From positions 1 through 24,872 of the forward strand of contig JAUYIV010000204.1 of the NCBI GenBank assembly GCA_030688105.1: a DNA stretch of 24,872 nucleotides. The letters are read 5' to 3'. The notes below the pieces were generated by a model. That model saw only the letters and a list, made by a program, of their open reading frames with translations, was not told the DNA's origin and did no database searches. Both the position numbers and the translations under genes were made by a program. This document shows positions 1-24,872 of this stretch, piece by piece; positions within the stretch are counted from its first letter, which is position 1; every line of letters starts with the position of its first letter. Source of the stretch: Actinomycetota bacterium. Its GTDB lineage: Bacteria; Actinomycetota; Acidimicrobiia; Spongiisociales; UBA11373.

Positions 1-500
1 ATCCAGCCGACGTACATCAGGGCCTCGGCGTTGGGCCCACGCTCCAGGAGGTACATGTAGTGGGGGAGGGCGGACGAGAAGTCGCCGGCCTCGACGTACC
101 TTCGGGCGAGGGCGAGGCGCATGGGCACCACGTCGGGGTTGGCGGCCACCACGCCCTCCAGCTCCTGGTCGGTCACCGAGGAGAGATCGAACGCCGCGGT
201 GGTCCCCGATGGGTCGGAATCGACCGCGTTGGCCAGGCCGACGACCGCAACCGTCGCCCCCATGGCGAACACGGCCAGGCCGATGGCGATGCGTCGGGGC
301 GACCTGCCGGGCCGCGGTTCGGGCCGTGGCTCGTCGATCTCGCTCAGGACCTCGGCCAGCTCGACCTCGTAGCGACGCCGCAGCTCGGCGGCGGTCTCGG
401 CGTCGATCTCCCCGATGGCGTCCTGGGCGTCGAGGTCGCGGAGGTCGGCGACGATGCGGTCGCGGCGCTCTTCGAGGGTGCTCACCGAGGGCTCGGTCAC
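1..500 (-). CDS. CcmI/CycH-like membrane-anchored TPR protein, 3'-truncated by the window edge
   Basis: Not in the ORF track. Hand translation from GTG at 500 (GTGA overlap with the ccmH stop) is open to the edge: MTEPSVSTLEERRDRIVADLRDLDAQDAIGEIDAETAAELRRRYEVE..., a TM helix (IAIGLAVFAMGATVAVVGLA), then TPR-like helices (PMRLALARRYVEAGDFSSALPHY...NAEALMYVGW). Directly follows ccmH. Confidence 0.7.
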   Translation of the reverse strand, partial: MTEPSVSTLEERRDRIVADLRDLDAQDAIGEIDAETAAELRRRYEVELAEVLSEIDEPRPEPRPGRSPRRIAIGLAVFAMGATVAVVGLANAVDSDPSGTTAAFDLSSVTDQELEGVVAANPDVVPMRLALARRYVEAGDFSSALPHYMYLLERGPNAEALMYVGW

Positions 501-944
501 GAGGCGTCGCCTCGCAGTGCCGCCTCGACGCGCCGGCGCTCCTCCGGTGTCAGCTGGCGAGTCGATCGACTGCGGCGCCGGCGGCCGAGGATGATCACGG
601 TCCCGATGGCGAGGGCGACCAGGGGAGCGATCCAGAGGAACGCAGTGCGGCCCCCGGCGGGAGGGTCGAGCAGCACGCGTTCGCCGTAGGTGGCGATGAA
701 GAAGTCGATGATCTCCTGGTCGGTCCAGCCGTCGGCGACCTGCTCGGCGATGAGGTCCTGCAGGTCGCGGGCGATGGCGCTGGGCGAGTCGGCGATCGAT
801 TCGGTGTCGCACACCGGGCAGCGGAGCTTGGAGGCGAGGGCGTCGACCCGGTCCCGCGGCGACGGGTCTTCGGTGGCAAGGATCCCAACGATGGTCGCCA
901 GCGAGGCGCCGATCACGACGGCGGCGATCCAGGTGCGGGCCCGG

Positions 945-952
<8 letters not shown>
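497..952 (-). CDS. ccmH: Cytochrome c-type biogenesis protein CcmH (151 aa)
   Basis: LRCPVC motif, QSIADS-like ESIADS, FFIATYGERVLLDPP and a C-terminal TM helix. Start reassigned to GTG at 952 (8-nt overlap with the ccmF end); the ORF-track extension to 1060 lies inside ccmF. Confidence 0.9.
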
Positions 953-2890
<1,938 letters not shown>

Positions 2891-2894
<4 letters not shown>

Positions 2895-3310
2895 GGGCTC
2901 GGATACCTCGAGTCGGGCGTGTAGACCCCGCCGTCCTCCGTCCGGTACTGCTCGTCGTGCTTGATGATCATGGAGTCGGAGTGGAAGATCACCCCGTCCC
3001 AGGTGCCCTCGACGACGACCCCGATCCCTTCGCGGAAGAGTTGCTGCGGCGCACCCTGGTGGGCGACGTTGACGGTGGCCTGGCCGTCGGTGACATCGAA
3101 CGTGACGCTCGCCCCGTCATCGACGATGGACCCCGGGACCACCTGGCCTCCGAGGCGGAAGCGTCCCGCTCCCACCCGTCCGGCATCGGCGAGGACGTCC
3201 GATGGCGTCTGGTAATAGACGAGGTCTTGGCCGATGTTCGCCACGAGGAACCCCGTCAGCACCGCGACCAGTCCCAGCGCCGCCACGACGAACCAGCGGT
3301 AACGCCTCAT
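2891..3310 (-). CDS. ccmE: Heme chaperone CcmE (139 aa)
   Basis: N-terminal TM anchor, LVYYQTP, FRLGGQV, LFREGIGVVVEG and heme-binding HxxxY motif KHDEQY; ATG at 3310. Confidence 0.95.
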
Positions 3311-3426
3311 CGTCCGTCCCGGGCCCGGCGAACCCGGCGAATCCGGCCGGACATCGACAAGAGGTACGTCCCCAGCGTCCCGTACACCAGCACGTAGGCG
3401 ATCGTCACCCATCCCCAGTCACTCAT
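3307..3426 (-). CDS. ccmD: Heme exporter protein D-like small membrane protein (39 aa)
   Basis: Hand translation: MSDWGWVTIAYVLVYGTLGTYLLSMSGRIRRVRRARDGR*. Aromatic/hydrophobic N-terminus and basic C-tail; ATGA overlaps with both the ccmC stop and the ccmE start; canonical ccmC-D-E position. Confidence 0.82.
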   Translation of the reverse strand: MSDWGWVTIAYVLVYGTLGTYLLSMSGRIRRVRRARDGR

Positions 3427-4136
3427 GCGCCTTCCCCTCGGGGCTGCGGGCCGACCACTGCAGACCCGGCGACCGGTTCCTCGATTCGCACCGTCGTCAG
3501 AAGAGCGTCCTCGGCCCCGGCGAGCTCGACGCGCCTGCGCAGCAGGGCCACGTACAGCACCGTGAACGCCGCCACCGCCATGAGGAGGGCAAAGAGCAGT
3601 GGAGGGTCGATCTGGGGCTCACCGGGCCGGAGGATCGTCGGCGGCTGGTGAAGGCTCCGCCACCAGACGACCGAGAAATGGACGACTGGTATCTGCAACG
3701 CGGCGACGATGCCGAAGACGGCGGAGCGCTTGCCGCGGATGACGGGGTCGTCGGTGGTCCTCCTCAGGGCGAGATACGCCAAGTAGACGAAGAACATCGC
3801 CGCCGTCAGCACTAGCCGGGCATCCCACGTCCACCACACCCCCCAGACCGGCTTCCCCCACAGCATCCCGGTGGCGAGGGCGAGCCCGGTGAAGACCACA
3901 CCGATCTCGGCGGAGGCGCCGGCGCGCCGGTCCCAGCGAAGGTCCCGCGTCCTCAGGTGCGCCAGGCTGGCGATGAGGGTCACGCCGAAGGCGAGGTAGG
4001 CCAGCCAGGCCGAGGGCACGTGCACGTACATGATCCGCTGCACGTCACCCTGTACCGCATCGGGTGGGACGACGAGGCCGGTGACGAGCGCGGTCAGCAT
4101 CGTCCCGGCGGCGGCGATCTCGATCGGCCTCTTCAC
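3423..4136 (-). CDS. ccmC: Heme exporter/heme delivery protein CcmC (237 aa)
   Basis: IMYVHVP, WWD motif WGKPVWGVWWTWDARL, VHFSVVWWRSLHQ; GTG at 4136 overlaps the ccmB stop and has an upstream GGAGGA. Confidence 0.95.
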   Translation of the reverse strand: MKRPIEIAAAGTMLTALVTGLVVPPDAVQGDVQRIMYVHVPSAWLAYLAFGVTLIASLAHLRTRDLRWDRRAGASAEIGVVFTGLALATGMLWGKPVWGVWWTWDARLVLTAAMFFVYLAYLALRRTTDDPVIRGKRSAVFGIVAALQIPVVHFSVVWWRSLHQPPTILRPGEPQIDPPLLFALLMAVAAFTVLYVALLRRRVELAGAEDALLTTVRIEEPVAGSAVVGPQPRGEGA

Positions 4137-4792
4137 CTCGACGATTCCTCCAGGAGTCTGGCGGTGAGTACCCCCGCGAGCGCCAGGACGACGTCGACCA
4201 GCGCCAACACGAGGATCCAGCGGAGGATACCGGCCCCCAACCGCAAGCCTTCCGTGGCCTGAGCAGCCCCGAGCAAGATGGGAATCGCCAGGGGCGCCAC
4301 GAGGAGCGGGGCGAGGGCTCCGCCGCCGTCGGTCACCGATCCGGCGATCGTCCCCAGCATCGCCAACCCGATGGCGACCAGGGGGAGCACCAACGCCAGC
4401 CATCCCCAGCCGACGACGACCGGGTCGTAGAGCACGATCATCACCAACCCGACCCCGATCTCGAAGAGGAGCAGGAGAAGGGCGCTCGCCGCGGCGGTTG
4501 CCGCGAATCTGGCGGCGGGGTCGACCCCCAGAAGGACCAGAGCATCGCGGTGGGACGGGGTGGACGATGCCGTACTTCGCTGGGTGACGACGACTCCGAA
4601 GAGCAGGACGACCGCCCAGTACATCCCGGGCCCGATGCGCGCCAGCAGTGTCGTCTCGATGCCAACGGCCATGGGGATCACAAGCAGGGCGATCGAGCCG
4701 AAGGGGATCACCACCGCGATCACTTCGCCGGTGCGCAGCTCGTCGCGCAGCTGGAACCCCAGCAGCAAGGCTGCCTGGCGCCACAGGGTCAT
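4133..4792 (-). CDS. ccmB: Heme exporter permease CcmB (219 aa)
   Basis: About six hydrophobic segments, LLVAPLAIPILL motif typical of CcmB, located between ccmA and ccmC with overlaps at both ends. Confidence 0.88.
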   Translation of the reverse strand: MTLWRQAALLLGFQLRDELRTGEVIAVVIPFGSIALLVIPMAVGIETTLLARIGPGMYWAVVLLFGVVVTQRSTASSTPSHRDALVLLGVDPAARFAATAAASALLLLLFEIGVGLVMIVLYDPVVVGWGWLALVLPLVAIGLAMLGTIAGSVTDGGGALAPLLVAPLAIPILLGAAQATEGLRLGAGILRWILVLALVDVVLALAGVLTARLLEESSR

Positions 4793-5442
4793 CTCCCGAC
4801 CTCCGTGATGCGACCGTCGGCCAGTGTCAGCGATCGGTCGATCAGGCCCCCAACCCGCTCGCGCTCGTGGGAGACGATCACGACCCCGCCGCCGCGGCCG
4901 GTGACCGACTCGACGATGTGGGCGACGAGGTCCCCGGCAGCCGGATCGAGGCCGACGTGGGCTTCATCGAGAAGGAGGAGATCGGGCGCGGCGAGCATGA
5001 CGCGGGCGAACTCGGCCCGACGGCGCATCCCGTTCGAGCAGACCGCAGCGCGACGGCCCGACGCCCCCGAAAGACCGACCGCCTCCAACGACCGGGTGGC
5101 GTCATCGACACCGCGGCCGGCCAGCAAAGCCAGGAGCCGCAGGTTCTCGCCCAGGGTCAGGTTGGCGACGAGTGCGGGATCGTGAGCGACGAGAGCGATC
5201 CTGGGGCGGACCCGTTCGACGGCGTCGGTCCCCAGGGAGGCGCCGAGCACGGTCCCGCCGCCCGAGCTGGGGCGGGTGAGGGTGGCGAGGACCCTGAGCA
5301 GGGTCGTCTTGCCCGAGCCGTTTGCCCCGAAGAGACCCACCGCCTCGCCCGATCGCAGTTCGAGCGAGACCTCGCGCAGGATCAGTGCGCCCGGGCGGCG
5401 CACCGCGATGCCCTCGACGGCGACGATCGGGTCCTCGGGCAT
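4789..5442 (-). CDS. ccmA: Heme ABC exporter ATP-binding protein CcmA (217 aa)
   Basis: Walker A GANGSGKTT, degenerate signature CSNGMRRR, Walker B LLLLDE, H-loop IVSH; ATG at 5442 (MPEDPIVAVE). Confidence 0.92.
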   Translation of the reverse strand: MPEDPIVAVEGIAVRRPGALILREVSLELRSGEAVGLFGANGSGKTTLLRVLATLTRPSSGGGTVLGASLGTDAVERVRPRIALVAHDPALVANLTLGENLRLLALLAGRGVDDATRSLEAVGLSGASGRRAAVCSNGMRRRAEFARVMLAAPDLLLLDEAHVGLDPAAGDLVAHIVESVTGRGGGVVIVSHERERVGGLIDRSLTLADGRITEVGR

Positions 5443-5449
5443 GGCGGCG

Positions 5450-5455
5450 AGTCTA
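5450..5455 (-). promoter_or_regulatory. Candidate -10 box TAGACT of a leaderless ccm transcript
   Basis: TANNNT hexamer 7 nt before the ccmA ATG; no Shine-Dalgarno sequence in between. Confidence 0.6.
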
Positions 5456-5459
5456 AGAA

Positions 5460-5493
5460 GCCTCCAGCCTCCAGCCTCCAGCCTCCAGCAAGA
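5460..5493 (+). repeat. Heptamer array (GCCTCCA)x4 ending in GCAAGA
   Basis: Read directly: gcctcca x4 (5460-5487) followed by gcaaga (5488-5493). Confidence 0.95.
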
Positions 5494-5502
5494 ACAGATC
5501 CC

Positions 5503-5522
5503 GCCGCCCGTCGCCCGCAAGA
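5503..5522 (+). repeat. Short heptamer array GCCGCCC-GTCGCCC ending in GCAAGA
   Basis: Read directly; same register relative to GCAAGA as the neighbouring arrays. Confidence 0.75.
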
Positions 5523-5528
5523 AGGCCC

Positions 5529-5548
5529 GCCACCCGCCTCCGGCAAGA
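5529..5548 (+). repeat. Short heptamer array GCCACCC-GCCTCCG ending in GCAAGA
   Basis: 5526-5548 matches 8429-8451 at 22 of 23 positions. Confidence 0.8.
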
Positions 5549-5563
5549 GCGGATCCATCTCTT

Positions 5564-5604
5564 TCTTGCCCATTGCTCATTGCCCATTGCCCATTGCCCA
5601 TTGC
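5564..5604 (-). repeat. Heptamer array (GCAATGR)x5 ending in GCAAGA
   Basis: Plus strand reads tcttgc ccattgc tcattgc ccattgc ccattgc ccattgc; degenerate 7-nt periodicity continues to about 5627. Confidence 0.95.
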
Positions 5605-5623
5605 CCTATTCCGTATTGCTTCT

Positions 5624-5632
5624 TGGTAGCGT
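5624..5632 (+). promoter_or_regulatory. Candidate extended -10 (TGG-TAGCGT) for the dehydratase gene
   Basis: TGn-TANNNT 8 nt before the GTG at 5641; no Shine-Dalgarno sequence. Confidence 0.5.
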
Positions 5633-5640
5633 CGCCCTTC

Positions 5641-6609
5641 GTGGATCTCTCTCCGCCCACCATCGACGATGTGCGCCAGGCGTGGTCCCTGGTCCGCGGC
5701 CTGGTCCTGCGGACTCCGCTGATCGAGTCTCCGGACCTCTCGGACCGAGTCGGCCGTCGCGTGCTCCTCAAACTCGAGACGCTGCAGCGAACCGGATCGT
5801 TCAAGTACCGAGGCGCCATGACCTTCCTGTCGATGATGACCGAAGAGGCCCGCGCCCGGGGGGTGGTGGCCTACTCCTCCGGGAACCACGCCCAGGCGGT
5901 GGCAGCGGCGGCAGCCCACTTCGGGGTCTCGGCGATCATCGTGATGCCGAGCGACGCCCCGGAGATGAAGGCGAGGCGGACTCGAGAATGGGGCGCCGAG
6001 ATCGTCGAGTACGACCGTGCAACCGACGATCGCGCCGCGATCAGTGCCGGCATCGCCCACCGCACCGGAGCGGCAATCATCCCGCCGTACGAACATCCCT
6101 GGACCATCGCCGGGCAGGGGACCACCGGACTCGAGTTGGCCGAGCAATGCCGCGCCGTCGACGTGCTCGACCCGGTGGTGCTCGTCCCCACCGGCGGGGG
6201 TGGCCTCACCGCCGGCATCGCGTTGGCCTTGTCGGCCGACCTGCCCGATGCTCGAGTCCATACCGTGGAGCCGGTGGACTTCGATGACTATGCGCGCTCG
6301 CTCGCCACCGGGGAGCGAGTCGGGATCGCCCAGCCCACCGGCTCGATCTGCGACGCCCTCCTGGCCCCGATGCCCGGGGAGATCAGCTTCGCGATAAACC
6401 GGAGGCTCGTCGCCGGCGCGGAGACCGTCACCGACGACGAGGTACGAGTGGCGATCGCCTACGCCTTCGAAGATCTCAAGCTCGTGGTCGAGCCGGGCGG
6501 ATCAGTCGGCCTGGCCCTTCTCCTGGCGGGCCGCGCCCCGGGTACCGGCCCATGCGTGGCGGTGCTGTCGGGAGGCAACGTCGACCCGGTGATGCTCCTG
6601 AGCAAGTAG
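5641..6609 (+). CDS. PLP-dependent threonine/serine dehydratase family protein without ACT domain (322 aa)
   Basis: LKLETLQRTGSFKYRGA (PLP lysine), SSGNHAQA, AGQGT, VPTGGGGL, VVEPGG, LSGGNVD. True start GTG 5641; the ORF-track extension from 4648 is antisense to ccmA/B. Exact substrate cannot be determined from sequence. Confidence 0.9.
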   Translation: MDLSPPTIDDVRQAWSLVRGLVLRTPLIESPDLSDRVGRRVLLKLETLQRTGSFKYRGAMTFLSMMTEEARARGVVAYSSGNHAQAVAAAAAHFGVSAIIVMPSDAPEMKARRTREWGAEIVEYDRATDDRAAISAGIAHRTGAAIIPPYEHPWTIAGQGTTGLELAEQCRAVDVLDPVVLVPTGGGGLTAGIALALSADLPDARVHTVEPVDFDDYARSLATGERVGIAQPTGSICDALLAPMPGEISFAINRRLVAGAETVTDDEVRVAIAYAFEDLKLVVEPGGSVGLALLLAGRAPGTGPCVAVLSGGNVDPVMLLSK

Positions 6610-6662
6610 CCGCCCGTCGCCCGTCGCCCGTCGAATCAAGAGTCAAGAATCAAGAATCAAGA
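6609..6662 (+). repeat. Fused heptamer arrays (GYCGCCC)x3-GTCG followed by (ARTCAAG)x4-A
   Basis: Read directly: gccgccc gtcgccc gtcgccc gtcg aatcaag agtcaag aatcaag aatcaag a. Confidence 0.92.
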
Positions 6663-6719
6663 CAGTCACCCGTAGTTGGCTCTCGGCTGCTCTTGGCTGG
6701 GCCGTCGCCCGCTTCCTTG

Positions 6720-6746
6720 TCTTGCTGGAGGCTGGAGGCTGGAGGC
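6720..6746 (-). repeat. Heptamer array (GCCTCCA)x3 ending in GCAAGA
   Basis: Plus strand tcttgc tggaggc x3; exact 27-nt inverted copy of 5467-5493. Confidence 0.95.
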
Positions 6747-6750
6747 TTCC

Positions 6751-8379
6751 CTAGACCGCGATCCTCTCGAGTTGCCTGACTGGGTGGGCGGGCAACCCGA
6801 GCGGTCCGTCGGCGTCCTCGAGAGTGACTCCCTCTCCGGTGAGCCAGCGCCACACCAGGTGGGCCTCCTCGGAGTCCATCACCGACCGGGCCACGTCGAC
6901 CAGGGGATGATCAGGCTCGGTCCGGGGCAGCAGCGGCGGGCGGTTCCCGTCAGGCCAGGAGAGGAGCAGGCGCCCCCGGTCGATGAGGGCCCCGCCGTCG
7001 GGACCGGTGGCTCGGATGGTGCCGGCGCGCTGCAGCGCCGCCCAGGCTCTTCGCCGCTCGAGGGTGCGGGCCAGGGCGCGGTGCCGATCCCGAACCCAGG
7101 CAGCCTCTTCGAAGCGGGCCGCCCGGGCGTGCTCGGTGATCTTTCGCCCGAGCGGTTCGAGGAGGAGAGCCGGGTCATGCTCCACTCCGGCCACCAGCCG
7201 ATCAACGATCGGGGCGTAGTCGGACTCGGACAGCGACCCGTCACACGGACACAGCGCCGCCCCGAGCTGGGCGAATGCACAGGGGGCGGATCGGCTCCCC
7301 GGGGGGTGGGTGCAGCGGCGGATCGGGACGGCGTCCCAGATCGCTTCGATCACTGCCCTCGCCGCCGCAGTGCCCCGGAACGGTCCGAGGTGGAACCGGG
7401 CATCGGCGGAGACCGTGCGGGCCAGCGACAGGCGAGGAAAGGCGTCGTCGGTGAGCCGGACCCAGTGCGACGACTTCGGGGGCTTCGATCTGCGATTGTG
7501 CCGGGGGCGGTGGGCGAAGATGAGCCGCAGCTCGGTCACCTCCGCCTCGAGCTCCGTCGCGCACACCCGATGGTCGATGGAGTCGAGCTCGCGCAGCATC
7601 TGCTCGATCGACCGCCTGGTGTCGCCGTAGAAGTAGGAGCGGACCCGGGAGCGAAGGTCCTTGGCCTTCCCGATGTAGAACACCTCGCCTCTCCGGTCAC
7701 GGAACAGGTAGACACCGGGGCGGCGGGGGAGCCCTTCGGTGAGGCGGAGCTTCCCGTAGCTCGCCCTGCCGCGGGCGGTCGGCATGGCCAGGAGGTCATC
7801 GAGGTGGGTCACCCCGATTGTGCCGGCGCGCTCGAGAAGGCCCCAGAGGACGTGGGCCGTGGCTCGAGCATCGTCGAGAGCCCGGTGGTTGGGGGTCACC
7901 GGAGAACGGAAATGAGCGGCGAGGCTCCCCAGACGGAGATCCCTGATCTCGGATTGCACCAGCCGACGAGCCAGGCCGAGAGTGTCGACGGACCGGTTGG
8001 GCATTGCGCCATACCCGTGGGCCCCGGATGCGGCGTTGAGGAACCCGAGGTCGTACCGGACGTTGTGGCCGACGACCACCGCATCGCCGAGGAACTCGAG
8101 AAAGGTGGGGAGCACCTCGGCGAGCCGGGGTGCCTCCACGACCATCGCCTGGGTGATCCCCGTCAAGATGGTGATGAATGGGGGGATCGGCCCGCCCGGG
8201 TTCACCAGGGTCTGGAACGTGCCTTCCAGGATGCCCCCGCGGTAGCGGAGCGCTCCGATCTCCGTTATGCCCAGCCCGGCGGCGGCGCCCCCGGTGGTCT
8301 CGATGTCGAGGACGCAGAACGGGACCTCGGAAAGCGGGGCTCCCAGGTCGTCGAAGGATCGCTGGACACCGAGCGGCAC
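6751..8379 (-). CDS. DEDDh 3'-5' exonuclease fused to a GIY-YIG/UvrC-like domain (Rv2191-like DnaQ-UvrC protein, 542 aa)
   Basis: ExoI VLDIETTG, ExoII GHNVRYDLGFL, ExoIII HRALDDARAT; GIY-YIG GVYLFRD...FYIGKAKDLRSRVRSYF; UVR-like RFEEAAWVRDR. Confidence 0.92.
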   Translation of the reverse strand: MPLGVQRSFDDLGAPLSEVPFCVLDIETTGGAAAGLGITEIGALRYRGGILEGTFQTLVNPGGPIPPFITILTGITQAMVVEAPRLAEVLPTFLEFLGDAVVVGHNVRYDLGFLNAASGAHGYGAMPNRSVDTLGLARRLVQSEIRDLRLGSLAAHFRSPVTPNHRALDDARATAHVLWGLLERAGTIGVTHLDDLLAMPTARGRASYGKLRLTEGLPRRPGVYLFRDRRGEVFYIGKAKDLRSRVRSYFYGDTRRSIEQMLRELDSIDHRVCATELEAEVTELRLIFAHRPRHNRRSKPPKSSHWVRLTDDAFPRLSLARTVSADARFHLGPFRGTAAARAVIEAIWDAVPIRRCTHPPGSRSAPCAFAQLGAALCPCDGSLSESDYAPIVDRLVAGVEHDPALLLEPLGRKITEHARAARFEEAAWVRDRHRALARTLERRRAWAALQRAGTIRATGPDGGALIDRGRLLLSWPDGNRPPLLPRTEPDHPLVDVARSVMDSEEAHLVWRWLTGEGVTLEDADGPLGLPAHPVRQLERIAV

Positions 8380-8385
8380 CCGCCG

Positions 8386-8414
8386 AGGCTAGGGCGAACA
8401 CCTGTTCGATACAA
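8386..8414 (-). promoter_or_regulatory. Sigma70-type promoter TTGTAT-N17-TAGCCT, leaderless
   Basis: -35 at 8409-8414, 17-nt spacer, -10 at 8386-8391, 6 nt before the GTG at 8379. Confidence 0.75.
8394..8409. promoter_or_regulatory. LexA (SOS) box CGAAC-N4-GTTCG
   Basis: Perfect palindromic arms CGAAC (8395-8399) and GTTCG (8404-8408); minus strand reads TCGAACAGGTGTTCGC; matches the Gram-positive/actinobacterial LexA consensus and lies upstream of a repair gene. Confidence 0.88.
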
Positions 8415-8424
8415 GAACGCCCCC

Positions 8425-8451
8425 GCCTCCCGCCACCCGCCTCCAGCAAGA
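8425..8451 (+). repeat. Heptamer array GCCTCCC-GCCACCC-GCCTCCA ending in GCAAGA
   Basis: Read directly; intergenic; same family as 5529-5548. Confidence 0.85.
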
Positions 8452-8467
8452 CGGCGCTCCGGCCGCT

Positions 8468-9301
8468 TCATTCGAGGTGTGACCAGTCGATCGCGACGTC
8501 CTGGCTGTCGTCGCGATCGACTGCGACCTCGATCTCCATCCCCGGGCCGATGCGGCCGAAGAGCCGCTCGGGGACCCGGTGCCCGACCCGGGCCGAATAG
8601 GGTGACCGACCCGGGAGCTTGACCTCCAGGTCGAGGATGTAGATGCGATCATCGCGTCCGGCATCGGAGGAGTCGACGATGCCGAGGTCGGAGATGTCCC
8701 CGGAGTCGCTGGCCGACTTGATGACCGCCGTCCCGTGGCGGCCTCTCTCGAGAAGCTCGGCGGCGCTTTCCACTCCGGCAACCGGCTGTCCGATCCGCTC
8801 CGAGATCTTCTCCATCCCCGGGCCAGGGACGGCCGTCGCCCTGGCGACACCGGCTCTCGGCTGCGGCGGCATGCTCCAATCGATGGCGACTCTGGCCGGG
8901 TCGTCGGGATCCGCCACCGCTTGGACCTTGCTGCCCGGGATGGCCGCGCCGAGGAGGAAACGGGGCATGCGCTGCTTGAGCTCGATGGTTCGAGGCGATC
9001 CGGGGATGTCGACCTCGAGCCCGAACGCCAGGACGGGATCGTTGTTGATGGTCACCCCGGTGTCGCCGAGGCTCGTGATCGTCGCGGTTCCTCGAGTCCC
9101 CTTGGGGATGAAGTCGGGCTGAATGCCGAGCATCGCGCCGAGCTTTCGGCCGACGCCCCTGAAGACGAGCCCAGGGATGATCAACGAGACGGCAGTTATG
9201 GCGAGTGCGCCCCGGGCGTCGCCGCCCACGAACACCGCGAACGCTCCACAGCCCAGGGCGCCCAGGATGAGCAGGTTCCCGACGATGGCGAAGGCGTTCA
9301 C
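8468..9301 (-). CDS. Hypothetical membrane-anchored protein with two tandem homologous beta-rich domains (277 aa)
   Basis: Two N-terminal TM helices; two domains each with G.A.I.S..D.G / LEV..PG / VAIDWS; GGAGG RBS before the GTG at 9301. Confidence 0.8.
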   Translation of the reverse strand: MNAFAIVGNLLILGALGCGAFAVFVGGDARGALAITAVSLIIPGLVFRGVGRKLGAMLGIQPDFIPKGTRGTATITSLGDTGVTINNDPVLAFGLEVDIPGSPRTIELKQRMPRFLLGAAIPGSKVQAVADPDDPARVAIDWSMPPQPRAGVARATAVPGPGMEKISERIGQPVAGVESAAELLERGRHGTAVIKSASDSGDISDLGIVDSSDAGRDDRIYILDLEVKLPGRSPYSARVGHRVPERLFGRIGPGMEIEVAVDRDDSQDVAIDWSHLE

Positions 9302-9331
9302 TTCCCCTCCCTGTCTGCCGCTGGCGGAAAA

Positions 9332-10138
9332 CTATCCGATCTCACGCTGCCGTACCGCCTCGAACAACAGGATCCCGGCGGCCATCGCGGCATTGAGACT
9401 GTCCACGGGCCCCGGCATCCGGATCACCACGCGCTCGTCTGCCGCCTCGAGCCAGCGTGCCGACAAGCCGTACTGCTCGCTCCCCACCACCAGTGCGACC
9501 GACCCCGTCAGGTCGACGCCATGGTGGGGGCGGGCCCCGCGGGGAGTCGCCGCCAGGATCGACACCCGTGCCGATCTGAGCGTCGCAATGACGGCTTCGG
9601 TGTCGGCGACGGCGAGCGGCACCGTGAAGAGCGTGCCGAGTGAGGCGCGGACCACATTGGGGTTGAACGGGTCCGTCGTAGGGTCGGCGACGATCACTCC
9701 GTTCGCCCCGGCCGCATCGGCGGTGCGGAGCATCGTCCCGAGGTTCCCCGGCTTTTCGATGCCTTCGGCGACGAGGAGCAGGGGGGTGCCGGTGAGATCG
9801 AGTGCGGCCAGTGACGCCGGGAACTGCCGGGCGACGCCGAGCAGCCCCTCGGGGCGCTCTCGATAAGAGGCCTTGCGGAAGGGTTCTGCGGCGACCTCGA
9901 CGATCTCGGCCCCCGCCCCCGATGCCCGGTCGATCAGCTCGGGTTCGTTGTCGCCGAGAAAGAGGTCGCGGGCGACGTACAACTCCTCGAGCTTCACGCC
10001 CGCCTCGAGGGCGCGGCTCAGCTCGCGGTATCCCTCGACGAGGAACCGCCCGGTGCGGTCGCGTTCTCGTCTGGTGCGCAGGCGAACCAGGGACTTGATC
10101 CGGGGATTGGCCGAGCTGTTGATCTCCGGCTCGGTCAC
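9332..10138 (-). CDS. TrmH/SpoU family RNA 2'-O-methyltransferase (268 aa)
   Basis: ISSANPRIK-like N-terminus, FLVEG, IEKPGNLGTMLRTADAAG, VVGSEQYGL, DSLNAAMAAGILLFEA; GTG at 10138 overlaps the upstream stop. Confidence 0.95.
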   Translation of the reverse strand: MTEPEINSSANPRIKSLVRLRTRRERDRTGRFLVEGYRELSRALEAGVKLEELYVARDLFLGDNEPELIDRASGAGAEIVEVAAEPFRKASYRERPEGLLGVARQFPASLAALDLTGTPLLLVAEGIEKPGNLGTMLRTADAAGANGVIVADPTTDPFNPNVVRASLGTLFTVPLAVADTEAVIATLRSARVSILAATPRGARPHHGVDLTGSVALVVGSEQYGLSARWLEAADERVVIRMPGPVDSLNAAMAAGILLFEAVRQREIG

Positions 10139-12414
10139 CAGCCGCTCCCGCCCGAGGAGCCGCCGCCCCCTCCGCCGCCGCCGAAGCCGCCGCCGCCAAA
10201 GCCGCCGAAGGAGGTCCTTCCCGACGAGCCCCACGAAGAGCCGCCAGAAGTGGAGGTGCGGGTCCCGAATTCGCCGCCCCCACCGAAGCCACCCCACCAC
10301 GACGAGCGGTCGCCGCTCCACGACCGATCGTTGTGGATCGGCTCCCATCCCATGGAGCCGGCCGAGCCGCGGGTGATGACCCAGTGATAGAAGAACAGGG
10401 TGAAGGGGTCGAAGGATCCGGGGTCCTTCGGGATCGGGGCGCCCGTCCACGAGTCGGTCTGACGCGAGGTGCCTTCGTGGGCCAGCTCCGGGGCGAACCG
10501 GTCGGCGTCCTCGATCTTCGAAACCGCCAGCGCCTCGCGCTGTGCGGCGTAGGCGAGGGCGAACGCCCGCGGGCCCCGGGTGTCGGAGGCGCCGAACGCC
10601 GCAGCGACCTGGGCGTAAGAGCCGTCGAGGCCGAGCGCCTCCAGCGCGGTGAGGGCCTCGGCCCACCGGGCGACGGCCCGGCTGGGCTCGAGCGACATGG
10701 CGAGGACGCCGGCGATGGTGCGACGGGTCTCGCCCTTGATGCCGCGGTCCGAGAGCTCTTGGAGGATCTCCCGGTAGACCTCAGGGCCGTCGTCCCGGCG
10801 CCGGAGCAGGGCTGCGGTGATCGACACCGGGAGCCCGAGCCGGCCGGCCGCCTCGCGAATTCGCCTGATCTCGGCAGGGTCCCGAAGCCCGGCGAGGGCG
10901 TATTCGACGGCTTCCGAGGGCTGGGCCCCGCCGGTGCGGCGTGACCGGTAGGTCCTCAAGAACGCCTTGACGTGGTCTTCGTCACCGTTCATCAGCAGAA
11001 GGGCGGCGATCGCAGACACGTCCAGCCCGTCCCGGGTGAGGACCTCTCCTTGGACCTCCAGTGCGGCGCGCACCTTCTCGAAGCGCTCGACGGCATGGTC
11101 GAGGTCGTCTTCGAGATCGGCCAGGGCGGCCGCGACCGCGGGGCGAGCCGTGGACGACGGGAGTCGGCCGTACAGGATCTCGAGGCGGTCCGTCTTCTGA
11201 GTGGCAACGTCTTGTGCCGCCGCCTTCTCGGCCATCGACTCGCCCAGGGTGGCGCTCGGGTCGAGAGCCGGGGAGGCGCGCAGCAGGCGCGCCCCACGGT
11301 CGGTCACCCCGGCCCAACCCACGGCCGTCTCGGTGAGCGAGTCGGCAAGGCCTTCCGCGGTCCTCCGGCGCGCCGCGGCGAGCCGATGGGGACGGAGGGC
11401 ATCGACGAGGCTCTCCAGGTCGCGCATGCGGGCCGAGAACACTTCGTCGGACCGCAAATCGACCGTGATCGCGTCGCGAGTCGCCTGCTGAACAGCTTCT
11501 TCCAGCATCTCCCGCTCCTGCGAGACCCGCAGCTCGAGGGGCTCCTGGGCGTCGACGAGAAGGCCTTCCCGGTCCACGATGTCGACGGCGCCGGCCGCCC
11601 AAAGGGCTTCGAGTGCTTCGGTGTCGGCGGGCGGGCGGCGCTCCCCGACGCCGATGAGCGCCTCGACGGCAATACCGGTGGCGACGTCTTCCGATCGGTC
11701 CGGCGGGGGAGCGGCATATTCCGACAGGGCTGGCAGCTCTTCGCCCGAGGGTTCGAGGCGGTCGAGGGCGTCGTCGACCAGAGCCGCCCGGCGCCGGCGC
11801 TCCCGGGCGCGGCGGCTGCTTCGACCGCGCACCACGATGTACCCGGCCGCGATGATGAGCCCGGTGGCGAGCACGATCCGGGCGAGGTCACCCACGAATC
11901 CCCCGCCACCGGGATCATCGGATCCCGGGGGAGACCCACCCTCGAGCGCGAGTTCGATGGCGGACAGGATGGCGACGATTCCGGAGTCGAAGTCCCCGGC
12001 TCCGAAGAACGAGTCCCCGGTGCCGGCGACGGTCGCCAGGTTGGGGATCCGCAACCCCGATCCGGTGACGATCTCGGTGCGGCGCTCGGCAAGGGCGATG
12101 AGCACCACGATGCCGTCGTCTCGGGCGGCGTCGCCGACCCCCCAGGTGTTCCCGATGCCTCCGGCAAATTCGTCGGGCTCGACCGAACCGGTCGAGCTCA
12201 CGATCACCACGGCGATCTGGTGGCCGTGCTCGGCGACCAGGCGCTCAGCCGCCGCCTCCACCGTGGCTTCGCTCACCAGCACGCCGGCCTGGTCGGTGAC
12301 CCATCCATCGCAGACGATCCCTTGATACGGCGGACAGGTCGCCGTCCCGGCAGTCGCCGTGGCCGGGGAGAACAGCAGTGCCCCGGCCAATAGGCCGGTG
12401 AGTCGAATCCTCAT
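10135..12414 (-). CDS. TPM-domain membrane protein with a long C-terminal helical region and Gly/Ser-rich tail (759 aa)
   Basis: Signal peptide from ATG 12414; TPM domain (VTDQAGVL, QIAVVIV, GNTWGVG...DDGIVVLIALAERRTEIVTGSG); one TM helix; ends GGFGGGGFGGGGGGGGSSGGSGW. Confidence 0.85.
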   Translation of the reverse strand: MRIRLTGLLAGALLFSPATATAGTATCPPYQGIVCDGWVTDQAGVLVSEATVEAAAERLVAEHGHQIAVVIVSSTGSVEPDEFAGGIGNTWGVGDAARDDGIVVLIALAERRTEIVTGSGLRIPNLATVAGTGDSFFGAGDFDSGIVAILSAIELALEGGSPPGSDDPGGGGFVGDLARIVLATGLIIAAGYIVVRGRSSRRARERRRRAALVDDALDRLEPSGEELPALSEYAAPPPDRSEDVATGIAVEALIGVGERRPPADTEALEALWAAGAVDIVDREGLLVDAQEPLELRVSQEREMLEEAVQQATRDAITVDLRSDEVFSARMRDLESLVDALRPHRLAAARRRTAEGLADSLTETAVGWAGVTDRGARLLRASPALDPSATLGESMAEKAAAQDVATQKTDRLEILYGRLPSSTARPAVAAALADLEDDLDHAVERFEKVRAALEVQGEVLTRDGLDVSAIAALLLMNGDEDHVKAFLRTYRSRRTGGAQPSEAVEYALAGLRDPAEIRRIREAAGRLGLPVSITAALLRRRDDGPEVYREILQELSDRGIKGETRRTIAGVLAMSLEPSRAVARWAEALTALEALGLDGSYAQVAAAFGASDTRGPRAFALAYAAQREALAVSKIEDADRFAPELAHEGTSRQTDSWTGAPIPKDPGSFDPFTLFFYHWVITRGSAGSMGWEPIHNDRSWSGDRSSWWGGFGGGGEFGTRTSTSGGSSWGSSGRTSFGGFGGGGFGGGGGGGGSSGGSGW

Positions 12415-12431
12415 GCTGGGATCTTCGCGCG

Positions 12432-12785
12432 TCAGGCGCGAGCCAGGTCGAGTGCATAGGGGGCCGAGGCGTCGCGCCACTCGATCAGATCGCCGTCGTA
12501 GACGGGCTGGTACTTCTCGAATACCGCCTGTCGGGCCCGGGCGTCCTCGGCGGCATCGGTCACGAGCCGGCCGGACACCGGATACCGCTTGCCGTCGATG
12601 GTGAACTCGGCGGAAGGGCTCGCCTCCAGATTGAGGCACCAGTCGCTGCCTCCTCCGGACCCCGACAGCAGATAGAGGGTTCCTTCGTGTTCGGCGAACC
12701 AGATCTCCACCGTGTGGTCCTGGCCGCTGATCCGGCCCTTTGTGGTGAGGTAGCCGTAGGTGGCGGCGGCGTGGTCGGGTCTCAA
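12432..12785 (-). CDS. Deazaflavin (F420)-dependent nitroreductase-family (Ddn-like) protein (117 aa)
   Basis: YLTTKGRISGQDHTVEIWF, SDWCLNLEASP (cf. LTTTGRKSG...W..NL.A.P); TTG start at 12785 overlapping the DUF1684 stop (TTGA). Confidence 0.75.
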   Translation of the reverse strand: MRPDHAAATYGYLTTKGRISGQDHTVEIWFAEHEGTLYLLSGSGGGSDWCLNLEASPSAEFTIDGKRYPVSGRLVTDAAEDARARQAVFEKYQPVYDGDLIEWRDASAPYALDLARA

Positions 12786-13468
12786 CGAGGCCCCAGCTTC
12801 TCTCCTGCTCGGACTTCGAAGGCGAGGTTGCTGTCCTTCGGTGCGAGGGGGCACGACCACGACGGGTCGTGAACGCAGGAGGGGTGGTACGAGAAGTTGA
12901 AGTCGAGCACGATGATGCCGTCCGTGCCACCCAGATCGGCCCCTTTCACGGTGTCGATCACATACCGGCCGCCGCCATAGGTGTCGTGCCCGTTGGTGAG
13001 ATCGCGGAACGGAACGAAGAACCCATCCCCGTAGGCGAGAAGCCGGAAGACGGGGAGGGCTGCCGGGTGGCCGCCGATCTCGAAGTGCGCCGTCCCCATC
13101 GGGCGGGCCCGGGTGATCCCTTCGCCGCTGTGGGGCAGGCCGACGGGGCCGACAACCCCCGGTGGGCCGACTTCGGCGAGGGCTCTCAGCCCGGCGTCGT
13201 AGTCGAAATAGGCGAGCCCGCCGAAGCTCGACCGCTCCCCCGGGGGGATCGGGCTCTGAGGGTGGGCGGCGAAGAGCCGATCACGTTCCGCCCGCCAGCG
13301 CCGCCAGCCCTCCTCCGGTGGCAGCGATCTGACGACCGAGTAGAGGTCGGCTACGGACCGGCGCCAATCCCACAGCTCGAGCGACGACCGGGGCTCCTCG
13401 TAGACGGGTCCCGGCTCATCATCCTCGAAGGATCGGGTTACGGCAGGAACCCCTTCTCGGTCAACCAC
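12782..13468 (-). CDS. DUF1684 family protein
   Basis: WRAERDRLFAAHPQSP, FVPFRDLTNGHDTYGGGRY, LDFNFSYHPSC...SCPLAP; start codon uncertain (GTG 13468 overlaps the upstream gene by 31 nt). Confidence 0.85.
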   Translation of the reverse strand: MVDREGVPAVTRSFEDDEPGPVYEEPRSSLELWDWRRSVADLYSVVRSLPPEEGWRRWRAERDRLFAAHPQSPIPPGERSSFGGLAYFDYDAGLRALAEVGPPGVVGPVGLPHSGEGITRARPMGTAHFEIGGHPAALPVFRLLAYGDGFFVPFRDLTNGHDTYGGGRYVIDTVKGADLGGTDGIIVLDFNFSYHPSCVHDPSWSCPLAPKDSNLAFEVRAGEKLGPR

Positions 13469-14391
13469 TCCCTGGCCAGCACGTCGGGGTCGACCGCGTC
13501 GATGCCATAGCGCTTGTTCAACGCCGACAGCTCGGCGGTGGTGATCGCGGCGCTCACCGAGTCGAGCAGGTCGACCAGCTCGTCGCCGTACGCGTCGATG
13601 ATGTCGCCATGGAGGACGGGCACGATGTTCTCTGCGGGCTGCAGGCTCATGTCGTCCTCGAGCAGCACTAACCCCTTGGCGGCGATGACGCCGTCAGAGG
13701 TGAAGAGCAGCGCCACGTCGATCTCGCCGCCTTCGAGTGCGGCGACCGTGAGCGGCCCGCCGACATCGAGAGGGACGAACCGGGCGAAGTCGAGGCCATA
13801 TACGCCCTGGAGCCCTATCAGGCAGAACTCCCGGTCGGGACACTCGGGGGGCCCGCCGAACACCAACGTGCCGTTGTGCGCCGCCAGGTCGCTCACCTTG
13901 GTGAGCCCCAGCTCGGCGGCGGTATCGGCGGTGACGACGATGCCGTTCTTGTCCTGGGCGGGGGCGTAGGCAAGGGCCACCAGGCCGTCGTCCTCGATGG
14001 CAGCCTGCAACGCCGCGTTGGTCTCATCAGAGTCCGTGGTCGACGTGCCCCCCTCGAAAGTGAGCAGCGTTCCGGTGTACTCGGCGAGCAGGTCGATGTC
14101 CCCCGACTTGAGCGCCGGGTTCACGATGTCGCGGGTGCCGAGGTTGAACATACGCGCCGTCGGATAGCCGTTGGCCTCCAGCACCTGGGCGTAGATCTCG
14201 CCCAGGATCAGCTGCTCGCCGAAGTTCGTGGAGCCGACGGTGATCGTCGGTCCGTCCTTGGAGCCGACGGTGGTCGTCGGTCCGTCGTTGGTGTCGCCTC
14301 CCGATCCGTCGTCATCGCCACAAGCGCCCGCGATGAGCGCAAGGGCGAGAAGGATCGCCCCGACGACCCGGCTGCGGAGTCGCTTCCGCAT
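13438..14391 (-). CDS. Osmoprotectant (glycine betaine/choline) ABC transporter substrate-binding lipoprotein (317 aa)
   Basis: Lipobox LIAGAC, ITVGSTNFGEQLILGEIY, IDLLAEYTG, LLEDD...QPAENIVP; GAAGGAG RBS before ATG 14391. Confidence 0.92.
   Translation of the reverse strand: MRKRLRSRVVGAILLALALIAGACGDDDGSGGDTNDGPTTTVGSKDGPTITVGSTNFGEQLILGEIYAQVLEANGYPTARMFNLGTRDIVNPALKSGDIDLLAEYTGTLLTFEGGTSTTDSDETNAALQAAIEDDGLVALAYAPAQDKNGIVVTADTAAELGLTKVSDLAAHNGTLVFGGPPECPDREFCLIGLQGVYGLDFARFVPLDVGGPLTVAALEGGEIDVALLFTSDGVIAAKGLVLLEDDMSLQPAENIVPVLHGDIIDAYGDELVDLLDSVSAAITTAELSALNKRYGIDAVDPDVLAREWLTEKGFLP
14229..14291 (-). repeat. In-frame 30-bp tandem duplication (DGPTTTVGS / DGPTITVGS)
   Basis: 14229-14258 and 14259-14288 are identical at 28 of 30 positions. 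Confidence 0.9.
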
Positions 14392-14493
14392 GGGTATTTC
14401 TCCTTCCGGTCGATTCGGTGGGAACCGCCGGCCGGTGACCCACACGCTGAGGAAGAAACTATTCGCTGCCGCGTTCTGTTCCGAAAGAGGAGG

Positions 14494-14512
14494 TGCGGCC
14501 GAATAGGCCGCA
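14494..14512. other. 7-bp perfect hairpin TGCGGCC-gaata-GGCCGCA
   Basis: Read directly in the permease-to-binding-protein intergenic region; function unknown. Confidence 0.45.
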
Positions 14513-14521
14513 GATCCGGTC

Positions 14522-14572
14522 GCCTTCCTCCCCCGTGGAGCGGGGGAGGAAGGCCCGAAGGGTCGGAGGGGG
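14522..14572. repeat. REP-like palindromic element: 14-bp perfect stem plus CCGAAGG mini-hairpin and G-run
   Basis: GCCTTCCTCCCCCG-tggag-CGGGGGAGGAAGGC (14522-14554) followed by CCGAAGGGTCGGAGGGGG; single copy in this window. Confidence 0.65.
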
Positions 14573-14640
14573 TCCAGGGACCCAGGCGACACCGCGATGA
14601 GGCGTCAGCCGAAGAGCCATGGACAAAGCTCGCGGTGCGC

Positions 14641-15369
14641 TCAGACCGCCACCGGCGGGACGACATCGGCCCGGCGACGGCGGCTGATGCCTGCAGGCAC
14701 TACGAACCGTTCGAGTGCCGAGAAGCCGATTTCGGTGAGTATCGAGAGCACCGCGACCAAGATGGCGCCGGCCACGAGTTGGAGCCTGTCCTGGATGGCG
14801 AGCCCGTCGACGATGAACCGGCCGTATCCGCCGTAGCCCACCAGGGCGCCCAGCGTCGCCGTCGCCACCACTTGAACCGCCGTCACCCTGATCCCGGTGA
14901 GGATCACCGGCGAGGCGATCGGCATCTCGACGTCGAGGACGAGACGGCGTTCGGTGATCCCCATGCCCCGGGCGGCTTCCACCACGTCGGCGTCGACACC
15001 GCGGATCCCGGCGTAGGTGTTCGTGAAGATCGGCGGCAAGGCGAGCAGGAACAAGGCGATGAATGTGGGAGCAAACCCGAGCCCGCTGTCGATCAGAGGG
15101 GTCGAGCGTGCCAGCCAGATCGTGAAGGGAAGCGCCAGGGCGATGATCCCGAAGGAGGGCAGGGCGCGCCCGATGTTGATCACGGAGACGGCCAGCAGCC
15201 CGCCGCGTCCGGTGTGACCCAGCCACCCGGCGAGCGGAAGGGCCACGGCCATGGCGGCGATGAGGGCCGCCCCCGAAACCCGCAGGTGCTCACCGGTGCG
15301 CGCCAGCCACCCGGTTTCGCCGCTCCAGTTCTCTCCAAACCACTGCAGGAGGTCGCCGAGAAACTCCAT
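14641..15369 (-). CDS. Osmoprotectant ABC transporter permease (242 aa)
   Basis: INIGRALPS, ALPPIFTNTY, EAA loop EAARGMG, ATATLGALVGYGGYG; ATG 15369 in a TGATG overlap. Confidence 0.93.
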   Translation of the reverse strand: MEFLGDLLQWFGENWSGETGWLARTGEHLRVSGAALIAAMAVALPLAGWLGHTGRGGLLAVSVINIGRALPSFGIIALALPFTIWLARSTPLIDSGLGFAPTFIALFLLALPPIFTNTYAGIRGVDADVVEAARGMGITERRLVLDVEMPIASPVILTGIRVTAVQVVATATLGALVGYGGYGRFIVDGLAIQDRLQLVAGAILVAVLSILTEIGFSALERFVVPAGISRRRRADVVPPVAV

Positions 15370-16027
15370 CAGGAGGCCGCGGTTCGCTTGGCCGTCCATG
15401 GTGTGAGGAGCCGCTCGACGAGCACGAGCACGAGATCGACGGCGACGGCGAGGATGACCGAAAGCGCGGTCCCGAGGACGATCTCGGTGTTGAAGAACCG
15501 ATTAAGGCCCTGGAGGATGAAGAATCCGACGCCACCCTGGCCGATCAGGGCGGTGATCGTGACGAGGCCGATCGTGGTGACGGCGGCGATACGGACCCCG
15601 GCCAGGATCACGGGCAGGGCCAGTGGCAGCTCGATCTCGAGGAACAGGCGCCGGGACCCGTATCCCATGCCCAGGGCGGCTTCCCGGACCGCCGGATCGA
15701 CGCCCTGGATCCCGGCGACGATGTTTCTGATCAGGATGAGCAGGGTGTAGGAGACGAGCCCGATCTCGGCGCTGAGGACGGTGAATCCGGTGATCGGCAC
15801 CAAAAATGCGAACAGGGCGAGCGATGGGATCGTGTAGAGCACGCCGGTCAGCCAGGTGATCGGGGGATAGGTGCGGGGGAAGCGCAGCCCGATGAGCGCC
15901 AGCGCCATCGAGATGACGAACCCCACGCCGAGGGCGATCCCGGTGAGCACGAGGTGCTCGGAGACCTTCTCCCAGATGAGGCCCAGGTGGTCGAAGACCC
16001 AATCCCACCGAAAGAAGGGCGCCGCGA

Positions 16028-16031
<4 letters not shown>
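15369..16031 (-). CDS. Osmoprotectant ABC transporter permease (220 aa)
   Basis: LYTIPSLALF, EAALGMG, IELPLALPVILAGVRIA; GTG 16031 overlaps the ATPase stop. Confidence 0.93.
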
Positions 16032-17131
<1,100 letters not shown>

Positions 17132-17156
17132 CGCGTCGGTCCTGCCTCGGAGGTGA

Positions 17157-17190
17157 TCTTGCTGGAGGCTGGAGGCTGGCGGCTGGTCGC
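17157..17190 (-). repeat. Heptamer array GCGACCA-GCCGCCA-GCCTCCA-GCCTCCA ending in GCAAGA
   Basis: Plus strand tcttgc tggaggc tggaggc tggcggc tggtcgc; between the metK stop and the ABC ATPase start. Confidence 0.92.
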
Positions 17191-17198
17191 TCGGGAGA

Positions 17199-18383
17199 TC
17201 ACGCGCTCGCCGAGACTCCCAACGCTTCACGCAGGGCGTCGACCTTGTTGGTTCGCTCCCAGCTGAAGGCGCCGGGCGGGTCGTCCGGCGTGCGGCCGAA
17301 GTGCCCGTGGAACGAAGTCGGTCGGTATATGGGGCGGCGCAGGTCGAGGGCGGCGATGATCCCGTTGGGGGTGAGCGGGAACACCTCGATTACCGCCCGC
17401 TCGATCGCCTCTTCGTCGAAGTCGGTGGTGCCCCGGCAGTCGACGGTCACCGCGGTGGGCCGGGCGATCCCGATGGCGTAGCCGAGCCGGATCTCGCATT
17501 CGCGGGCCAGCCCTGCCGAGACGATGTTCTTGGCGATGTGCCTCGCCATGTAGGAGGCCGAGCGGTCGACCTTGGAGGGGTCCTTGCCGCTGAAGGCGCC
17601 GCCGCCATGGCGGGCCCATCCACCGTAGGTGTCGACAATGATCTTGCGGCCGGTGAGCCCGGTGTCGCCGGCAGGTCCCCCCTTCTCGAAGCGCCCGGTC
17701 GGGTTGACGTGGAGCTGGATGCCTTCCGTCCACCACTCGCCGAGTGCAGGGCGCAGGATCTCGCGGGTGACCGCGGCCTCCAGTTCGGCTCCGCCGTCGT
17801 TCCACTCGGGACCATGCTGGGTGGACAGGACCACCGAGTCGATGCGCTTTGGCACGCCCCGCTCGTACACGACGGAGACCTGGCTCTTGGCGTCGGGTCG
17901 CAGGTACGGGACCGTCCCGGAGTTCCTCGCCTCGGCTTGGCGGGCGATTATCTGGTTGGCCAGCGTGATGGGCAGGGGCATGAGCTCGGGGGTCTCGGCG
18001 ATGGCGTATCCGAACATCAGCCCCTGGTCGCCGGCGCCCATCTCCTCGTCCCGGTCGACGCCACGGGCGATGTCAGAAGACTGCGCGTGGATGGCCACGT
18101 GGACCTTGGCGGTGTCGGCGTCGAACCCGACGGCTTCGTCGTCGTAGCCGATGAAGCGCATCGTGTCGCGCAGGATCTGCTCGTAGTCGACGTCGACCTG
18201 GGCGGTGATCTCCCCGGCGATGACCGCGAGACCGGCGGTGAGGAGGACCTCGCAGGCAACCCGCGCCTCGGGATCCTGGGTCAGGACCGCATCGAGGATC
18301 GCGTCGGAGACCTGATCGGCTGCTTTGTCGGGATGCCCCATGGACACCGACTCGCTGGTGAACAGATGGCGGCGCGGCTGCAC
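17199..18383 (-). CDS. metK: S-adenosylmethionine synthetase (394 aa)
   Basis: [65 protein letters not shown]; GAGGAG RBS before GTG 18383. Confidence 0.98.
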
Positions 18384-18419
18384 CTTTGCTCCTCGGGTCG
18401 GGAGTCGAACTAACGCCGC

Positions 18420-18425
18420 AGGGTA
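18420..18425 (-). promoter_or_regulatory. Possible -10 box TACCCT for metK
   Basis: TANNNT hexamer about 36 nt upstream of the start; no convincing -35 box. Confidence 0.3.
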
Positions 18426-18507
18426 GTGCGGGTGATGGCCGGGCGACCAGGCCCGGGCGCATCCAATCCCGCTCCTGGGCGGTCTGCCTCTGCCGAGGGG
18501 CGCGGTC

Positions 18508-18522
18508 CCGGATAGCATCCGG
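18508..18522 (+). promoter_or_regulatory. Possible -10 TAGCAT embedded in the inverted repeat CCGGAT-agc-ATCCGG
   Basis: Divergent metK/epimerase region; a short palindrome like this can arise by chance at high GC. Confidence 0.3.
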
Positions 18523-18545
18523 TCACCCGATACCGAGGAGTTGGA

Positions 18546-19565
18546 GTGGTGGAGAGTTCGGTCGCAGGTTCCCGCGTGCTGGTGACGGGGGCGGGTCTCG
18601 TGGGGAGGCGGCTCGTCGAGAGGCTGATCGCAGAGAACGCCAAGGAGATTCGGTTGATCGACGTGTCGGCGGCGCGCCTCGCTGAAGCGCCACCGGAGGT
18701 CGAGACGATCGATGGGAACATCAACGACCCGGACCAGGTCATCCCGGCGATGGACGGTGTGGACTTCGTGTTCCACACCGCCGCGGTCCTCGAGGGCAAC
18801 GACGTCGGTGCGTATCACCGTGTCAACCACCGCGGATCGGAGGTGATGGCCACCGCCGCCGCCGCGGCGGAGGTTCACCGTTTCGTTCACCTGTCCTCGG
18901 TCGCCCTCTACGGCTTTGCCGACGGTGACGCCATCGAAGATGGGGAGCCCACTCCCACGGCGCAGGCGTACTCGATGTCGAAGGCGGCGGGGGAGGCGGC
19001 GGTCCTCGAGATCGGCCGGATGACCGGACTGCCCGTGGTCGCCATTCGTCCGGCCGCGATCTTCGGCCCCGGCTCGCGTTTCTTTACCGGGACGTTCATG
19101 AAGCGGGCGTCGAAGCGCCCGATCAGGATGGTCGGCAACGGCAACGGAAGCCAGCCTGTCGTCTTCATCGACGATGTAGTCGATCTCATGCTCACCGTGG
19201 CGACCCATCCGTTGGCCGTCGGCGAGGTGTTCAACTGCTCGATCGATCCTCCGCCCAGCCAGAAGGAGTACGTCCAGGCCTACGGGAAGCTGATCGGGAA
19301 CCAGTCTTACGTCGGGATCCCCACCTGGCTGGTGGCGGGAGCGGGATCTGTGATCGTGCCGTTCTCGAAGCGGGGAACCTACGCCCGCCAGCTGCCGAGG
19401 AACGTCAGGCACATCGACAAGTGGGTGCGCTATCCGATGGACAAGGCGGCGCGGGTCCTCGATTGGCGTCCCCAGTTCGACGTCGAGTCCGGTGTCCGGG
19501 CATCGGTGCCGTGGCTCGTCGGGCAGGGCCTGCTCGATCCGGCGGAGATCGCCGGGCTGCGCTAG
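18546..19565 (+). CDS. NAD-dependent epimerase/dehydratase family protein (extended SDR, 339 aa)
   Basis: [10 protein letters not shown] Rossmann motif, [16 protein letters not shown], catalytic [14 protein letters not shown]; GAGGAG RBS. Confidence 0.92.
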
Positions 19566-19590
19566 GCGGTCGGCGGCCCGCCGCCGCGCC
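19565..19590. terminator. GC-rich hairpin between convergent stop codons (possible bidirectional terminator, no U-tract)
   Basis: GGCG-gt-CGGCGG-cccg-CCGCCG-CGCC: 10-bp stem with a 2-nt bulge. Confidence 0.45.
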
Positions 19591-20163
19591 TCACCAACCC
19601 CCGCGGTGGTCTCGCCCGGGGCGGCGCCCTCGGTCGAGCGACCCCGATCTGCGGTCCGGTGCGGGGTGGCCGATGGTGACGAGCCCGAGGACCTCGACGT
19701 CCTTCGGGATGCCGAGCAGAGCCCCGACCGCGTCCATCCCGCGTGCCCCGTGGACCCCGGCGCCGAGGCCCTCGTCGACCGCGGCGAGAAGGATCGCCAT
19801 GAGGGCCGCTCCCCCGTCTACCCACCACCAGGGGACGCCCTCGAGGGCGGCCGGGTCCTTGTCGGGCTCGGAGTAGCGCTTCCGATAGACCCCCGGCTCT
19901 ACGCACAGGACGATGTGGGCCCCGGCCGAGGAGAGCCATCGGTCGAATCCCGAGGCCACGTAGTCGTCCTCGCCGCACAGCAGGGCGATCTGCCCGATGC
20001 GCTCGGGATCGTCGACAACGACCGCCGAGATCCCCTGAGACCATCCTGCCGACGGGCCACGGAACCCGGCATCCACGATGCGATCGAGGGCTCCGGCGGG
20101 CAGGGGCTCCCCCGTGTAGTTGCGTACCATGCGCCTCCGGCGCAGGGCGTCCCGCAGCTCCAT
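19591..20163 (-). CDS. Nitroreductase family (FMN) protein (190 aa)
   Basis: [44 protein letters not shown]...LVTIGHP; TGATG overlap with the pntB stop. Confidence 0.92.
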
Positions 20164-21533
20164 CAGACCGTCTCGAGCGCCACGGTCAGGTCGGCCAGCG
20201 CCTTCTTGGCGTCGGCAAAGAGCATCAGCGTGCCCTCGTCGTAGAACAGCGGGTTGTCGATGCCGGCGAAACCCGGCGACATGCTCCGTTTTACCACCAC
20301 GACGGTCCGGGCCCTGTCGACCTCGATGATGGGCATCCCGTAGATCGGGCTTTCGGCGTCATCACGGGCGGAGGGATTCACCACGTCGTTGGCCCCCAGC
20401 ACGAGCACGACGTCGGTGCGGGAGAGCACCGAGTTGGTGTCATCGAGGTCGAGGAGCCGGTCATAGGGGATCTCGGCCTCGGCGAGGAGGACGTTCATGT
20501 GGCCCGGCATCCGCCCGGCCACGGGGTGGATGCCGTAGACCACCTCGACGCCGCGGCGCTCGAGCTCGTCTGCCACCTCGCGGAGCTGGTGCTGGGCCTG
20601 GGCCACGGCCAGCCCGTATCCGGGGACGATCACGACCCGGTTGGCGTAGGAGAGGGCGACGGCGAGATCTCCGGGGGTCGTCGTGCGGACGTCACCTCCG
20701 GCGGAGGCCGCCGGAGCGGCGCCCTCGCCGGTGCCGAATGCGCCGAAGAGGACGTTGGCCAGCGAACGGTTCATTGCCTCGGTCATCAACTTCGTCAGGA
20801 TCAGCCCCGAGGCCCCAACGAGGGCGCCTCCGATGATGAGTGCCGAGTTCTCGATCACGAACCCGGTGGCGGCCGCGGCGAGGCCGGACAGCGAGTTGAG
20901 CAGGGCGATGACGACCGGCATGTCGGCGCCGCCGATCGGGATCACGAGCAGCACCCCGAGGACGAGCGAGATCACTCCCATGCCCCAGAACGCCAGAGGG
21001 TCCTGGCTGGTCTGGCTCCACACCCCCGCCGTCAGCAGGCCGACGAGGAGCGCGGCGTTCAACGTCTTTTGACCTGGATAGGTGATCGGCGATCCGCTGA
21101 GCAGGCCCTGGAGCTTGGCGTACGCCACCAGGCTGCCGGTGAAGGTGATCCCGCCGATGCCGACGGAGAGGAGGATCGTCAGCATCTCCACGGTCTCGAT
21201 CTCTCCGGTCACGGTGACGTAGACCGCTCCGGCGACGAGGGCCGAGGCCAGGCCGCCGAAGCCGTTGAAAGCGGCCACGAGCTGGGGCATCGCGGTCATC
21301 TGGACCCGCAGCGCCAGGACTGCCCCGACGACTGCACCGACCGCGGCTCCGGCTCCGAGCACGACCCACGAGACCTCGCTGTCGACCAGCGTGACGACGA
21401 CGGCCAGCAGCATGCCGACGGCAGCCACCGCATTGCCCGACCGGGCGGTGCGCGGTGACCCGAGGCGCCTGAGCCCGATGATGAAGGCGACCGCGGCGAG
21501 CAGGTAGAGGAGCGCCTGAACCTCGGGGCTCAC
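20163..21533 (-). CDS. pntB: NAD(P) transhydrogenase beta subunit (456 aa)
   Basis: MTAMPQLVAAFNGFGG, IGGADMPVVIALLNS, GIHPVAGRMPGHMNVLLAEA, GANDVVNP, KRSMSPGFAGIDNPLF. Confidence 0.98.
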   Translation of the reverse strand: MSPEVQALLYLLAAVAFIIGLRRLGSPRTARSGNAVAAVGMLLAVVVTLVDSEVSWVVLGAGAAVGAVVGAVLALRVQMTAMPQLVAAFNGFGGLASALVAGAVYVTVTGEIETVEMLTILLSVGIGGITFTGSLVAYAKLQGLLSGSPITYPGQKTLNAALLVGLLTAGVWSQTSQDPLAFWGMGVISLVLGVLLVIPIGGADMPVVIALLNSLSGLAAAATGFVIENSALIIGGALVGASGLILTKLMTEAMNRSLANVLFGAFGTGEGAAPAASAGGDVRTTTPGDLAVALSYANRVVIVPGYGLAVAQAQHQLREVADELERRGVEVVYGIHPVAGRMPGHMNVLLAEAEIPYDRLLDLDDTNSVLSRTDVVLVLGANDVVNPSARDDAESPIYGMPIIEVDRARTVVVVKRSMSPGFAGIDNPLFYDEGTLMLFADAKKALADLTVALETV

Positions 21534-21829
21534 TCGCGGCCCTCCCGCCTGGGTCGGCGGAACATACCGAGCATCCGGTCCGTCACCAGGAACCCACCGA
21601 CCACGTTGATGGTCGCCGACCCCACCGCCAGGAAGGCCAAAGACGCCGCCAGCAGGTCGTTCTCGATCCCGGTGGCGATGATCGCTCCCACGATCGTGAT
21701 GCCGGAGATCGCATTGGAACCCGACATCAACGGCGTGTGCAGCGTCGGAGGCACCTTGGTGATGAGCTCGAAGCCGATGAAGGACGCCAGCACGAAGACG
21801 ACGACCCCGACCACCACCGGGTCGAGCAT
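21530..21829 (-). CDS. pntA: NAD(P) transhydrogenase alpha subunit part 2, membrane part (99 aa)
   Basis: KVPPTLHTPLMSGSNAISG, NVVGGFLVTDRMLGMF; ATG 21829 in a TGATG overlap. Confidence 0.96.
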   Translation of the reverse strand: MLDPVVVGVVVFVLASFIGFELITKVPPTLHTPLMSGSNAISGITIVGAIIATGIENDLLAASLAFLAVGSATINVVGGFLVTDRMLGMFRRPRREGRE

Positions 21830-22944
21830 CAGATTCCCCCCTCGACGGCGTCGCGGACCCGCTGGTTGACGATCTCGCCTCCGCGGGTCACGCACGCCGA
21901 TGCGATCTCGTCTTCGGGGTCGATCCGCAGCTCGCCGTCCTCGATCAGGTGATCGAGCAGAGAGATGATGTTTCGGCTGTACATCTCGGAGGCATCGCCC
22001 GCCCCGCGGGAGGCGAGGTCGAGCGGCCCGTGGATGGTCACCGCACCGTGGATGACGATCTCGCCGGGCCGGGTGAGCTCGCAGTTGCCTCCGGTGGATG
22101 CCGCCGCATCGACGACGACCGCCCCGGGCCGCATCGACTCGACCATCTCCTTGGTGACCAGCACCGGGGCGCGCCGCCCGGGAACCTGCGCCGTGGTGAT
22201 CACGACGTCGCTCTCGGCGACGGCGGCGGCGAGCGCCTCCTGCTGGGCCTGACGAGTCGCCGGATCGACCTCGCCGGCGTACCCATCGGCCTCCTCGGCG
22301 TCGAGGGTGACCGGACCGCCCACGAACTTGACGCCGAGGCTCTCGATCTGCTCGCGGGCGGCCGGCCGGATGTCGTACCCGGACACCACCCCCCCGAGGC
22401 GCTTGGCGGTGGCGATCGCCTGGAGCCCGGCCACCCCCGCGCCGAGCACGAGCACCCTGGAGGGGCGGATCGTGCCGGCGGCAGTCATCATCATGGGGAA
22501 GAGACGGGGGAGGGCGGACGCCGCCACGAGCACTGCCTCATATCCGGCGACGGTCGCCTGGCTGGAGAGGGCGTCCATGCTCTGGGCGAGAGTGGTCCGG
22601 GGGATGAGCTCCATCGCAATCGCGGTGATACCGGCGCCGGCGATGCGACGGATCTCCTCGGGGTCGCCGAGTGGGTCGAGAAACGCCACGACTGCGGCGG
22701 CGGGCCCGATCTCGTGGGCCGTGAGGGGGCCGACCCCGAGCACCAGATCGGCCCGGGGCGGGTCGCCGCCGAGCACCTCGGCCCCGGCGGCGGCATAGGC
22801 GCCGTCGAGGAATCCCGCCTCGACGCCCGCTCCAGGATCGAGAACCACCCGGTGGCCCCGCTCGACCAGACTCGAGACTCCTCGGGGGGTCAGGGCGACG
22901 CGGCGCTCACCAGGGCGTGGTTCGCTGAGGACGCGTATCAGCAT
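21829..22944 (-). CDS. pntA: NAD(P) transhydrogenase alpha subunit part 1, domain I (371 aa)
   Basis: GERRVALTP, AQSMDALSSQA, MMMTAAGT, GAGVAGLQAIATAKRLG, ITTAQVPG, GGNCELT. Confidence 0.97.
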   Translation of the reverse strand: MLIRVLSEPRPGERRVALTPRGVSSLVERGHRVVLDPGAGVEAGFLDGAYAAAGAEVLGGDPPRADLVLGVGPLTAHEIGPAAAVVAFLDPLGDPEEIRRIAGAGITAIAMELIPRTTLAQSMDALSSQATVAGYEAVLVAASALPRLFPMMMTAAGTIRPSRVLVLGAGVAGLQAIATAKRLGGVVSGYDIRPAAREQIESLGVKFVGGPVTLDAEEADGYAGEVDPATRQAQQEALAAAVAESDVVITTAQVPGRRAPVLVTKEMVESMRPGAVVVDAAASTGGNCELTRPGEIVIHGAVTIHGPLDLASRGAGDASEMYSRNIISLLDHLIEDGELRIDPEDEIASACVTRGGEIVNQRVRDAVEGGI

Positions 22945-22954
22945 GCGGGGCCAC

Positions 22955-22960
22955 AGGCTA
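22955..22960 (-). promoter_or_regulatory. Candidate -10 TAGCCT for pntA1 (leaderless or very short leader)
   Basis: TANNNT 10 nt before the ATG; no Shine-Dalgarno sequence; same hexamer as the repair-gene promoter. Confidence 0.4.
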
Positions 22961-23008
22961 ACGAGCGGACGAGCCGCCCCCGGTCACACATCGGCCGCAA
23001 GCCCCGGA

Positions 23009-23428
23009 TCAGGCTCGCGCCGCCTCGGTCGCCGCCCACTCAGACCAACGCGTCACGCGGATCTCGATGATGGGCCCCTCGATGGGGTGCTCCCGGTAGC
23101 CGGGGTAGCGGCGCGCCAGAAGCGCGGCGGCGTCGCGGTGGCCGGGCCCATCAGGCTGGATGATCGAGGCATGCCCGTCGGCACGGACCCACCACAGCCG
23201 ATCCCACTGCTCCTCATAATGGTCCACCAGCACCGACACCCGCGGTTCGGCGGCGACGTTGTCGAGGCGCTTCAGGCGGATGGTGCGCTTGGGCTTGTGG
23301 TCGATCGCCGTCACGATCCGGTCCCCATCGATTGCGAAGGTGATCGCCACGACGTGGGGCGCACCGTCGCCGCCAACGGTGGCGAGGCGGGCGACCCGGG
23401 CCCCGGCAAAGCGCTCGGCGGGGGTCAT
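23009..23428 (-). CDS. PPOX-class putative F420-dependent oxidoreductase (Rv0121-like, 139 aa)
   Basis: VARLATV..DGAPHVV, IDHKPKR..RLKRLDNV..EPRVSVLVDHY..WDRLWWVRADG; ATG 23428 overlaps the zwf stop (ATGA). Confidence 0.88.
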   Translation of the reverse strand: MTPAERFAGARVARLATVGGDGAPHVVAITFAIDGDRIVTAIDHKPKRTIRLKRLDNVAAEPRVSVLVDHYEEQWDRLWWVRADGHASIIQPDGPGHRDAAALLARRYPGYREHPIEGPIIEIRVTRWSEWAATEAARA

Positions 23429-24864
23429 CCGCCGGTCGCCCAGCGGTCGGTGAGCGGGTCGAGCAGGGCGCGCGCCCCGTCCGGTCCCCACGAGCCCGCG
23501 GGATAGGGATGAAGCGGGAGGTCCTGGTGGAGGAGGGGGGTGTAGAGCCGCCACGCCTCCTCGACCTCGTCCGATCGCACGAACAGCGTGGGATCGCCCT
23601 CGATGACGTCGGCCAGCAGGGTCTCGTATGCATCGGGTATGTCACCGAAAGCCTCGGAATACGAGAAGTGGAGCGGGATGCGCCGGAGTTGGAACTGGTC
23701 GGCGGGCTCCTTCACCTCGATCACCAGTGAGAAGCCCTCCTCGGGCTGCAGCGTCAGATACAGGACGTTGCCCGTCGACATGCAGTCGTCGGGCCGGCCG
23801 TGGAAGAGACAGACCGGCGGGCCCCGGAAGGTGACCGCAACCTGGGTCTGACGGCGCGCCAGCGCCTTTCCGGTCCGCAGGTAGAACGGCACGCCCTGCC
23901 AGCGCCAGTTGTCGATGGAGAGACGGAGGGCGGCGTAGGTGGGGGTGCCGCTGGCGGGATCGACGCCGGGGGAGGCGCGGTACGGGGCGATGGGCTCGCC
24001 TTCTATCGAGCCACCCTGGTATTGGCCGATCACCACAGCCGAGGGATCGACCGAGTGGATCGAGCGAAGCACTTTCACCTTCTCGTCGCGGACGTCGCCG
24101 GCGGTGAAGGCCGTCGGGGCCTCCATCGCGGTCAGGGTGAGGATCTGGCTGAGGTGGCTCTGGACCATGTCGCGCAGGACGCCGGCCTCGTCGTAGTAAC
24201 GGCCCCGGGTGCCGACTCCGAGTGACTCGGCGACGGTTATCTCGACCCGCTCGACGCGGTCCCGGTTCCACGACGCCTCGAAGATGGGATTGCCGAAACG
24301 GAACACCAGGAGGTTCTGGACGCTGGCCTTTCCGAGGTAGTGGTCGATGCGATAGACGGCGGCCTCGCCGAAGTGGGCATGTACCAATCGATTGAGTTGC
24401 CGAGCGCTGGCGAGGTCGTGGCCGAAGGGCTTCTCGACCACGAGACGGGTCCACCCCGGGCCGTCGGCGAGGCCGGCGGCGCCGAGTCTCTCGATCGCGT
24501 CGGGCACCACCTCCGGAGGGATGGCGAGGTAGACCACCCGGTTGCCGGGGAGCCGCAGCTCTGCTTCGAGGTCGACGATGCGCTTGGCGAGGCCCTCGTA
24601 GCCGCGGTCGCGCCCGACCGGTTCGTAGAACACATGGCGACCGGTCCACTCGACGGCGGGTGCCCGCCCGACGCCGGAGGCGGTGAGCGCCTCTACGGCG
24701 CGATCGCGGAAGCCCTCGTCGCCCAGGACGGACGTCGCCGCGCCCAGCACGATGGAAGCTCCGGGGTCGTGGTGCATCAGGTCGTAGAGCGCGGGAAGCA
24801 ATTTTCGAGAAGTGAGGTCGCCGGTTGCGCCGATGACGACGAACAGGTGGCGTTCCATGGTCAT
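23425..24864 (-). CDS. zwf: Glucose-6-phosphate 1-dehydrogenase (479 aa)
   Basis: GATGDL..RKLLPALY, VVEKPFG, YRIDHYLGK, RDMVQSHL, RWQGVPFYLRTGK, AYETLL, FVRSDEVEEAW; start ATG 24864 or 24858. Confidence 0.97.
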   Translation of the reverse strand: MTMERHLFVVIGATGDLTSRKLLPALYDLMHHDPGASIVLGAATSVLGDEGFRDRAVEALTASGVGRAPAVEWTGRHVFYEPVGRDRGYEGLAKRIVDLEAELRLPGNRVVYLAIPPEVVPDAIERLGAAGLADGPGWTRLVVEKPFGHDLASARQLNRLVHAHFGEAAVYRIDHYLGKASVQNLLVFRFGNPIFEASWNRDRVERVEITVAESLGVGTRGRYYDEAGVLRDMVQSHLSQILTLTAMEAPTAFTAGDVRDEKVKVLRSIHSVDPSAVVIGQYQGGSIEGEPIAPYRASPGVDPASGTPTYAALRLSIDNWRWQGVPFYLRTGKALARRQTQVAVTFRGPPVCLFHGRPDDCMSTGNVLYLTLQPEEGFSLVIEVKEPADQFQLRRIPLHFSYSEAFGDIPDAYETLLADVIEGDPTLFVRSDEVEEAWRLYTPLLHQDLPLHPYPAGSWGPDGARALLDPLTDRWATGG

Positions 24865-24872
24865 CGGGTGGG

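Follow-up and report, generated by a model that had tools for sequence, protein, structure and literature searches.

We describe a glucose-6-phosphate dehydrogenase (G6PDH, Zwf) from a member of the Acidimicrobiia in which threonine replaces the arginine that adjoins the 2′-phosphate of NADP+, and whose gene lies in a predicted operon with the order gnd-zwf-(PPOX)-pntAA-pntAB-pntB-nitroreductase. The best-supported reading, to which we give a probability of about 0.6, is that this enzyme has relaxed or NAD-leaning specificity, being dual or NAD-preferring, and that its NADH may be converted to NADPH by the transhydrogenase PntAB. Retained NADP preference is the main rival. The window, by which we mean the whole stretch of DNA analysed (24,872 nt), is an entire contig of a 2.19-Mb MAG with 421 contigs and 88% completeness. 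Arg-less G6PDHs and the rule for reading them are already known; what is new is an operon of gnd, zwf, pntAB and a nitroreductase gene, conserved in the family, whose Arg-less Zwf is the only one in an organism that has PFK and in which no Entner-Doudoroff aldolase was detected. Neither natural zwf-pntAB operons nor kinetics of an actinobacterial Arg-less Zwf were found in the searchable literature.

The zwf gene occupies positions 23425-24864 on the minus strand. The translation of this open reading frame begins MTMERHLFVVIGATGDLTSRKLLPALYDLMHHDPGASIVLGAATSVLGDEGFR, and the N-terminal start of the 479-aa protein is MTMERHLFVVIGATGDLTSRK...ASIVLGAATSVLGDEGFR. An HMM search matched it to TIGR00871 at 512.4 bits (cut-off 400.6), with PF00479 and PF02781 matched end to end. 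Using phmmer, it was aligned with the solved cyanobacterial structure 9EMM (E = 8e-125), with M. avium 4LGV (E = 1e-80) and with the L. mesenteroides G6PDH (E = 4e-73). All the motifs of the G6PDH family (GxxGDL, EKPxG, RIDHYLGK and Q-x-H) were present, the dinucleotide fingerprint as G12ATGDL and the catalytic motifs as EKPFG (144-148), RIDHYLGK (172-179) and Q-S-H237, and the catalytic motifs were invariant among 121 aligned relatives. This agrees with an earlier note on this DNA, according to which the catalytic Asp and His are kept and QSHL stands in place of QNHL; the Ser is clade-typical (Ser in 85 sequences, Asn in 36). The window zwf is thus predicted to encode a G6PDH with its catalytic apparatus intact, belonging to a Zwf subfamily specific to the Acidimicrobiia. 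At residue 180 (24325-24327, minus strand) the near-universal Glu of HYLGKE is replaced by Ala (GKAS). Glu occupied this position in 109 of the 121 sequences, and apart from the window Zwf, Ala180 occurred in just four sequences, two of which are its nearest database relatives.

The codon of Thr44 is ACG (24733-24735, minus strand). The phmmer alignments with solved G6PDHs were free of gaps from G41 through the β2-α2 loop, with ‘ivlgaatsvlgdegfr’ of the query lying on ‘fivgyarsrltvadir’ of the human enzyme and on ‘tvvgfarrdwshdhfr’ of the cyanobacterial 9EMM. By coordinate offsets T44 corresponds to human residue 72 and L. mesenteroides residue 46, so that it stands in the column of the 2′-phosphate Arg (human R72, L. 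mesenteroides R46, E. coli R50). Arg72/Arg46 adjoins the 2′-phosphate (PMC11448927). The earlier note had claimed that Thr44 replaces the family Arg and had called for an alignment to secure the register; the ungapped alignments with the human, cyanobacterial and L. mesenteroides enzymes bear out both the register and the replacement. The +1 position is S45 and therefore not basic. Thr14, in GATGDL (24823-24825, minus strand), falls in the column of E. coli Lys18, the second NADP determinant (PMC4807051), although T or S is common in this column even among NADP-type enzymes and the K18 charge is not universal (PMC4807051). The window Zwf has neither of the charges that mark the NADP+-type class, Thr44 standing for the β2-α2 Arg and Thr14 for the second charge at β1-α1, and with a non-Arg residue in the E. 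coli R50 column it follows the sequence rule for Arg-less ‘NAD+-type’ enzymes. Two residues past Thr44, Val46 (GTC, 24727-24729, minus strand) was found in no other copy. An acidic residue, Asp or Glu, stood in column 46 in 89 of 120 relatives, among them the proteins with 99% and 94% identity, and GAC is one base from GTC. Val46 must be a strain-level variant or else an error of the consensus.

In E. coli, the wild-type enzyme prefers NADP 386-fold; either replacement alone, R50A or K18A, brings this down to 35-50-fold, and with both together discrimination is lost (PMC4807051). The most NAD-specific natural G6PDHs are without this Arg, and Volke et al. (2021) classed Arg-less Zwf as NAD-type across bacteria (PMC8546961). 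Since the charges of both the Arg and the K18 column are lost, the published mutagenesis and the Arg rule predict a dual or NAD-preferring Zwf. Fuentealba et al. regarded the loop motifs as important but not sufficient predictors (PMC4807051). The NAD-type class is rare in single-zwf species and makes up ~2% in EMP organisms, with Actinobacteria as an outlier (PMC8546961).

Non-Arg residues at column 44 were widespread among relatives. Within the 120 closest database proteins (55-99% identity, labelled mostly Acidimicrobiia or Actinomycetota) the residue was other than Arg in 114, including T in 96, S in 10 and G in 4, and Arg in 6. The family sample comprised 41 genomes from 14 genera, and the Zwf subfamily was present in 31 of these genomes. 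Every family sequence covering the column had T, S or G, and the family Zwf formed a fully supported clade in the maximum-likelihood tree. Sister groups within the same order contained a mixture of T/S/M-type and R-type members, one sister family (f4) being wholly Arg with the motifs GVAR/GVGR, and the outgroup Zwf from other Acidimicrobiia were all Arg. The Arg/non-Arg state changed about seven times on the tree of 162 sequences. Non-Arg residues were also seen, by eye only, in many diverse Zwf representatives, and Arg-less G6PDHs are not rare in general. Because the non-Arg state is fixed in the 31 family genomes and found in 114 of the 120 homologs, with invariant motifs, we conclude that the change is selected and not a product of decay. 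The earlier note had proposed looking for a second, Arg-type zwf, and none was found in the MAG (88% complete, 421 contigs). In most family genomes the sole zwf belongs to the Arg-less subfamily, and a few have a second copy at ~42% identity.

At the edge of the window, the last codons of gnd (P-T-R-stop, 24861-24872, minus strand) precede zwf, and the gnd stop (TGA, 24863-24861) overlaps the zwf start (ATG, 24864-24862). The remainder of gnd was found on contig C257, which continues the window and carries an M1 peptidase gene and the complete gnd. The overlap between C257 (locus L112, 2399-2443) and the window (24828-24872) is ~45 nt long and has one mismatch, at zwf codon 11, which is ATC (Ile) in the window and CTC (Leu) in C257; a 99%-identical database protein has Leu. 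The contig break falls at a strain polymorphism, 30 nt into zwf. On the other side, the zwf TGA stop overlaps the ATG (as ATGA) of a gene for a PPOX-class (TIGR03668, Rv0121-like) flavin/deazaflavin oxidoreductase of 139 aa (23009-23428, minus strand), recognised by PF01243 and by TIGR03668 (173.6 bits, cut-off 119). The earlier note had placed the transhydrogenase 480 nt downstream. The pntAA start is indeed 480 nt past the zwf stop, but the interval is not a spacer, as it holds the PPOX-like gene. Also missing from that note were gnd, upstream across the contig break, and the nitroreductase gene coupled to pntB. The PPOX-like gene may provide a link to F420, TIGR03668 being nominally F420-dependent, although in the 88%-complete genome CofE was not found, nor any FGD that passed the cut-off.

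The transhydrogenase is encoded by three genes on the minus strand. These are pntAA for the soluble, NAD(H)-binding part of the alpha subunit (21829-22944, 371 aa, PF05222 and PF01262), pntAB for its 4-TM part (21530-21829, ~99 aa, PF12769 at 118.5 bits) and pntB for the beta subunit (20163-21533, 456 aa, PF02233 at 597 bits). The N and C domains of AlaDh_PNT, the 4-TM segment and the PNTB subunit that characterise PntAB are therefore encoded together. Among relatives, the tblastn matches to pntAB were 82-101 aa long. The pntAB ATG at 21829 shares one base with the pntAA stop, and the GTG start of pntB overlaps the pntAB stop. The last gene of the operon encodes a nitroreductase-family flavoprotein of 190 aa (19591-20163, minus strand, PF00881 at 64.6 bits), and the A of its ATG is also the final base of the pntB stop codon. 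Its similarity to the models for BluB, NfsA and the FbiB C-terminus was weak, with scores far short of each cut-off. The operon is translationally coupled: stop and start codons overlap at gnd/zwf, zwf/PPOX, pntAA/pntAB, pntAB/pntB and pntB/nitroreductase, and no terminator-like site was found within the operon on the coding strand. The NADP motif N-R-T/S was present in Gnd of the operon in 14 out of 14 loci (N-R-T in the window genome). In 6PGDH this motif binds the 2′-phosphate. Since Gnd keeps it in the same operon, the loss of Arg is specific to Zwf.

The earlier note had placed zwf upstream of pntAB, and this neighbourhood is a family trait. Coordinates and tblastn together showed zwf followed directly by pntAA in at least 25 of the 31 family genomes, representing at least 11 genera. 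Fourteen family loci were fetched with long flanks for a count of gene order; gnd was upstream of zwf in 13 of them, and in 11 the nitroreductase gene came directly after the pnt genes and shared their strand. Zwf identity was only 59-77% across the genera that retained the operon order. A PPOX gene directly after zwf was found only in the genus of the window, and in one further genome (G154) a more distant PPOX homologue lies within an enlarged zwf-pntAA gap. In one genus (L157 on G176:C2 and L158 on G174:C25), gnd-zwf-pntAA-nitroreductase was kept and pntB was on another contig. In these two loci the genes of the membrane subunits, pntAB-pntB, have moved out and that of the soluble dI subunit has stayed. 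Three genomes of another genus in the family have lost the zwf-pntAA link.

Outside the family the arrangement was not recovered. In Thr/Ser-type relatives from sister families of the same order, pntB was separated from zwf by 80-100 kb or stood on a different contig. Flanks of up to 10 kb were read around zwf at 79 loci from other phyla, about 10 of them Arg-less, and contained no pntA or pntB. In other actinobacterial families, 60 pntAB loci were examined, and at none of them did zwf, the nitroreductase gene or the PPOX gene lie within 7 kb. The suggestion in the earlier note that Thr-type zwf might co-occur with adjacent pntAB consequently does not hold as a general link, and a general association of Arg-less Zwf with adjacent pntAB was rejected on the same two counts. 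The zwf-pntAB linkage had a single origin, in the ancestor of this family. As this is one evolutionary event, no statistics are possible on it. One unpublished genome (G266) entered only a tally of pntB, and no claim made here depends on it.

The MAG contains one zwf, a pgl and PFK. KDPG aldolase was not found in the MAG (88% complete) nor in four of five relatives, and was detected in one of the six genomes examined. The Entner-Doudoroff or extra-isozyme context that is usual for NAD+-type Zwf was thus not seen, with a single zwf and PFK, and an Entner-Doudoroff route was rejected as the rationale for an NAD-type Zwf. The gene opcA (PF10128) was not found in the 88%-complete MAG and is absent from the operon, which does not point to an OpcA-assisted Zwf. 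In a different family of streamlined Acidimicrobiia (f11, 35 genomes of ~1 Mb), pntB was detected in 33 of the 35 genomes and zwf in none; this family keeps the transhydrogenase without the entry enzyme of the oxidative pentose-phosphate route. Elsewhere in the window, the open reading frame at 17199-19412 (minus strand) has 737 aa, and its S-adenosylmethionine synthetase domains begin only at residue 349. A convergent gene for an NAD-dependent epimerase (18546-19565, plus strand) overlaps its 5′ part. Probably the true start is far downstream, or another gene occupies the 5′ part.

Zwf could still prefer NADP+, with the 2′-phosphate held by other residues such as Arg85/Arg87, and the operon would then group the NADPH generators Gnd, Zwf and PntAB with NAD(P)H-using flavoenzymes. 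We consider this unlikely, though it is the strongest of the alternatives. In the phmmer alignment the β3-α3 loop, V-G84-R85-D-R87-G, lies on human Q-Y112-D-D, so that R85 (24610-24612, minus strand) adjoins the column of Tyr112, which in the human enzyme touches the catalytic NADP+ (PMC12429737). Arg85 is a candidate compensating residue that could, from the neighbouring β3 loop, make up for the loss at column 44. The claim of the earlier note on the Arg is to this extent qualified: the register and the loss stand, with nothing basic at +1, and R85/R87 in the β3 loop may compensate, being residues of the sort that the note itself had listed as able to refute it. Column 85 was R or K in 77 of 149 Arg-less relatives and in 0 of 12 Arg-type relatives, column 45 was basic in 48 of the 149, and ~75% of Arg-less relatives had a basic residue at one or the other. 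In raw counts a basic +1 and a basic 85 tended to be mutually exclusive. However, both columns change readily (16 times for 45 and 19 times for 85 on the tree), and the anticorrelation vanished in 13 phylogenetically independent contrasts, for which reason a compensatory switch between them was rejected. Moreover, 35-39 of the 149 Arg-less relatives had a basic residue at neither column. The same applied to 6 of 27 family Zwf, 5 of which verifiably keep pntAA beside zwf. As the columns are labile and uncoupled, compensation is possible for the window protein but is not a family rule. According to Fuentealba et al., NADP specificity evolved by different means in different G6PDH lineages (PMC4807051), and an operon that includes gnd with its NADP motif fits an all-NADPH supply module equally well. 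Against this, no NADP-specific natural Arg-less G6PDH is among the characterised enzymes (PMC8546961).

It is improbable that the neighbourhood is simply inherited synteny, with the cofactor choice of Zwf and PntAB functionally uncoupled. Such a reading would suit the single origin of the linkage, the Thr/Ser-type Zwf of sister families that operates without adjacent pntAB, and the lability at the margins of the family, where adjacency was lost in three genomes of one genus and pntAB-pntB moved away in another. It accords poorly with the stop/start overlaps throughout the operon and with the retention of gene order over so many genera at such divergent Zwf identities, and zwf, pntAA and the nitroreductase gene remained together even where pntAB-pntB moved. 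Thr44 can hardly be an assembly or sequencing artefact, or the sign of a decaying gene. The MAG is fragmented, the contig ends at the strain polymorphism within zwf and Val46 is exclusive to the window copy, but the same Thr was present in 96 of the 120 closest homologs from independent assemblies, T, S or G occurred in all family genomes covering the column, and the zwf frame is open with invariant catalytic motifs.

The closest known counterparts of a relaxed or NAD-leaning Zwf are the Arg-less NAD+-preferring or dual isozymes of Komagataeibacter hansenii, Pseudomonas fluorescens (E), Burkholderia cepacia and P. putida (ZwfB), which share the family, the fold and the replaced β2-α2 Arg and are read by the same rule (PMC8546961, PMC4807051). 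Those isozymes are usually one of several in Entner-Doudoroff users, whereas the window Zwf is the only one in its MAG, alongside PFK and with KDPG aldolase not found, and unlike theirs its gene is in an operon with pntAB. ZwfB of P. putida has His68 in the Arg column, where the window Zwf has Thr. The dual-specific G6PDH of L. mesenteroides (1DPG, 1H9A) has T14 at β1-α1, as does the window Zwf. Wild-type Leuconostoc keeps Arg46, the removal of which selectively harms NADP+ use (Levy et al. 1996, as cited in PMC8546961), and the window Zwf is a natural counterpart of the Arg46 mutant. The Zwf1-type enzyme of M. avium (4LGV), also actinobacterial, has Ser at the same column (GVAS-DD) in a gap-free alignment with the query; this indicates that Arg-less forms are common in the phylum. 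Its subfamily is not that of the window Zwf (E = 1e-80, where the cyanobacterial match reached 8e-125), and mycobacterial Zwf1-type genes were not beside pntAB among the actinobacterial loci sampled. Transhydrogenases with a split alpha subunit (PntAA/PntAB/PntB) are found in Rhodospirillum rubrum and mycobacteria. The window shares the three genes with the expected domains, but its pnt genes differ in forming an operon with gnd, zwf and a nitroreductase gene, zwf being absent within 7 kb at the 60 other actinobacterial pntAB loci.

We suggest the following working for a dual or NAD-preferring Zwf. The window Zwf has lost both positive charges that would hold the 2′-phosphate, since T44 has taken the place of Arg in the β2-α2 loop and T14 stands at the E. 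coli K18 site, and for this enzyme NAD+ would most likely be a substrate on a par with NADP+ or a better one. Oxidation of glucose 6-phosphate (G6P) would then yield NADH, and that of 6-phosphogluconate NADPH. Hydride would pass from NADH to NADP+ as needed through the proton-driven transhydrogenase, itself encoded on that one transcript, and flux through the oxidative pentose-phosphate route could be freed from NADPH demand and from product inhibition by NADPH. What was observed is the replacement of the Arg, conserved in the family, in a single-copy zwf within an operon that is likewise conserved; the cofactor preference, the direction of coupling and its purpose are what we infer here.

The split of bacterial sugar oxidation between NADH and NADPH is under active study, both in work on metabolism and in metabolic engineering. 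In engineering work cited in PMC8546961, E. coli Zwf has been swapped for NADH-producing versions and transhydrogenases have been overexpressed for redox rebalancing. If our reading of the window Zwf holds, the same redox design would have evolved naturally and been fixed in a single operon. Within that operon Gnd, with its NADP motif, serves as an internal control, and the natural Thr/Ser/Gly and Arg variants of one subfamily offer a usable set for testing the role of the β2-α2 Arg in cofactor choice. More tentatively, and with some doubt, the whole Acidimicrobiia family may have rewired the first step of its sole oxidative pentose-phosphate route to NAD+, in an ‘NADH-to-NADPH relay’ operon with an NADP-type Gnd, the transhydrogenase and a nitroreductase. 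Such a relay would be an exception to the published rule that a single-copy Zwf in EMP organisms is NADP-type, and in these bacteria the NADPH yield from G6P would be set by the proton-motive force and not by enzyme specificity.
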